Source of the DNA: a virus
Lineage: Duplodnaviria; Caudoviricetes
Reading direction: 5' to 3' (one strand)
Virus record (IMG/VR): IMGVR_UViG_3300021399_000098
DNA: 64,000 nucleotides
Shown here: positions 1-64,000 of the stretch, piece after piece
Numbering within the stretch: position 1 is the first letter of the stretch
Layout of the letters: each line of letters opens with the position of its first letter
Notes under the pieces: model-generated
Databases searched by the model: none
Told to the model about the DNA's origin: nothing
The model's input: only the letters and a program-made list of their open reading frames with translations
Position numbers and translations under genes: made by a program

Positions 1-684
1 AGCACCCATAAACTGTGATGACACAGAATATACAAGGTTTATAAACTCTCCACAATATGATTTAAGGTCGGTTGGAGCTTTTGACTGACCACCTAAATTT
101 CTTAATCCATCCACCAAGAACGGATACATTGTGATTGCCACGCAGTATGGGTATCCTGGAGTTCCACTCTCGTCATGCTTATATAACACATGACTTTCCA
201 AGTCTTTAATGTACTGGTCTGCAAGTTTCTTAGAATATAATGCTCTAATTTTGTTGTGCATTATATATCTGTTCTGCATAATATTTTTCCCTTTATGAAG
301 CTCTTGGCCTAGGGTTACAACATTTTTGTTTTCTACATTGGCATTTGAGTCGTATTTTGAACCTGTTGATGCATTTGATGCGTTGATGTAATCTTGAATG
401 AAATCTCTGTCTTTCTGCAACACATGCTGCTTACCTTCTTTTTCCTCATAGTTCTTAATGTAAGCTCTAGCCACTTTTTTGTTTACTGACATCAAAGCTT
501 CTTCAACTTGTCTGCGTATTTCCTTTGAGCTTATCTTGTCATAAATGAAAAGATTCTTAATTAATGATTCAATAAGTCCATCAGGACAAACCTCATTTAC
601 AGCTACATATGCCTCGCAAATTCCATGTTTTACTTTCGAAGGGTTATATTCTTCAAAGTATCCTTCGCTTTTTCGTACTTCCAT
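1..684 (-). CDS. nrdD: Anaerobic ribonucleoside-triphosphate reductase (class III) with N-terminal ATP cone; 5' part only, continues past window start
   Basis: Not in the ORF track. Manual translation from ATG at 684 is open to position 1: MEVRKSEGYFEEYNPSKVKHGI (ATP cone) ... YINASNASTGSKYDSNANVENKN ... YKHDES ... PYCVAITMYPFL ... SSQFMGA, typical of Bacteroidota-type NrdD. Confidence 0.85.
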   Translation of the reverse strand, partial: MEVRKSEGYFEEYNPSKVKHGICEAYVAVNEVCPDGLIESLIKNLFIYDKISSKEIRRQVEEALMSVNKKVARAYIKNYEEKEGKQHVLQKDRDFIQDYINASNASTGSKYDSNANVENKNVVTLGQELHKGKNIMQNRYIMHNKIRALYSKKLADQYIKDLESHVLYKHDESGTPGYPYCVAITMYPFLVDGLRNLGGQSKAPTDLKSYCGEFINLVYSVSSQFMGA

Positions 685-905
685 TAAAACAAAACGTTTT
701 TATTCATTATTTTCATGTTCAATCGGTTAACCTTTTAATTTTTTTCAATCTAGATGTAAGAATAAATATGCCAAAATCATTCAAAAATTTCCAAAAAATA
801 AAAAAAAATTGGCCATCAAATTGTAAACCTTTGATAGCCAAAATAATCTCTGAAAAAAAAAAATTTTTTTTAATTTTAGCGTCAAAAAAACTATTTTTAA
901 TATAT

Positions 906-2312
906 TTAATTAGTCTTTTTTGAAAAGCTTTTCACTATTTCAGCTTGGAGTTTTATCTTATCATCTTCCTTCTTTTTCTTAACCTCTAAAAGACTGTCCA
1001 TTTCATTGACATTATCAGTGCTGATGCGGCATGTACCGTTGTTGAACTCAACGTTATCAAAGACTTTTCCGCTCTTTCCTGCACGATTTTTAAGGATAGC
1101 TATTGTTGCCTTATTGTCAGCGATGTCTTCTACAGTTCTTGCGATTGACATGATTACGTGAGCTATCTGTGCTTTCTTCACAGAACCGCCTATCTTATCC
1201 ATTGTAACCAACTCTAAGTTGATTGAGTCTTTTGTTCCTTGCGATGGAATCCAAATGGCCATGTCAAGCTCACCAGCCATTGCTTCAAACCTACGCATGG
1301 TTTTACCTTCCTTTTCAAACTCGTTGGTGATTGACTTGTCAGTTTCATGCTCCAAGCACTCGAAATAGTCAATAATTGTTAAGTCTGGTTTAAAACCACT
1401 GTTTATCAACCTTTTGATATACCTTTCAATTTGCCTAGCTGTTTTTTCACCACTTGGAAACTTAACAATTCTTAAATTCTTTTGAAGTTCTTCCTTCTGT
1501 GGAAAACTATCAATTGTAGCCCTTACATAGTCTATGTTACTAGGTTTTGAAAGGTCTTTGGCTTCAATACCTGTAATACGTCCTATGTGCTTCCTTTGAA
1601 TTTGCTTAATCCTATCCTCAAATACAATCTGCAAAACCTTATATCCGTTACAAGCTGCATGTGAAGCCATTGCAGTTGTAAGACTAGTTTTACCGAATGA
1701 AGTAGGCCCAATTATAACTCCTAACTCACCTTTACCTAGGCCACCCTCTAATACCTCGTCAATTTTACCAATACCTGTTGGAATTGGAACTCTATAATCA
1801 TCCGAAAGAGTTTCATTCAAATGGTCAAACAAACTCTCCCCAAAATCATTGTGGATACCCTTTGCCATTGCATCGTTCAAAAGACCGACACAAGCCTCAT
1901 ATTTATCGGTATCGCCATTACCAGCTATTTTCAGTATTTCATTGGCAGTTTTGATTATGTTTTGTTGCCTAAAGAATTTTTCTGCCAACTCTCTTATCCT
2001 TTCCACACCATCACTTTCTGTAGTCTTGACTTTTTCAAGAATTGCGAGATAAATTTCAGTCTCTTTTTCTGAGTGTGAAATATCTCGCAATTCAATTTCC
2101 ATCATTTCATATGAGGGAACATTACCTTTCCTCTCATAGTAGTTTTTCATAACTCCTACAAATGTTTTCAGATTTGGGTCAGTAAACATATTTTGGTCTA
2201 ATATGGCACTCAAATCTTCAAAAAATGTGTGGTTTTCCATGAACTCATGGGCAAGTCTATACTGAAATCCTTCTCCTAGATACCCTAAGTTGTTTTTATT
2301 TTGAGCCATCAA
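906..2312 (-). CDS. Replicative DNA helicase, DnaB / T4 gp41-like (SF4)
   Basis: Walker A GPTSFGKT, IIDYFE, SQ motif and KNRAG in C-terminal RecA-fold domain. Confidence 0.9.
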   Translation of the reverse strand: MMAQNKNNLGYLGEGFQYRLAHEFMENHTFFEDLSAILDQNMFTDPNLKTFVGVMKNYYERKGNVPSYEMMEIELRDISHSEKETEIYLAILEKVKTTESDGVERIRELAEKFFRQQNIIKTANEILKIAGNGDTDKYEACVGLLNDAMAKGIHNDFGESLFDHLNETLSDDYRVPIPTGIGKIDEVLEGGLGKGELGVIIGPTSFGKTSLTTAMASHAACNGYKVLQIVFEDRIKQIQRKHIGRITGIEAKDLSKPSNIDYVRATIDSFPQKEELQKNLRIVKFPSGEKTARQIERYIKRLINSGFKPDLTIIDYFECLEHETDKSITNEFEKEGKTMRRFEAMAGELDMAIWIPSQGTKDSINLELVTMDKIGGSVKKAQIAHVIMSIARTVEDIADNKATIAILKNRAGKSGKVFDNVEFNNGTCRISTDNVNEMDSLLEVKKKKEDDKIKLQAEIVKSFSKKTN

Positions 2313-2334
2313 AAAACCAATTTACTATGATTAT

Positions 2335-3129
2335 TTAGTATAAATTCTTAAAATATTTATCTGTTTTCCTTTGAACTGAACGCTCCCAATCCCTTTCCAT
2401 CTTCTTATTAGCAAGGTACAAGCTGTATGAATACTTCTTGTGTTTTGATGGGTCTCCAGACTTTTTGTCATTTCCATACTCTTCAATGACAGTGTATTTA
2501 CTCAAATATTTATTGTTGTCTTTAGGGTCAAAATAACCCTTCTGACTGTTCTTAATCTCCTCCTTTGACGGAGAACAAGCCTCACAAATCTTCTTGGTAA
2601 TCTGTAACAACACATCAGGCTTGTCAATTATCATAGCCCTCAACACCTCATGCTCAAATGAAAGACGGTCTTCGTTTGACTTAAAGAACGAATCCTTGTC
2701 ATAAGCATACGTCTGTCCTTCCTTTGTAGTGACCTTTACAGTCTTATTGCCCAAATCAACCTTTTCACGAATATACTTAGGATAAGCATATCCATCCCAA
2801 ATCTTAGTGATTACATCACGCTTGTTGTCAGAAATGACAAGCTTGAAAGTGCAAGCCCAAGGGTCAATCAGCGGAGAATGGAACTCATCGCTCTCATCTT
2901 GCATCTGTGGATTGTAGTAATACCACGTGTAAACCCTACTCTTTGACTTCAAATCGTCATCAATAATTTTCACGATTTCATCTACCTTTTCCTTGAACTC
3001 CAACGTGTTCATGCTGTTTTCAATGAAATTGTAGATTCTAAAATTTCTCTTACAAATGATGTTGTCGTTTACATAGACGGTAAACTCAAACCTCTCTTCT
3101 TTGTAATCTTTGATTTCTTTGTTTTCCAT
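2335..3129 (-). CDS. Hypothetical protein
   Basis: 264-aa ORF in the replication cluster, preceded by a TAnnTTTG promoter. Confidence 0.7.
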   Translation of the reverse strand: MENKEIKDYKEERFEFTVYVNDNIICKRNFRIYNFIENSMNTLEFKEKVDEIVKIIDDDLKSKSRVYTWYYYNPQMQDESDEFHSPLIDPWACTFKLVISDNKRDVITKIWDGYAYPKYIREKVDLGNKTVKVTTKEGQTYAYDKDSFFKSNEDRLSFEHEVLRAMIIDKPDVLLQITKKICEACSPSKEEIKNSQKGYFDPKDNNKYLSKYTVIEEYGNDKKSGDPSKHKKYSYSLYLANKKMERDWERSVQRKTDKYFKNLY

Positions 3130-3185
3130 AAAAAATTGTTAAAAATTAAACATATGTGAATACTCTCGTTTTTCAAATTTCAATG

Positions 3186-3217
3186 CAAAGATATGAAAAA
3201 AAATGTTAAAATCCAAA
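3186..3217 (-). promoter_or_regulatory. Bacteroidota sigma-A type promoter (-33 TTTG, -7 TATCTTTG)
   Basis: Minus strand TTTG-N20-TATCTTTG upstream of 3129. Confidence 0.7.
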
Positions 3218-3224
3218 ATTTAAT

Positions 3225-4385
3225 TTAACTTTTTTTTAAAAATTCTTTAAAACGCCTCTTTTCCATCATTATTATCCTAGAATATGGTGAAAACACTTCA
3301 CTGAATTTATTCTCATCGGAAAGTTGGCTCATTTCATTTTCATTTATTATCATATATACATTCTTCATATCCCTATCACTTGTATCTATGGGAGCATATA
3401 ACACGTCCGAAAGTTCCTTAACAGCCTCATCGGTCATTAACGGTTCTGACAAATCAATTATTTTTTGATTGATTTCATATAACTTATCCCCTTGACACCC
3501 ATCTGTGATGCCGTTAACGATGTTTTCAAGCGATTTGAGCGGTTTTTTCTTGGCTTCCTTCCTCTCTTCCAACAACTCCTTAGAACGCGCTATAACGGCC
3601 TCTAAATTCATTTTTTCAGTCTTAATCTGAGGAAAAAGTTTAATTAATGTCTGCTCGCCAATACCCTTAACACCTTTTATGTTATCAGACACATCACCAC
3701 ACAGAATTTTTTCAAGCACAACATTCTCATGTGTAATGCCTATCTTCTCAACTGAGTTATCCTTTGTTATGAAATCCTTCATTCTAGGGTTGTACACTAT
3801 GACATCTTCGCATATCAACTGTGTTAGGTCTTTGTCAGAAGAGACAATTACAACCTTTTCATTCTCTTGTCTGTTTTTAACACAATAACTTATGACATCA
3901 TCACCCTCTACATTCTCAAACTCATACTGCCTGACACAAAGTTCTTCCAATATACTACTTATTATGGATTTTTGCCTCTTGAAGGACAATTCCTCTTCTT
4001 TCTTCAGCTTATTGGCATTATAATCCAAAACCATTTTTTGGTAAGCTATCAGCTTTTTTTCATAATCACTTAAATTTGGGTCATGCAACTCATAGTGCTT
4101 GTCTCTGTTGGCTTTATAGTCCTCATACAGCTTCCATCTGAGCACACCACTACCTGTACCATCCCAACACACTGTGCAATAATTGAAATCCTTCTTATTC
4201 AATATAGTACCTAGTATTCTTAGGAATGACACAACTGCGCCATACTCTTGGCCGCTACTGTTCATGGTTTTATCAACTAGGGATATTTTCAATAGGTTGT
4301 TTCCATCAACAACTAAACTGTATATGGCTTCCTTATTGGAAATACCATTTGCCACTGCTCTACTTTTCTTTATCGGTTGTTTCAT
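3225..4385 (-). CDS. 5'-3' exonuclease / flap endonuclease (PolA N-terminal / T4 RNase H-like)
   Basis: VVDGNN, YKANR, EGDDVI, SSDKDLTQL, GDVSDNIKGVKGIG (H3TH) motifs. Confidence 0.9.
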   Translation of the reverse strand: MKQPIKKSRAVANGISNKEAIYSLVVDGNNLLKISLVDKTMNSSGQEYGAVVSFLRILGTILNKKDFNYCTVCWDGTGSGVLRWKLYEDYKANRDKHYELHDPNLSDYEKKLIAYQKMVLDYNANKLKKEEELSFKRQKSIISSILEELCVRQYEFENVEGDDVISYCVKNRQENEKVVIVSSDKDLTQLICEDVIVYNPRMKDFITKDNSVEKIGITHENVVLEKILCGDVSDNIKGVKGIGEQTLIKLFPQIKTEKMNLEAVIARSKELLEERKEAKKKPLKSLENIVNGITDGCQGDKLYEINQKIIDLSEPLMTDEAVKELSDVLYAPIDTSDRDMKNVYMIINENEMSQLSDENKFSEVFSPYSRIIMMEKRRFKEFLKKS

Positions 4386-4746
4386 ACTCTACTACTCTAA
4401 CTGAAAGATTCTTCTCTTTCATTATATCTATCATATGCTTAGTTCCATGAGACTTGCCATCCCAGAAAGCTATTAATGCATCTGCAATGTTACCCATCTG
4501 TTCATTTCTGCGAAAGCCAGCAGACTTACCATACTTATCCCATTGGGCAGGATATACCTCCAAGTCAAAACCCTCTTCTTTGGCATATTTTTCACCCAAC
4601 GTATCAGCACCGCGTGCATGACCACTTATCACAACAATATTGGAATTTTGCCTCTTATCCCTAAGATATTTGTTGCACTGTTCCTTTAACAGTTTGTAAT
4701 TGCTGAAACCACGTGAGCCAGCTATGATTACTTTTAAAGTATTCAT
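4360..4746 (-). CDS. SLOG-family (YspA / DUF2493-like) protein
   Basis: IIAGSRGF, SGHARGAD, AGFRRNEQM, AFWDGKSHGT motifs. Confidence 0.8.
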   Translation of the reverse strand: MNTLKVIIAGSRGFSNYKLLKEQCNKYLRDKRQNSNIVVISGHARGADTLGEKYAKEEGFDLEVYPAQWDKYGKSAGFRRNEQMGNIADALIAFWDGKSHGTKHMIDIMKEKNLSVRVVEYETTDKEK

Positions 4747-4762
4747 AATTGTTTTTTTATTG

Positions 4763-4793
4763 CAAATATATATAAAAAAAGTTAAATTTCAAA
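4763..4793 (-). promoter_or_regulatory. Bacteroidota sigma-A type promoter
   Basis: Minus strand TTTG-N19-TATATTTG upstream of 4746. Confidence 0.7.
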
Positions 4794-4829
4794 ATAAAAA
4801 AGTATTTATTATTACATAAAATATGCATT

Positions 4830-6797
4830 ATGAAATATAATATAACAAAAGAACAATACAAAAGAATACTAATCGAATCCAATGTTAACAATTGGATTGA
4901 TGAGTCTATTCAGTTATACGAAGATGAAGAAGGTGGCAACGACATAAAATCAGTTAACGACAAATACATAAAAAATGCCAAAAACAAAATTAACCAAAGA
5001 ATAACTGATAAATTTTCAAGTGGTGACGAACATTTAGCTCAAAAAGCTAATGAGATTGGCATAAATTTTGACTACGATGCTGAAAAGTTGATGAATCAGA
5101 AAAAACAACTGTTCAAACGTTTGAATGTTAATTCAAGAATAACATCAACCATAAAAAAAGTCATTGGAATACTTAGAAAAGTTACTGCAAAAGATGGTGG
5201 AATTCAACACAAAAAACTTATTCAAATGTGCAATGCAAAGCCTAGTCAAACATATGGAATGTCATATGAACAAATACTAAGATACAAAGACTTTATAGAT
5301 AGCCAAGACTTAAGGTACTTATATGATAATTCTGTGTTAGGTGTAGATGATAAAGTAAAAAAATTTGGAGTTACCGTTAATGATAAAGGTAAAACTTCAT
5401 ATAAAAACTTAAACTTCAATAACATAACTCCTGAACATCTAAAACAATGGATGGGTGGAGGTGAAGGTAAAAACAAAAGAAGCTTAAAATTCACCGAAGA
5501 CATGGCTATAGTGCAAATGAAAAGCAACATAGTCGATAGATACTTGATGAGTGAATATGGTATTTCTTTCAACGTTCCTAATTTTTCTTTAGGTAACGAA
5601 AAAGTGAAAGGTGCTCTTATGATTAACTTTACATCAGCGTTTAGATGTCCTGCTTGGAATGAATGTATTGTAAAACATGCTTGTTACGCTAGAGCTGGTG
5701 AGGGTACATATTATGACAACCAAAAAACTAGTAATGACAAAAAGCACTTAATGTGGGAAGCTTGTCAAGGAGACCCAGAACTAACAGAATACGTTTATGA
5801 AATGCTAAAAGCATATGTTGTTAATTGGGGCGATGTTGCTAAAGAAATTGGTGCTAATGACGAAGAAATAGAAGAATTAATATCCAAAAACTTTTCCGAA
5901 ATAGAAGACCAAAACACATTATATGCAATTAAAAACCATGTTAGAGTGCATGATGTTAGACTTAACGAAAACGGAGATTTCATTGGTCAATGGCTATTAG
6001 ATGAATTTGACAGAATTGCAGGAGATTTTAAAGTTATAGGTGTTAACACTGCCGCATATTCTTGTAGAAACCTAAACTTTACAGGTATAAAAAACATTGT
6101 AATCAATGCATCTAGAATGATAATGGAAGGTGATGCAATTGCAAGATATTTCTATGCAATACCTGAAAAAATGTATGATGCATTTGAAGATACATATGAA
6201 AGTAAAGACATTGTAAATGACTATAATGCAGTACACAGAGTACCAAAACCTTTGGTCAATGCAAAAGGTCAGCCAAATGGCTCATTCTACTACAAATGCC
6301 CATGCAGTAGAGAAGATTTCACAATAGATGGTGTGGCATCTGCTAGTGGAAAAGGGAAAAAAGTGCATGTCAACTGTTATCAATGCCATTTATGTTACGA
6401 GGCACCTGATGAGGAAATGAAAAACATTTTGAAACAAGGAAATGGTAAATTCTTTGTGTTTGTAAAAGCTCACGGTTCAAAAGCGAATGAACTAACAGGT
6501 AAACGCGAAGCAGAAATAATAAACAAGGTGGGTGTTCCTCAATCATACCAAGTAGGACTTAGAGCTAGCGGAAAAGATTATGTGTATGATAAAAACCTAA
6601 ACATGAAAGAATCCGTTAACCAAAACAAACCACTAATAACAGAAAATGCTGCTGCAAACGAAGCATATAACATTATTGCTAGCAATGCAATATATAGCAT
6701 GAATGAAAAAGTAAAAGGCTTAATGGCTGAAAGCAAAGAAAACTTCTTCACTGCTAGCGTTAATAAAATATTAAACGAAAAAAAGGTTAAGAACTAA
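4830..6797 (+). CDS. GP88-like Cys-rich (radical-SAM-like) phage protein with long N-terminal extension
   Basis: GNEK...CPAWNECIVKHACYA, VRLNENGDF, C-terminal CPC...CYQCHLC. Confidence 0.55.
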   Translation: MKYNITKEQYKRILIESNVNNWIDESIQLYEDEEGGNDIKSVNDKYIKNAKNKINQRITDKFSSGDEHLAQKANEIGINFDYDAEKLMNQKKQLFKRLNVNSRITSTIKKVIGILRKVTAKDGGIQHKKLIQMCNAKPSQTYGMSYEQILRYKDFIDSQDLRYLYDNSVLGVDDKVKKFGVTVNDKGKTSYKNLNFNNITPEHLKQWMGGGEGKNKRSLKFTEDMAIVQMKSNIVDRYLMSEYGISFNVPNFSLGNEKVKGALMINFTSAFRCPAWNECIVKHACYARAGEGTYYDNQKTSNDKKHLMWEACQGDPELTEYVYEMLKAYVVNWGDVAKEIGANDEEIEELISKNFSEIEDQNTLYAIKNHVRVHDVRLNENGDFIGQWLLDEFDRIAGDFKVIGVNTAAYSCRNLNFTGIKNIVINASRMIMEGDAIARYFYAIPEKMYDAFEDTYESKDIVNDYNAVHRVPKPLVNAKGQPNGSFYYKCPCSREDFTIDGVASASGKGKKVHVNCYQCHLCYEAPDEEMKNILKQGNGKFFVFVKAHGSKANELTGKREAEIINKVGVPQSYQVGLRASGKDYVYDKNLNMKESVNQNKPLITENAAANEAYNIIASNAIYSMNEKVKGLMAESKENFFTASVNKILNEKKVKN

Positions 6798-6814
6798 CTC
6801 TTAACCTTTTTTTT
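6778..6814. terminator. Bidirectional intrinsic terminator
   Basis: A-tract-GGTTAAGA / TCTTAACC-T-tract inverted repeat between convergent genes. Confidence 0.75.
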
Positions 6815-6820
6815 ATGTCA

Positions 6821-7435
6821 TTATCTGTATGCTGCCACACAAGCATATTCCATAGGATTCTTACCCTTCTTCATAATAGCCTCTAGCTTTGCAATCTGTT
6901 CTCTTATTTCATAAAGGTTATCATTTGCTCTCAGCACAATTTCACGAAGACCAACCAACCTACCATCTGGAGAACCGTTAATTGCCTCCGTATGTCCAAA
7001 CAACCTAGTGCACTCTGACTTGCTTATTCCGACCAAAAGGCACTGCACGTCCTCAACAATGGCTTTAAGCTTCCAACTGACTCTTTCAATAAGCTCAGTT
7101 CCAACATACTGTTTCTGCTCATATATGAGGTTAAGAAGCTCAGAATGCTTCATCGTCAAACTAGCAATTGCCTTACGGACATCTGCTTGGCTCTTGAGGT
7201 ACTTTACAAGGTCAGCAGAGCCTCCACGTCCATGACGAAGAACACCACTTTCCTTGTCAAAGAACTTCACCAACATTCTAACTGGAACATACGGTGATTT
7301 TCTATCATACACGTCTGCCGAAATAACAGACTTTACAAAACACATGGCACTCTTAATGTCAATGTACTCAATGCCATCAAGCAGATGAGGGTCGTAGGAT
7401 ATTTTATCCCTCTTGGTAACTTTAACTTTTTTCAT
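6821..7435 (-). CDS. Hypothetical protein
   Basis: 204-aa ORF. Confidence 0.6.
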   Translation of the reverse strand: MKKVKVTKRDKISYDPHLLDGIEYIDIKSAMCFVKSVISADVYDRKSPYVPVRMLVKFFDKESGVLRHGRGGSADLVKYLKSQADVRKAIASLTMKHSELLNLIYEQKQYVGTELIERVSWKLKAIVEDVQCLLVGISKSECTRLFGHTEAINGSPDGRLVGLREIVLRANDNLYEIREQIAKLEAIMKKGKNPMEYACVAAYR

Positions 7436-7813
7436 TTATCTAACGTATTCACAATCTTCCCAATATGAAGGTAAATTAAGTGCGCAAGTGGACGAAATCT
7501 TAAAAATGTTTCCCCTAGCCTCGTCTTTTAAAAAAGTATATATAGCATTTCTTATAAGAGGATTAAGCTCTTTCATTTGCGCATCTGTAAGATGCTCATG
7601 ATGAAAATCTTCAATATTATATCTAACATATGCTGCAATTGCTTTTGCTTTAAAATTAAGGTTATTTTCTAACTTATTTTTAAAGCTATCAAACATCCTT
7701 AAAACTTTTCTTTTTTCATTAGGACTAGATGTCTTAAAACCATTTATCAACAAATCCCTTATTTCAACATTTTCGTAACTGTTGAAAATATCCATTAATT
7801 CTTTAACTCTCAT
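7436..7813 (-). CDS. Hypothetical protein (likely start MRVKELM at 7813)
   Basis: ORF follows a TTTG-N19-TATATTTG promoter at 7834-7864. Confidence 0.6.
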   Translation of the reverse strand: MRVKELMDIFNSYENVEIRDLLINGFKTSSPNEKRKVLRMFDSFKNKLENNLNFKAKAIAAYVRYNIEDFHHEHLTDAQMKELNPLIRNAIYTFLKDEARGNIFKISSTCALNLPSYWEDCEYVR

Positions 7814-7890
7814 AATTAATCTTTTTTTTTTTGCAAATATACGAAAAAAAATTGAATTACCAAAACGATAATCCAATTTTTTAACATTTT

Positions 7891-9042
7891 TTATCTAACA
7901 TATAAACCTAATGGCTTATTTTTCAACACCTTGATGAGTTGTTCATTCATTGTGGACTGTTTTTCCATCAAGTTCCAAGGTGTCATTCTTTCTAATCTTT
8001 CCTTTAATTCGTTAAGAACAGTTTCCTTCTCAGACTTTCCTTGTTCAAGTAGCATGTTATAGTCCATCTGCATTTCTGCCTCTGGAATCTTCACCACACC
8101 ACTATATGTACCTCTTATAATACCAAGCAAAATCTTAGCCTCCGCCACAAGTAAACGTCTGATAATCTGCTGTGTAGGATTGTTCATCAACTCATACCTC
8201 ATCTTATCCAATGGAACTTCATCTGGGGTTATTATCACATCATCCTTATTCTCAATTCTACAAAGGTCAGCAGCATCATCACTTCCACTTACATCATAAT
8301 ATGTGTACCATACATAACAATTCGCATACTTATTCCAACCCCAAGTATCATCAGCAGCAATACCACCAACCATATTTGGAGAACCTGGAACAGAAAGCAA
8401 ATGAACCAAGTGTGTTCCCTCTGGTCCAGCCGTAACTTGATAAGCCAAATCGCCTCTCAATAGAGAGTTTTTATATTTCAAGTCAGCTGACATTAAAGCT
8501 GTATCATATGCAGAACCAACATAGAAACCAGTGATACCCATACCATTGCCCATGTTACCATATTGTCCAAAACCGCCACCAATACCTGTGTCTAGAGTAC
8601 CTAGATTACCATAAAGTGCTGCTTTGGTTGTAGATGGAGTTACATACATAACCTTGTTGATTTCACGCCCAGCTGGTATAACATATACTTGTTTTCCTCT
8701 CTCAACTTGGAAAAAGTCTTTCTTAAGCTCATATGGGCCTCTCTGTTGTAGTCCGACCTCGCGACTAAACCAGTACGAATAATCACGAGACCAATCCATT
8801 GTTCGTATCGTCATCGCATATGCCAATTCGTTAGCATTTTGGAATTGGAATGTATTTTTATTCTGAATATTAAGCCATTGCGTTTCGATTACCCAATTTT
8901 GAACCTTTTCAGCATAATCGCCAATAGCGACATCCAAAAGGTCACAAAGTTGTTCATCTTCAAGCTGAACAATACGTATTGGAGCGCCTAGCATTGTGCG
9001 AACTGTACGAAATAGGCTTTTTACATCTTCTGTTAATACCAT
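7891..9042 (-). CDS. Neck protein / head-tail adaptor, T4 gp13-like (likely start MVLTED at 9042)
   Basis: LGAPIRIVQLEDEQLCDLLDVAI resembles the gp13 N-terminus; TATTTATA motif at 9060-9067. Confidence 0.75.
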   Translation of the reverse strand: MVLTEDVKSLFRTVRTMLGAPIRIVQLEDEQLCDLLDVAIGDYAEKVQNWVIETQWLNIQNKNTFQFQNANELAYAMTIRTMDWSRDYSYWFSREVGLQQRGPYELKKDFFQVERGKQVYVIPAGREINKVMYVTPSTTKAALYGNLGTLDTGIGGGFGQYGNMGNGMGITGFYVGSAYDTALMSADLKYKNSLLRGDLAYQVTAGPEGTHLVHLLSVPGSPNMVGGIAADDTWGWNKYANCYVWYTYYDVSGSDDAADLCRIENKDDVIITPDEVPLDKMRYELMNNPTQQIIRRLLVAEAKILLGIIRGTYSGVVKIPEAEMQMDYNMLLEQGKSEKETVLNELKERLERMTPWNLMEKQSTMNEQLIKVLKNKPLGLYVR

Positions 9043-9091
9043 AGTATAGTTATTTATACTATAAATATTAGTCAATAAAAAAAGATACTAC

Positions 9092-11422
9092 CTAAATAGC
9101 ACCTTTTATATTGTTTACTTCAAACAATAAACCAAGTTTCTCATCATAAACTGCCGAATGAAGCAATAATGGAGACTCTTCATGTTTAGCAATTATAATC
9201 CAATTATTCATATTTAATTCATGGCCATTTCTCATACCATATTTATATTTGTATATATTTTCTGGTAACACCTCTTTAAAATAGTTAATATGGGTTTTAA
9301 TAGCATCATACTTTGTTTCACTATCATTTTCTATTTTATAAGACGGTATTTGTATGTTTCCACTAATGCTGCCATCACTTTTTTTTGCTCTAGCAAAAAT
9401 ATCTTCACTAACGCCCCTAAATCCAAGTCTAGATGATATTACTTTCGAATTTTTCTTTTTACTCGTTCTACGCGGTTTCATACTAGAATAAGATGCAGAT
9501 GATTCAATAAACAAACACTTCCAATACTTTTTAAACAGCCCTCTATTTTTATCACAAAATTCTGAATACAAATTATAAAAATCTTCTTTAGTTAATAATC
9601 TACCATTATAACCCTTTAAAAAATTACACCAAGCATAATATATTTTGATTCCTTCTTCACATTCATAAAATGCTTCAATAAACTTATTCGTTGATTTATT
9701 ATTTACAATAATACAGTTAAGTATCACTTCGGAATCATACTCATTAAATCTATTACCTCTACCTAACCTTTGTATTGTATTTTCTGGTGAAACAACCTCA
9801 TCATTTATTTCTATTGCAGAAATATCACAACCAGTTCCAATAATAGAAGTACCAAAAACTGTTTTTCTATCATTCAAATCGCTGTTTTTTGACCTATTTT
9901 CAAACACCTCATTTAATAGTCTTTCACTATCTTCTAACGTAAAATAAGCATGTAACAATATAGTGTTTTCATAGTTTCCATATTTATTACAAAATACTTG
10001 AGAATTTTTTACAGTATTGAAAATAGATATTGAATTATCATTTACATCAATTTTACTAATATCATCAATCTCTTTTACATTAATACGTATTTTCTTATCT
10101 TTATCATACACACCAAAATCTATAAATTTAACATTATCTCCCCAAAACATATTATGATATAATGGTGGTGTTGCTGATAGTAAAAGTGTTCTAGAATTAG
10201 TAACTCTAAATCTAGCACCGCACATTGATATAAAACTTGAAAACATTGGCTTTGAATTTGTATAATTTTGGAATTCATCAAACACAACATCACAAGTTAA
10301 CGTATTTAATAATTGATGTGCAGCACCATTCTTAACGTTCATACCTAGAAAACTATCTATGACAGAAACAATAATGTCTGAATTTTCATCACCTTCTTTA
10401 TAATCGCCACCAACTAAAAGGGCGATGGAAATATCATCTTGCCGATTAATAATAGCGACAATTTTATTTAATTCTCTAAAAGAGTTTTCTGCAATACTAA
10501 TAGTCGGTGTTACCCAAAACAGCTTTCTATTACTTTGAGTCCACCATCTGAATCCAACAAACGTTTTTCCAAAACCAGTGCTAGCCTTCAAAATTACATT
10601 TTCGTAACTAGATATTTCGGTAACAAGTTTTTCTTGCTTTTCCAATCTTACTTTGTCAAAACTTTCAATGTTTCTAAAATCAATGCCATTTATAGCTTCT
10701 TTAATACTTGAACACCCATAGCTATCAATTATATTATCCATAAATTTAATATCGTTAGATACAAACTTATCAATGTCTTTGTAAAATTTAGATACCATTC
10801 TGTCTGAATAGATTAATATTGCTCTCATAAGCAAAGACATAATTAATCTATCCATACTATCTACATCTAAGTCTCTAACTTTTGGGTACATTGTAACATT
10901 TGAAACTGTTATTTCACTTGATTCATTTTCAATTAATCCAACATCAATTCCGTCCTCTTTTAAAATGGCAGCAAAGAAAAGAAACATTTCTTTTGCATTA
11001 CCAATATCATTTTTAATCTTATAACATATATCATCTACTGATAAATCACCATCTACTTCTAATACATGGTGATATAAAATGGTTCTTTTTTCATCATCAC
11101 TAAGATTAGTATACTTATTCAAAAATGCCCATGTCATAACATCATGAGTTAACTCTAGACTATCTGAATCATCACTATTTGTTGAATTAGTTAGGCTTTT
11201 TTGGAAAGCCTCTGCTACCTTTAACAAATCATGACAAATACAAACCTTGGCAATAGATTTTCTTAGTTTCTCGTTAGAATACTTAAGACTCCATAAAGCA
11301 TCCTTCTTGATAATTCTATCAAAACACCTTAATCCAAAATTTTTGGTTGCTATTGAATGGTCGATAACTGTTGTCCCACCATTATTGAGACTCTTTGCTT
11401 TAAAAACGTTTAAATCTGTCAT
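9092..11422 (-). CDS. cas3: CRISPR-associated HD nuclease-SF2 helicase Cas3
   Basis: HD residues DHS / CHDLLK / THD / YHH / SDR; helicase motifs ASTGFGKT, DEFQ, SATPP, FNTV, GCDIS, QRLGRGNR; adjacent to array. Confidence 0.92.
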   Translation of the reverse strand: MTDLNVFKAKSLNNGGTTVIDHSIATKNFGLRCFDRIIKKDALWSLKYSNEKLRKSIAKVCICHDLLKVAEAFQKSLTNSTNSDDSDSLELTHDVMTWAFLNKYTNLSDDEKRTILYHHVLEVDGDLSVDDICYKIKNDIGNAKEMFLFFAAILKEDGIDVGLIENESSEITVSNVTMYPKVRDLDVDSMDRLIMSLLMRAILIYSDRMVSKFYKDIDKFVSNDIKFMDNIIDSYGCSSIKEAINGIDFRNIESFDKVRLEKQEKLVTEISSYENVILKASTGFGKTFVGFRWWTQSNRKLFWVTPTISIAENSFRELNKIVAIINRQDDISIALLVGGDYKEGDENSDIIVSVIDSFLGMNVKNGAAHQLLNTLTCDVVFDEFQNYTNSKPMFSSFISMCGARFRVTNSRTLLLSATPPLYHNMFWGDNVKFIDFGVYDKDKKIRINVKEIDDISKIDVNDNSISIFNTVKNSQVFCNKYGNYENTILLHAYFTLEDSERLLNEVFENRSKNSDLNDRKTVFGTSIIGTGCDISAIEINDEVVSPENTIQRLGRGNRFNEYDSEVILNCIIVNNKSTNKFIEAFYECEEGIKIYYAWCNFLKGYNGRLLTKEDFYNLYSEFCDKNRGLFKKYWKCLFIESSASYSSMKPRRTSKKKNSKVISSRLGFRGVSEDIFARAKKSDGSISGNIQIPSYKIENDSETKYDAIKTHINYFKEVLPENIYKYKYGMRNGHELNMNNWIIIAKHEESPLLLHSAVYDEKLGLLFEVNNIKGAI

Positions 11423-11451
11423 ATTTTATATATATATATTTAATTATACTG

Positions 11452-11459
11452 CAAATGTA
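11452..11459 (-). promoter_or_regulatory. -7 box (TACATTTG) of a dedicated cas3 promoter
   Basis: TAnnTTTG match about 30 bp upstream of the cas3 ATG, in the same context as other promoters in the window; no perfect -33 TTTG. Confidence 0.55.
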
Positions 11460-11503
11460 CGAATAAAAATTAAATTATAAAAGTAATGTTCTAATTTTTA
11501 ACA

Positions 11504-12392
11504 CTTTTTATTACATTAAGTTTTAACACTAAAAACACCAAGCCCATCTGTAGGATTGTTGGCTATTTGTTGTCATTACACTAAGTTTTAACACTAAAAA
11601 CATCAAACATCATGTTAATACGCTGTGTGCAATAGTTGTCATTACTCCAAGTTTTAACACTAAAAACACATAAGTTATATTCCTTAAATCGATAAAATTA
11701 TTGTCATTACATTAAGTTTTTATACTAAAAAACATTTGACCCATTCTTCTTGATAAAAATAAAGTGTTTGTCATTACATTAAGTTTTTATACTAAAAACG
11801 CCTTAATAACGATGTTCTTTGCCGCATAACGGTTGTCATTACACTAAGTTTTCATACTAAAAACACAACGCACTGATATTGATAAAGTGTATATCTAGTT
11901 GTCATTACATTAAGTTTCAATAAAAACACTTTGAGTTTTAAAGATGCTCATTATATATTTATTGTCATTACATTAGGTTTCCATACTAAAAACACCATAT
12001 AAAACGGTGAACATAAAACAACGCAAATTGTCATTACACTAAGTTTTCATACTAAAAACACCATACAGTGCAGCACACTTTGTTGTCTCTTCGTTGTCAT
12101 TACACTAAGTTTTTATACTAAAAACGCCCAAAGATTCAGCACGAACATGTGCATTATGGTTGTCATTACACTAAGTTTTCATACTAAAAACACCGAATCT
12201 CCTATCATCGTGTAACCGCATACAGTTGTCATTACACTAAGTTTTTATACTAAAAACACCTTCAGCAGAATGTGATTCAACTTCAGCAATGTTGTCATTA
12301 CACTAAGTTTTTATACTAAAAACACCTCCTAGAGCTTTTGCCTCATTGCTACGTGCGTTGTCATTACACTAAGTTTTCATACTAAAAACACC
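11504..12392 (-). CRISPR. CRISPR array: 14 repeats (36 nt; plus-strand consensus GTTGTCATTACACTAAGTTTTYATACTAAAAACACC) and 13 spacers of 29-30 nt
   Basis: Repeats start at 11504, 11569, 11635, 11700, 11767, 11832, 11898, 11961, 12027, 12093, 12159, 12225, 12291, 12357; spacers unique; repeats degenerate toward 11504. Confidence 0.97.
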
Positions 12393-12428
12393 TAATAACT
12401 CATAACAGTCTATATTATAAGTTATTAG
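12392..12428 (-). promoter_or_regulatory. 16-bp RNA hairpin forming most of the short leader between cas5 and the first repeat
   Basis: CUAAUAACUUAUAAUA-UAGAC-UGUUAUGAGUUAUUAG, fully paired on the minus strand with two G-U pairs. Confidence 0.65.
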
Positions 12429-12436
12429 ACGATAAA

Positions 12437-13405
12437 TCACTCAGAAATTTTGGTAAATTCTTCTTTCCAATCAAACATTGGTGGTAATTTTCCTATTCCT
12501 AAAATCTTAACAACCCCACCATCCATAATGGTTGGCATTCTTCCATACTGTCTAAGTTCTTCTATCAGATTTTCATTTTCAATCTCAACTATAATTCTAC
12601 CATTATAAGTTACCTTTTTACTTTTAATGCCATGTCTTTCTAGAATTGGGCATTTTGAGGAACAATCACAATTATGAGAAGTCGTTGTATTCTTAATGTT
12701 TCCATTGAACACTGCTTCATACCATCCTTGTGATGAAATTATTTTTAATCTATCGCCATATTCTTTCTTGAAAGATTTCATTTCATCGCTATCCACATAC
12801 TTTTTAACTTCAACTAGGAATTCTGGAAAAGAGTATTTCTTAATGACATCTTCACAGCCAAACAACTTATTAAAAAAATCTTTTACAATCTCAAATAAAA
12901 GTTCATCACCATTCTTTTTTCTCTCATTCGATTTAACAAATGATGGATAATTAAACCATTTAGGTTTAAACTGTGCTTTAAAACTCTCCCACGTAAAATT
13001 ACCTTGATATTTTTCGCCACCAACAATTGTGGTAACTTTTCTATTTGAGTCAAAATTTGCCTTTTGGGACCAAAATGTGGTGGTTAAAAATCTTTTATCA
13101 CCTTTCTTTGTTATGTAGAAATATTGATTATCATATTTAACATAACTATGATTTAATGCCAAGTCATAAATCTCTTCATTCCTTGTAAAGATACTTTTCC
13201 TCATACTAGGAACTGGAGGGTATCCAAACAAATAATGAAGCATATTGCTAATATGATTAACCTTTAATGGGTTATTCAAGTCCACCTCATATGAGGTGGA
13301 CTTGTAAATTGAATTTTCATCCCTTCTATAGTCTGTTGATTTACTATTTGACTTGCTATCCACCATTAAATCAGCAGATTTAAATTCTAAATATAAATAA
13401 TACAT
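12437..13405 (-). CDS. cas5: Divergent, enlarged Cas5-like RAMP
   Basis: N-terminal beta strand YYLYLEFKSA then P..HISNMLHYLFG (Cas5-like); directly downstream of cas7; 322 aa. Confidence 0.6.
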   Translation of the reverse strand: MYYLYLEFKSADLMVDSKSNSKSTDYRRDENSIYKSTSYEVDLNNPLKVNHISNMLHYLFGYPPVPSMRKSIFTRNEEIYDLALNHSYVKYDNQYFYITKKGDKRFLTTTFWSQKANFDSNRKVTTIVGGEKYQGNFTWESFKAQFKPKWFNYPSFVKSNERKKNGDELLFEIVKDFFNKLFGCEDVIKKYSFPEFLVEVKKYVDSDEMKSFKKEYGDRLKIISSQGWYEAVFNGNIKNTTTSHNCDCSSKCPILERHGIKSKKVTYNGRIIVEIENENLIEELRQYGRMPTIMDGGVVKILGIGKLPPMFDWKEEFTKISE

Positions 13406-13407
13406 AA

Positions 13408-14484
13408 CTAAATACTCTCCGCAATACTTAAATCATCCTCTTCTTCTTTACTACTTTTTTTTGTTTTTTTGTTGGCTTTTTCCAACTTTTGCTCTTCATT
13501 CAATTTTACAATTTCTTGTATGTTCTTTTCTTGAGCCTTTTTATACTCTTCAATATATGTAGAATCCGCAACTTTATAAAAACAATCAATTTTGCTAAGA
13601 TTCATATTTTCAATATCATCAATTGAACGTATATTAATCCATTCATTCTCATAATCCAAGCTAACTAAATCATCACATAACTGAATTTTAAGCGATGTTG
13701 TCTTCATACTGCCCATTCTACCATGAGCTTCAACACGAAGCATACTAATCAAAGTATTTTTAAGTATACGCTCAATAACTTCATTGTTAAGAAGTATTCC
13801 ATATTCTGGATGAACACTTCTATTTGCTAAAAAATAACCTACTGTTGGATTTGACAAATCACCAAACTCTTGATTTAAAAACTCTTTAAATTTACCACTG
13901 CTTACCCAATCTGGTAGAACATACATTCTATCATTTTTTTCACTAGCTGATAAGAATTGAATTTCACACATATCTATGTTTCCCTCTGCTTCCCATACAG
14001 TCTTACCAAGAGTCTCCACATTGAACATAGATGTTGAAGCTCTTTTACCAGTTGTTGGGTCTACAACATTTGACGTTTGAACAGTAAACTGTGGTTTTGC
14101 GTCATTTACTAATGAAGCATCAGTAATGTTAAAACTACTTTTTTTGTGCAAGTTAATACCTTTTTTAAGAAGTAAAGTAGTTCCTCTACATAAAGTCTCC
14201 CACCTTGCAAGTTCATGCATTGTTATGTTTTCATTAATCGCATCATATGGAGAAACTTGATTACCAAATATATAATACCTCAACTTGTTTTTATCAATTT
14301 TAGGAACAGCCATTAATTTTTCACCGTCATTTTGATAATAATTTTTTTTCATGACAAGAGTATTATCATTAAACTTTCCATGACAACTATAAAGCTCGTT
14401 TAAGATACCAAGCTGATTTTCAAGGGAATCATAATTTACACAACCCTCTCCTTCAAAAATAATTTTAAATTTAATTGACCTCAT
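13408..14484 (-). CDS. cas7: Cas7-like backbone subunit (type I)
   Basis: N-terminal GCVNYD, PKIDKNKLRYYIF, KKSSFNITDA, SMFNVE pattern resembling DevR/Csa2-type Cas7; lies between cas6 and cas5. Confidence 0.72.
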   Translation of the reverse strand: MRSIKFKIIFEGEGCVNYDSLENQLGILNELYSCHGKFNDNTLVMKKNYYQNDGEKLMAVPKIDKNKLRYYIFGNQVSPYDAINENITMHELARWETLCRGTTLLLKKGINLHKKSSFNITDASLVNDAKPQFTVQTSNVVDPTTGKRASTSMFNVETLGKTVWEAEGNIDMCEIQFLSASEKNDRMYVLPDWVSSGKFKEFLNQEFGDLSNPTVGYFLANRSVHPEYGILLNNEVIERILKNTLISMLRVEAHGRMGSMKTTSLKIQLCDDLVSLDYENEWINIRSIDDIENMNLSKIDCFYKVADSTYIEEYKKAQEKNIQEIVKLNEEQKLEKANKKTKKSSKEEEDDLSIAESI

Positions 14485-14494
14485 ATTTTTTATT

Positions 14495-15160
14495 TTAAAT
14501 TAATTTAACAGAACCAAAACCAAAACCAGTTGATGAACCTAATCCTAGCTCATATATAAGTTTTCTTGCTTTTTTATTTCCTTTAACAAGTAACATCACT
14601 TGTGAACATATATTTTTACACCCATTTATATTATAAAAACGTATTTTAGAATTTTCTGGATGAAATAATTCAAAATCCAAAGTATTAGCTATTCTTTCAC
14701 TTAAACCATTATGTATCAATTTTTTAATTGACTTTTCTCTTAAATGAGGAACAAATTCATCATCTTCAAATGTTATGAATTTATCTTTAGTTTGTAACCT
14801 TATTGGACTAGTTGTACGAATTATATCGTATTCAGAATGAACATTAAATTCAGATAACTCAAATTTTCTAAATTTTAAATTTGAAATGTATAACTCATTT
14901 CTATTATATGTAAGACTTAAAACTATTTTATCAATAAACTCATTATCACATGACGAAATAGTTAAAAACGCCCCATCAACAAAAATCACATTACCATCTA
15001 GATATATCCCATTCTGTAAACGTGAAACACTATATTTAGAAAACTTCCCATGATAAGGATTATTTTCTCCCAAAAGTTTATTCACAAATCCATTAACTTT
15101 TTTGTAAGAAATGTTAACGTCAAATTCATCTTTTCCATCAAAAAATATTTTTATAATCAT
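14495..15160 (-). CDS. cas6: CRISPR RNA endoribonuclease Cas6
   Basis: C-terminal G-rich loop GLGSSTGFGFGSV, TTSPI motif, N-terminal YH...YSVSRL. Confidence 0.9.
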   Translation of the reverse strand: MIIKIFFDGKDEFDVNISYKKVNGFVNKLLGENNPYHGKFSKYSVSRLQNGIYLDGNVIFVDGAFLTISSCDNEFIDKIVLSLTYNRNELYISNLKFRKFELSEFNVHSEYDIIRTTSPIRLQTKDKFITFEDDEFVPHLREKSIKKLIHNGLSERIANTLDFELFHPENSKIRFYNINGCKNICSQVMLLVKGNKKARKLIYELGLGSSTGFGFGSVKLI

Positions 15161-15186
15161 ATAATTTTAATTTAATTATTATGATA

Positions 15187-15218
15187 CAAATATATATAAA
15201 AAAAATTGGATTAACAAA
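15187..15218 (-). promoter_or_regulatory. Bacteroidota sigma-A type promoter of the cas6-cas7-cas5 operon
   Basis: Minus strand TTTG-N20-TATATTTG. Confidence 0.7.
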
Positions 15219-15243
15219 ATAATCAACCCAATTTTAACACTAA

Positions 15244-15669
15244 TTAACTATTTGTTACTTTTTCTTCTTTTTCTGTAAAATACTCCCTAAAATTATTTGT
15301 TCTATAATCAAACATTTCGTTTGTTAATATTACATCTTCTTTATTTTCTTCACCTTCCATATTAGCCATCATAAGCAACTCATCAATATCTTCATCTGTG
15401 ACAAACTTTCTATCAAGCTTATCACAAATTTTTAGCATACACACACCCCCTCCGTGTGAAAAACGACCTTCAAGTTTTGTTATCTCTAAATCATCATCCG
15501 TAGAATCTTCCTTATCTGAACGAAGAGACAAAACACCAACCGAACTATCGCTATCTTTATCTGTAATTATAAATTGGTAGTATGATTCTCCATTATTAAT
15601 GACTTCAAAGCCGTTTTCTTTTAAATCCCTAATCTTTACTGGAATGTTTAAAATATAAGTAACACTCAT
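15244..15669 (-). CDS. Hypothetical acidic protein
   Basis: 141-aa ORF upstream of the cas promoter. Confidence 0.6.
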   Translation of the reverse strand: MSVTYILNIPVKIRDLKENGFEVINNGESYYQFIITDKDSDSSVGVLSLRSDKEDSTDDDLEITKLEGRFSHGGGVCMLKICDKLDRKFVTDEDIDELLMMANMEGEENKEDVILTNEMFDYRTNNFREYFTEKEEKVTNS

Positions 15670-15723
15670 AACTTATGCTTTTTTAATAAATTATTATTTT
15701 TTAATATAAACATACTATTATCT

Positions 15724-16296
15724 TTATTTATTTTTTCTCATTTCAGCAATAGGTCTAAGTATATCTTGAAATCCATCTATCTTACTACCTATATATTCTT
15801 TACAATAGCTTACTCTCGTAAGCCTATTCCTATATTTTTGGTTGTCAGCAGATTTCTTGTCTCTACCCTTTCCGTCAAACACAGTACCTCTAACATTTGG
15901 ATTCCTTGAAAGTGCCTCTCCAAACTTTCTATGCGCTGTTTTTATATACAGCTTATAATCATGCTCATCATCTGATAGTGACTTAACTATGCCACCAACG
16001 AAATTGAATATAATCGTGCTAAGTCCTAGTCCTTGATAGTCTTCAAGTATAACAATTCTACTTATAGAACAACCATAAGGTATTCCTTTTCTAGGCGTGT
16101 TAAGAATTCCAACGAATCCGACTGGAACACCATCCCATTCAAATAACAAACATTTACAAGACTTATTAATTTCAGCAGTCAAATAATGGCATTTTGAAAA
16201 TCCTAAGCTTTTCCACACACTAGGTTCTACTCTTCTAACAGTTAATTGAATGTTTGGTCTTTGTCCTTTAGAATGGTCAATCTTTATTACTTTCAT
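15724..16296 (-). CDS. GNAT acetyltransferase (type associated with phage ABC ATPases); likely start MKVIKID at 16296
   Basis: HYL, SRIVILEDYQGLGLS acetyl-CoA-binding motif, KTAH. Confidence 0.75.
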   Translation of the reverse strand: MKVIKIDHSKGQRPNIQLTVRRVEPSVWKSLGFSKCHYLTAEINKSCKCLLFEWDGVPVGFVGILNTPRKGIPYGCSISRIVILEDYQGLGLSTIIFNFVGGIVKSLSDDEHDYKLYIKTAHRKFGEALSRNPNVRGTVFDGKGRDKKSADNQKYRNRLTRVSYCKEYIGSKIDGFQDILRPIAEMRKNK

Positions 16297-17380
16297 TCGA
16301 GTTTTTTTTATTACAATTATTTTCATGATACTTAAATGTGTAACCGTGATGTTGTTTAAATTTACCTTTTAAACACATTCTAACACATTTTAAATCAAAA
16401 TTCATTTTCAAACACATTTGAGATATTGATGAATAAGTTTCTATAAAATTTCCATCTAAATCTAATAAATCAACTCTATGTGACGTTTTGCTGTGTGTAT
16501 TTTCAGATAGCATGTTTTCAGAATGAGATACCCATTCTAAATTTTCAACTTTATTATTTTTAGTATTAGAATCCTTATGATTAACTTCTGTGCTCCCATT
16601 CAAATTTGGTATAAAAGTTTGTGCAACAAGTCTATGGACAAAATACTGCTTCCCATTCACGAATACCCTCATATATCCCAAAGTATTATCACTTCCATAA
16701 GTAATTCTTTCTCGTCCTCTCCATTGCATTTTAACTCTTCCTAAATCACTTATTTCAATATTCAAAAAAGGATGTTTTTTAAAAATTTCCCCATACAGTT
16801 CTTTGTCTTTAACATATTCCCACTTATATCCACAAGCACTTTTTGCTTCACCTCTGCAAGCTCTTCTTATATTTTCGTATGGACGTTTGTAATTATTAAT
16901 ACCCAATTCTTTTACTGCTTCTTTTGTTGAATCAAATACTCCAACAACGTTATTAAAAAAATCAGTACATTTAACCTTTATTTTTCTATTATTTGTTTTA
17001 TTCGGTTTCCTTTTATTTCTTGAATTAATATTGTTGGCATTATCTTTTTGAGATAGGTATCTCAAATTTGAAAGGTAATTATTTAAAGGATTTGAATCTA
17101 TATGGTCTACTGTTAGTTCTTTTTTAATACCGTAAAAACATTCACAAATAAATCTATGCACAAGCATAATATATCTTTTACCGCATTTGTATAGTGATAC
17201 AATTAATCTACCATTTTGTATTGGCACTTGTTTTCTAATCTTATTAGTTTTTGTTCTTCTAATTTTTCCTAAATTAGAACCTTCATATTCAGTAAAAAAT
17301 GGATGCTGTCTCCATATTTCGGTAAAACCATTTATTTTCACACTTTCTCCTTTTTTATGATTAATTTGAATTGTTTTCAC
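16277..17380 (-). mobile_element. Free-standing HNH homing endonuclease with two tandem NUMOD4-HNH-NUMOD1-like modules
   Basis: SNLGKIR...VHRFICECF...VDHIDSNPLNNYLSNL and SDLGRVK...VHRLVAQTF...VNHKDSNTKNNKVENLEW. Confidence 0.85.
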
Positions 17381-17862
17381 TATCTTTTGCCTTTTTCCTT
17401 CAACTTATTTTCATAAGCCTCCATAGCTTTCTGTCTGTTTTCCTTCCGCTTGTTGTGACAGTCCTCACATTCAGCATAAATCCAATAGTTCTCATTTATT
17501 GGCTTGTCAATGTGTTTTCCGCACACTTCACAAGTGTGATATGATTTCTCTTCGGCATCCCTAATCATCTGCCTAAGTTCATCATTATACTTGTTAACGT
17601 AGAAGCACAAATAACCAAATTTCTCTTTTATCTGGTGTATTTCAAACTTATCTTCATGTTCTTCGTTATACTTGTTAATGTAGTCTATGATTGGCTGATA
17701 CAATTCTTTCCATCCTTCACCACATTCAATACCAAAAAGCTCATAAGGCCATTGTGGAGTAAATCTCTCAGGATGTTCTTTTTTTTCAAGTTCCTTTTCC
17801 TTTCTGTACTTCTCAATTATTTTTTGCAATTCTTGCAATCTTTCTTTTTTAGTCTGTTCCAT
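17380..17862 (-). CDS. Conserved phage protein with C-terminal Zn ribbon
   Basis: ECGEGW, QIKEKFG, CEVCG...CEDC. Confidence 0.65.
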   Translation of the reverse strand: MEQTKKERLQELQKIIEKYRKEKELEKKEHPERFTPQWPYELFGIECGEGWKELYQPIIDYINKYNEEHEDKFEIHQIKEKFGYLCFYVNKYNDELRQMIRDAEEKSYHTCEVCGKHIDKPINENYWIYAECEDCHNKRKENRQKAMEAYENKLKEKGKR

Positions 17863-17989
17863 TTTTGTATGTATTAACTACCAAATCTATTGCCTCACCT
17901 AGATACTTGGGGTCTACCATAGGAATGTCAGCGCCCCTTCTCCATTTGTTGTGATGCTCCAATAACATAAGTGCCTCTTGTACGTTCAT
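17849..17989 (-). CDS. Small hypothetical protein (46 aa)
   Basis: Below ORF-track cutoff; MNVQEALMLLEHHNKWRRGADIPMVDPKYLGEAIDLVVNTYKNGTD fills the gap between co-oriented genes. Confidence 0.6.
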   Translation of the reverse strand: MNVQEALMLLEHHNKWRRGADIPMVDPKYLGEAIDLVVNTYKNGTD

Positions 17990-17990
17990 T

Positions 17991-18701
17991 TTAATTGATT
18001 TTTATAGCATCGCTCAACACGTCATTTGGCATTACACTTTGATGTACCGAATAGTCCTTCCCATCCACATATTCCATCTTTTCCATTTCAACGTTTCCGT
18101 CTTCATCCTTATGGTTAAGATTGAACACATAGTCTGGCTGCAACCATTCAATAATGTCAAAATGACACGATGCAATTATTATCTTCAAATTGTTCTGTCT
18201 TATATATCTCTGCAATGCATAACTCATTGACTTTGCAACGTCTCTGTTCACAACCGATGTAAACTCATCCACATAGATTATTTGCCCCTTTCCAGTCTCG
18301 TAGATGGCTTTGCATAGGTCTAGCCTTGCTCTTTCACCATTTGATAATTCTTGAGGCTTACGAAGCCATGCAGGAACTGATGCAAGGCCAACTCCACATA
18401 GAAGGTCACATGCCTCTTCCTCTGTCAAATTGGGGAATTGGCTTATGACAGCCTTTTGATAATCATACTCTATAGGTTTAATATCACCTATTTCCCTTAA
18501 AATAGTGGATTTTCCGCTTCCACTCTTTCCACATATCAGCATTATATTCCATTCACTAGCATTCATTGCATCCATGTCTTCCTTTGATGGAATGGGAACT
18601 TCTGTCATCGTAAGTTCCTTATTCTGAATGTCATAGTTATCATATAGATACTGTGTGTAGTTATCATTTACGATTTTAGACTCTAATAGTATTTTTCCCA
18701 T
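17991..18701 (-). CDS. Soluble ABC-type ATPase
   Basis: GKSGSGKS, LSNGE signature, VDEFTS, ASCH; no membrane partner nearby. Confidence 0.85.
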   Translation of the reverse strand: MGKILLESKIVNDNYTQYLYDNYDIQNKELTMTEVPIPSKEDMDAMNASEWNIMLICGKSGSGKSTILREIGDIKPIEYDYQKAVISQFPNLTEEEACDLLCGVGLASVPAWLRKPQELSNGERARLDLCKAIYETGKGQIIYVDEFTSVVNRDVAKSMSYALQRYIRQNNLKIIIASCHFDIIEWLQPDYVFNLNHKDEDGNVEMEKMEYVDGKDYSVHQSVMPNDVLSDAIKIN

Positions 18702-18790
18702 GTTAGAATTGTTATTTTTTGCAAATATATAAAAAATATGTTAAAATTCCAAAAAAAAATGAGGAAATATTTCTATCTCCTCACTTTTTT

Positions 18791-19972
18791 TTAATCATCA
18801 CTGTCTTCTTCGCTAAATTCAATGTCAGATTCGTTAATATTTGTTCCTCCATCGTCCAATTTTGCCAATATATCCTTAATATATGTCTTTTTGTATTCCT
18901 CTAGTTTACTAGGACTTACTAGGCCGTTATGTACACATGACATTTCACCTTCATATGTTATATTCCAAGGTGTTGGCAGTTGATTCTTAGTTGTCCTAAT
19001 TTTTGTCGTAATACCATAGACATACTTAGAACCCTTTGCAGTTGCATCAAGTTTCTTTGTTGATGCCTTACCTATACCTCCAAGGTGAATAATCAGCCTA
19101 GCACCATAGAAGAACGTCTTACCGCCCTTTAATTCTATTGAAGGTACACCACCCATAGAATTCATTGAATCGTTCCATATTTTATTCACACAAAAGAATG
19201 TGTTTGTATATGGCTCACTTATCTTTTTTGAAGACGGAATTCTGTTGTTTATAATGTTACTGAAAGCTTGTGAAATAGCTCCTGCATCAAACATGTTATT
19301 TCCAGTCTTGCTTTCAAGAGACTTAAACGACTGTATTGAGCCTATTGAATCCCAAATGAAGCACATTGGATAAGGCATTTCTCCACTTTCTTGCTTGTCG
19401 AGGAATTCATTTATAGAATAAGCAATATCCTCAAGAACTGCTTGCTTACGCTTTACTTTGGACTCTTTGCCAGTGTTATAATCACGATTACCATATCTAT
19501 CTGCAAGCATCTTAGTGTCGAAATAGAAGAAATCACCTGTATAGTTGATGATTCTCTTTTCGGTGTGTGTTGTTATTTCGCCAGTTTCCTCATCAACATC
19601 CTCAACTTCAATATCACCGTATACTGGGGTTGCTTTTACTCCGCAATCAATTGCATACTTGAAATCAAAGTTATTTTCCGTTTCATATATGATTGGAATG
19701 ATACCATTGTTGATGCAAGACGCTATAAGACAGTTCTTAATGGTTGATTTACCTGTGTTAGACCATCCTGTTACAATGGTGAGATAACCCTTTGGTATTC
19801 CTGGCAATTTGACCGCATCAGAAAACGCTTGTGGCAGTGGTATGAAATCCATTTCCTTGTCGGCAACAGACTTGTCAAAGTCTGTGCTGTCTTTCATTGT
19901 AAGCTGAAATTTCTCTTTCAACTCACTAATGCTAGGTTTTTTAAATTCCTTTTTCTTGATTGGTTGTTTCAT
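18791..19972 (-). CDS. RecA/UvsX-like recombinase (likely start MKQPIKK at 19972)
   Basis: GWSNTGKST, YETEN, IWDSIGS, KGGKTFFY, KNQL. Confidence 0.8.
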   Translation of the reverse strand: MKQPIKKKEFKKPSISELKEKFQLTMKDSTDFDKSVADKEMDFIPLPQAFSDAVKLPGIPKGYLTIVTGWSNTGKSTIKNCLIASCINNGIIPIIYETENNFDFKYAIDCGVKATPVYGDIEVEDVDEETGEITTHTEKRIINYTGDFFYFDTKMLADRYGNRDYNTGKESKVKRKQAVLEDIAYSINEFLDKQESGEMPYPMCFIWDSIGSIQSFKSLESKTGNNMFDAGAISQAFSNIINNRIPSSKKISEPYTNTFFCVNKIWNDSMNSMGGVPSIELKGGKTFFYGARLIIHLGGIGKASTKKLDATAKGSKYVYGITTKIRTTKNQLPTPWNITYEGEMSCVHNGLVSPSKLEEYKKTYIKDILAKLDDGGTNINESDIEFSEEDSDD

Positions 19973-19974
19973 AA

Positions 19975-20595
19975 CTATTCTGTTTTTTCTTTGTTTATTT
20001 TCTCTCTGATTTTTTCTTTCCAACACTTTCTACAAATGGCTCTGTACTTGTCGTTTCCACCTATCATTACTTGTGCACCTTCTGTGATTATATTGCCGTC
20101 CTCATCAAACCTTGCGTTTATTGACGTTTTCCTATCACCGCACTCACAAGTTGACTTTATTTCTTCGATGTCATCTGCAAGCTCAAAAAGACGTTTGGAA
20201 CTTGGGAATAACTTTGATTGGAAATCGGTTCTCAACCCAAAACACATCACATTGACATTCAAAAAGTCAACCACATCAGATAACTGGTCTACTTGGTCTT
20301 CCGTTAAAAATTGGCACTCATCTATTATAACCCATTTAAGTGTTTCAAACTGTAACGCTAGGACATTTCTGTATGCTTTAACTGCTTTATATAAATTAAC
20401 GTCTCGGTCAACCATTATACATTTGCGCTCAAGTCCTGCTCTAGAACGAATGATACCTTCCCCATCCCTTGTGTCCAATGATGGTTTGAAAACCATTATT
20501 TGTACACCTTTTTCCTCAAAGTTATAAGCTGTGCTCAATAACCTCAGTGTTTTGGCTGAAGCCATTGAGCCGTAATAGTAGAATAATTTACTCAT
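19975..20595 (-). CDS. tdk: Thymidine kinase
   Basis: GSMASAKT, IDECQFL, FGLRTDF, Zn-binding CECG...CRKC. Confidence 0.93.
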   Translation of the reverse strand: MSKLFYYYGSMASAKTLRLLSTAYNFEEKGVQIMVFKPSLDTRDGEGIIRSRAGLERKCIMVDRDVNLYKAVKAYRNVLALQFETLKWVIIDECQFLTEDQVDQLSDVVDFLNVNVMCFGLRTDFQSKLFPSSKRLFELADDIEEIKSTCECGDRKTSINARFDEDGNIITEGAQVMIGGNDKYRAICRKCWKEKIREKINKEKTE

Positions 20596-20609
20596 ATCAA
20601 ATTACTTAA

Positions 20610-21611
20610 TTAGAATGGCAAATCATCATCTGCCTCATTTGCAGCCTCTTCCGCATCGTTGACGATTATCGTGCCTGAATTTGCAATCTTTGAAAAATCA
20701 GTAGTTTCTTCCTTCAATTCCTCTTCAACTCTTGCTTGTTCAGCCTCTTCCTTAATCTTATTCATTTCGTCTTTATCAACATATTTGTTAAGCTCCTTGT
20801 TGAAAATTGGAACTCCACCCATAGCGATAATTGTCATGTAATCATAAGACTTAACGGTGTACACGTCATACCACTTCTTCTCATCCTCAATCCATTTCAT
20901 GCCAAGGTCGTAGTCTTCCGTAAGTGGTGATGGCGAACCTGCGTCAAGAACTTGAATCGTTGTCTTACCATCAGTTGTCTTTGTTAACGTAATGTCAAGG
21001 TCAAGGCCATTATTAAGGTCGAAAATACTATAAACATTGCCTTTCTTGGCTGCACTAGCCGCACGTCTGTTTGCAAGGTTCATAATCTTGTCATACACAC
21101 CATCTTTCTTCTTTGAAGAATTGAAGAGCCAAAACTTAACACCGTCTTCCTCATGGTCACGTTCAATACAGCGCACAATCCACATTTCCTTAACCTTGTT
21201 AAGGAATTCAATATCACCGTACTTCTTCTTTGTTGGCTCATCCAAAGACTTTGACTTCAATTCCCTAGCCTTTGCTGACGTCTCACAGAATGGACAATTA
21301 TCTCCCATTGGAGAACCATCTTTCATGTTGTGAGTAGGGCACACAAAAGTCTTCCATCCACTAGATGAAACCTCCTTGTTAACCTTTACGGTATGCATAA
21401 AAACTTTCTTGAAAGGGCTACCACCTTCTGGGGAGAATGGTAACAGTCTGATTGTTAATGTTTTAGTAGCTTCATTATCACCAAGTCTTGCTTGTAGATA
21501 ATTTTTTTCATTAAATTGTGTTTTCTTAGGGGTAAATGCTTTTTGTTCTTCTTCGTACTGGTTTTTTACCTCTTCTGCGTCAATGTTGACACTAAAATTT
21601 TTGTTGTTCAT
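20610..21611 (-). CDS. Single-stranded DNA-binding protein, T4 gp32-like
   Basis: IRLLP, CP..CPFCE Zn site, IFDLNNG, acidic tail ending DDDLPF. Confidence 0.8.
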   Translation of the reverse strand: MNNKNFSVNIDAEEVKNQYEEEQKAFTPKKTQFNEKNYLQARLGDNEATKTLTIRLLPFSPEGGSPFKKVFMHTVKVNKEVSSSGWKTFVCPTHNMKDGSPMGDNCPFCETSAKARELKSKSLDEPTKKKYGDIEFLNKVKEMWIVRCIERDHEEDGVKFWLFNSSKKKDGVYDKIMNLANRRAASAAKKGNVYSIFDLNNGLDLDITLTKTTDGKTTIQVLDAGSPSPLTEDYDLGMKWIEDEKKWYDVYTVKSYDYMTIIAMGGVPIFNKELNKYVDKDEMNKIKEEAEQARVEEELKEETTDFSKIANSGTIIVNDAEEAANEADDDLPF

Positions 21612-21705
21612 AAGTTAAATTGTTTAAAAAAATTATTTTAAATGTACGTCAAAACGTACTTAAATTGTTATTGCAAAAATATATAAAAAAAGTTAAAAAA
21701 ACAAA

Positions 21706-21742
21706 TTTTTCCCCAACTATTTCCCTGAATAATTGGGGAAAA
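21706..21742 (-). terminator. Intrinsic terminator
   Basis: TTTTCCCCAA...TTGGGGAAAA inverted repeat downstream of 21752. Confidence 0.65.
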
Positions 21743-21751
21743 TATAAATCA

Positions 21752-22615
21752 TTATAATTTGAACAACTTCTCTAATGTCTGAATGTCATCGTCTTCAACT
21801 TTAAAGAAGGTGTTTGCTATATCATCATCTGGATTATCCACATCATCATTTGTAATCACATATTCCTTTGTTGTGGGTTCTGAGTTGTCAGAATATGCCT
21901 CATATCCACCTTGTTTTGCCTTTTCAGCCCAAAAATCATTAGGCTTTACGTTGAAAGGGTAAGAATCTAATGAACGAAGGTTCAGTTTTTCAGTCTGTGT
22001 AGGATTTCTCTTTTCAAACTCAGCTTTCAATGCTTCGATTTCGTTGTTATTGTCCTCTACTTTTGAAAGTAGATTTTTTATCGTGTCAATCAACGAATTC
22101 ATTCTAGCATCGACCTTTGCCAAATCCCTTCCTATGTGATTCTGCTTAACATTAAGTTTATCTTGCGCTTTTGTAAGCCCATCAATGTCAATAGTATCAC
22201 CATCTTCATCAGCAGATTCTTCTTCTCCCATAGGTGCTTCGGCCATTGGGTCAGCACCCATAGCATTTGGGTCTCCACCTGCCATTGGGTCAGCTCCTCC
22301 CATAGCGTTAGGGTCTCCACTAGCCATAGGGTCTGCGCCACCCATTGCATTTGGGTCTCCTCCCATAGCGTTAGGGTCTCCACCCATGCCACCATTTGGG
22401 TCTTGAGGCATACCACCACCCATTGCGTTAGGGTCTCCGCCAGCCATTGTATTTGGGTCTCCTCCCATAGCGTTAGGGTCTTGCATATCCTCACCAGCTT
22501 CTTCTAACTCTTCCTCTGGTAAGACGGTTGGTATATATGCCTCGCTGAGACGCATAAAATGTTTATGTGCCTCCAACAAGTTATTTTCCTTAAGATACTT
22601 AATGTTAGTTGCCAT
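21752..22615 (-). CDS. Acidic low-complexity coiled-coil protein, possible head core/scaffold or internal protein
   Basis: LKE/LLE N-terminus, GGDPNAM repeats, coiled coil. Confidence 0.55.
   Translation of the reverse strand: MATNIKYLKENNLLEAHKHFMRLSEAYIPTVLPEEELEEAGEDMQDPNAMGGDPNTMAGGDPNAMGGGMPQDPNGGMGGDPNAMGGDPNAMGGADPMASGDPNAMGGADPMAGGDPNAMGADPMAEAPMGEEESADEDGDTIDIDGLTKAQDKLNVKQNHIGRDLAKVDARMNSLIDTIKNLLSKVEDNNNEIEALKAEFEKRNPTQTEKLNLRSLDSYPFNVKPNDFWAEKAKQGGYEAYSDNSEPTTKEYVITNDDVDNPDDDIANTFFKVEDDDIQTLEKLFKL
22245..22480 (-). repeat. Coding tandem repeat of about 21 nt encoding GGDPNAM / GGADPMA
   Basis: About 11 imperfect units such as cccatagcgttagggtctcc. Confidence 0.85.
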
Positions 22616-22622
22616 TTGTATA

Positions 22623-22937
22623 TTAATCGTTCAATAGTTCTTTATTATCTTCTGTCAAAATAGTTTTTGAACTCTCTGTCCTCTCAATAAGACCTTTATC
22701 CTTTTTGATTCTTTTAGTTCCGCTTGCAGCAGCACCGCTATTTAAAACTTCTTGTGCCATTGCTATTTTTTCGCTTGTTGTCATAACTTGTTCTTTTATA
22801 GTATCGTTATTTTTCTTGTCAGTAGTAGAAGGTACTTGTTTTGATTCTTCCTTTTTGCCGACTTCTTTCTTTTGAACATTAGAAAGACTTATCTGGGGCT
22901 TTCTATTGTCAATATGTTTCATTATAAACCTTCCCAT
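22623..22937 (-). CDS. Hypothetical protein
   Basis: 104-aa ORF with TATTTATA upstream (22958-22965). Confidence 0.65.
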   Translation of the reverse strand: MGRFIMKHIDNRKPQISLSNVQKKEVGKKEESKQVPSTTDKKNNDTIKEQVMTTSEKIAMAQEVLNSGAAASGTKRIKKDKGLIERTESSKTILTEDNKELLND

Positions 22938-22970
22938 AATACTTATAATTTATTTACTATAAATATCTCC

Positions 22971-23378
22971 TTAGTTGAAAAATACGGATTTATCCTCTAT
23001 TTTGGACAAGTTTGACACAGAAAGTTCCCCATTGGTGAGAATAATAAGTTTGTCATGGTACTTATCCCAATCAACTAGATATTCATTATTAGGCTTTTCG
23101 GAATCTGAATTTTCCTTTTCGATAAGTTTATTGAGAGCATTAATAGAAAATAGACAGCCGTTCTTCACATGCATAACCGTTGCATTGTTTAGGTTCTTGA
23201 TGAACTTTTCCTTATCATAAGTCTTAAACGTAACTAGATATTCATATTTGTTAGTGTCTATGCTGTAAATGAATACCTTTTCCAAATTTACTTTGAATAC
23301 AAACTTAAGATTCTCAAGAAAAGACAGAATTTTGTTCTTTTTAACGAATGTTCCTATTATTATTCCATTTGTGCTCAT
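22971..23378 (-). CDS. Hypothetical protein
   Basis: 135-aa ORF. Confidence 0.65.
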   Translation of the reverse strand: MSTNGIIIGTFVKKNKILSFLENLKFVFKVNLEKVFIYSIDTNKYEYLVTFKTYDKEKFIKNLNNATVMHVKNGCLFSINALNKLIEKENSDSEKPNNEYLVDWDKYHDKLIILTNGELSVSNLSKIEDKSVFFN

Positions 23379-23387
23379 TTTTTCGTT

Positions 23388-23978
23388 TTATGTTGATATG
23401 AAATACGGAAGTGCGTACTTCTTATTTCCCAAGCGTCTGACTATTTTGAAAACAACCTTATCATTGTCTTCAATTACTATGTTGCTTGGGTTAGACTTTA
23501 TCTTTGACAAGACTTTATCCCTATGTATGCCACAATACTCTAGCATGGTTATAGAAACACCTAGAACACTGCCATCGTAAGGTATATACAAAATGTTATT
23601 ACTAATATAAATATTCTTTATTTCTTTAGAAAATATAATATTATATAATTTTTTTATTTTACTATACCTTAACTTACATATATCTATATAGATATAATTT
23701 ATTTTATTTAATATATTATTATATATAATATCATAGAACTTTTCCAAATCTTGTTCAAAGTCTGAACGGCTTTCACTCCTACTGAAAGTCCAATATACGC
23801 CATCACCCAAACTTCTGTCTAGTATGGACTTATAACCACTGTATTTCTTTGCATTTTTCCAACCTACAACTAAAATAGGTCTAGTGGAGTCAGCCAACGT
23901 AATGTCATTGACTTGCTCCACAAACCCATCTATTTTTGCAAGCTTCTTGTCCGTAACAATATAACCTAATGTCTTCAT
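23388..23978 (-). CDS. Hypothetical protein
   Basis: 196-aa ORF with TTTG-N20-TATATTTG promoter at 23996-24027. Confidence 0.65.
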   Translation of the reverse strand: MKTLGYIVTDKKLAKIDGFVEQVNDITLADSTRPILVVGWKNAKKYSGYKSILDRSLGDGVYWTFSRSESRSDFEQDLEKFYDIIYNNILNKINYIYIDICKLRYSKIKKLYNIIFSKEIKNIYISNNILYIPYDGSVLGVSITMLEYCGIHRDKVLSKIKSNPSNIVIEDNDKVVFKIVRRLGNKKYALPYFIST

Positions 23979-24069
23979 AAAATGTTATTTGTTTGCAAAT
24001 ATATATAAAAAAAGTTAAAAAAACAAATTTTATACCATTAGAGCTAATTTTATGTCACTTAGTTTACTG

Positions 24070-27000
24070 TCATACTAGTGGCAAACCAGGTTCTTGAAAA
24101 TCAGGATGTCTCCAAAGGCATACAGAATAATCTCTATTACCCTTAATATTTGCATCTTTAAAAGCAGAATTTGCCATTATGGTAGCTTGAATAAAATCAC
24201 TACGCCAATCATGGCCTGTCCACATACATCCATGTGCTGACGGACTAGAAGGTGTTCCATTCCTATCTATTTTTGAATAATAATATTGGGTTGAAACGTC
24301 ACCTGGTCTAAACTTACTATTTGGTAAAGCCAATGCTTGTTCTATAGTTCCATGCCATACTAGTACCATTCCATATTGAGATAATAATGTTGTCTCATAT
24401 GTGGCTTTTGCTGGACCCCAAGGTTGTCCATTAAGTTTTTTTGGCCAAAAACACAAATCATTTCCAGCATTATTATACCATGTAGACGGAGCATTAGTAC
24501 ATTGACCAGTTGGAGATTGCGGTGCGTCATTACATCCGCTTCCCCTCACTGCTACTCTTTTTTCTGGTTTTTTATATTCATGTGACAAATAAAAATGTGA
24601 AACATCTTGAAGAACTTTCTTCATCTTTTCGTTTGTAACTAGACCTGAGAATCCTTCTAGATTCATGGTTTGTGTTGGTTGAACTGCTCTACCTAAATAA
24701 TCTGCTATATAACTAGCCATCTTTTTATATGATGACTCATTTGGATGGTAGTCTGTACAACTGACAGTTAAGCTTCCAACATTTATCACACCCCAATTGT
24801 TTGCTGTGCATATCGCTTTCAAATGAGTATTGAAATTGTCTATTGCAGAATCATCGTTTAGTTTTCCACTACAACTAGAACTTGTTGCACTAAGGCCATG
24901 CGGTATTGTACAGAAAAACACTTGTTTATCTCCGCAAGCTTTTCCTACATCTTCAACCCAATCCCATCCTAAACTATCATCACAACTAGTAATAGGATTA
25001 ATGCCACAGTTAACAACAACTACATCACAGTTAGTATTGACGGCATAAGTTGCAAAATTCTTAACTTGTTTACCATTAGCACCAACTTTATATGTTCCAT
25101 TTGCAGGGTCAATTACGGTAGCTTCTTGTGCTAAAATGCCAAAACCCTTTTCTGTTAGTTTCGATGTAAGTTGTCCTTTTGTGCAATATCCTGCCATCCA
25201 AGAGTCTCCGACACAAGCAATTGTAGAACCCTTTGTAATTTGTGCACCGCCACCACTATGAGACATCATTGAAGATACTATGCTATCGCAAGAAGTAGGT
25301 CTGTAGCCATCCAAGAAATCAAGATTATTATTATAATGTTTACATTCCTTTACAAATGCATTATCATCATTAACAACAGCCCTTCTCTTTGCCATTGACC
25401 TATGGAACTTAACGTTAATGTTCTGAGGAAGTACATCTATATAACCACTAGAATCATTTGCTCTCTGATAACATATATGAATTCTCCTATCTTCAGGTCT
25501 TACCGTTTCACTCAACATTACAGAAATGCTAACAGGCTCCTTAGATGGGTCAGGCTGCGGATTTGGATTTGGATTATCTGAAATCTCCCAATATATTTCC
25601 TTCACATACCGCATGTATGATGGAGTGGAAACAATCAAGTCGAAAACTTCTGCAACCTTTGAGTCTGCTGATATTCTCATCTGCTTTTCAACGTTGTTAA
25701 GTATTTGCTTCTTAAGCGTAACTGAAATAGAAGGTGTAGAATTACAAGACTTTTGTATCGCATTGAAGAACGCATCGTTCAAACTCTCTTGGTTGTTTGC
25801 CCCACTAGAAGGTGCTGATGCAATTTGCACTGTGCCGCCACTTTGACTGTACGCATCATACAATTGCCTTGCGTATTTTTGCCTATTTGCTAAGTTATCA
25901 CCTTTTTCATAACTAGCCCTAAACGAAGCGGCAGCAGCTTCTGGAGTTGCCGAACCATTGAGTGATGCAATATCTATTCTCGGACGAACGTTAGGTATCG
26001 AATCAATAATAAAATCTATCTGATGCTGTAAGCCAACAGCTTTAAGTTTATCTATTGCCATTTGTTTGTTATAACCACCGCCAGTTTCTGAACGGTTATA
26101 GTCTTGACCATATCCAGAAGCATTATTAGTTATCATATCAGTGAAACAGCCATAGTGGTCATTCCATCCACAAAGACCGCCTGCTATATATCCATCGGAG
26201 TCTGTATTAGCTGTATATGGGTTAAATCCACATTCTTGAGCAATATTACCTGCTACACCAGCAGCACCAGTTGGATTAAGTCCTTTGGCTATTAATGCTG
26301 TCATCATTTGTAAACCCTTCTCAACGAAATCACCACTTAACTCTTCAGTGCCATAAAGAGGATAAACCTTATATGGGCAGTCATTATCAGATGCAGCCAA
26401 TTGAGTCTTATCAATACCATTTGCTTGAGAGCCACCACCAATAGCATCACCTTTTAATTCGTCTGAGAATATGTTTTCAACAAGCTTCGTTGATACGTTT
26501 GCCATACGACAGCCAGTGAACTTGGTTGTCATATTTCCTGGCGTTATAGAGTGTTCAACCTTCATAATCATGTAAGAACCCTTAAACATAGGAACATTTA
26601 AAAGAACGAAATACATCAACGGCTGAACCCAAGCACAACCCATCATTTCAACTTCACAAGTGTATGACTGAGTTGAATAAATGTCGAACAAGTCTTGTGC
26701 TGCTACAGCCTTATTGGAAGGTGATGTTCCTGCTGATTCTTGCAATATGTAGTGTTTCGCTTGAATTGACTGCTGCGTTGCAACAGGACTTTCCATGTTT
26801 ATGTTAATTGACTTGAAATAGCTCTGATATTGTTTGCCGTATGAAACTCCAAACGCTGGGATATTATACTGTCCAGCCTTATTTGACTTTGTTTTAACAG
26901 CCATAGGGGTCTCATTTTCATCATTTAACATAAATCCATCGTTTATGTATTCGTTGTTCGGTATGTCCAAGTTCTTTGATGGTTCATACGGATATACAAC

Positions 27001-30000
27001 AACGAAACTAGGTGTCTTATGAAGACTGCTCCATTCAATTTCATTGAAAGATTTCATGGAGAACATTTCATCCATACTTCCAGGTTTCTTTAAATCAAAG
27101 AAATTCTGTATTGACATCATCATACACCTATTCAAAGCGTATATATCTCCCATGAAGCCCAACATCATGGTGTTGATGTCCTTGTATGATAACAATGCAT
27201 TAAGCTTCTCAGACAAGTATTTAGGGTTGATTAGAAGCTTATCACCTATATAATTGTAGAATGAATCTATGAAATAAAAATTATGCCCACTATTTTCTCT
27301 GTCCTCAAAGAAAGAATTCATTGACCAGAATTCCTTTGGATTCATTGGAATCCACTTATCATAGACTTGTTTCAAATATCTATAAAGTTCCTTCTTGATG
27401 TCTTCAGTTGCATTTGCTGGTTCTTTGCTTATTCTAACCAAATTTCCATTATCGTCCTTTACCTCAGTGTAAATTCCATATATGGTCTTTAGTTTCGTCA
27501 AGAAAGCATCCAAATATGTCTTGGCTTGTCCTACCTTCAATATTCTTCCGCTCTTTTTCATGTAATATTGGGCAAATTCAGTCTGATGGTAAATCGTCAA
27601 GAAATCAATTGACACGCTAGAAAGTAACTCTCTAGAAATTGATTTAACTATTGAAGAATTTTCATTGAACAAGAACTTTTTCCTATAATGTGTTGTAGCG
27701 CCCACTTCCTTTGGTATTGCATAAGGTGTGTTACTTATGGCTGCTTTAACATCTTCTACTGTTTTGTATTTGGTATTTGCTTGAGAAATACTTAACGCGC
27801 CAATCATTATATTACCTAGTTCCGAATCACTTATTTTGAAACTATCCAATAGAGTTTTGTTTGCGCTAATCCAATTATACAAATAATCCACCGTCTTCTG
27901 TCTAGCTGGGATGTTTAAAGGAGAACCAAACTGAAGGGCACTAAGGAACCTAGGAATTGGCATTATCCTTAACACAGCATTTTTACCGTTTATGTCGTTT
28001 ATAGGCACATAGCCTTTGTTAATCTGATAAAGTATTTCAGCAGCACCTAATTGTAGAAGCACTATTCTAGGTAAATAATAGAATGAATTTTCACCGTACT
28101 TAAATGTACCACTTTCATTGCTATAAGCATAATCGAATACGTGATAACCATTTTCATCGTTTTTGATGAAATACCAATCAACATGTATTCCCAAAATAAA
28201 TGCTAAGTGATAAACGTCAAACTCATAACCATTGTAGGTTATTGTTTTAGCATTGCCCATTATTTCAAATGTATCCAAATATCTGTATAGAAAAGATGAA
28301 TTATAATCAAAAGTATTGCTAAAATTATAAGATGAAACTGAGCCAGCACTATCTCCCATTGATGTAAAACACTCTGTTATGACGAATGAATCAACAGAAC
28401 CGTTCTTGGCTTCTGAACCTATGCCTGTCAATTGTGTGTTTGAATAAGTGGCTTGACTTCCGTCTCTTTTAGTTAATATATACTGTTTTGAGCTTTCGTC
28501 ATAAACGTATCCTTCTGTTATAATAGGTTCAGCATCAGTTCCTAACCTTTTGTTAACACTTCTAACGTCAGTAGAAGCGTATGTTCTGAAAACACCAGCA
28601 TATTTACTTACACAAGCATTATCAAACTCTATCATTTCAGACGTTCTATTATAAATTGCATCATAACAGTTTTCAGAGTCATTGATGTCGTTTGCATTAC
28701 TTAGTGTTTCTTTGTTGTAGTTTATGTTATCAATAATGAAAATTGTACCAAGGCCAGTGTTATCATCAGTTCCCTTTAAGGATTGCTTGCTTCCTATTAT
28801 TTTAGCATAGCTATAATCACCACCATTCGTTACTATTTTGTTATCCCTACACATCGCTATGGTTTCTTGACGATTTGAGAAAGATACATTCTGCATTGGG
28901 AACGCCCAGTTTTTAGGTTTTCCATCTGTTCCATTCTCCACAGCATATCCATCAAGCCATAACATATCGTTGTCAATAGAGAACAATATGTCACTGCCCC
29001 AAGGACAATTTGGGTCAGAATTTGAAGTTGTTACTGCTGAAATGATGAAATCAGATGTTATTTGGTCGTTCTTTAACCTACTTAAAAAATCTGGATTTGT
29101 TATCGTCACCAATTTCTTGAAGTTATAAGCTTCAGTTTTAGCAACATTCGCAATAATGGTTGGGTCTTGCCAGTTATTAGAATATGAAACATTATAGTTA
29201 CTAAGAACCATTAGGTTAAACATTCTAATGGCAACTTTACCTGCAAAGTCGTAGCCCTCTAAGTTATTACTAATTTCATCTGAATTACCATAAGGGCTTC
29301 TCTCCAAAATAAAGTCAAACGGTGCTAGTGGGTATTTGATAATGTTTTTAGGTCTTTCAGGTTCAGCATTCCTAGCGGCTACTATGTCGTTTATTGTGGT
29401 ATTTGTAGCATCCACATATGACTTGATATAATCCATTCCATTAAGCAAGCCATTAATCAAGTCTATCTCTTCAAACAACCTGCTCCCACCGTCTTGGTAT
29501 TCTCCAACCCACGTATCTTCTCTTTTAACTATATTGTCATCACCTAATATGTTCCTAGAAACCCTTGGAAATGGAGGTATCTCATCCTTTGAATTAGGGT
29601 TAACGTCATTACATATACCTTCAGCACCACTTGTAACGCCTAATTCTCCTGCTGTCCTACCTTCCATCTTGTCGATTGTGACATACATCATTTCCATTAG
29701 GGTTTCCAAATGTGCAAGCATAATTCTAGTGAAATTCTCTATCGTAGGATACCATTTCATTTGGCCATATATAGCGTCATTCAATTTTTTGTTCCTTCGG
29801 TAGTCGGCAGTTTCATTGATGCTATTCGTGTCCTTATCTTGTAATGCGTTAATCAAACTTTTAACTGTTTTATAACTAGGGGCAATTGAATAGCAATAGA
29901 CATACTGGTTTACACCGTCATTATATATCTTTTCCAAAATATAGTTCTTATGAAGTTCTCTATTTCTTTGAACGTCTTGCTCATACTCTACTCCGTAGAA

Positions 30001-31416
30001 TATTCCTTGCATCATTTCCGTTTCAGGAAGAGTGTTACCCCTATGGAAACCATTGAAGATAATCTTCCCATCACCGTTTACAAATAACTTATTGAACAGA
30101 TATTGAAACTCATAATCATCAAAATCTACGCTGACATTATCAACAGGATAGAAATAAACTGTTTCTTCTCCATCATTGGCTTTTTTGTTGTATTCATTTA
30201 TGGTAGTGTATAATTTTTCATTTAATCTCTTAAAATCATCTGGAAATGTTTCATAAAAATTCTTCAACGAACCACCATCAGTGCTAGGGATTAACTTAGA
30301 CAAAATCACAATCCTCGTATAATCTCCATCACTTCCTTCTTCCTTGAATAAAAAACAATAATCTTTTCCAAGCCTTTCACACAATATGTCATACAAATTA
30401 GTATACCATTTTTGGTACAGAGTTCTAATGTTTGTCAAGTCATCTATTTGTTCAGCATGAAAAGTCTGTTCATCTTCAAAACCAGTTATTTTGTCTGAAT
30501 ATGTCTCAGCCAATACTTTGTCAATATCGGTCATACATTCAACCAACGTAGGCATTGGCTTTATCTCTCCGTTCTTTCCTTTTAACGTAAAAGTTCCGTC
30601 AGCAACTTTATCACGCCAATAATCTCTTCCTATATCCGAATAAGGTGCTGAAATCAGTACGTCCATTGATATGTCAGTCATAAATGAATAACTGTAACCA
30701 ATGAACCTAGTATTTATGTCGAAATCGCCAGTGTTGGAATTAAACTTAGTGTCAAACTTATCACACATAACCTCATACGTAACAGGTTTACCATAAAATC
30801 CTTTGATTGTTATGGTAAACTTTGGCATAGGAACTCTGAAGAAACATTGGAAGAATGACTGTGCAACATTGTCTATATTTATACCTTTTATACCATCGTA
30901 AATGTTGCTTCTGCTAAGTTCTGAAGGCTGGAACAACGACAATCCTCTTACGTCCGTAAACACTATGTTTATAATTGGAACACAAGATTTTTGGTACTGT
31001 ATATTCACAGACTTAACACCAATCATTTCAGTTGTACCATAGTCAATCAAATCACCGACATACATGTCGGCATAGTTTGTTGTCAAATATGGCATGTAGC
31101 TTCTTTCTTTATCACTGCACACAACCTTAGTACCACCCATAAAGTTGACGGTATCCACTTTACCTTGCTTATGGTCGGTTCTGTACGTAAGAATCAAGAC
31201 ATCTGTTGTCTTGTTTCCGCTAGAGGTGATATTGTCTCTGCTACAAACTTCAACTTCCAAATTCAAAGTAATACAATAGTCTTCAAGTCTTGGGCTTCTG
31301 TTGTAATAGTCCACAACTTTCCAATTTTCTATATTACCTGATTTGTCTCTGTTACCAGTTTTTCCTACTGCTGATACATTTGGCTCTACATAATTTACAC
31401 TAGCGTGATGTGCCAT
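24070..31416 (-). CDS. Giant baseplate hub / tail-associated lysin with phage-tail lysozyme, SGNH hydrolase and C-terminal NlpC/P60(CHAP)-like domains
   Basis: Hub-like N-terminus and QPLMYF...GSYMIMKVEHSI; GAAGVAGNIAQEC (lysozyme); VGDSW...G.N...DYHP (SGNH); GQCT...GDV...HGCMWTGHDWRSDFIQ (amidase). Confidence 0.7.
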   Translation of the reverse strand: MAHHASVNYVEPNVSAVGKTGNRDKSGNIENWKVVDYYNRSPRLEDYCITLNLEVEVCSRDNITSSGNKTTDVLILTYRTDHKQGKVDTVNFMGGTKVVCSDKERSYMPYLTTNYADMYVGDLIDYGTTEMIGVKSVNIQYQKSCVPIINIVFTDVRGLSLFQPSELSRSNIYDGIKGINIDNVAQSFFQCFFRVPMPKFTITIKGFYGKPVTYEVMCDKFDTKFNSNTGDFDINTRFIGYSYSFMTDISMDVLISAPYSDIGRDYWRDKVADGTFTLKGKNGEIKPMPTLVECMTDIDKVLAETYSDKITGFEDEQTFHAEQIDDLTNIRTLYQKWYTNLYDILCERLGKDYCFLFKEEGSDGDYTRIVILSKLIPSTDGGSLKNFYETFPDDFKRLNEKLYTTINEYNKKANDGEETVYFYPVDNVSVDFDDYEFQYLFNKLFVNGDGKIIFNGFHRGNTLPETEMMQGIFYGVEYEQDVQRNRELHKNYILEKIYNDGVNQYVYCYSIAPSYKTVKSLINALQDKDTNSINETADYRRNKKLNDAIYGQMKWYPTIENFTRIMLAHLETLMEMMYVTIDKMEGRTAGELGVTSGAEGICNDVNPNSKDEIPPFPRVSRNILGDDNIVKREDTWVGEYQDGGSRLFEEIDLINGLLNGMDYIKSYVDATNTTINDIVAARNAEPERPKNIIKYPLAPFDFILERSPYGNSDEISNNLEGYDFAGKVAIRMFNLMVLSNYNVSYSNNWQDPTIIANVAKTEAYNFKKLVTITNPDFLSRLKNDQITSDFIISAVTTSNSDPNCPWGSDILFSIDNDMLWLDGYAVENGTDGKPKNWAFPMQNVSFSNRQETIAMCRDNKIVTNGGDYSYAKIIGSKQSLKGTDDNTGLGTIFIIDNINYNKETLSNANDINDSENCYDAIYNRTSEMIEFDNACVSKYAGVFRTYASTDVRSVNKRLGTDAEPIITEGYVYDESSKQYILTKRDGSQATYSNTQLTGIGSEAKNGSVDSFVITECFTSMGDSAGSVSSYNFSNTFDYNSSFLYRYLDTFEIMGNAKTITYNGYEFDVYHLAFILGIHVDWYFIKNDENGYHVFDYAYSNESGTFKYGENSFYYLPRIVLLQLGAAEILYQINKGYVPINDINGKNAVLRIMPIPRFLSALQFGSPLNIPARQKTVDYLYNWISANKTLLDSFKISDSELGNIMIGALSISQANTKYKTVEDVKAAISNTPYAIPKEVGATTHYRKKFLFNENSSIVKSISRELLSSVSIDFLTIYHQTEFAQYYMKKSGRILKVGQAKTYLDAFLTKLKTIYGIYTEVKDDNGNLVRISKEPANATEDIKKELYRYLKQVYDKWIPMNPKEFWSMNSFFEDRENSGHNFYFIDSFYNYIGDKLLINPKYLSEKLNALLSYKDINTMMLGFMGDIYALNRCMMMSIQNFFDLKKPGSMDEMFSMKSFNEIEWSSLHKTPSFVVVYPYEPSKNLDIPNNEYINDGFMLNDENETPMAVKTKSNKAGQYNIPAFGVSYGKQYQSYFKSININMESPVATQQSIQAKHYILQESAGTSPSNKAVAAQDLFDIYSTQSYTCEVEMMGCAWVQPLMYFVLLNVPMFKGSYMIMKVEHSITPGNMTTKFTGCRMANVSTKLVENIFSDELKGDAIGGGSQANGIDKTQLAASDNDCPYKVYPLYGTEELSGDFVEKGLQMMTALIAKGLNPTGAAGVAGNIAQECGFNPYTANTDSDGYIAGGLCGWNDHYGCFTDMITNNASGYGQDYNRSETGGGYNKQMAIDKLKAVGLQHQIDFIIDSIPNVRPRIDIASLNGSATPEAAAASFRASYEKGDNLANRQKYARQLYDAYSQSGGTVQIASAPSSGANNQESLNDAFFNAIQKSCNSTPSISVTLKKQILNNVEKQMRISADSKVAEVFDLIVSTPSYMRYVKEIYWEISDNPNPNPQPDPSKEPVSISVMLSETVRPEDRRIHICYQRANDSSGYIDVLPQNINVKFHRSMAKRRAVVNDDNAFVKECKHYNNNLDFLDGYRPTSCDSIVSSMMSHSGGGAQITKGSTIACVGDSWMAGYCTKGQLTSKLTEKGFGILAQEATVIDPANGTYKVGANGKQVKNFATYAVNTNCDVVVVNCGINPITSCDDSLGWDWVEDVGKACGDKQVFFCTIPHGLSATSSSCSGKLNDDSAIDNFNTHLKAICTANNWGVINVGSLTVSCTDYHPNESSYKKMASYIADYLGRAVQPTQTMNLEGFSGLVTNEKMKKVLQDVSHFYLSHEYKKPEKRVAVRGSGCNDAPQSPTGQCTNAPSTWYNNAGNDLCFWPKKLNGQPWGPAKATYETTLLSQYGMVLVWHGTIEQALALPNSKFRPGDVSTQYYYSKIDRNGTPSSPSAHGCMWTGHDWRSDFIQATIMANSAFKDANIKGNRDYSVCLWRHPDFQEPGLPLV

Positions 31417-31422
31417 ATTACA

Positions 31423-31740
31423 TTATTTTAATCCGTATAATTTTGTATAATTTTTAATTTCACTTTCATAAAGCTGTATTGCAGTTTCCAAAGGGTACGG
31501 AATTCGCAACTTTGTACCATCTTCAATATTAAACTCTAATGACCCAGCATGTGGATTGGCTTGTAAAATAAGCCATCCATAATTAGGGTCATTATAATAT
31601 TGATAAGACAATAAGTCCAATCTAGTTTTTCCTACATTGTAATACACATAGAAATCACTATTACTTTCAGGAATTTTAATGGATGGAATCTTTTTGTAAG
31701 CTCCATCCATTATGAATGATTTGTACCTGTTATATGACAT
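31423..31740 (-). CDS. Baseplate wedge protein, T4 gp53 / LysM-like
   Basis: RLDLLSYQYYNDPNYGWLILQANP...LRIP. Confidence 0.7.
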   Translation of the reverse strand: MSYNRYKSFIMDGAYKKIPSIKIPESNSDFYVYYNVGKTRLDLLSYQYYNDPNYGWLILQANPHAGSLEFNIEDGTKLRIPYPLETAIQLYESEIKNYTKLYGLK

Positions 31741-31759
31741 AATAAACTATTTTTAATTA

Positions 31760-34700
31760 TTATTTTGAAACGTCAATTGTAGAAACAAGCTTCTTTCTAT
31801 TGTCTCTAATCATGTCTGGATAGCTATATGGTTTGAACTTGATTTCCCTACCGCTTCCGTTAGGGTCATACTGTACCATTTCAGCACGATTATCGTATAC
31901 TCCAGTGTTAGCATAATAGTTGAACGAAACAGCATTCTGCAAGCGAGAAATAGGCCCTGCAAGGTCGCTTCCTCCCAAGAATATAAAGCTCAACGTTACC
32001 TTTGCAAACATAGGCATCACACCAATTCCTTCAGGATTTAAATCCCATTGAGGTGTTTCATATTGTATGCTCATGCTGTTAATTATAATCTTTGTATAGA
32101 AGAAGTCACCCAATCTTAACACACATACTGGAGGTCTTCCAAATGCTAGGTTATAGGCTGTTCCAGTTGAACGTTCATCACTTCCAACAGTAGAACCTTG
32201 TCTAGTACATTGATGCAAGAAAGTAAGTCTCGCATTAAATCCTTCAGGAGATACTGAATGGAAAGCTGGGTCAAAATACTTAATCTTATCAGTTATCAAC
32301 TGATGCATAAATGGGTCGTTCTTTTCAAGTAACTCAAAAAACTCACCTTCATTGTCATACCTTTCAACAACTTTAGGTTCACTTACAGTTATTCCTAATT
32401 TCAAAAAAGAATCATCATAATCATCCCATGCATACCTATCAATGTAATTCTTTCCAGTGAACTTTGAAATATCTTGGAAAGTAGCTGTCCAAGGGTCAAT
32501 TTCCCTTTCATATTTTATTTGCCCATTTGGAAGAATAACTTGTTTAAACTGCCCATGCTCTTCCATCACTTTCTGCCCTTCTTCAGAATGTTCCAACCAA
32601 TCCTTAACCGTTAAATAAGGCTTTTCAGAAGATTTTTTCTCTGGGAATGTTATTGCTGGAACTGTTGTGGCATCAATTGCTTTTTGAACAACCGTTTGTC
32701 CTTCAGGTGTATTTGTCAACCAATTATTTATTACCCCATGAAGTCCTCCAGTACCATTTGTGCTGACTTTATCAACATTTTCACGAACTGGCTCTGCCGT
32801 TGCAGCATCTTCAATCTTGGTAAAATCATATTCTATGACCAAAGCAGCACAACGCCATTCCTTAGATGTCAATTCATTATCACCACCAACGTCAACTCTG
32901 TCTTTAGAATCATAAACGTCTGATGTTGCAGAAATTGTTACTCCTGGTAAGAAATTCTTTGATGCTAGCCAATTCTTAAACGTTGCTGCTCTGTTTTTTG
33001 CCAATCTTTCATTGGAACACAATCTTCCTTGTTTAGATGCCAAACCGACTATCTTAGCACTTACAATGCTTACTTCTTCGGTATTTGCCAAGTCTTTTAT
33101 AATGGTTGCCACATTTTCATCATAAGAACCTTCAGGCAAGACTGCCTTTCCCTTATCTCCTTCCAATGCCATGAACAATTCAGCAAAGCTACACATCCAT
33201 TGTTCTGTGTCTTCAGGGTCAAAGCCTATTTTTTCACATAACTTAGCATTTTCAAGAACTTGGTAATATCCTGAACCATTAAGTTTATAAGATTTGGTAT
33301 CTATATAGCTGTCAAAATGATTGAATACTTGCGTTTCAAAATCTTTATCAACTCTGTAATAGTATCTTCTATGAAGCCATGACTTAGTGTAAGCCCTTTG
33401 TTTTCCAGCAGCACTTTGGCATCCTCCTCTACATTTTTTCTCTTGGGCAGATACGTTTTGACAATTACCTATTATCTTAACCAAATCATAAGAATTAGAA
33501 CCATAAGTAGCAGTGTATTTAGAACCACTTGCATCTGTCAAATACTGTGAGTTATCTGTACTTCCTTCTACAAACGTACTGTTAATTGCGTTAGTATTTA
33601 ACACCTCTGTTGTAATTGATACACCGTGTTCTCCCAATTCATATCCATTATAGGTAGTTCCGTTTACTGTTGCATTACCCATTATATCCAAAGTGTTAAT
33701 GTCAGTTGTTTTCTTTGTTGTAGGGTCATAATACTTTTGAGTACCGACACCAGTCATTAGATAGTAAATTGCATTAACATTGGCACTATTTGAATCCTTT
33801 ATAGGGGCATCATCTGCTCCACTATAGTTGTTAGGATAATAAAGCACACAGCAGAACTTTTTCCTGATTGGGCCTTGCTTGTGCACCTCTGTTGGAGGTG
33901 GGTTGTTAATCACAGGAGTCACTGGAACAGGAGGGTCTTTCGTATCTTTTGGTGGCTCGTTAGTCCTCAACTTAAATTCTTGAGGCTTTGCTGAAAGAAT
34001 GTCACAACCTGCGAAGAAACGCAATAACGTATTCTCTTGGTTGTATATTTCATCAACACCTCCACCATTTCCTGGAAGCAACGTCTTACCCTTGTTCTTC
34101 ATTCCATTTCGTTTATGACCTGTCCAATAATCGAGTATTGATGGATGGTCTATAAGAAGCGTAAATGATAAATTACCACTTCTTTCTGTATTTGTATATG
34201 TGTAAACACTTTCTCCTCTACCAATGAATTGGTTTTGATTCCAGTTAACTCTTACATCTTCACTAAATGACAAATCATATGGTGGAAACCACATAATACG
34301 TCCACCAAGAGGGCCTTTTTGCTCTGGTGACAAGCCCATTTGGTCGTATTGGTCTTGAATTATATTGTTTTCCTTCCAAGCCAAGTTCTCCAAAGAGAAC
34401 ATACATTTTTTAATCGTTACTTGTTCGCTTTCCTTGTGTTCGAAATAATCCTTAATCTTGGCCGTTGGAGCAATGTTTACCAATCCATTCCTATAGTTCA
34501 ATACACCATATGTATCTAGTCTTTCACTACCACCCTTAAAACCATACTCCTTATTTTCTTTTGTCTTGAATCCAACAGTATCATATTTAACTTGACCTCT
34601 TAACTCTTCTTTCTCAAGGTCTAACTGTGACTCGACTTCAAAAGGTCTTATAGCCCTAGCCATTTGGTTGTACTGATGATGATATGTCCAAACCCTACAA

Positions 34701-35443
34701 TATGGGTTTTCATATCCGTTTTCGACTGTCTCTTTGGTCTTTAACAAATTTCTACCATGAGACATACCGTATTTTTCAGTCAACGCGGTCTGGGTGATGT
34801 TATCCCTAGCCTTTGAATCCATAGAATCTGTATGGAATCTAGCAACAAGGGTCTTGTATTTTCCGTTGTGGAAATTCATGTTCGTCTTCCTCAACATATC
34901 TGAGGTTGACATAGTATTGGCAAAACTGCTTATACCACCGAAATTAATTCCAGGATTTGCATCATCAATGTCATAGGAAGTAGGTATTTCAATGCTACTT
35001 GCAACGCCATCTTTAGGTGATTCTGCATATGATTTGAGTATGTTTCTGCTTGAAGTGCTCTCCAATTCAAACTCAGGTTCCCAATGACCTAAGAAATTCC
35101 TATTATCTTCCTCTGGATTTGCAAACTTTACAGTAGGTCTCTCCTTGTAGAACGTGAACTTAGGTATATCATAGTTATGATTTATGACGTTTGTACCTTG
35201 GTTATAGTTCCTTCTTACATGGTCAAAAATGAAAAGATAATCTTTACCTAAAAGGCTTATCGGTTCACGACCCAATGACTGGACAATAAACATAATATCC
35301 TCATACGAGTTATTCATGCCAATAGTTCTTGATATAAAGTCACTACTAGCAAGTAAGTCTGATGTTGCATTAACCAATGAATCTGGCATCGACTTACCAT
35401 AACTTGATATTGATTGTCCTAATTTTTTTATAGCGTTTGCCAT
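31760..35443 (-). CDS. Large baseplate / tube-initiator-like structural protein with internal OmpA-like domain
   Basis: WFPPYDLSFSE..WN...IGRGESVYTY; GRPPVCVLRLGDFF; IVGLAS...NERLAKNRA. Confidence 0.55.
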   Translation of the reverse strand: MANAIKKLGQSISSYGKSMPDSLVNATSDLLASSDFISRTIGMNNSYEDIMFIVQSLGREPISLLGKDYLFIFDHVRRNYNQGTNVINHNYDIPKFTFYKERPTVKFANPEEDNRNFLGHWEPEFELESTSSRNILKSYAESPKDGVASSIEIPTSYDIDDANPGINFGGISSFANTMSTSDMLRKTNMNFHNGKYKTLVARFHTDSMDSKARDNITQTALTEKYGMSHGRNLLKTKETVENGYENPYCRVWTYHHQYNQMARAIRPFEVESQLDLEKEELRGQVKYDTVGFKTKENKEYGFKGGSERLDTYGVLNYRNGLVNIAPTAKIKDYFEHKESEQVTIKKCMFSLENLAWKENNIIQDQYDQMGLSPEQKGPLGGRIMWFPPYDLSFSEDVRVNWNQNQFIGRGESVYTYTNTERSGNLSFTLLIDHPSILDYWTGHKRNGMKNKGKTLLPGNGGGVDEIYNQENTLLRFFAGCDILSAKPQEFKLRTNEPPKDTKDPPVPVTPVINNPPPTEVHKQGPIRKKFCCVLYYPNNYSGADDAPIKDSNSANVNAIYYLMTGVGTQKYYDPTTKKTTDINTLDIMGNATVNGTTYNGYELGEHGVSITTEVLNTNAINSTFVEGSTDNSQYLTDASGSKYTATYGSNSYDLVKIIGNCQNVSAQEKKCRGGCQSAAGKQRAYTKSWLHRRYYYRVDKDFETQVFNHFDSYIDTKSYKLNGSGYYQVLENAKLCEKIGFDPEDTEQWMCSFAELFMALEGDKGKAVLPEGSYDENVATIIKDLANTEEVSIVSAKIVGLASKQGRLCSNERLAKNRAATFKNWLASKNFLPGVTISATSDVYDSKDRVDVGGDNELTSKEWRCAALVIEYDFTKIEDAATAEPVRENVDKVSTNGTGGLHGVINNWLTNTPEGQTVVQKAIDATTVPAITFPEKKSSEKPYLTVKDWLEHSEEGQKVMEEHGQFKQVILPNGQIKYEREIDPWTATFQDISKFTGKNYIDRYAWDDYDDSFLKLGITVSEPKVVERYDNEGEFFELLEKNDPFMHQLITDKIKYFDPAFHSVSPEGFNARLTFLHQCTRQGSTVGSDERSTGTAYNLAFGRPPVCVLRLGDFFYTKIIINSMSIQYETPQWDLNPEGIGVMPMFAKVTLSFIFLGGSDLAGPISRLQNAVSFNYYANTGVYDNRAEMVQYDPNGSGREIKFKPYSYPDMIRDNRKKLVSTIDVSK

Positions 35444-35488
35444 ATATTAAAATATAATTTTTATAACCTTTTATTAAATAGTAAATGT

Positions 35489-38400
35489 TTATCTTCTACC
35501 CCACAAAGCAGTCTGTGATGGCAAGCCACGCATCTGTGCAGTATCATTCATGAATCTACCTCCGTTCACGTCATTGTTCATAGATGTCTTGATTATTTCC
35601 TTCAATGAAGAAATGAACTGTGAATCGTTCAATAGTTTTGAAATCTCTAACTCACGGCTAGAATTACCTGCATCTAACTTAATTGTACCATTTATCTTAA
35701 CGTTAATATCGTTTACTGTTATTTGGTTGCCGTTAACATTAGATACTTCAGTACCCCTAGGCTCATATATATACTCTCTTTCGCCAACTGGTTTAGCAAT
35801 AACATCATTAGTGTTGGTCAATATACTTGAAGCAACACTACTAACTAGGTCAGCACTATTTTGTATAGACTTAGCAACATCTGATGAACCACCTCCGAAT
35901 AGTCCAGTAATACCATTCCAAACTCCACTGACTGCACTTGAGAATGTGCTTATTATATCATTACCGAACAAACTGTTAATCAATGAACTTGGTAAACCCT
36001 CAATTAAGCCGAACAGCTTGGATTGTTGGTCAGGATTCAAGACCATTTCGCCACTGTTAACCCTGATTAAGACGTTATCACCTTCAGTTTGGTTTCCTCC
36101 AACAACACCGCCTTTGCTGAACAATCCGAATCCACTAGATATAAAATCCCATGCGCCACTAGCAGCATCGCTAACAGTTCCAGTTGTCCAATCCCAAGCA
36201 TCACCAATTGCATCGCCAATACCACCAAAGAAATCTCCAATACCACTGAATACGCTTGTTGCTATATCACCAATACCATCCCACATATTTGTTGCAACAT
36301 CAGTAATAGTGCCCAAAACGCCACCTGCGACATCCCTAATACCATCCCAAACACCAGTAGCAACAGAACTAATACCATTCCAAACACCAGTAGCAACAGA
36401 ACTAATACCATTCAAAACACCACTTGCGACATCACCAATACCATCCCAAACACCTTCAGCGACAGCTCCGATACCGTTAAACAGTCCTTTACCCATTGTT
36501 AGCAAACCACCGCCAATGTCACCCTTAAGCATTTGTCCAAATCCATCAACAACACCAGTACCAACTTTTCCGATACCATCCCAAACGCCCTTGGCAATAT
36601 CACCAACAGCAGAGGCAGCACCTCCAAGTACATCGCCAACGCCATTTGCAATGCCACCTACGACATCACCTACACCGTCAACGATACCTGCGCCAGCTTG
36701 TCCAAATACGCCTTCAGCAAAATCTCTTACTGGACCGTTCCAAGTATCTTTAATGAAATCAGTAGTTTCTTGCCAATGTTTACCGACAAATCCACCTACT
36801 TCACTGCCAAGCCAAACGCCTGCGGCTGTGCCAATAGGACCTAAAAGGCTACCCAAAGCGCCACCTGCAATAGCACCTACAGATTCACCAATAGCCTCGT
36901 TCTTGTTATTGGTAGCCTCCTTCATTGTGTCGTTATACTCTTGCTGAGTGATTTGTCCACCAGCCAACTGTGCATCAAGGTCTTTCTTAGTGTCTTTAAA
37001 ATCATTCATTCCAAGACCAGCACCTAATACAGACATTACTATACCAAGAGCACCTGCACTCTTTGCTGCCTTGGTGAATTTAAGCATATTTGTAGCTTGT
37101 AAGCTCTTTGCTCCATTGCCACCGACATTACCCATTATCTTGCCAGTAGCAGTGTTCATGATTTTTTGAGTACCATTAGCACCCTTAATCACTTTAGGAG
37201 CTTTCGTTGCACGTCTTAATGATGCTAATCTACCATTACCACTAGCTCTAAGTTCTCTATAGTTACCTTTGACATACCTTCCATATGAAACTACGCCACT
37301 ATTAGTAACTCTTCCTTTAGCTTTTGCTAATAGAGACCTACCACCTGAATTTTTAGCACCTTTAAACAAAGACCTACCACCTTTAACAGCAGCACGTCCA
37401 ACTCTAGCGCCACCTCCGAATAGTCCTCTTATTAAGCCAAAACCACCTCTAAATAATCCAATAATGTTGCCTAGCATACCAAGTATCTTTGTACCTGCGT
37501 AGATAAGCAAGAACCATTTGAAATTATCCAATATGAAGCTTAAGAAATTACTAATTCCCTCTATTAATTTTGTAATAAATCCTGTGTTACTTTTGATGAA
37601 AGTTATAACATCATTAACAGCCGCAGCAGCTTTTTGGCCTAAATTTTCAGCTTGTTCAATGATGGTAGGAGCAAATGTTTCAATTAACTCCATAATCTTA
37701 GGCAACTCTGCGTTCATGCTCTTTGCCAACGATGCAATTGATGATGTCTCTAGACCTTCTAACTTTTCGTTTATAGAGGTCAACTGCATTGCTTGGTCTC
37801 GCATGATTTGCTCATCGGACTTATTCTCCATTGACATCATCTGGTCTAACTGTCCGTTTTGAACAAGTGTGTCAACGTCTTGCTCCTTACCGTTCATGTC
37901 AGTCATCTTGAGCCTACCATCTTCACCTATATACGATGAATTGATGATGTAGTCTTCTTGCTGTTTGCTGTATCCTCTGCTCCTGATTTCTGCACCAAAC
38001 TGAGACTCCTTGTAATTTACCTCTGCTGTTTTTTTAGCAATCGACATTGCCTCGTCCATACTGATGCCCATCGCTTCGGCAATGCTCTTAACAAAGTCAC
38101 GGTTCATTCCGTTGACGTTTGCCATACCAGTTTTAGCATCAAATGTCGCGTAGCCGCCAAGTGTCTTGGTCATTCTTTCTGTAAATGCCTCTGGGTCATA
38201 ATTTGCCTCATATGACATTAGAAGAGGGTTAGAACCGTATGCGCCAGCAGCACCACCAAGCATCTGCAACTGTGCGGAATGCTCAATAGCCTTATCAAGC
38301 TCCATGAAGTTGCTAGCAGCTTGTTCTACTGATTGTAGGTTAAATCCAAGTTTCTCTGACAAAGCCGTCATCCTAATGATTCCATTGACACCATCACGGA

Positions 38401-38935
38401 ATGATAGTTTGTTTGCCAATGAAAGGTTTTTGGCAACCTTATCGCTGAACTGAGCAGCATTAAGGCCACTTTTAGCGGCAGTTGCGTATGCCTTTGAAAC
38501 AGCACCTTCAACAGTCCTTAATTGGCCACCCAAAGATGTCATTATGGTGCTAGTGAACTGTTTTGCTACACTAGAACCTACGAGCTTGTTAATCTGAACA
38601 AATTTCTCAGCATCAACATCATTGAGCATTACAGCCTTTCCACTTGCTTCTGCTAGGTTGGCTTGAAGTTCTTTAACTGCTTCTACTGATAGACCATAAG
38701 TAATGGCTAGTCTCTGTGCCCTTTCGGTAAGGACATTGGTATATGCTTGGGCTTGCTGTAAGGACATACCCATCCCTCTAGCAAACTCAATACCAGCCTT
38801 GTGGTATTCCATCATACCACCCATAGCTTGTTTTATAAGACTTGAAGCAGCACCGAAGCCTCCACTTAATACGTTAAAAAGCACATTTCCTATACCAGCT
38901 AAAGTACCGCCCAAAAAACTTAAAATACTGCCCAT
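35489..38935 (-). CDS. Tape measure protein
   Basis: Ala/Gly-rich helical protein with 11-residue GVWDGIxxVAx repeats, located between tail chaperone/hub and baseplate genes. Confidence 0.8.
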   Translation of the reverse strand: MGSILSFLGGTLAGIGNVLFNVLSGGFGAASSLIKQAMGGMMEYHKAGIEFARGMGMSLQQAQAYTNVLTERAQRLAITYGLSVEAVKELQANLAEASGKAVMLNDVDAEKFVQINKLVGSSVAKQFTSTIMTSLGGQLRTVEGAVSKAYATAAKSGLNAAQFSDKVAKNLSLANKLSFRDGVNGIIRMTALSEKLGFNLQSVEQAASNFMELDKAIEHSAQLQMLGGAAGAYGSNPLLMSYEANYDPEAFTERMTKTLGGYATFDAKTGMANVNGMNRDFVKSIAEAMGISMDEAMSIAKKTAEVNYKESQFGAEIRSRGYSKQQEDYIINSSYIGEDGRLKMTDMNGKEQDVDTLVQNGQLDQMMSMENKSDEQIMRDQAMQLTSINEKLEGLETSSIASLAKSMNAELPKIMELIETFAPTIIEQAENLGQKAAAAVNDVITFIKSNTGFITKLIEGISNFLSFILDNFKWFLLIYAGTKILGMLGNIIGLFRGGFGLIRGLFGGGARVGRAAVKGGRSLFKGAKNSGGRSLLAKAKGRVTNSGVVSYGRYVKGNYRELRASGNGRLASLRRATKAPKVIKGANGTQKIMNTATGKIMGNVGGNGAKSLQATNMLKFTKAAKSAGALGIVMSVLGAGLGMNDFKDTKKDLDAQLAGGQITQQEYNDTMKEATNNKNEAIGESVGAIAGGALGSLLGPIGTAAGVWLGSEVGGFVGKHWQETTDFIKDTWNGPVRDFAEGVFGQAGAGIVDGVGDVVGGIANGVGDVLGGAASAVGDIAKGVWDGIGKVGTGVVDGFGQMLKGDIGGGLLTMGKGLFNGIGAVAEGVWDGIGDVASGVLNGISSVATGVWNGISSVATGVWDGIRDVAGGVLGTITDVATNMWDGIGDIATSVFSGIGDFFGGIGDAIGDAWDWTTGTVSDAASGAWDFISSGFGLFSKGGVVGGNQTEGDNVLIRVNSGEMVLNPDQQSKLFGLIEGLPSSLINSLFGNDIISTFSSAVSGVWNGITGLFGGGSSDVAKSIQNSADLVSSVASSILTNTNDVIAKPVGEREYIYEPRGTEVSNVNGNQITVNDINVKINGTIKLDAGNSSRELEISKLLNDSQFISSLKEIIKTSMNNDVNGGRFMNDTAQMRGLPSQTALWGRR
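36140..36700 (-). repeat. 33-nt coding repeats of the tape measure protein
   Basis: Near-perfect tandem accat(c/t)ccaaacaccagtagcaacagaactaat units around 36340-36420. Confidence 0.75.
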
Positions 38936-39022
38936 TATATCTCAGTCAAATTTTTATATAAATAGCTAAATTATGTTTTTTTAACATTTAATGTTTCGTC
39001 AAAATAAAAAAAAATCGTATAT

Positions 39023-39205
39023 TTGCAATGTAAACAATTAAAATGCAAAAAAATGAAAGAGTCAAGAAGAGTATTTTATGAGATTTTTCCTAAGTTCATC
39101 TACGAATTTAGCTCAGTCAAAAGTTTCGTTTGGTTCATAATCGGACAAATCTTTGGGGGAATCTTAACATTGGGCTTAATTATTTGGTTTTTTTGGCCTG
39201 ACTGA
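39023..39205 (+). CDS. Small membrane protein
   Basis: Hydrophobic C-terminal segment; TATATTTG box at 39018-39025; true start probably one of the internal ATGs. Confidence 0.5.
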   Translation: MQCKQLKCKKMKESRRVFYEIFPKFIYEFSSVKSFVWFIIGQIFGGILTLGLIIWFFWPD

Positions 39206-39225
39206 TATTTATTTAAAAAATAAAT

Positions 39226-39684
39226 ATGGAATTAACTGAAGAGTACCTTCATAAAGTGATTATGGAGTCTATTGGCGTTGTGCCAAACATATATAACGTT
39301 ATGTGGCTTTTCAACGAATATAACAATGCTTATTTCGATGGAGAGCTGCCCCTTCCTAGGTTTGTACTAGACCACGATAGAAGGTCACTAGGGGAATTCA
39401 GATGCTACTTTGATGAGTATGGTGAGGTTGATGACCCAGAAATTATGATAAGTGACTGTTATGAGTACACCGAAGAAAAGCTAAGAGACGTTTTAGTTCA
39501 TGAAATGATTCACTACTATTTAGCCTATACACAAGAAGACATTCGTATAAGTCACGGAAGTGCATTTCAAAGGATGGCCAATGACTTTAATTCAAGATAT
39601 GGAATGAACATAACAAAAACCGTAGATGTAACTGGTATGGGAACAGTAAAATACGGCAATTGGTTTACTAGAATGTTTCAGTAA
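39226..39684 (+). CDS. SprT-like zinc metalloprotease
   Basis: YNNAYFDGELP, VLVHEMIHYY, HGSAF. Confidence 0.8.
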   Translation: MELTEEYLHKVIMESIGVVPNIYNVMWLFNEYNNAYFDGELPLPRFVLDHDRRSLGEFRCYFDEYGEVDDPEIMISDCYEYTEEKLRDVLVHEMIHYYLAYTQEDIRISHGSAFQRMANDFNSRYGMNITKTVDVTGMGTVKYGNWFTRMFQ

Positions 39685-39697
39685 TAACAATTTAACA

Positions 39698-40363
39698 ATG
39701 GAAAAACAAATGGTAAATATAGACAAAATCATAACGGAAGTAATTAACAACAACGTAAACAACAACATATTTACGACTTTACAAGCGCACATCAATCCAA
39801 GTGGAAATAATAACTTATTAACTTGGATGAATTACTTGAAAAACGCCTTTATGAGTAACTCAAATTCTCAAGAAATAAATACGTTCTTGATGGAGCTTTA
39901 CAATTTCACAAATATGTTGGTTCAAGCGATACAAAGATGTGTCGCTAGGCAAAGTCTTAATGAAGCATTTTATGGGTCTTATGGCGGCTTTGACTTGGGT
40001 CAGTATGGAATGAAAACCCCATCCATCATAGGTCAAACCGCTAATGCATTTATGAATGGCTTCAACGGCCCTAGTTTAGCAGACAGAATACAAAGGCTTA
40101 GAGACAAATTCAGTGACAGACAGTCAAACACGCCACAGCAGCAAGGAAGGGGGCAAGGTAGGAGTTTTGTTCCACCAAAAAATACAAAACTACAAGTAAT
40201 ACTAACACAATATTTCCCACTTGTGCAAAGGAAATACAATGAATTGAATAGGAAATACAACAATGCGGTGGCACTTTTAAATCCTAGCTCACCACAATAC
40301 ATAATCGGAGAAGTGAATCAAATTATATCAGAATTAGGAAACGCTCAAAGGAATACCCCTTGA
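39698..40363 (+). CDS. Hypothetical protein (ITE/LNE motif family)
   Basis: 221-aa ORF followed by a bidirectional hairpin near 40339-40369. Confidence 0.6.
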   Translation: MEKQMVNIDKIITEVINNNVNNNIFTTLQAHINPSGNNNLLTWMNYLKNAFMSNSNSQEINTFLMELYNFTNMLVQAIQRCVARQSLNEAFYGSYGGFDLGQYGMKTPSIIGQTANAFMNGFNGPSLADRIQRLRDKFSDRQSNTPQQQGRGQGRSFVPPKNTKLQVILTQYFPLVQRKYNELNRKYNNAVALLNPSSPQYIIGEVNQIISELGNAQRNTP

Positions 40364-40375
40364 GCGTTTCTTTAA

Positions 40376-40621
40376 TTATAGCAGTTCATCTAATGCATCA
40401 TCACCAGTTAAACCTTGGCTTAAATTAGTGAATGAAGAAATATTCGTTGTAGATTTGGATGAAGTGTTGTTCAATGCGTTATTTTTTGCTTCCATGTATT
40501 CATTATACTTGTGGATATAATACTTTCTATCCCTTATTGGCATTTTATTCAAAACATCGAATGGTATTTTGATAAAATTATGACAAGCGAACAACTCATC
40601 CTTAAGGTTTTGCTCATACAT
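40376..40621 (-). CDS. Small baseplate / tail assembly protein (T4 gp51-like position)
   Basis: ATG overlaps the upstream stop (ATGTATGA); MPIRDRKYY motif. Confidence 0.55.
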   Translation of the reverse strand: MYEQNLKDELFACHNFIKIPFDVLNKMPIRDRKYYIHKYNEYMEAKNNALNNTSSKSTTNISSFTNLSQGLTGDDALDELL

Positions 40622-41930
40622 CGGAGATATTGAGGAAAACAGAATCGTCCCAGTTAAGAAAGGTGCTGAATGAGCCACCTCCTAGACTCTCAGGTCTTTC
40701 AACCTCTATGTTGAAATCAATTCCAGGTTTGTTATCATTTATGTACTTTCTTAACATCATTGAATCCCTAGCTGGCATCGTGTTAATGTACTTTCTAATG
40801 TAATCCCTATCATAGTTTCCATTAACTGCCACTATTTGAAGCTGCATGCTGTTTGTCATAAGTCTTGCAAACTCAGATGTATTTACGTCCTTAAGTTTCT
40901 TAATCCAGTTTTGCATTGCCTTTGTTGCCATTCTAATCGTCTTTTTGTCGTTCTCAGACAAATACTTGTCATTTGCAATAGCACCTAGCAATGTTTCCCT
41001 TTCCCTTTCCAACATGTGAGCCTTAACTCCATATCCTTCCATTTCAGTGACCTTCTTAAGCTGCCTCTCTTGTTTCCTTGTTAGATAGCGGAACTTAATC
41101 TTGTCCTTCTTGATTGGAGTTGTGTATTCAAAATGGCCATTTTCATCAGCAACTAGAGTGAAGTTCTTTGGCTTCAAAGTTGTAAGGTCAACAGTTGTTT
41201 CAATCTGCTCTCCAGTCTCAGGGTCTTTAACCACAATTGGGAAATCTGGACCGTAGCTAGTAGCCCTCAAATACAAAGTTACAGCATCAGCATCGCCACT
41301 AACCAAATCTTCGGCTTTAATATCACCACCAATTATCTTATTCTTAAGCAAATAATCAATGACGATTCCATCTTTATATAGGTTAGGTGACGTAATGATG
41401 TTTTCGTCATATGCGGTTAGATAAGCAACTGAAACCCTATCTACTTTGTTCTTATAAGGTTCACCGTTACTTGGCAATTGGATTACGTCATATGCCAAGT
41501 CAGTGCTTGTGTTAAACACGGTGTCACTTACCACAACATTGTCTCTAGGAGAATCATCCTCATCCTCATCATCTAGTTCTGCAACAGTATTATTCTGCTT
41601 TTCAACTACCGCTAGTTCGCTCTCCTTTTCGTCAAAATTCTTGTGCTCCTCCAATATGTCAAATATTGACATATCCGTATCAAACAAATTGACTTGTTCA
41701 ATAGTCTTTTTGTTATTAGATACCAAAGATGTCTTTCTTCCACCCAATACAGTAGAATCAATGCTGTTGATGTGGTCGATAACCTCTTGCTGTGCCCTTT
41801 CAATCTGCTTCACAGAAACCTTGTTTCCTTTCTGTTCAGCTTCTTTCTTAGTTTTTTCTAGCATTTCATTATTTGCCAAGAGAGTCTTTATTTCATTCTC
41901 TTGCTCCTCAGTAAGTTTTTTCTTTGCCAT
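40614..41930 (-). CDS. Baseplate hub assembly protein, T4 gp26-like
   Basis: LPSNG..Y, LTAYDENII, DLVSGD...LYLRATSYG, DPETGE..VDL. Confidence 0.7.
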   Translation of the reverse strand: MAKKKLTEEQENEIKTLLANNEMLEKTKKEAEQKGNKVSVKQIERAQQEVIDHINSIDSTVLGGRKTSLVSNNKKTIEQVNLFDTDMSIFDILEEHKNFDEKESELAVVEKQNNTVAELDDEDEDDSPRDNVVVSDTVFNTSTDLAYDVIQLPSNGEPYKNKVDRVSVAYLTAYDENIITSPNLYKDGIVIDYLLKNKIIGGDIKAEDLVSGDADAVTLYLRATSYGPDFPIVVKDPETGEQIETTVDLTTLKPKNFTLVADENGHFEYTTPIKKDKIKFRYLTRKQERQLKKVTEMEGYGVKAHMLERERETLLGAIANDKYLSENDKKTIRMATKAMQNWIKKLKDVNTSEFARLMTNSMQLQIVAVNGNYDRDYIRKYINTMPARDSMMLRKYINDNKPGIDFNIEVERPESLGGGSFSTFLNWDDSVFLNISDV

Positions 41931-41933
41931 AAC

Positions 41934-42551
41934 TTAAATATTATCTATTAATCTTATTTTCTCAATGAAAACTATTAGTGTGCCGTCCTCAAGAATGTCC
42001 ATTATTTTGCAGTTCTCTAAAATGGCGTATATATCTTCATTAGCATTGTTCTTAAAATGCATCTTTAAGTTTCTCTTAGGTTCGTTAACCCAAGTCCATT
42101 CCTCACCCTTAAAGTCTTTGTATTGGTTTATCCCATTATGTTCTTTCATCCAGAGCGAAACTTCAGTTTCAAATTCCTCTTCGCTAGAATCCATGTCGAA
42201 TTCAATCATTTCCAAAAATGGTTTTTGCTTCGCAAAATGGGTTATTATACCATCTACAGTTTCATCGTTTCCCTTATCATCATACAACGTTCCGTTACAA
42301 CTCGAATAAGCCACTTTATCTTCGCTCTGTTGGCTTTGTGCGCCAAACTTGTATGTTTGCCCATCAGTGCCCATTAAAAGGCTTCCTGAGCCGTTTTTTG
42401 CATCCATAACTGAGTTGAAGACAACGTCCTTGTTTTTGTTGTATTCATTCGACACTGCTTTGATGTACTCTTCCTCATCGTAGTAGTTGTTATCAACGTC
42501 AAAAGCGCCATCGTTATAGTCATAATAAGGTAAATATAGCGTAACTTCCAT
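41934..42551 (-). CDS. Hypothetical acidic protein
   Basis: 205-aa ORF. Confidence 0.6.
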   Translation of the reverse strand: MEVTLYLPYYDYNDGAFDVDNNYYDEEEYIKAVSNEYNKNKDVVFNSVMDAKNGSGSLLMGTDGQTYKFGAQSQQSEDKVAYSSCNGTLYDDKGNDETVDGIITHFAKQKPFLEMIEFDMDSSEEEFETEVSLWMKEHNGINQYKDFKGEEWTWVNEPKRNLKMHFKNNANEDIYAILENCKIMDILEDGTLIVFIEKIRLIDNI

Positions 42552-42563
42552 GATAAATACTGT

Positions 42564-43088
42564 CTATTTTATTTTATTTATATGCCTTTTGTTCTTTTTT
42601 TCTGCTATTTCTATCTTATCCTTTTCAAAATGTAGTCTTTCCTTAAGTTCTTTCATCACTTTGCTAGGTGTGTCTCTGATGTCCTTTTCCCAAATCCTCA
42701 TGACTGGTATTCCATGCATTAACGCCCACCTATCCTTATATTCATCCACCCTCTTGTTGTGCTTTTGCATCGGATTCATTTCGCTTTCCTTCACAAGTCT
42801 AGGGTCTGAATGGTAGTAAGAACCATCTATTTCAATTATAAGGTTGTGCTTCGGAAGATAAAAGTCATAAAAACGTCCAATGTCCTTTGCTTCAAACTGC
42901 CAGATATATTCAACCTTTAGCTTATCTAAGAAATCATTTGCAAAGTCTTGTTCCAATTTTGATGTTCCGAACTTAGGGTGTTTGCGCACAGCCCTTTTGG
43001 CTACCTTTGGGGCTGTACGCTTTTTTGTGGCCTGTTTATTTTGTTTGCTCACTGAGGTGTTGCCCCTTTTTTTAGTTATTTGCTTCAT
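42564..43088 (-). CDS. DUF559 / Vsr-like PD-(D/E)XK endonuclease
   Basis: SKLEQ, YDFYLP, IEIDGSYYH, D..KD, RIWE. Confidence 0.75.
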   Translation of the reverse strand: MKQITKKRGNTSVSKQNKQATKKRTAPKVAKRAVRKHPKFGTSKLEQDFANDFLDKLKVEYIWQFEAKDIGRFYDFYLPKHNLIIEIDGSYYHSDPRLVKESEMNPMQKHNKRVDEYKDRWALMHGIPVMRIWEKDIRDTPSKVMKELKERLHFEKDKIEIAEKKNKRHINKIK

Positions 43089-43950
43089 ATGTTACAGCTT
43101 GATATTCAACTAAAATCTGGATTGTTGAAAACTCTGATATGGAGTAATCTATTGGGTCTCTATATATTTCAGTAATGTGACACCCAAAATACTTTTCCGT
43201 ATAAATTGGATTGCCATTAGCCTCAAGATGCTGTATAGTGAACTTAAATAGGCTTGGCACTCCATTCAACAATTCCAACACTGGCATTTTCATTCCATTA
43301 ATATCCTTTACGAAATCATAAATGTTAATAGAAAGTTGCTTACTACTTGGGTCAAATGAAACTGACTTAACCATAACCTCTGGAATTCCAACGTCATCCA
43401 AATGCACTAAAAACCTATTTCCTAATATCCTAGAATCAATCGTCTTGTTGATTTCATCTAAATACTTGTTAGATGTTGAAGCAGAAACCTTTTTAACTTC
43501 TTTGCATATTCTAGATAATTCCTTCCTTTCTTCTTCCTCTACTCTTGCAAAGCAGTCTGAATCATTTTTCCTTTCCTTTTTAGGTAAAACTATTCCACTA
43601 TATAAATCGCCATAGTTCAAAGGATTTTTCTTCTCTTCACCCAAGTCCAATTCAACAGCCTTGGTTTGCTTTACAATGGAATCATAAAATCCGTGTTTGT
43701 CAGGCTTTTTTGGTTCATAATGCGTATAAACCACTTTTTCCTCTTTTGAATTTTTTAGGTCATTTTTAATTGCTTCGATTTCATTCAACGTTTCATTAAT
43801 TTCATTTTTCATGTTTTTAACCAACTCTTCGTTGCCATCCCTTCTAATCATTTCCGTTAAGGTATTGTTAAGCATCTTATATTGGTTTATCCTAGTCCAT
43901 AAAAGACTGTTAAGATACTCACTATTTCTTTCAAATGTACATGTGCTCAT
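43072..43950 (-). CDS. Coiled-coil protein with C-terminal tail-tube (gp19)-like domain
   Basis: NRFLVHL ... HLEANGNPI...PIDYSISEFSTIQILVEY parallels tube NRWLLRF ... MLDPTGVVV...DLDYSQDDLATISLTLRF. Confidence 0.5.
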   Translation of the reverse strand: MSTCTFERNSEYLNSLLWTRINQYKMLNNTLTEMIRRDGNEELVKNMKNEINETLNEIEAIKNDLKNSKEEKVVYTHYEPKKPDKHGFYDSIVKQTKAVELDLGEEKKNPLNYGDLYSGIVLPKKERKNDSDCFARVEEEERKELSRICKEVKKVSASTSNKYLDEINKTIDSRILGNRFLVHLDDVGIPEVMVKSVSFDPSSKQLSINIYDFVKDINGMKMPVLELLNGVPSLFKFTIQHLEANGNPIYTEKYFGCHITEIYRDPIDYSISEFSTIQILVEYQAVTYEANN

Positions 43951-43999
43951 AACTTTGTTACATTTTATTGTATTATTTTATTATTGAAATAAATATGCA

Positions 44000-44773
44000 T
44001 TAAAAACTTTTTAACTTTCTGATTTTTCCCAACAAATATCTGTTGTTGGTCGCTTCCGTGAACTCATTGTACTCCCTAAAGTTACAACCATGCATATACT
44101 TCTCAAAATACTTTGAGTTATAATATAACTGCCTATAGAAGAAACATGTCTTTAACTCATCGTCATAAAAAGAAAACACAGATGTTATATAAGGTTGGTC
44201 ATTATTATCTTCAAAATTGCACCACTTTTCTAGAGTATCATATATCTCATCGATTAACTGAAGCACAAACTCATCGTTTTTATAAATTTTAACCGTACAT
44301 TCAATCATACCGCTTCTTTGTTCTAGGTCAATGTCATTAACTCTAGCATATTCTTTAAACTTTTCTGCATATTTAGGATTCAATCCGCGAATTTGTTCCC
44401 ATATTCCATACTCTTCCATAAACCTTGTGGTTGTTGCATGGATGGAAAAGCCAACATCATAATGGTTTTTGTCCAAATAATCAATTACCTCAGAGACGTT
44501 TCCAATACATCTTATTGATGCATCAATACATATCCACCAATCATATTGCTTTGGTAGGTACTTATAGAATGAATTCTTGATGATATTAGTTTTTTGTACT
44601 CCAGTCAAAGTGTTTGTGTCTAACTTTGGAATGTATATACATTCCCAAACATTGCTTTTTAAATTTTTGTCATCTGTCAAACAATAATAATCCAAATTTT
44701 CATCAACAACAGTAGGCTCTCTTAACAAATCGTAGTTGTCGAACATAAAAGTCACTATGGCATATCTTTTCAT
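44000..44773 (-). CDS. Putative GT-A glycosyltransferase (DUF616-like); likely start MKRYAIV
   Basis: YDLLREP, YCLTDD, WICIDAS, NDQPY. Confidence 0.6.
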   Translation of the reverse strand: MKRYAIVTFMFDNYDLLREPTVVDENLDYYCLTDDKNLKSNVWECIYIPKLDTNTLTGVQKTNIIKNSFYKYLPKQYDWWICIDASIRCIGNVSEVIDYLDKNHYDVGFSIHATTTRFMEEYGIWEQIRGLNPKYAEKFKEYARVNDIDLEQRSGMIECTVKIYKNDEFVLQLIDEIYDTLEKWCNFEDNNDQPYITSVFSFYDDELKTCFFYRQLYYNSKYFEKYMHGCNFREYNEFTEATNNRYLLGKIRKLKSF

Positions 44774-44876
44774 AAAAGTTTTTATAAAAAATAAAAAAAA
44801 GTTAAAAAAAGAAAACATTTTTGCCCAAATAATTTTTTTTTCATATATTTGCAAAAACTGTAAAATAAAAAGTAAT

Positions 44877-46013
44877 ATGTTCACAAACTACGACAACCTT
44901 TACGCTAGGTTTTGCGAATATTTAAGAACCGAATGCGCACAGCTTAACACATCTGACATGGAAGGTGGTTTCTCATCAGTTGAAACGTTGATTGCGCACC
45001 TATATGGAAGTAACATGCCATGTGTGTATTCGGCTAAATATTCAGAAACGAAAAATCGAATTATTCTTTACGATTCATCCTTGGAAGAGCAAGAAAGCCT
45101 CAAGGACATGAAACTAAAGACTATTTCAGAGTACACAGCAAAAGAATTTTCATTCGTTGATAGCTGTAGAAAAATGCAACACTGCGTGTTCTTTGATATG
45201 AACGCATACGTACTAACAGACTACGGTATCATAAGCATGTTCAGTGGAACTAGAAGCGGTTTCGTTAAAAAAATATCAAGTTTCAAACTTTGGATTAACA
45301 ATGAAGCGCATAAGCAAGAAATAGAAGACTTTCTTAATGACAACTTGGTTGAAATTCCTGCAACAAACAAGCAAAGAAACGTAACCGTTTGTACACAAGG
45401 CAGTTATGGGATTAGAAAGACTGAAATTGAAGTTAAACCTTTTGATTGCGACATCAAGAGCAATTACAACGATGACCTCCCATATGAAAAATTGAACGAG
45501 TTGATTAATTCTGAGGAGCAAGAGCTGATACTGCTGCACGGTGAACCAGGAACAGGAAAGACTTCAATCATCAAAAAACTGATTAATGACAATATAGGTG
45601 TTGAATTCATTTATTTTGACTTCAACATGCTAACGTCATTCAGTGACTCCAAGATATTCGACTTCTTGATGGAGCATAAAAATCATGTGTTCATCATTGA
45701 AGACTGTGAAAAACTATTTACGGACAGAAATAATGGCAACAAGTACCTTAACACAATGCTGAACCTTACTGACGGCATTATAGGTGAAGCATTTGCCATC
45801 AAATTCGTCTGCACATTCAACTGCCCACCAAGTAAGATAGACAAAGCTGTAATGCGTGAGGGAAGACTTTCGCTTATCTACGAGTTCAAAAAACTGTCAT
45901 TGGAAAAAACACAAGCACTTATGCCAACGGCAACTGAACCGATGACACTAGCACAGATATACCATACTGAGGACAATGGCAATAAGAAAAAAGACAAAAA
46001 AATAGGATTCTAA
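44877..46013 (+). CDS. AAA+ ATPase (likely start 44877)
   Basis: HGEPGTGKT, IIEDCE, LNLTDG, TFN, DKAVMREGR; promoter TTTG-N20-TATATTTG at 44820-44851. Confidence 0.85.
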   Translation: MFTNYDNLYARFCEYLRTECAQLNTSDMEGGFSSVETLIAHLYGSNMPCVYSAKYSETKNRIILYDSSLEEQESLKDMKLKTISEYTAKEFSFVDSCRKMQHCVFFDMNAYVLTDYGIISMFSGTRSGFVKKISSFKLWINNEAHKQEIEDFLNDNLVEIPATNKQRNVTVCTQGSYGIRKTEIEVKPFDCDIKSNYNDDLPYEKLNELINSEEQELILLHGEPGTGKTSIIKKLINDNIGVEFIYFDFNMLTSFSDSKIFDFLMEHKNHVFIIEDCEKLFTDRNNGNKYLNTMLNLTDGIIGEAFAIKFVCTFNCPPSKIDKAVMREGRLSLIYEFKKLSLEKTQALMPTATEPMTLAQIYHTEDNGNKKKDKKIGF

Positions 46014-46032
46014 AAACGGAATCCTATTTTTT
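45996..46032. terminator. Bidirectional intrinsic terminator
   Basis: AAAAAATAGGATTC / GAATCCTATTTTTT between convergent genes. Confidence 0.75.
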
Positions 46033-47118
46033 ATTTATTTGCTCCTCCAATAACGTTTTAGCGCCATTAGAATCTTTATCATAATCTGACTCCCATATCT
46101 CTATAAGATTAATTCCATTTTCACTGCAATATTCCCTCAACTCATTGTCCTTAGTAACTTTTTTCTTTTGGAATTCACTAAGTTCGTCATTAGAATATTT
46201 ATTAGGGTTTCCATGCCAATAGTCACCTTGAAACTCAATAATCATATTTTTACTAGGAATATATACATCACAATAATGGTGAATGTCTTTCAAATAATAC
46301 TGGGTATCGTAATCTATTCCTAATGGTTTAATACAATATTCTATAAATTCTTTTTCTTTTTTAGATGATAAAGAAAACTCAGTTTCAGTTAACATTTTAC
46401 GCATTTTCTCCCTATTTCTTAAAATAGAATTTTCGCTTCTGCCATTTTGTCTACATTTTTCAGCATGTTCTTTAGATTTTGGTACACCTTTAAGTTTAGC
46501 TGCTATTTTACTATTTCTACTTTCATCAGAATAATTTTTCATTAACTCTTTTATCTTGTTTTCTGTAAATGTTTCTTTCCAAGATTTTCCTTTATTCCAT
46601 TGTATTCTTTCTCCATTTTTATATTGCCCCCTTCTAGTTTCGGCAGAATGTAGTTTTGCTTGTTCATTATGACCCCAATTATTATGAACCCTAGAATGAT
46701 GACCACGCATATAATCTGCAAAATGGACACCACCATCATATCTTATTTCAGTATATTCACCGCACCCACATTTACATTTTGGTCTAATGCCGCCATATTT
46801 GTAATCAGTTAGCAATTGTTCTTGAGTAATATAATCACCATGCTCTTTGTGCCTAAATATGTGTTTGCATAACCCATTATAGGTTTCAAACCTTTTATCA
46901 CAATATGGGCATTTATATTCCCCATCATTTTTCTGTTGATTGGTGAATTCACCAGAATATTTAAATGTAAAACCATTAACTTGTTTTATCTTACCTAGAC
47001 AACATTTAGATATATTACTTTTAGTAGATTCCACTGCATTTGCTGCTTCAGTTGCAGAATTATATACTGCAACCTCTTTTCCATCTTTAAATTGTATAAT
47101 TTGTTTTTTTAACCCCAT
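46024..47118 (-). mobile_element. Free-standing homing endonuclease (NUMOD1 + Zn fingers + NUMOD3 + Vsr/DUF559-like nuclease)
   Basis: YNSATEAA...ISKCCLGK, CPYC..H, CKCGCG, C-terminal DVYIP..IIEFQGDYWH..KD..IEIWE; directly downstream of the tube gene. Confidence 0.75.
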
Positions 47119-47264
47119 AAAAAAGATATTTACTTACATATTATTTTGCAAATATATAAATAAATATCTTAATTCGCAAGAAATTGCCACAATTTCTTTG
47201 ACTTTTTTATTTGATAGCCCCCACAAATCACTTCAATAAAATATTGTAACTCGCTGATAATCAA

Positions 47265-47753
47265 TTAGTAACACAAAATTGCGTAGTCAAATCTCAAGGT
47301 AAGTGATATAGTGGCCAAATCATCTTGGCTGTAATCCAAATCACCAAAATCTGCTGCGGTACACATGGTGTTCTTTAAAATCCATTTAGAAACAACAACA
47401 CCAGTTGGGTCTAGCATTTCAAGCTCAACATCACGCTTATAACCTGCTGCATAACCTTGTCTACCACTGACTGACTCAGAGTGAAGACGTACCCACTCCA
47501 TAACAGCTTGTGAAGCAGATGGGCCGATTGGGTCTCTCAAGGTAACTTGAATCTCATCCCAAGTGTAACGACCTACAACGTATGTCTCTGTATTTAGGAA
47601 CGGAATAGCCTTACCTTCTTGCTTGATTGATGGACGCTTTGCGCTCTGACACCACCACTCTTGGATACCTAGGTCAGCTGGAAATCTCAACAACCATCTG
47701 TTTTTCCTGAGCGGCTCATAATTGAGCGGCATTTTCAAAAGTAAATCACTCAT
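47265..47753 (-). CDS. Tail tube protein, T4 gp19-like
   Basis: EPLRKNRW, RPSI, GRYTWDEI, YKRDVELEMLDPTG, LDYS. Confidence 0.88.
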   Translation of the reverse strand: MSDLLLKMPLNYEPLRKNRWLLRFPADLGIQEWWCQSAKRPSIKQEGKAIPFLNTETYVVGRYTWDEIQVTLRDPIGPSASQAVMEWVRLHSESVSGRQGYAAGYKRDVELEMLDPTGVVVSKWILKNTMCTAADFGDLDYSQDDLATISLTLRFDYAILCY

Positions 47754-47905
47754 AATTCTTATTCTTTTTTTAATCTAGATTATTATTATTCTCTTTTTAT
47801 TTTAATATAAATATACAAATATTAATTTTTTACTGCTAAAATTTTGAATTTTAATATATTTTTTATATTTTTGCAAAGTATTTATAATAGCAAAAGAAAC
47901 ATAAT

Positions 47906-49564
47906 ATGGTAGATAAAAAAGCAAAATTCATTGAAAAGTCTAAAAATAGGCATGGTGATAAATACGACTATTCTAAAGTGGAATATATTGATAGTTTAAC
48001 AAAAGTATGTATCATATGCCCCATTCATGGCGAATTTTGGCAAACTCCACAAGGTCATGTAAGGGGTCAAGGTTGCCCAAAATGTGCAAACATCAAAAGA
48101 GGTGATACATTTAGGTCTGATGGTGATACATTCATTAAACGTGCAACTGTTTTGCATGATGGTAAATATATATACGATAAAGACTCTTACATTAATGCAA
48201 TGACAAAAGTTCCAATACTTTGCTTAAAGCACGGAACATTCTGGATGACTCCAATGAATCATCTACTAGGTCAAGGTTGTCCTAAATGCAGTGGTAGGGG
48301 GTTAAACACTGAAGAGGTTATAGAACTGTTTAAGGAGAAACATGGCGATAGCTATGATTATTCCAAAGTTGTATTTACTAAAATGCATGAAAAGGTTTGT
48401 ATAATATGCAAAGAACATGGTGAATTCTGGCAAACCCCTAGCAAGCATCTTTTAGGTCAAGGATGCCCAAAATGCAGTGGTATTAAAAAAGCAAAAGAAA
48501 GGACATTAACAACAAATGATTTTATTGAAAAATCTTCGAAAATTCACAACAATAAATACGTTTATGACAAAACAAAATATAAAGGTACATATGAATCGCT
48601 TACAATAACTTGCCCCATTCACGGAGATTTTACGCAAAGGGCGAATGACCACCTCAATGGTCACGGATGCCCAATATGCGGCAACAATATGTCGCTTGCT
48701 GAGAAAGAAATTGAAGATTATGTTAAATCTTTTGGTGTTAAAACTGAAACTAAAATTAGAGGCATACTAAGCAATAATAAAGAAATTGATATATTAATAC
48801 CAGAATTAAACATAGGAATTGAATATAATGGCTTAAAATGGCACTCTGATGAATTTAAAGATAAAAATTATCATCTAAATAAAACAGAAGAATGTAAAAA
48901 ATTAGGAATACGACTTGTTCATATCTTTGAAGATGAATGGATGAATAAAAAAGAAATTGTTAAAAGCATTATACGCAATATAATCGGTAAAACTGAAAAT
49001 AAAATATATGCTAGAAAATGTATCATTCAAAATGTTAATGACAATGAGAAAAAAGAATTTTTAGAAAAAAATCATATACAAGGAAATATTAATTCACAAA
49101 TAAATTTAGGACTATATCACGATGGTGAACTAGTATCACTAATGTGCATCGGTAAACCTAGAATCAATTTAGGCAGAAAAACATCATTAGAAAATGAATA
49201 TGAACTCTTACGTTTTTGTAATAAACTTAATACAAATATTGTTGGCGGTGCAAGTAAACTATTTAAATATTTTATAACAAACTATAGTCCAACGCTAATA
49301 ACATCCTACTGCGATTATAGATGGAGCATTGGTAATATGTATGAAGCATTGGGATTTACTTTATCCCATCTTTCACAGCCAAACTACTATTACATAATTG
49401 GCAATAATAGAAAAAATAGATTTAAATATAGAAAATCAGAATTAATTAAAGAAGGTTTTGACCCAGAAAAATCAGAAAAAGAAATAATGGAAGAAAGAGG
49501 AATACACCGAATATACGATTGTGGGTCATTGGTATATATATGGAAAAATGAGGATAGAAACTAA
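47906..49564 (+). mobile_element. Hef-like homing endonuclease with four Zn-ribbon (KYDYS...CPxHG...GCPxC) repeats
   Basis: Repeated HGDKYDYSKV...HGEFWQTP..H..GQGCPKC; EIDI..GIEYNGLKWH; IFEDEW; C-terminal RIYDCG. Confidence 0.78.
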
Positions 49565-49610
49565 TCTATTCTCATTTATTATTTCAAATTATTTTTTATA
49601 TATTTGCAAT

Positions 49611-49985
49611 ATGGAACTAAAAATACTTTTTTTAATGATATTACTGCATATCATAGATGATTTCCACTTACAAGGAATATTGGGTAATATGAAGCAGAAA
49701 AATTGGTGGCTAAAGCAAAAAGGATATAAAGATATGTACAAGTATGACTACATGACTGCATTGACGATTCATTCTCTGTCTTGGTCAATAATTATCTCTA
49801 TTCCGCTTTGGTTTTTTAACATTACCCCAAGCATACTAGGTATAATAATATGCTGCAATATGTTTATTCATATGTATGTTGATGACTTGAAATGTAATCA
49901 ACTAAAAATAAGTCTTACAACTGACCAAACAATACATATAATCCAAATTTGGATAACATGGTATATTGTGTATTTTTTAATATAA
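49611..49985 (+). CDS. DUF3307-like membrane protein (likely start 49611)
   Basis: HIIDDFHLQG, H..VDDLK, DQTIH; hydrophobic. Confidence 0.7.
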   Translation: MELKILFLMILLHIIDDFHLQGILGNMKQKNWWLKQKGYKDMYKYDYMTALTIHSLSWSIIISIPLWFFNITPSILGIIICCNMFIHMYVDDLKCNQLKISLTTDQTIHIIQIWITWYIVYFLI

Positions 49986-50012
49986 AAAGGTACTGATTAA
50001 CGTCAGTACCTT
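49986..50012. terminator. Bidirectional intrinsic terminator
   Basis: AAGGTACTGA-TTAACG-TCAGTACCTT. Confidence 0.7.
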
Positions 50013-50073
50013 ATTTTTTATTTCCTGTGTCAGTTAATACCTTATCACTTTCCAAAAATACTTTCTTGAAAAG
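50011..50073 (-). pseudogene. Orphan synonymous copy of the last 19 codons plus stop of gene 50772-51164
   Basis: Translates FKKVFLESDKVLTDTGNKK*, identical peptide, mostly different codons. Confidence 0.85.
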
Positions 50074-50222
50074 AAATGCACGAATCTGCAAGACTAATAG
50101 AAATCTTGCATATTTTTTGTATCTTTTTTTTACTATACAATTCCATAACAGAGTATATTACGTCTTGGTATACACATCATAATACAGCATAAAAAAAGAG
50201 CAACCACTGCTGATTACCCTTT

Positions 50223-50654
50223 TTATGCACGATATACATGTATGTTTTGAAGGTGGAATTTTGAAAGTCTTGGGTAATTTTCTTTTGACCATATTACCAC
50301 AACAAAATCATTATTTCTAAACGAATGTGAATCGTCTTTTTCGTCAAATCCCAAATAATTCATTCCATATTTTTGTTCTAGTAATTCTTTAATAAAATTA
50401 AAGTCAAGAACAGCTCCTTTGTCATATATATTATAAAACCCATATTTATCTTTTAAATCTTTTACAATACTAGATTCCAAATCATCTTCATCTTCTGCCA
50501 TACATGCAGCATTTAACTCATCGTCATCTAAAATTCCTGTAATGTTTCTAATTTGCTTATTTGTTAAATCTATTTCGCTCAATATTCTATTTACCGACTC
50601 TTTTACAATTCTATGAAGGTCTCCTTCTGTTAATCTTATGAGTTTCTTATTCAT
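50223..50654 (-). CDS. Hypothetical protein of the RLTE(S/G)DL N-terminal family (likely start MNKKLIRL)
   Basis: MNKKLIRLTEGDLHRIVKESVNRILSE, matching 59088. Confidence 0.7.
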   Translation of the reverse strand: MNKKLIRLTEGDLHRIVKESVNRILSEIDLTNKQIRNITGILDDDELNAACMAEDEDDLESSIVKDLKDKYGFYNIYDKGAVLDFNFIKELLEQKYGMNYLGFDEKDDSHSFRNNDFVVVIWSKENYPRLSKFHLQNIHVYRA

Positions 50655-50771
50655 ATTATATATACATATTTGATTCATTATTTTTAAATAATATATAAGC
50701 AAATGCAGAAAAATGCAGTAATTTATGACTGCATTTGCATAGTGTTTACTACCAATAAGTATATAAGTTCA

Positions 50772-51164
50772 CTATTTTTTATTTCCTGTATCAGTAAGAA
50801 CTTTGTCTGATTCTAGAAACACTTTTTTGAAAAATTCGTACAAGCTTGATGTAGGGTGGTCTGCATATTTCTTTAAACCTTCAATTGCTGTTTCCCTGAT
50901 TTTACCGATAATTGGCTCATGTTGGATGACCTCTTGAGCGTGCATTGCAATCTCTTCCTCAGAGTCACCTTGACCCATCATTTGCTGTTGCTGTGGCTGA
51001 ACCATACTTGGGTCTGGTTGCTGCTCTTCTCCCATTTCTGGAGACATTTCCATACCCATTCCATCATCCATTGCGCCCTCGTCACCATTGAATATATAAT
51101 CCTCTGAGAGTTGTTTCTTCAAAGTTTTCAACTCTTCTAAAACATTCTTAAAATTCTTTTTCAT
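50772..51164 (-). CDS. Hypothetical acidic Met/Gln-rich protein
   Basis: 130-aa ORF with TATTTATA upstream (51187-51194). Confidence 0.7.
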   Translation of the reverse strand: MKKNFKNVLEELKTLKKQLSEDYIFNGDEGAMDDGMGMEMSPEMGEEQQPDPSMVQPQQQQMMGQGDSEEEIAMHAQEVIQHEPIIGKIRETAIEGLKKYADHPTSSLYEFFKKVFLESDKVLTDTGNKK

Positions 51165-51264
51165 AATTAATAAACGTTTATTTCTATATAAATATTAATT
51201 AACGTTAAAAATATTGCTATATATTTGGCCAATTCAATTTTTTTTAATATCTTTGCAAAAAAAT

Positions 51265-51810
51265 ATGGATAAAAAGGAACTATTAATATCAAAAGGTAAA
51301 CACCTTGCTTTCCTTTTAAGACATGATAAGGAAGCATTAGATAATGGTATAATTGACCATAATGGTTGGAGAAATGTTTCAGAACTAATCAAAAATCAAG
51401 GATATACAAATGAAATTCTTGAAGAAATAGTCGAAACAAATAACAAGAAACGTTATGAGTTCAATGAAGCCCATACCAAGATACGTGCAAGACAAGGGCA
51501 TTCAATTAATGTAGATGTTGGATTAACTGAAACAATACCGCCTAATATATTATATCACGGAACGTCAACAAAGGCATTAGAATCGATTTACAAGCGAGGA
51601 ATCCTAAAAGGTGAAAGATTATACGTTCACTTGTCAAAAGACGAAGAAACAGCCTTAAAAGTGGGTTCTAGACACGGTACGCCATATGTACTACTAATTG
51701 ATTCTGAACAGATGTATGAGGATGGCATAAAATTCTACTTATCCAACAATGGGGTTTGGCTAACTGATTACGTTGATGCTAAATACATAAAAAAAGAGGA
51801 AGATTATTAG
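51265..51810 (+). CDS. kptA: RNA 2'-phosphotransferase (Tpt1/KptA); likely start MDKKELL
   Basis: LLRH, KKRY, IRARQGHS, LYHGT, VHLS, NGVWLT. Confidence 0.9.
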   Translation: MDKKELLISKGKHLAFLLRHDKEALDNGIIDHNGWRNVSELIKNQGYTNEILEEIVETNNKKRYEFNEAHTKIRARQGHSINVDVGLTETIPPNILYHGTSTKALESIYKRGILKGERLYVHLSKDEETALKVGSRHGTPYVLLIDSEQMYEDGIKFYLSNNGVWLTDYVDAKYIKKEEDY

Positions 51811-51840
51811 TCTCCCTCTTTTTTATTTAGTATATTTCAA

Positions 51841-52887
51841 TTAAATATCATCGAATGAAACACCCTCTATTTTCTTTTTTAATTGTTCCATATTATTACA
51901 AACATTATCATTTGTGTAAAGTCCATCAAACTTTTTGCTAGACTTATAATAAGGTACTGTATTCTTTTTTGGGATATAATATAACAATTTTATCCCTTTT
52001 TCTTTACATAACTTATTTTTATACAAGTCTCTATGCAAATTTTTCTCAAATTCTTCCTCAGCCCATTTTTCTCCTCTCCCAGCAAAATCTACTGATTTAA
52101 AATGCTGTCTCCCTTGACATTCTATTGCAACATTTTCTTTAACAAGATAAAAATCAAGTGAATTTTTATTATTAGTCTTATCGTATCTATATTGACTAAT
52201 AAAATCAATTTTATTTTCTAATAGCCAGTTAAAGACCTCTTTTTCTAACTTACTTTGAGCACAATGAGGACACCCCCTACCTCTTAAATGGTTATTTGGA
52301 GTAACATAAAATATCCCATGTTTTTTACATATCACTGGTATTTTTGTTCTATTATTGGAATATTTAGTAAACAATGAATAATCATATAAATCTCCATAAA
52401 CATTTTTAAATTGTTCTTTAACATTATCCACTGTTAATCTCCCTCTACTATCCCATATTCTTTTACATTTACATTTAGGACAACCTTGACCACGAATGTG
52501 GTCTACTGGTCTTTGCCAGAATTCACCGTGTTCTACACCATTTTCGTCTTTTTCATGGCAAATTATGCATACATTATTATGTGTCCCATTTACTTCAGAC
52601 TTTGAATAATCATACCTCCCATCATGAACTTTTTTTGCTTCATTGATAAATGATTCAGTTGTTCTCTTGGCATTTCCACTACAATATGGACATCCATGTT
52701 TTCTATTTATGTGATGGTCAAAATCTTGATAAAAAACACCATGTTCAATACCATTTTTATCTTTTTCGTGACACACAATTGGATATTTTACTCTGTTATT
52801 TTTGTACTCATGGATTAACGAATAATCATATTTGTGATTATGAATTTCATTTGCTTTGTCTATTACTTTTTCTAAATTACATTTCAT
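51841..52887 (-). mobile_element. Free-standing homing endonuclease (three Zn-ribbon repeats + PD-(D/E)XK nuclease); likely start MKCNLEK
   Basis: KYDYS...HG.F...H..GCP.C repeats; SKLE, LDFYL, AIECQGRQHF; C-terminus EGVSFDDI identical to sheath. Confidence 0.78.
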
Positions 52888-52988
52888 ACTTCCTTCTATT
52901 TTAATATAAATAGTTACTAAACTCAAAAACCACTCCTTCTGGTGCAAAGATATGTAATATTTTTTTAATAAACAAATTTTTAGCCAAA

Positions 52989-53022
52989 AAAAAAACTAGA
53001 AAGACTATCTTTCTAGTTTTTT
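52989..53022 (-). terminator. Intrinsic terminator after sheath gene
   Basis: AAAAAACTAGAAAGA / TCTTTCTAGTTTTTT. Confidence 0.75.
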
Positions 53023-53049
53023 TATTGGTTTATTTGATTCTATCAAATA

Positions 53050-56000
53050 TTAAATATCGTCAAAAGAGACCCCCTCTGGGGATAAAATAAAATCGATTGT
53101 TATGTACTCAAGAGCATTGTAAGGCTTGAAGTAAATCTTACATGGAAGCTCTCTTCTCTCTCTTGACTCGATTGAGTCGTTAACCTCGATTCTGTAGTCT
53201 GAGATACCTCTGTTGCCTCTGATGCTATCCAAAATTGGAGTTACAGTTGAAATGAATGACTGCTTAACTGTTGCATCATTTGGTTCAAAGATTAAACCGA
53301 TACATGAAATTGCAATAAGCTTTCTCAACCTTAGAAGCAATCTACGAACTGCGATTCTATTAAGTTGTGACTCATTAATCTGCAAGTTCTTTTGACCCCA
53401 AATCTTTGGACCGTCTTGCGCAAAGGTCTTAACTGGGTTAATTCTACCATCGTACAATACATCCTCGTCAGCCAACTTAGTGATGAAGTGTGCTCTTACG
53501 CAATCAACATTACCACGCTCAATACCTGCTGGTGCGAACCAAGGCCATGCTGTGTTATCAGTCTGTGCGAAGTTTCTAACTGCATCCTTTGTAGGTGGTA
53601 AGTAAATGTATTGATTGTTATCAACATCCAAATACTTAACCCAAGGATAATATGTACATGAATAGTTAGAATCAATTTCAGTGTCCTCTAGGTTATAAAC
53701 TGCATCCTCTGGTGTATACATTTCATCAACGAAATCATCTGCACCACTTGGCTTATCAGGAGTTGTTATAACATAGATACTGTCAGCTCTTTCCTCTTCA
53801 ATCATTTCGATTGCCTCTTCTACAAGAAGCTTCTGATTTACATAGTCAATACCTGGAGTTGCAAATACGTTAATATCTGTTGCCTCTGGTGTTGCGAACT
53901 GTCTAATACCGCTCAAGTAAGCATACCAGTCAGATGTGATACCATTCTGATTCAACTGTAGAAGCTCAGGATTCATAATCTTACTGAATGCATAACCCTC
54001 ACCACTGTTTTGGTTGATATAACCTCTGTACTGTGACATCTTGAACTTGTCAGTGTTGGTTCTCTGGTCTCTGTAAACATCCCATCCATCGAATCCTCCA
54101 TAGAAGAATACAGTGAATTTACGAAGATTTACATACTCATAGATTGAACCATACATGTTCTCTTCCTTGTCAATGATAGGTGCTCTGTCAAGAACTTGTG
54201 TTCTAGCATTAGTTGAAACGCTATCGAATACATATCCATACTCTCCATCAACAGTGACAGAACCACTTGATACACCACCATTGGCATAATCCAAACGGCT
54301 ATCTAGATGGAAGCCATGAGAAAGGAATTCAGGTTCATTAATATAAGTCATATTACCCTTGAATGTGAAGTTATCAATGTCAACTCCTACCCATGAAGAA
54401 AGTCCAAAGTATTGCTTTCTATTCTTAATATCTTCATCGAAGTCTCTATTGTACTTGATTGTTGGGAATGAAACTCCTTCCAATGCATCACCTGCGATTG
54501 GAGTACCACTGTACATTGGAATTGGATAACCCAAGAAGCCTGCTGGTACTGAATTCTTAGCAGCCAATGTATCATTTACCTCAACAGTGATGAACTTTGA
54601 CTTAGACTCATATACACCATCAAATGAACCAATCTTGAATGCTATGTAATTTGAATCACCTGGAACCATTGAGCATCTTCCAAACTTCTCAAGTGGGATG
54701 ATTGATTCATCAAGGTCATCAATTCTACGTACTACAACGTCAAATACGCCCTCATCAGGTCTAATGTTCTCAATAGATACCTTAACCTCGTAGTTAGCAT
54801 TGTCACCGTCAGAAATGGTGTGGAATCTGAACAACTTGTTAACCTCAACTTTCTCCAAGTCACCCTTCAAGTTAGAAACAATCCAAGGAGTAGAAGCATA
54901 TCTGTAAGCTGACTTATAATCATTCATATCAAACTTAACATAAGTAACATTAGATTCATCGTCATCCATTCTATAATATAAGCCGTCTGCCTTGTTGTAA
55001 ACCAATGTTGAAGTGTTACTAGTGTTGCCTTTAGTGCCACCATACTTCAAGTTACCGTAGTAGTTAACCTTATCTGATTCACTAGTAGCACTAGAAGTTC
55101 CGCTAGTAACGCTATCTGCGGTATAATAAGTATATAAATACTGTCTCTTACTGTCTTGTGTGGTATATTGCTTTACAGTATAAATCTGTCCAACCTTAAT
55201 TGCTTCTTGAACAACATCATTAGCTACATCTGTCCAAGCTGAAGAAGAAGAAACTAACTCGTATCCTGTTGGGATTGTTGGACTATCGATTTCCTTCTTT
55301 GGTCTATTACTCCAAGTTAAATATTCGGTTGTGGCTGTTGTCAATCCACTTGTTTCTGAAGTATTTCCTTTCCATTGATAGTTCCATTTTATCATCTTTT
55401 CTTCATCAGCACATTGTACTCCTGTAGTAGCAGTTTGGTCTAGAACATATGCATCCTTAAGTATTTGTGGATTGTTGCTGCTAAAGATATAAGGTGTACA
55501 TAAGATACCCTTGTCGCTTGCATTATTATCTGCCAAGTATCTCATACCAACGTACTTTCTAGTAAGTGCCGTATGAGGAATTGTCATTAATGCACTAATT
55601 GGCTGATGCCAACAATAGTCAGCGATTGCATATGCTTGAACACCAACTAATGTGCTATCAATCTGATTAAGACTAAGTGCTGCAATACCTTGCTCAAGTG
55701 CAACGTCATAAAGAGACTCGACATAGATTGGTGAATCACCATTATCTGCCTTTGTACCCAAAACCTTTAAGATATATTCCTTATCCTCTGGGTTTAAACT
55801 CACTGCATATTCAAAATAACCACTATCACCACTTGAAGGTGTGGTATTGTCCGCATGAGGGCCTTTTATACCTTTAATCTTGAATCTTCCTCTGTTGGTC
55901 TGTGAAATTGACCATGAGCCAGCACCGCCAGACATGCTATGACCATCGCACTCATTACCACTGTCAGTCATTGGAATGTATTCTGAAATCGTCAATGCAC

Positions 56001-56529
56001 TTAAATTGTATGTGTTCTTAACGCAATCAGAAGCAGAATTACCACTTACCTCTCCGACTTCATATTGTAGAACATCATACTTGCTAGGTTCACAAGTACA
56101 AGCTGTGGTTGAGCCTGTCTTATATAAATCGTATCCACCTCTTGAACGTAGGACAACAACTGCTTGTCTGTCACTATTACCTCCATTTGATGCCGTTACA
56201 ATCCATGCAGGACCTGCGTTGTAACCACTTAGACCAAGTACACGCACAACTTTAAGTTGCTCACTTTCAGTCAAATATGACTTAGCAATGTAAGGCAACT
56301 CGTATTTAGGATATTTACTTCCCTTGAATTTCTCTGTACTTGTTCCACCAAACATTTCTTGGAACTCACGCCAGTTAGCAATGTCCATTGGCTGAAAAGC
56401 TGGACCTTTTAGGGTCTCACCAACAACACCAAGTGTTGTGATACCAAGACTACGGACAGCGTAAGTCATGTCTATCTCACGAGTATAAATACCTGGTGAA
56501 ACATGTATTCCTCTTGCATTATCTGCCAT
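53050..56529 (-). CDS. Contractile tail sheath protein
   Basis: VSPGIYTREID, GETLKGPAF, YYPWV, PWFAPAGIERG, RINPV, WGQKNLQ, RIAVRRLL, FEPND. Confidence 0.95.
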   Translation of the reverse strand: MADNARGIHVSPGIYTREIDMTYAVRSLGITTLGVVGETLKGPAFQPMDIANWREFQEMFGGTSTEKFKGSKYPKYELPYIAKSYLTESEQLKVVRVLGLSGYNAGPAWIVTASNGGNSDRQAVVVLRSRGGYDLYKTGSTTACTCEPSKYDVLQYEVGEVSGNSASDCVKNTYNLSALTISEYIPMTDSGNECDGHSMSGGAGSWSISQTNRGRFKIKGIKGPHADNTTPSSGDSGYFEYAVSLNPEDKEYILKVLGTKADNGDSPIYVESLYDVALEQGIAALSLNQIDSTLVGVQAYAIADYCWHQPISALMTIPHTALTRKYVGMRYLADNNASDKGILCTPYIFSSNNPQILKDAYVLDQTATTGVQCADEEKMIKWNYQWKGNTSETSGLTTATTEYLTWSNRPKKEIDSPTIPTGYELVSSSSAWTDVANDVVQEAIKVGQIYTVKQYTTQDSKRQYLYTYYTADSVTSGTSSATSESDKVNYYGNLKYGGTKGNTSNTSTLVYNKADGLYYRMDDDESNVTYVKFDMNDYKSAYRYASTPWIVSNLKGDLEKVEVNKLFRFHTISDGDNANYEVKVSIENIRPDEGVFDVVVRRIDDLDESIIPLEKFGRCSMVPGDSNYIAFKIGSFDGVYESKSKFITVEVNDTLAAKNSVPAGFLGYPIPMYSGTPIAGDALEGVSFPTIKYNRDFDEDIKNRKQYFGLSSWVGVDIDNFTFKGNMTYINEPEFLSHGFHLDSRLDYANGGVSSGSVTVDGEYGYVFDSVSTNARTQVLDRAPIIDKEENMYGSIYEYVNLRKFTVFFYGGFDGWDVYRDQRTNTDKFKMSQYRGYINQNSGEGYAFSKIMNPELLQLNQNGITSDWYAYLSGIRQFATPEATDINVFATPGIDYVNQKLLVEEAIEMIEEERADSIYVITTPDKPSGADDFVDEMYTPEDAVYNLEDTEIDSNYSCTYYPWVKYLDVDNNQYIYLPPTKDAVRNFAQTDNTAWPWFAPAGIERGNVDCVRAHFITKLADEDVLYDGRINPVKTFAQDGPKIWGQKNLQINESQLNRIAVRRLLLRLRKLIAISCIGLIFEPNDATVKQSFISTVTPILDSIRGNRGISDYRIEVNDSIESRERRELPCKIYFKPYNALEYITIDFILSPEGVSFDDI

Positions 56530-56597
56530 AATTCTTATAATATTTTAATTTTATTAGTTATTTTTCCTATATATAAATATTTAGTTTATCTCAAAGA

Positions 56598-56930
56598 TTA
56601 CTCCCAAAATTTATTTTTTAAGATAATATTTTCAAATTCCTCGTCTTTAAACTTAGAAGCTACGTATTCGATGAACTCTATTGTTTCATTTTGGTCATAT
56701 GGTACTTCCGAATCCATTACCATGTTATGATACTCCTTGAGCTTTTCAGAATCATCAAATTTCTTTGCATATTCATCTTGAATATAGAAAGCATAATTGG
56801 TTATCCTTCCTATGGATTTCAACAGCTCATAAAGCTTAAAAGCATCACCAAAATTCATTTTAAACTTGAACCTAACGTCTATTTCAAGTAAAAGTCTTTC
56901 CAAAACCATAAGTTCTTTAACTTTAATCAT
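56598..56930 (-). CDS. Hypothetical protein
   Basis: 110-aa ORF. Confidence 0.6.
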   Translation of the reverse strand: MIKVKELMVLERLLLEIDVRFKFKMNFGDAFKLYELLKSIGRITNYAFYIQDEYAKKFDDSEKLKEYHNMVMDSEVPYDQNETIEFIEYVASKFKDEEFENIILKNKFWE

Positions 56931-57007
56931 AACAATAATATTTTATTATTAATAAATATTGTATGAAAACAGAAAGTACAAAAAAATAAGAGCGGCTTGC
57001 GTCACTC

Positions 57008-58321
57008 TTATTCTTCTTTGGGGTTAACCAAAATATGTTCTTCATCAATCGGCTCATCCAATGATGTTTCATTAAGTGCTTGGGAATCAAATGCCACTTC
57101 TGGGTCATATCCCACCAACACAACCTCTGACGCGGATTCCAAGTCATCCCTACTAATCTTTACGGTTATTTTATCGCCATTTAAGAATTTAATCTCATTT
57201 TCAAGATTCATGACTTCATCGTTGACTAATAGTTTGAAATCATATACATTTGACGTTTCAACAGAGGTGAGAACCATATCTTTGTCTATCTGGAATTCCA
57301 ACTCCAATATACAGTCGAAATTCATTATGACCTTCATCACCTTATTGTAATACCTTGATGGTTCTGATGCGCAACAATCATCTGCATCATCTGTTTCTTC
57401 ATGTAATTCAGTAGGCATATCATGCGGCTTCATTGTAGGAACTACACATCTTTCATCGTTAAGCATTGCTTCAAGGTTAAACTCTTGGTCTTCGTCCTTG
57501 CTGAAATTGATGAATTTGACCTTTTCGTCCTCCCTGCGGTTCTTACCCCTACGATGGACTATTCCGCTAGCGTCAGAGTCCTTCCAAGGCAATATGAACA
57601 AAGAAGGAATCCTTTCTACCTTATAGTCCTCTTTCCTTATGATATATCCCCTTACTTTAACCTTATATGTCTGGGAATAATACCTTCTGTCGTTTATTTC
57701 ATACTCAGAGTTGTCGGACACATCTTCCAAAGTCATTGACATTGGGTGGCCGTTAGGCGATATGTAACAGTCTATAGCACTAAACTCGTAGTGCATCAAC
57801 TCATTCATTTCATTCACAAGCTCCATCTTATTGGTGACGATTGAAATGGAATACATGAAATTGACAGCGAAAGGCTGTTTCATCGTATACTTGTCAAATG
57901 CTTCAGTACCATTCTCTTGCAACACTGGCACATAGAACATTGCGAAATCCTTATGTCCTGGAATGTTAAAATAGTTTCCTTGGTTTTCACCTTTCTGTGG
58001 GTTATTTTCGCGTGTAATCGTCTTGAAATTGATGATTGGGTTGCCAGTATCATCTTGTTTATCCCATTCTTGAAGGTATTCACTTAACCTCTGTGTACTA
58101 TACAATTTATACGTAGGAAGCCTTTTACCATCGTATTCCATTCGGATTTTCTCATCCACCCAACGGAACATAGCTTCATCTATATCCGAATACTCTATTG
58201 GTTTTGGAAAATATGATTGGTTCTCCAATATGAGTTTAGACATATTTCTACGTCTCTCTACTCCCTTTGCATGGTTTCTGAGGCGTAGCTTATCCATATA
58301 TGGTTTTGGCTGTACTAACAT
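57008..58321 (-). CDS. Probable tail terminator / sheath stabiliser (T4 gp15-like)
   Basis: DIDEAMF, PII..ITR, QPFAVNFMYSISI pattern; upstream of sheath. Confidence 0.5.
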   Translation of the reverse strand: MLVQPKPYMDKLRLRNHAKGVERRRNMSKLILENQSYFPKPIEYSDIDEAMFRWVDEKIRMEYDGKRLPTYKLYSTQRLSEYLQEWDKQDDTGNPIINFKTITRENNPQKGENQGNYFNIPGHKDFAMFYVPVLQENGTEAFDKYTMKQPFAVNFMYSISIVTNKMELVNEMNELMHYEFSAIDCYISPNGHPMSMTLEDVSDNSEYEINDRRYYSQTYKVKVRGYIIRKEDYKVERIPSLFILPWKDSDASGIVHRRGKNRREDEKVKFINFSKDEDQEFNLEAMLNDERCVVPTMKPHDMPTELHEETDDADDCCASEPSRYYNKVMKVIMNFDCILELEFQIDKDMVLTSVETSNVYDFKLLVNDEVMNLENEIKFLNGDKITVKISRDDLESASEVVLVGYDPEVAFDSQALNETSLDEPIDEEHILVNPKEE

Positions 58322-58353
58322 TTCTAACTATATTATTTACAATAAATACTTGT

Positions 58354-58536
58354 TTAATCCGTCTTTTTCTTCTTTAACTCTTCAATTAATTTGTCAGCGT
58401 AATTCACGGCAATATCTGCAATTTGTTTCCTAAACACAAATTGAAATATAAATACCATAATTGAACTGCTTAATATCGCATTCATAATGTTTATAGAAGC
58501 ATCTACCCTTACTTGTTCCCAATTAATGTTATCCAT
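58354..58536 (-). CDS. Small hypothetical protein
   Basis: INWEQVRVDASI...AVNYADKLIEELK. Confidence 0.55.
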   Translation of the reverse strand: MDNINWEQVRVDASINIMNAILSSSIMVFIFQFVFRKQIADIAVNYADKLIEELKKKKTD

Positions 58537-58557
58537 TATTAATAACTAACATATTTT

Positions 58558-59028
58558 TCATGAATTAAATTTTTCCTTTAATATTTTTTTCTTTTCTTCA
58601 AATGGTTTTGATACAATGTACATAAAATCATCTTTATGCTTTTCTATATACTCGTCAAGAGTACATATAGGTTTGCAAGGCACTCCTGCCGCAACCGTAT
58701 TTGATGGAATATCACGATTTACAACACTTCCAGCCCCAATAATACAATTATCCCCAATTTTAACATTGGGAAGAATAACACTTCTACATCCTATAAAACA
58801 GTTTTTTCCAACTGTTATTGGGCCGTAAATCACAGTTTCCTTGTTTCCATTTGGTAAATTCCTTATCACCCTAGTTGCAGCATCGTGCGTAACAAAAGCG
58901 CAATCAAATGATACTGTTGTGTCATCACCAATCGTTATAAGATATGGCTCAGAACCAAAATTAGCCCCACCTATCACTTTAACATTCTTTCCAAGGTTGG
59001 GTTCTCCATAATTTTTTACTGTATACAT
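58558..59028 (-). CDS. Hexapeptide-repeat (LbH) O-acyltransferase
   Basis: EPYLITIGD, FVTHD, IGDNCIIGAGSVV, AAGVP. Confidence 0.85.
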   Translation of the reverse strand: MYTVKNYGEPNLGKNVKVIGGANFGSEPYLITIGDDTTVSFDCAFVTHDAATRVIRNLPNGNKETVIYGPITVGKNCFIGCRSVILPNVKIGDNCIIGAGSVVNRDIPSNTVAAGVPCKPICTLDEYIEKHKDDFMYIVSKPFEEKKKILKEKFNS

Positions 59029-59087
59029 AAGTTTACAACTAACATTTTACACCTAATAAATATTTATAGAAAATAAAAAGCAAAACC

Positions 59088-59522
59088 ATGAAAAAAATTA
59101 TTAGACTTACTGAAAGTGATTTACATAACATTGTCAAAAAATCTGTAAACAAAATACTTAGAGAAAGCTTTGATAGATGGACTGAAAAAGGTTCATGCTA
59201 TATATCAGACAAATTCTTAGAGGCTGTTGCGCAAGTTGTAGATGAAGATGTTTACGATTCACTAAACGCATACGTATCAAATAACCCAAAAGCATTTTAC
59301 CTCATAGGCGTATTCGATGTGGGTTATGATGACGAAACTGGTTATGGAGACAAAAACTCTCTAGTATATGAACTAAGAGATGTTAAAGGAAAAGACAAGG
59401 CAATGCAATACCTTATGAACTTCCAAACTGACACACAGACATTGAAAACTATTATACAAATATTTAACAATGTGGTCATAAACCTTGATGAGACTGATTT
59501 TGGTTTAGGCGAAGAATATTAA
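59088..59522 (+). CDS. Hypothetical protein of the RLTESDL N-terminal family
   Basis: MKKIIRLTESDLHNIVKKSVNKILRE; TATTTATA at 59061-59068. Confidence 0.7.
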   Translation: MKKIIRLTESDLHNIVKKSVNKILRESFDRWTEKGSCYISDKFLEAVAQVVDEDVYDSLNAYVSNNPKAFYLIGVFDVGYDDETGYGDKNSLVYELRDVKGKDKAMQYLMNFQTDTQTLKTIIQIFNNVVINLDETDFGLGEEY

Positions 59523-59528
59523 CGAATT

Positions 59529-59562
59529 AAAAAAAGGAGTAGTATACGCTACTCCTTTTTTT
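59529..59562. terminator. Bidirectional intrinsic terminator
   Basis: AAAAAAGGAGTAG / CTACTCCTTTTTT. Confidence 0.8.
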
Positions 59563-59579
59563 ATTAGTATTATTAACAT

Positions 59580-61388
59580 TTATGCAAAATTCAATGTCAA
59601 ACCATTTACAACTGGGTCTGTGATTGTGCCAGTTTTGCCGATGTTGTAAAGGTAGAATACTTGGTTCTTCTCACCGAAGTTATTCTCAGTCACCTTAACG
59701 CCATTGTACTTACAATTCTTGAAGTTGAATGTCCAAGTCTTGACATTTGACAAGTCACCGCCTAATGCAATGTCAGTAGTTGCTGGTTGGTAGATAATCA
59801 ATCCTGCCCATCCCCAATCTGCTGCTTCCTTATTTGGAGTGTTCTCATACGTCCAAGAAACGTTCTCGAAGTTAACGGTAACACCAGTAGCGTTCTTGTA
59901 GTTTGCAAGTCTCAATGCATTTGAGTTGTTAACATTCAAGTTAAGATTAACGTCTGAAATGTTGATTACAGCATTGTTATTTGGTCTGTAGATGTTAAAT
60001 ACATTGTGCTTCAAAGCAACGTCATCGACCTTCACGTTAGATGCGCTGAATGAATCAGTACCTGCACCAACTTCCTCGAATACGTTATAAGCCTTAGAAC
60101 CGTCTGCAACTGTGATGTTTGAAACATCAACCTTTGGAGCGTCTACCAAGAAATATCCGTTTGAAGAACCCTTGTCGCCAGTTACCTCAACGCCATCAAG
60201 TGCTATTGACTCAACTGCTGCAATGTTAACTTGCTGTGCTGCCTCAACGTTTGCAATTTCAAGGTTCTTGAATGTCTTCTTTGCTGCAAGTGCATTCAAT
60301 GCCTCTTCGCCACCGATGAATACATCAGCATCTTGTGGGTTTGTAATTGCTGTTATATCTTCAGCAGTGTTAGCAACCACAGTGTCATCATCGAAGAAAC
60401 CGCAGTCAAGCATTGATGCAAACTTGATTCCATCCTTATCAACTGATATAGGGTTCTTAATAGCAGGAGCAGAATAACCAGCTGCAACAGCCTTAACCTT
60501 GTTTGAAGCGATTGAAATACCATCACTTGCCTCAAGTCTCTCTTCGTCAGCCTTCTTGTCGATTGCTGCTTGTATGCCCTCAACCCTAATACCATCCTCG
60601 TCTACAACAAGGAATTCCTCACTGTGAGCATTATGCTTGATTGAAATAGTGTTGCTGTCATTGTCAATATCAATACCGTCACCAGCAGTATAGTAATCAA
60701 CCAAATCCTTAGTGTTGATATAAACAGCCTCCTCTTGATTTGCAATCACAAGCTTAATTGCAGTGTCAGTACCTTCTTCGTCCTCAGTGAAAGTGTCACC
60801 ACTCCAATAACCGTGAACCAATGAACCACTAGTTACAACAAGGTCTTTAGGAATGTCAATTTTACCAATCTTTTTATCGCCTTGAGACAAAACATAAGTC
60901 TTAAGATAACCGCTTGTTGCCTCGCCAGCTACAGTTAAACTGATTGTAAGAGCATCTGCAAGCTCTTCTGCAAGCTCTTCCAATGCATCAGCTATGGTGT
61001 AGTCTTCCGTAAAACCACTGCCAATTCTGTCATTGATGTCATTGATTGCGTCAGTAAGAGTAGTTCCGTCAATTCCATCGCCAATTGTTTCATTGATTTT
61101 AGCAATGTCTTTCTTTATCTGTTCAACATCTGCTGCGCTTCCATCAATGTCAAGAATTGTGTAAGATGATTGACCGCCACCTGCGTCTTCCATTTCATTA
61201 GCGTTAGCATAGAAACCTACCAATGTTCTAATGATTGAGCCTCCACCTACCACTGGGTCAAGATAACGTGCCAATTTTGCAACACCATCATTAGTTGCTG
61301 ATTGTGTTAATCCTTGGATTGCTAAATCCTTGTTAGCATAGACCTTACCATTACGTAAAAGTCCTAATGAATAAAGATTTTTAATCAT
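59580..61388 (-). CDS. Putative virion fibre / adhesin with beta-helix-like C-terminus
   Basis: GKIDIPKD...YTAGDGIDI fibre-type repeats; Asn/Val-rich beta C-terminus. Confidence 0.5.
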   Translation of the reverse strand: MIKNLYSLGLLRNGKVYANKDLAIQGLTQSATNDGVAKLARYLDPVVGGGSIIRTLVGFYANANEMEDAGGGQSSYTILDIDGSAADVEQIKKDIAKINETIGDGIDGTTLTDAINDINDRIGSGFTEDYTIADALEELAEELADALTISLTVAGEATSGYLKTYVLSQGDKKIGKIDIPKDLVVTSGSLVHGYWSGDTFTEDEEGTDTAIKLVIANQEEAVYINTKDLVDYYTAGDGIDIDNDSNTISIKHNAHSEEFLVVDEDGIRVEGIQAAIDKKADEERLEASDGISIASNKVKAVAAGYSAPAIKNPISVDKDGIKFASMLDCGFFDDDTVVANTAEDITAITNPQDADVFIGGEEALNALAAKKTFKNLEIANVEAAQQVNIAAVESIALDGVEVTGDKGSSNGYFLVDAPKVDVSNITVADGSKAYNVFEEVGAGTDSFSASNVKVDDVALKHNVFNIYRPNNNAVINISDVNLNLNVNNSNALRLANYKNATGVTVNFENVSWTYENTPNKEAADWGWAGLIIYQPATTDIALGGDLSNVKTWTFNFKNCKYNGVKVTENNFGEKNQVFYLYNIGKTGTITDPVVNGLTLNFA

Positions 61389-61593
61389 AATTTATTAAAA
61401 TATTTTATTAGTTTATTATCTATTTTTGATAATTGTTACATTTAATAATAAATATTTCAAATTCAAATATAAAAATATTATGCCAATGAATAATATTTTT
61501 CACAGAATTGAAATCTATCATCCAAATCATATGGTTGGATAATGAATTACCATACAGCGATAACTGTGTTGAAACAAACGTCAGTTCGGTTCG

Positions 61594-62256
61594 TTAACCA
61601 ACCACAGGGCGAACCGAGTAGCCGCTCTCACGGACGCCATAGTACACGCCCTTGTTACCATCGTAAAAGTTCAAGTAGTAAGCGCGCTTACTACCACCAG
61701 GAGAAGAACCCCAACAGTAACCGTAACTGCCTACATTGCTCTGGCTACCATTGCTCCAGTTGCCAGCAGCAGGAATGAATAAAACAGCCCCATTGGTAGC
61801 TGTGAATGTGCCGCCATTTATTCCACTACCTTTGTAGTTTGTTACCCACTGATAAGTAGTATTAGCTGTCAATTCTTGCATTTGTGTTCTCGTTGGCATA
61901 TGCCAAGAGCCACCCCATACTTGGGATGCCGTATCGACAGAAGAATCTAGTGGGTCTTCTGTTCCACTATAAATGCTATCGCCACTTGTTGCTGCATACT
62001 GAGCAGCACCCTTACCGTATTGATAGTAATTACCATAATCAGTTTCTGATGAAGCGCCAACGTTCATCGTTGCCCACAATGTTCCACTTGGCAAGCCAAG
62101 GTTAACATAAGCATGACCATTATAAGGGTCGTAATCAAAGTAATGAACCTTACTGTTATCTTTTGTTAGAGACACATGTGGCCTGCCAAAATCAGTTGTT
62201 GCTGAAAAAGTAGCCAATTCAGCAGTTGTATCGAAATTACTTATAAATTTACCCAT
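61594..62256 (-). CDS. Probable DGR target protein with C-terminal CLec-type domain
   Basis: VNLGLPSGTLWATMNVGA, WHMPT, LFIPAAG, GYCWGSS...AYYL...GYSVRPV; lies near an RT gene. Confidence 0.75.
   Translation of the reverse strand: MGKFISNFDTTAELATFSATTDFGRPHVSLTKDNSKVHYFDYDPYNGHAYVNLGLPSGTLWATMNVGASSETDYGNYYQYGKGAAQYAATSGDSIYSGTEDPLDSSVDTASQVWGGSWHMPTRTQMQELTANTTYQWVTNYKGSGINGGTFTATNGAVLFIPAAGNWSNGSQSNVGSYGYCWGSSPGGSKRAYYLNFYDGNKGVYYGVRESGYSVRPVVG
61597..61770 (-). other. Candidate DGR variable region (VR)
   Basis: Run of NNC/NNT codons at the 3' end, GC-richer than the gene body; template repeat not found in window. Confidence 0.55.
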
Positions 62257-62383
62257 AATTTCCTAATACTATATTTTTTTAAGTTATTTTATATATAAAT
62301 GTTATTACTAAACTAAACATACCAAAGCTGTATCTGATAGCATCACCATTTCAGACAAGATATATACATTTATTGTGTCTTAA

Positions 62384-63022
62384 TTAAAACATTTCATCGA
62401 AATTGATTTTCTGAGGGTATTCTACGGTGTAATCATATGCCTCAACATCATCAATATTATCAAGTGCATTAACGCTCTCCCTATGCTGTTCTGTCACATT
62501 ACTGCAAGCACTAGCATAGTTTTCCACCACATTAATCATAGAACGCCACTGAGATATTGTAAAGGTGTATTCCTTACCAGCAAAGGTCTTTGTCATTTCA
62601 TCGCCTCCAGCAGCCTCTATTGCCTCAAGAGAAGCCTTTAGACGTGAACGCTGGTCAAAGTTCAACCACATTGGTTCACCACCGATGATGAATGAGTTAA
62701 CGTTAGCTGAATTATCATACTCCGTAATATCGTTCTGTTTTCTACTTTTTGAAATTGCAAGAAGTTCTTCTTCAGTTGGTTCGATACCATCGAGTTTGTT
62801 AAGTTCAATGTTTATCTCTTGGATTTTATCCCTTGCGGCTTGACGTTGTAGAACAAGTGTGTCAAAGTCATAAGGGTCTTCAGCGCCTCTCATACGTGCC
62901 TCATATATTTTCATAATCTTCCAGTCACCGATTGATGATGTGTTTGCTGCAAGATTACTCATAAGTTGTGCCTTCTCAGCATTGAGGGCATTTCTTTTGT
63001 CGAAATTAATATCTTCGTTCAT
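62384..63022 (-). CDS. DUF4376-like tail-fibre-associated protein
   Basis: ITEYDNS..VNSF..G..MWL...R, H...V..L....VEAYDYT..YP. Confidence 0.65.
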   Translation of the reverse strand: MNEDINFDKRNALNAEKAQLMSNLAANTSSIGDWKIMKIYEARMRGAEDPYDFDTLVLQRQAARDKIQEINIELNKLDGIEPTEEELLAISKSRKQNDITEYDNSANVNSFIIGGEPMWLNFDQRSRLKASLEAIEAAGGDEMTKTFAGKEYTFTISQWRSMINVVENYASACSNVTEQHRESVNALDNIDDVEAYDYTVEYPQKINFDEMF

Positions 63023-63037
63023 AATTAATATATATTT

Positions 63038-64000
63038 TTAGATAAATATTTTATTTAAATCATTTGTATTGGCAGCTTTAAATGTTTCCTTATAAATTTC
63101 TTTTCTACCAACCTTTTTTAGTTCTTTGTGGGTTGGAAACAAACTTTTATACAATCTATCCATTGCATATATTGAATGATAACACACATTATGTTCCTTT
63201 ATAATAGTTCCTCTCCAAGATTGATAGCAGTTCCATATGTCGTTTTCTGTCATCCTACCACTGTCATACATTCTCTTAAATGCCTTTAGTCTCCTTCTCT
63301 CCCTAACTATTTTTTTCCTAGTTAATCTTTTCAATATTTTTCCATTTGGAAGTATGTTATATTTTATCTGTAGAAATGTAAATCCGTGAGATAGTTTGAC
63401 TACATGTGTTTTCTTTTTATTAATCTCAAGCTTGAGATATGTTAAAGTATTTTCTATCTCCGAAAGTAATGAATATAATTCCTTTTTGGATTTCCCTATT
63501 ATAAATATATCATCCATATACCTTCCGTAATATTTAACACCCTTTACCACCTTTGCAAACACATCTACAGGAGTAAGGTAGTACAATGCCAATATCTGTG
63601 GTGCTTCACTCCCAAGATTCAATCCCTTGTCACTTTTTGAACTGTTGTCTATCACATAGTTTATAAGAGATATTATGTGAGGATTTTTATCCTTTATTTT
63701 CGGATATATAAGTTGTTTCAACGTCTCATGGTCAATACTTTCAAAGTATTTCTTTATGTCAATAAGTAATATATATCCATCAGTGCCATTTTTATGTATG
63801 TATTTTCTTAACAGTATCTCAAACCTTTTTCTAGCAAAAGAAGTACCCCTATTCTTTATTGACGCATAGTTGTCATAAATAACGAAAGGTATCAACGAAG
63901 GAGTAAGGACATCAACAGTTAACACTTTTTGTACTATCTTATCCCTTACTATAGGGGCTTCTATATGCCTTATGTGACCACGTTCATTTAGGTAAAATTC
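63038..64000 (-). CDS. Reverse transcriptase, DGR-like; 5' end lies beyond window
   Basis: Frame open to 64000 (ERGHIRHIEAPIVRDKIVQK), DIKKYFESIDH, GLNLGSEAPQ, RYMDD, GFTFL. Confidence 0.88.
   Translation of the reverse strand, partial: EFYLNERGHIRHIEAPIVRDKIVQKVLTVDVLTPSLIPFVIYDNYASIKNRGTSFARKRFEILLRKYIHKNGTDGYILLIDIKKYFESIDHETLKQLIYPKIKDKNPHIISLINYVIDNSSKSDKGLNLGSEAPQILALYYLTPVDVFAKVVKGVKYYGRYMDDIFIIGKSKKELYSLLSEIENTLTYLKLEINKKKTHVVKLSHGFTFLQIKYNILPNGKILKRLTRKKIVRERRRLKAFKRMYDSGRMTENDIWNCYQSWRGTIIKEHNVCYHSIYAMDRLYKSLFPTHKELKKVGRKEIYKETFKAANTNDLNKIFI

Follow-up and report, generated by a model that had tools for sequence, protein, structure and literature searches.

A huge rumen phage carries a compact type I CRISPR system whose array follows a lineage-wide 36/30 format and may be loaded by the host

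Who writes the memory of a CRISPR system carried by a virus in which no gene for spacer acquisition is found? The question is raised by a 64,000-nucleotide stretch of viral DNA (hereafter the window), where an array of 36-nt repeats and spacers of about 30 nt, a geometry reminiscent of class 2 systems, is embedded among class 1 effector genes. The window lies within a 401,247-bp metagenome contig from sheep rumen, which belongs to a huge myophage with genes for an exceptionally large tail sheath, for a tape-measure protein and for the baseplate. Its host probably belongs to Bacteroidota, since promoters of the type used in this phylum are enriched: the window contains 14 copies of the Bacteroidota-type pattern TTTG-N17-22-TAnnTTTG, as compared to 4.8 +/- 2.6 in shuffled sequence, with 0 of 100 shuffles reaching 14. 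The contig of a distant relative is moreover binned in a MAG labelled Prevotella sp., a weak link to a host. The original prediction for this locus, made from the letters alone, held that the phage array mimics the repeat ends of host class 2 systems to borrow the host adaptation machinery while feeding its own Cascade, as a cross-class chimera.

The array itself proved to be real, at the predicted coordinates 11504-12392 and with the predicted 36-nt repeats. The 14 copies are spaced 63-67 nt (mostly 66) from start to start, and a 33-nt repeat core gave 11 matches at up to three mismatches, as compared to 0 in 100 shuffles; this core is found nowhere else in the 64-kb window, which hence holds a single such array. 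All 13 spacers are unique and, with repeats set to 36 nt, measure 29-31 nt (nine of 30, three of 29 and one of 31 nt). The count given earlier, ten spacers of 30 nt and three of 29 nt, is right as well, because an extra A near 11735 can be assigned to the repeat. As in CRISPR arrays in general, the direct repeats are regular and the spacers unique and similar in length, and the array is polar: the decayed repeats lie opposite the leader, and it is on the leader side that strains differ. The newest spacer spans 12327-12356, an old repeat at 11898 carries a 3-nt deletion, and a degenerate trailer repeat is located at 11504. Rfam searches at permissive thresholds recovered neither a CRISPR-DR family nor any other credible RNA family on the array, and no near match to the locus was detected among GenBank phages.

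The repeats are perfect at the 12392 end, beside cas5, and decay towards 11504, on the cas3 side, and the flanking cas genes are all encoded on the minus strand, co-oriented with the array; thus the array is read on the minus strand. The repeat ends reported earlier, GTTGT...ACACC, are correct for the plus strand, and it is the functional strand that had been overlooked. In the RNA sense the repeat starts with GGUG and ends in AAUGACAAC. What the original prediction gives as the end of the Prevotella buccae Cas13b repeat would match the leader-proximal end of the repeat in the window, i.e. the RNA 5' end.

The minus-strand operon is arranged as cas6, cas7fv-like, cas5fv-like, leader, array and cas3, with gaps of 2-10 nt among the three Cascade genes (Table 1). 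Cas6 scores above the cut-off of TIGR01877 (1.1e-22, 81.5 bits, cut-off 58.65) and also matches PF01881, PADLOC Cas6b (4.5e-29) and Cas6 of M. jannaschii (5yi6, 3.4e-10). The backbone subunit matches the Cas7fv model NF040577 at 3.3e-9, below the cut-off of that model, has a precomputed Pfam assignment to PF28157 (Cas7fv-like), and aligns with the Cas7fv chain 5o6u_C at 4e-4. The 322-aa product of the third gene returned no match in Pfam, NCBIfam, PADLOC or PDB sequence searches. It is found directly after cas7 in every related locus, and its AF2 model, of moderate quality (pLDDT 63), has as best Foldseek matches 5o6u_F (E 9e-4) and 9g44_B, both chains of I-Fv/I-F2 Cascade, with other CRISPR RAMP proteins ranking lower. 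Judged from position and a weak match of the predicted fold, it is probably a Cas5fv-like protein. Cas3 unites DEAD, Cas3-like_C_2 and Cas3_HD domains in a single protein, recognized by TIGR01587 and TIGR01596, both below cut-off, and by PADLOC as Cas3fv (1.7e-36) and Cas3b (1.2e-32).

Table 1. Features of the CRISPR locus in the window.
Feature	Position	Strand	Details
stand-alone cas3, HD nuclease + SF2 helicase, 776 aa	9092..11422	-	Pfam, TIGRFAM, PADLOC
CRISPR array	11504..12392	-	14 x 36-nt repeats + 13 spacers
leader	12393..12436	-	44 nt, mostly one 15-bp hairpin abutting the first repeat
probable cas5fv-like subunit, 322 aa	12437..13405	-	gene position + weak fold match
cas7fv-like backbone subunit, 358 aa	13408..14484	-	NF040577, PF28157, 5o6u_C
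cas6, generic Cas6/Cas6b-type endoribonuclease, 221 aa	14495..15160	-	TIGR01877, PF01881, PADLOC Cas6b
putative Bacteroidota-type promoter (TTTG ... TAnnTTTG)	15187..15218	-	27 nt upstream of cas6 start

The components that define type I are in place, namely a Cas3 with HD nuclease and SF2 helicase, albeit below the curated equivalog cut-offs, and Cas5, Cas7 and Cas6, of which Cas5 is assigned by position and a weak fold match. A gene for a large (Cas8) or small (Cas11) subunit is absent from the operon, which comprises only cas6, cas7, cas5, the array and cas3. The proposed tie between the array and class 1 genes is therefore borne out, with Cas6, the Cas7fv-like and Cas5fv-like proteins and an HD-helicase Cas3 adjoining it, and we conclude that the array is cognate to a type I system, borne by the phage, without Cas8 and without an adaptation module.

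The leader between the cas5 stop and the first repeat is just 44 nt long and folds at -12 kcal/mol (z -4.56), with 0 of 200 shuffles folding as well. The leader of the related locus L002 is nearly identical; related arrays in general possess equally short leaders, with a palindrome in about half of them as judged by eye from the sequence. Folding of the repeat in the window indicates a weak stem in an essentially unstructured element. Transcription of the minus strand may start at the putative promoter upstream of cas6 and proceed via the leader into the array, whereupon Cas6 would cleave the repeats at a distance of 8 nt from their 3' ends. Each resulting crRNA would be composed of the 5' handle AUGACAAC, a 30-nt guide and a 28-nt 3' repeat part, and would serve as assembly platform for Cas5 and Cas7, while Cas3 would degrade matching DNA, most likely from rival mobile elements in the rumen.

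How does this system relate to those already known? It resembles type I-F2 (I-Fv) of Shewanella putrefaciens CN-32 (5O6U, 5O7H; PMC4937334), where Cascade likewise lacks a large subunit, consists of Cas5, Cas7 and Cas6 only and depends on the HD nuclease of Cas3; the similarity to I-Fv is weak both in the Cas7 sequence and in the fold of the Cas5 candidate. I-Fv has its own Cas1, a Cas2-3 fusion, Cas6f, 32-nt spacers and a GG PAM (PMC4937334). In contrast, no Cas1 or Cas2 was found here, Cas3 is stand-alone, starting with its HD domain and containing no Cas2 part, the system is carried by a phage, and Cas6 belongs to the generic Cas6b kind, with TIGR01877, PADLOC Cas6b and M. jannaschii Cas6 as best matches and no match to Cas6f. 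The I-F2 repeat is 28 nt long, as opposed to 36 nt in the window, where spacers are of 30 rather than 32 nt. Since Cas6f, the Cas2-3 fusion, Cas1 and the 28/32 format all fail to appear, we regard the system as a variant that works like I-F2, not as a member of that type.

The array format extends far beyond this phage. The Cas7 family comprises 340 cluster representatives at E <= 0.001; the examined contexts all resemble large phages and keep the order cas6, cas7, cas5 with cas3 alongside, and no adaptation gene was seen nearby in them. Cas7 is 93% identical to that of the window in L002, 57% in L003, 38% in L011 and 34% in L012; arrays with 36-nt repeats and a 65-66-nt period were recovered in L003, L011, L012 and L051, and none was found in L010 or L005. 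A Cas7 profile search of IMG/VR contributed another 34 loci, and contigs of 200-420 kb are common among them. Gap-free 36-nt repeats ending in AAT(C/G)ACAAC are shared by more than 20 phage loci in which Cas7 is only 25-60% identical, and the loci of the lineage originate from rumen, pig gut and other samples. When all arrays parsed are considered, 188 of the 257 lineage spacers measure 30 nt and 46 measure 29 nt. An alignment of the 16 distinct repeats requires no gap in its 36 columns and contains AAT (columns 28-30) and ACAA (columns 32-35) as invariant blocks. The repeats hardly vary in their 3' end, AAT(C/G)ACAAC, and mostly start with (A/G/C)(T/G/C)TG; a 3-bp stem, in which one pair covaries, stops exactly 8 nt short of the repeat 3' end. 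Repeats of class 1 systems usually have this layout, in which an 8-nt handle follows a small hairpin. Deviations are confined to two distant loci, L027 with a 28-nt and L045 with a 32-nt repeat. Because geometry and 3' end are shared at 25-60% Cas7 identity, the format is old and has been inherited together with the cas genes; the 36/30 format and the AAT(C/G)ACAAC end are thus lineage traits of these huge-phage systems.

CRISPR systems without adaptation modules have been reported from huge phages, and the use of host Cas proteins via host-like repeats has been proposed (PMC7162821, PMC13037316). The present locus agrees with those of Al-Shayeb et al. 2020 (PMC7162821) in the huge phage, the compact array and the failure to find Cas1, Cas2 or Cas4; the systems described there are an I-C-like variant without Cas6 and class 2 systems, whereas Cas6 is present here. 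A Cas6/Cas7fv-like lineage with uniform 36/30 arrays was not found in the literature on huge-phage CRISPR systems that we examined.

With regard to the origin of the spacers, an instructive parallel exists in Flavobacterium columnare, where the repeats of II-C and VI-B arrays alike measure 36 bp, share 5'-GTTGT-3' as the end distal to the leader and adjoin the leader with base 36 (Hoikkala et al., PMC8092290). The VI-B array of this bacterium is read from the leader and is loaded in trans by the II-C Cas1 (PMC8092290), as the original prediction had stated for Flavobacterium. Since the plus-strand repeat in the window starts with GTTGT and the leader lies 3' of it, repeat length, spacer size, end motif and polarity agree with F. 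columnare. By the description in PMC8092290, the array displays what characterizes VI-B arrays, a 36-nt repeat, 30-nt spacers and GTTG (here GTTGT) distal to the leader with base 36 on the leader side; transcription also runs from leader to array, and the locus has no adaptation genes and nonetheless grows. The effector is different: in place of Cas13b, the virus encodes a class 1 Cascade and Cas3, with class 1 cas genes on both sides of the array and no Cas13-type family recorded across the window. Loading in trans has been demonstrated experimentally for VI-B of F. columnare, and is what we infer here.

The likeness to II-C is less complete. No cas9, cas1 or cas2 is present among the genes called across the window, and II-C arrays are transcribed towards the leader, whereas the array here is co-oriented with the cas operon. 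In most other Bacteroidota the II-C repeats are ~47 bp, i.e. ~11 bp longer (PMC8092290). It is this difference in length that makes 36/30 the VI-B rather than the II-C format, and the same study points out that the way in which arrays of this format arise elsewhere is not known.

Because neither Cas1 nor Cas2 was found, new spacers are most likely inserted in trans by Cas1-Cas2 of the host, and we lean towards spacer loading that depends on the host. The likeliest donor would be an integrase serving those Bacteroidota 36/30 arrays that carry GTTGT at the leader-distal end, the VI-B format. That the donor belongs to class 2, being a II-C Cas1-Cas2 as in F. columnare, is plausible by analogy and the least certain element of this reading, and as II-C repeats are longer elsewhere, a II-C integrase with a 47-bp ruler is not an obvious source of 36-bp repeats. 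The conserved repeat 3' end is, furthermore, explained equally well by handle recognition through Cas5 and Cas6 alone. A precedent for a mobile class 1 system of this kind is provided by type IV-A3, which is described in a preprint (bioRxiv 10.1101/2023.06.23.546257) as acquiring spacers in trans. Like the present system, in which no adaptation module was found, IV-A3 as portrayed there relies on Cas1-Cas2 of another system; it differs in being plasmid-borne and in having DinG instead of Cas3.

The proposal that host adaptation is borrowed gains from the failure to find Cas1/Cas2 in the records searched and from the leader-end growth described below, and is weakened by the fact that no host array with the repeat was found. 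In 185,579 species genomes, a stringent repeat pattern had 0 matches and a relaxed 20-base pattern gave one chance match, a single copy in Kosakonia with no array, both being patterns that miss any host repeat differing at a fixed position. Analogously, the repeat patterns retrieved one single-copy chance match and no array from JGI metagenomes.

The sequences flanking potential targets bear on the nature of the donor. Spacer 3 matches 30/30 in a rumen contig of the same study, and spacers 5 and 2 were found in rumen contigs of another study, in all cases with non-repeat flanks, rendering these sites candidate protospacers and suggesting targets in rumen metagenomes. Their 5' flanks in crRNA sense read AGGTG, AGGTG and GAGTT. 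Conservation thus resides in the flank that faces the leader, in agreement with what Cas1-Cas2 integration generally predicts. With three cases only, we consider the motif a lead rather than a PAM. The location of the PAM had been suggested as a means to tell type I from Cas9-assisted acquisition, and the motif of these three candidates is 5' and directly adjacent, which is the type I position and not the offset usual for II-C PAMs, a counterpoint to a II-C donor. Broader searches yielded no additional targets: the array returned only chance matches against phages (E about 1) and none against plasmids, none was found for the arrays of L038 and L036 against phages, exact matching of the 24-nt core of spacer 1 or of spacer 3 yielded no protospacer in IMG/VR, and all 257 lineage spacers gave no protospacer in the collected loci.

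The spacers might instead be loaded by a class 1 adaptation module of the host, such as that of a Cas6-using I-B/III-B system or a Bacteroidota RT-Cas1. The 36/30 geometry would then be a Bacteroidota format and not specifically a class 2 one, with no borrowing across classes. Congruent with such a donor, Cas6 of the phage is of the generic I-A/I-B/III kind, the repeat is laid out as a small stem followed by an 8-nt handle, and the candidate PAM directly adjoins the protospacer. In addition, VI-B loci of gut Bacteroidetes have recruited type III-derived RT-Cas1/Cas2 (PMC11662929), hence the VI-B array format is served by class 1-derived integrases, and VI-B of P. gingivalis shares no repeats with other arrays (PMC10367356). 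We nevertheless consider a class 1 donor unlikely, for the species genomes held no host array of any type with the repeat, and the only donor shown experimentally for a cas1-less 36/30 array in Bacteroidota is the II-C Cas1 (PMC8092290).

Does the phage itself encode the integrase? Such a gene would speak against borrowing, and the genes called at contig positions 281,595-349,032 (of 401,247), which cover the whole window, include no Pfam match to Cas1, Cas2 or Cas4, in keeping with the original prediction. Among viral records with the system, Cas1 was above threshold in 0 of 28 and Cas2 in 0 of 29, including five complete genomes of 310-419 kb, in a search where Cas1 was positive in 7 of 14 control genomes. 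A 13-bit Cas1-like match in G026 was discarded as chance, as it contains two stops and is out of frame with the local ORF. Close relatives, collected via thymidine kinase and searched for Cas1 alone, gave a match in 0 of 12 records, five complete genomes of 401-413 kb among them. The latter five have no Cas7fv-like gene, thus the CRISPR module is an accessory island, situated beside a gp13-like neck gene.

An integrase located elsewhere in the 401-kb genome, either a divergent Cas1-Cas2 or an unrelated enzyme, is conceivable in so far as the inspected positions 281,595-349,032 leave ~84% of the contig outside, and as an accessory cas island allows for a second accessory island. We rate it as improbable, since five complete genomes with the system harbor neither Cas1 nor Cas2 and five complete close relatives are without Cas1. 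Loading by the host remains our preferred reading.

That spacers are still being gained is evident from natural variants of the array. L002 and the window share the trailer-side spacers 6, 8, 9, 10 and 11 and differ on the leader side, with six distinct spacers in L002 and five in the window. In a sheep-gut contig from a different study, which lacks spacers 1-8, the leader-side repeat is joined directly to spacer 9, and the same contig also carries spacer 10 of L002. As trailer spacers are shared and leader-side ones differ, the three natural arrays constitute a ladder that grows from the leader side. In L003, moreover, a new repeat variant is restricted to four or five leader-side copies, as expected because each integration copies the first repeat, and perfect repeats on the leader side with decayed ones on the far side are seen in the large majority of 18 parsed arrays. 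Hence, spacer acquisition on the leader side of this array has continued in nature.

Alternatively, acquisition could have ceased, the strain differences reflecting deletion or recombination between repeats of arrays filled long ago, and the variant without spacers 1-8 could indeed be such a between-repeat deletion. We find this very hard to reconcile with spacers that are unique on the leader side only and shared on the trailer side in the window and L002, with a repeat variant of L003 that is confined to the leader side as duplication of the first repeat predicts, and with the gradient from perfect to decayed repeats in most of the 18 arrays. Equally implausible is a one-off chimera, with a type I array that was remodelled recently in this phage after the pattern of host class 2 repeat ends, as the mimicry originally proposed would have it: the GTTGT end and 36/30 geometry are present, but the same geometry and 3' end recur across the whole phage lineage in several sample types, down to 25% Cas7 identity, with only L027 and L045 departing from it, so that the family comparison contradicts this reading.

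A search for two AATCACAAC motifs ~66 nt apart identified 92 IMG/VR stretches, many of them loci of the Cas7 lineage. Eight incomplete IMG/VR records with such arrays yielded no Cas7fv-like gene. If confirmed, arrays of this kind would imply that the format is not bound to this Cascade, which would fit a writer encoded outside the phage, and the occurrence of one repeat superfamily with and without a Cas7fv-like gene would mean a writing format common to several kinds of phage element. Altogether, we tentatively propose, as a possibility somewhat short of an even chance, that huge phages of Bacteroidota, forming a widespread lineage, have coupled a DNA-degrading class 1 effector to the array format in which the host phylum keeps its Cas13b and Cas9 spacers, with a host integrase writing the phage memory.

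Phage CRISPR systems without adaptation genes, and their possible use of host proteins, have already been published (PMC7162821, PMC13037316); what the window adds is one more member and natural evidence for leader-end growth. The compact three-protein Cascade with Cas3, a fixed 30-nt guide and a clear handle may also be of interest to tool builders. If a host integrase loads these arrays, the virus outsources the memory step and keeps its own killing machinery, and the format of an array tells its writer, not its reader. Such a relation, if true, would supply a simple rule to predict hosts and integrase partners of huge phages, and would shed light on the filling of those VI-B arrays in Bacteroidota that lack cas1.

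The entire CRISPR-Cas module is an accessory island adjoining a gp13-like neck gene. Its Cas7fv-like gene was not found in any of five complete relatives of 401–413 kb (G040, G043, G044, G045 and G048), the thymidine kinases of which are 64–89% identical. Several homing-endonuclease-like genes are also encoded in the window, one of them a short way upstream of the cas island.

Features of the window
Feature	Position	Strand	Remarks
CRISPR-Cas module	9092-15218		
Spacer 5	12063-12092		metagenome match
Spacer 3	12195-12224		metagenome match
Spacer 2	12261-12290		metagenome match
Leader	12393-12436	-	44 nt, nearly all one 15-bp hairpin abutting the first repeat
Homing-endonuclease-like gene (HNH/NUMOD or DUF723)	16277-17380		
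Thymidine kinase gene	19975-20595		thousands of homologues
Homing-endonuclease-like gene (HNH/NUMOD or DUF723)	46024-47118		
Homing-endonuclease-like gene (HNH/NUMOD or DUF723)	47906-49564		
Homing-endonuclease-like gene (HNH/NUMOD or DUF723)	51841-52947		
Reverse transcriptase gene	63038-63925		listed as RVT_1 among the genes of the contig

Arrays with repeats of the same superfamily are also carried by other IMG/VR phage contigs (L056/L119, L072/L091/L124, L081, L082, L103, L111 and L113), with 36-nt repeats that have GGTAATCACAAC or GGGAATCACAAC at the end and a period of 66 nt; a Cas7fv-like gene was not found on these contigs, every one of which is an incomplete record. Among the related arrays, that of L003 (L003:11996-12954), a locus with a Cas7 57% identical to that of the window, displays a repeat variant (TTTCTAG, final G for C) only in the four or five leader-side repeats, and this variant is the footprint of first-repeat duplication in recent spacer gain. 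The array of another related locus, L014:10119-10495, has a period of 80–81 nt, with the 3′ repeat motif TAAGGTAATCACAAC present twice in tandem per unit.

The leader hairpin has a predicted stability of −12 kcal/mol (z −4.56, minus strand). Leaders of related arrays are equally short and differ in sequence, and a palindrome was recognized by reading the sequence alone in about half of them; the hairpin may serve as an attenuator, as a signal for processing or as a cue for integration. Turning to the spacers, rumen metagenome contigs contain spacers 5, 3 and 2 between non-repeat flanks, the 5′ flanks in crRNA sense being AGGTG, AGGTG and GAGTT.

Considering the thymidine kinase more broadly, the best 120 of its thousands of homologues are 81–94% identical, and the one homologue inspected in context belongs to a related phage with the local gene order of the window. 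In rumen and gut data, the phage family represented here seems to be highly abundant.
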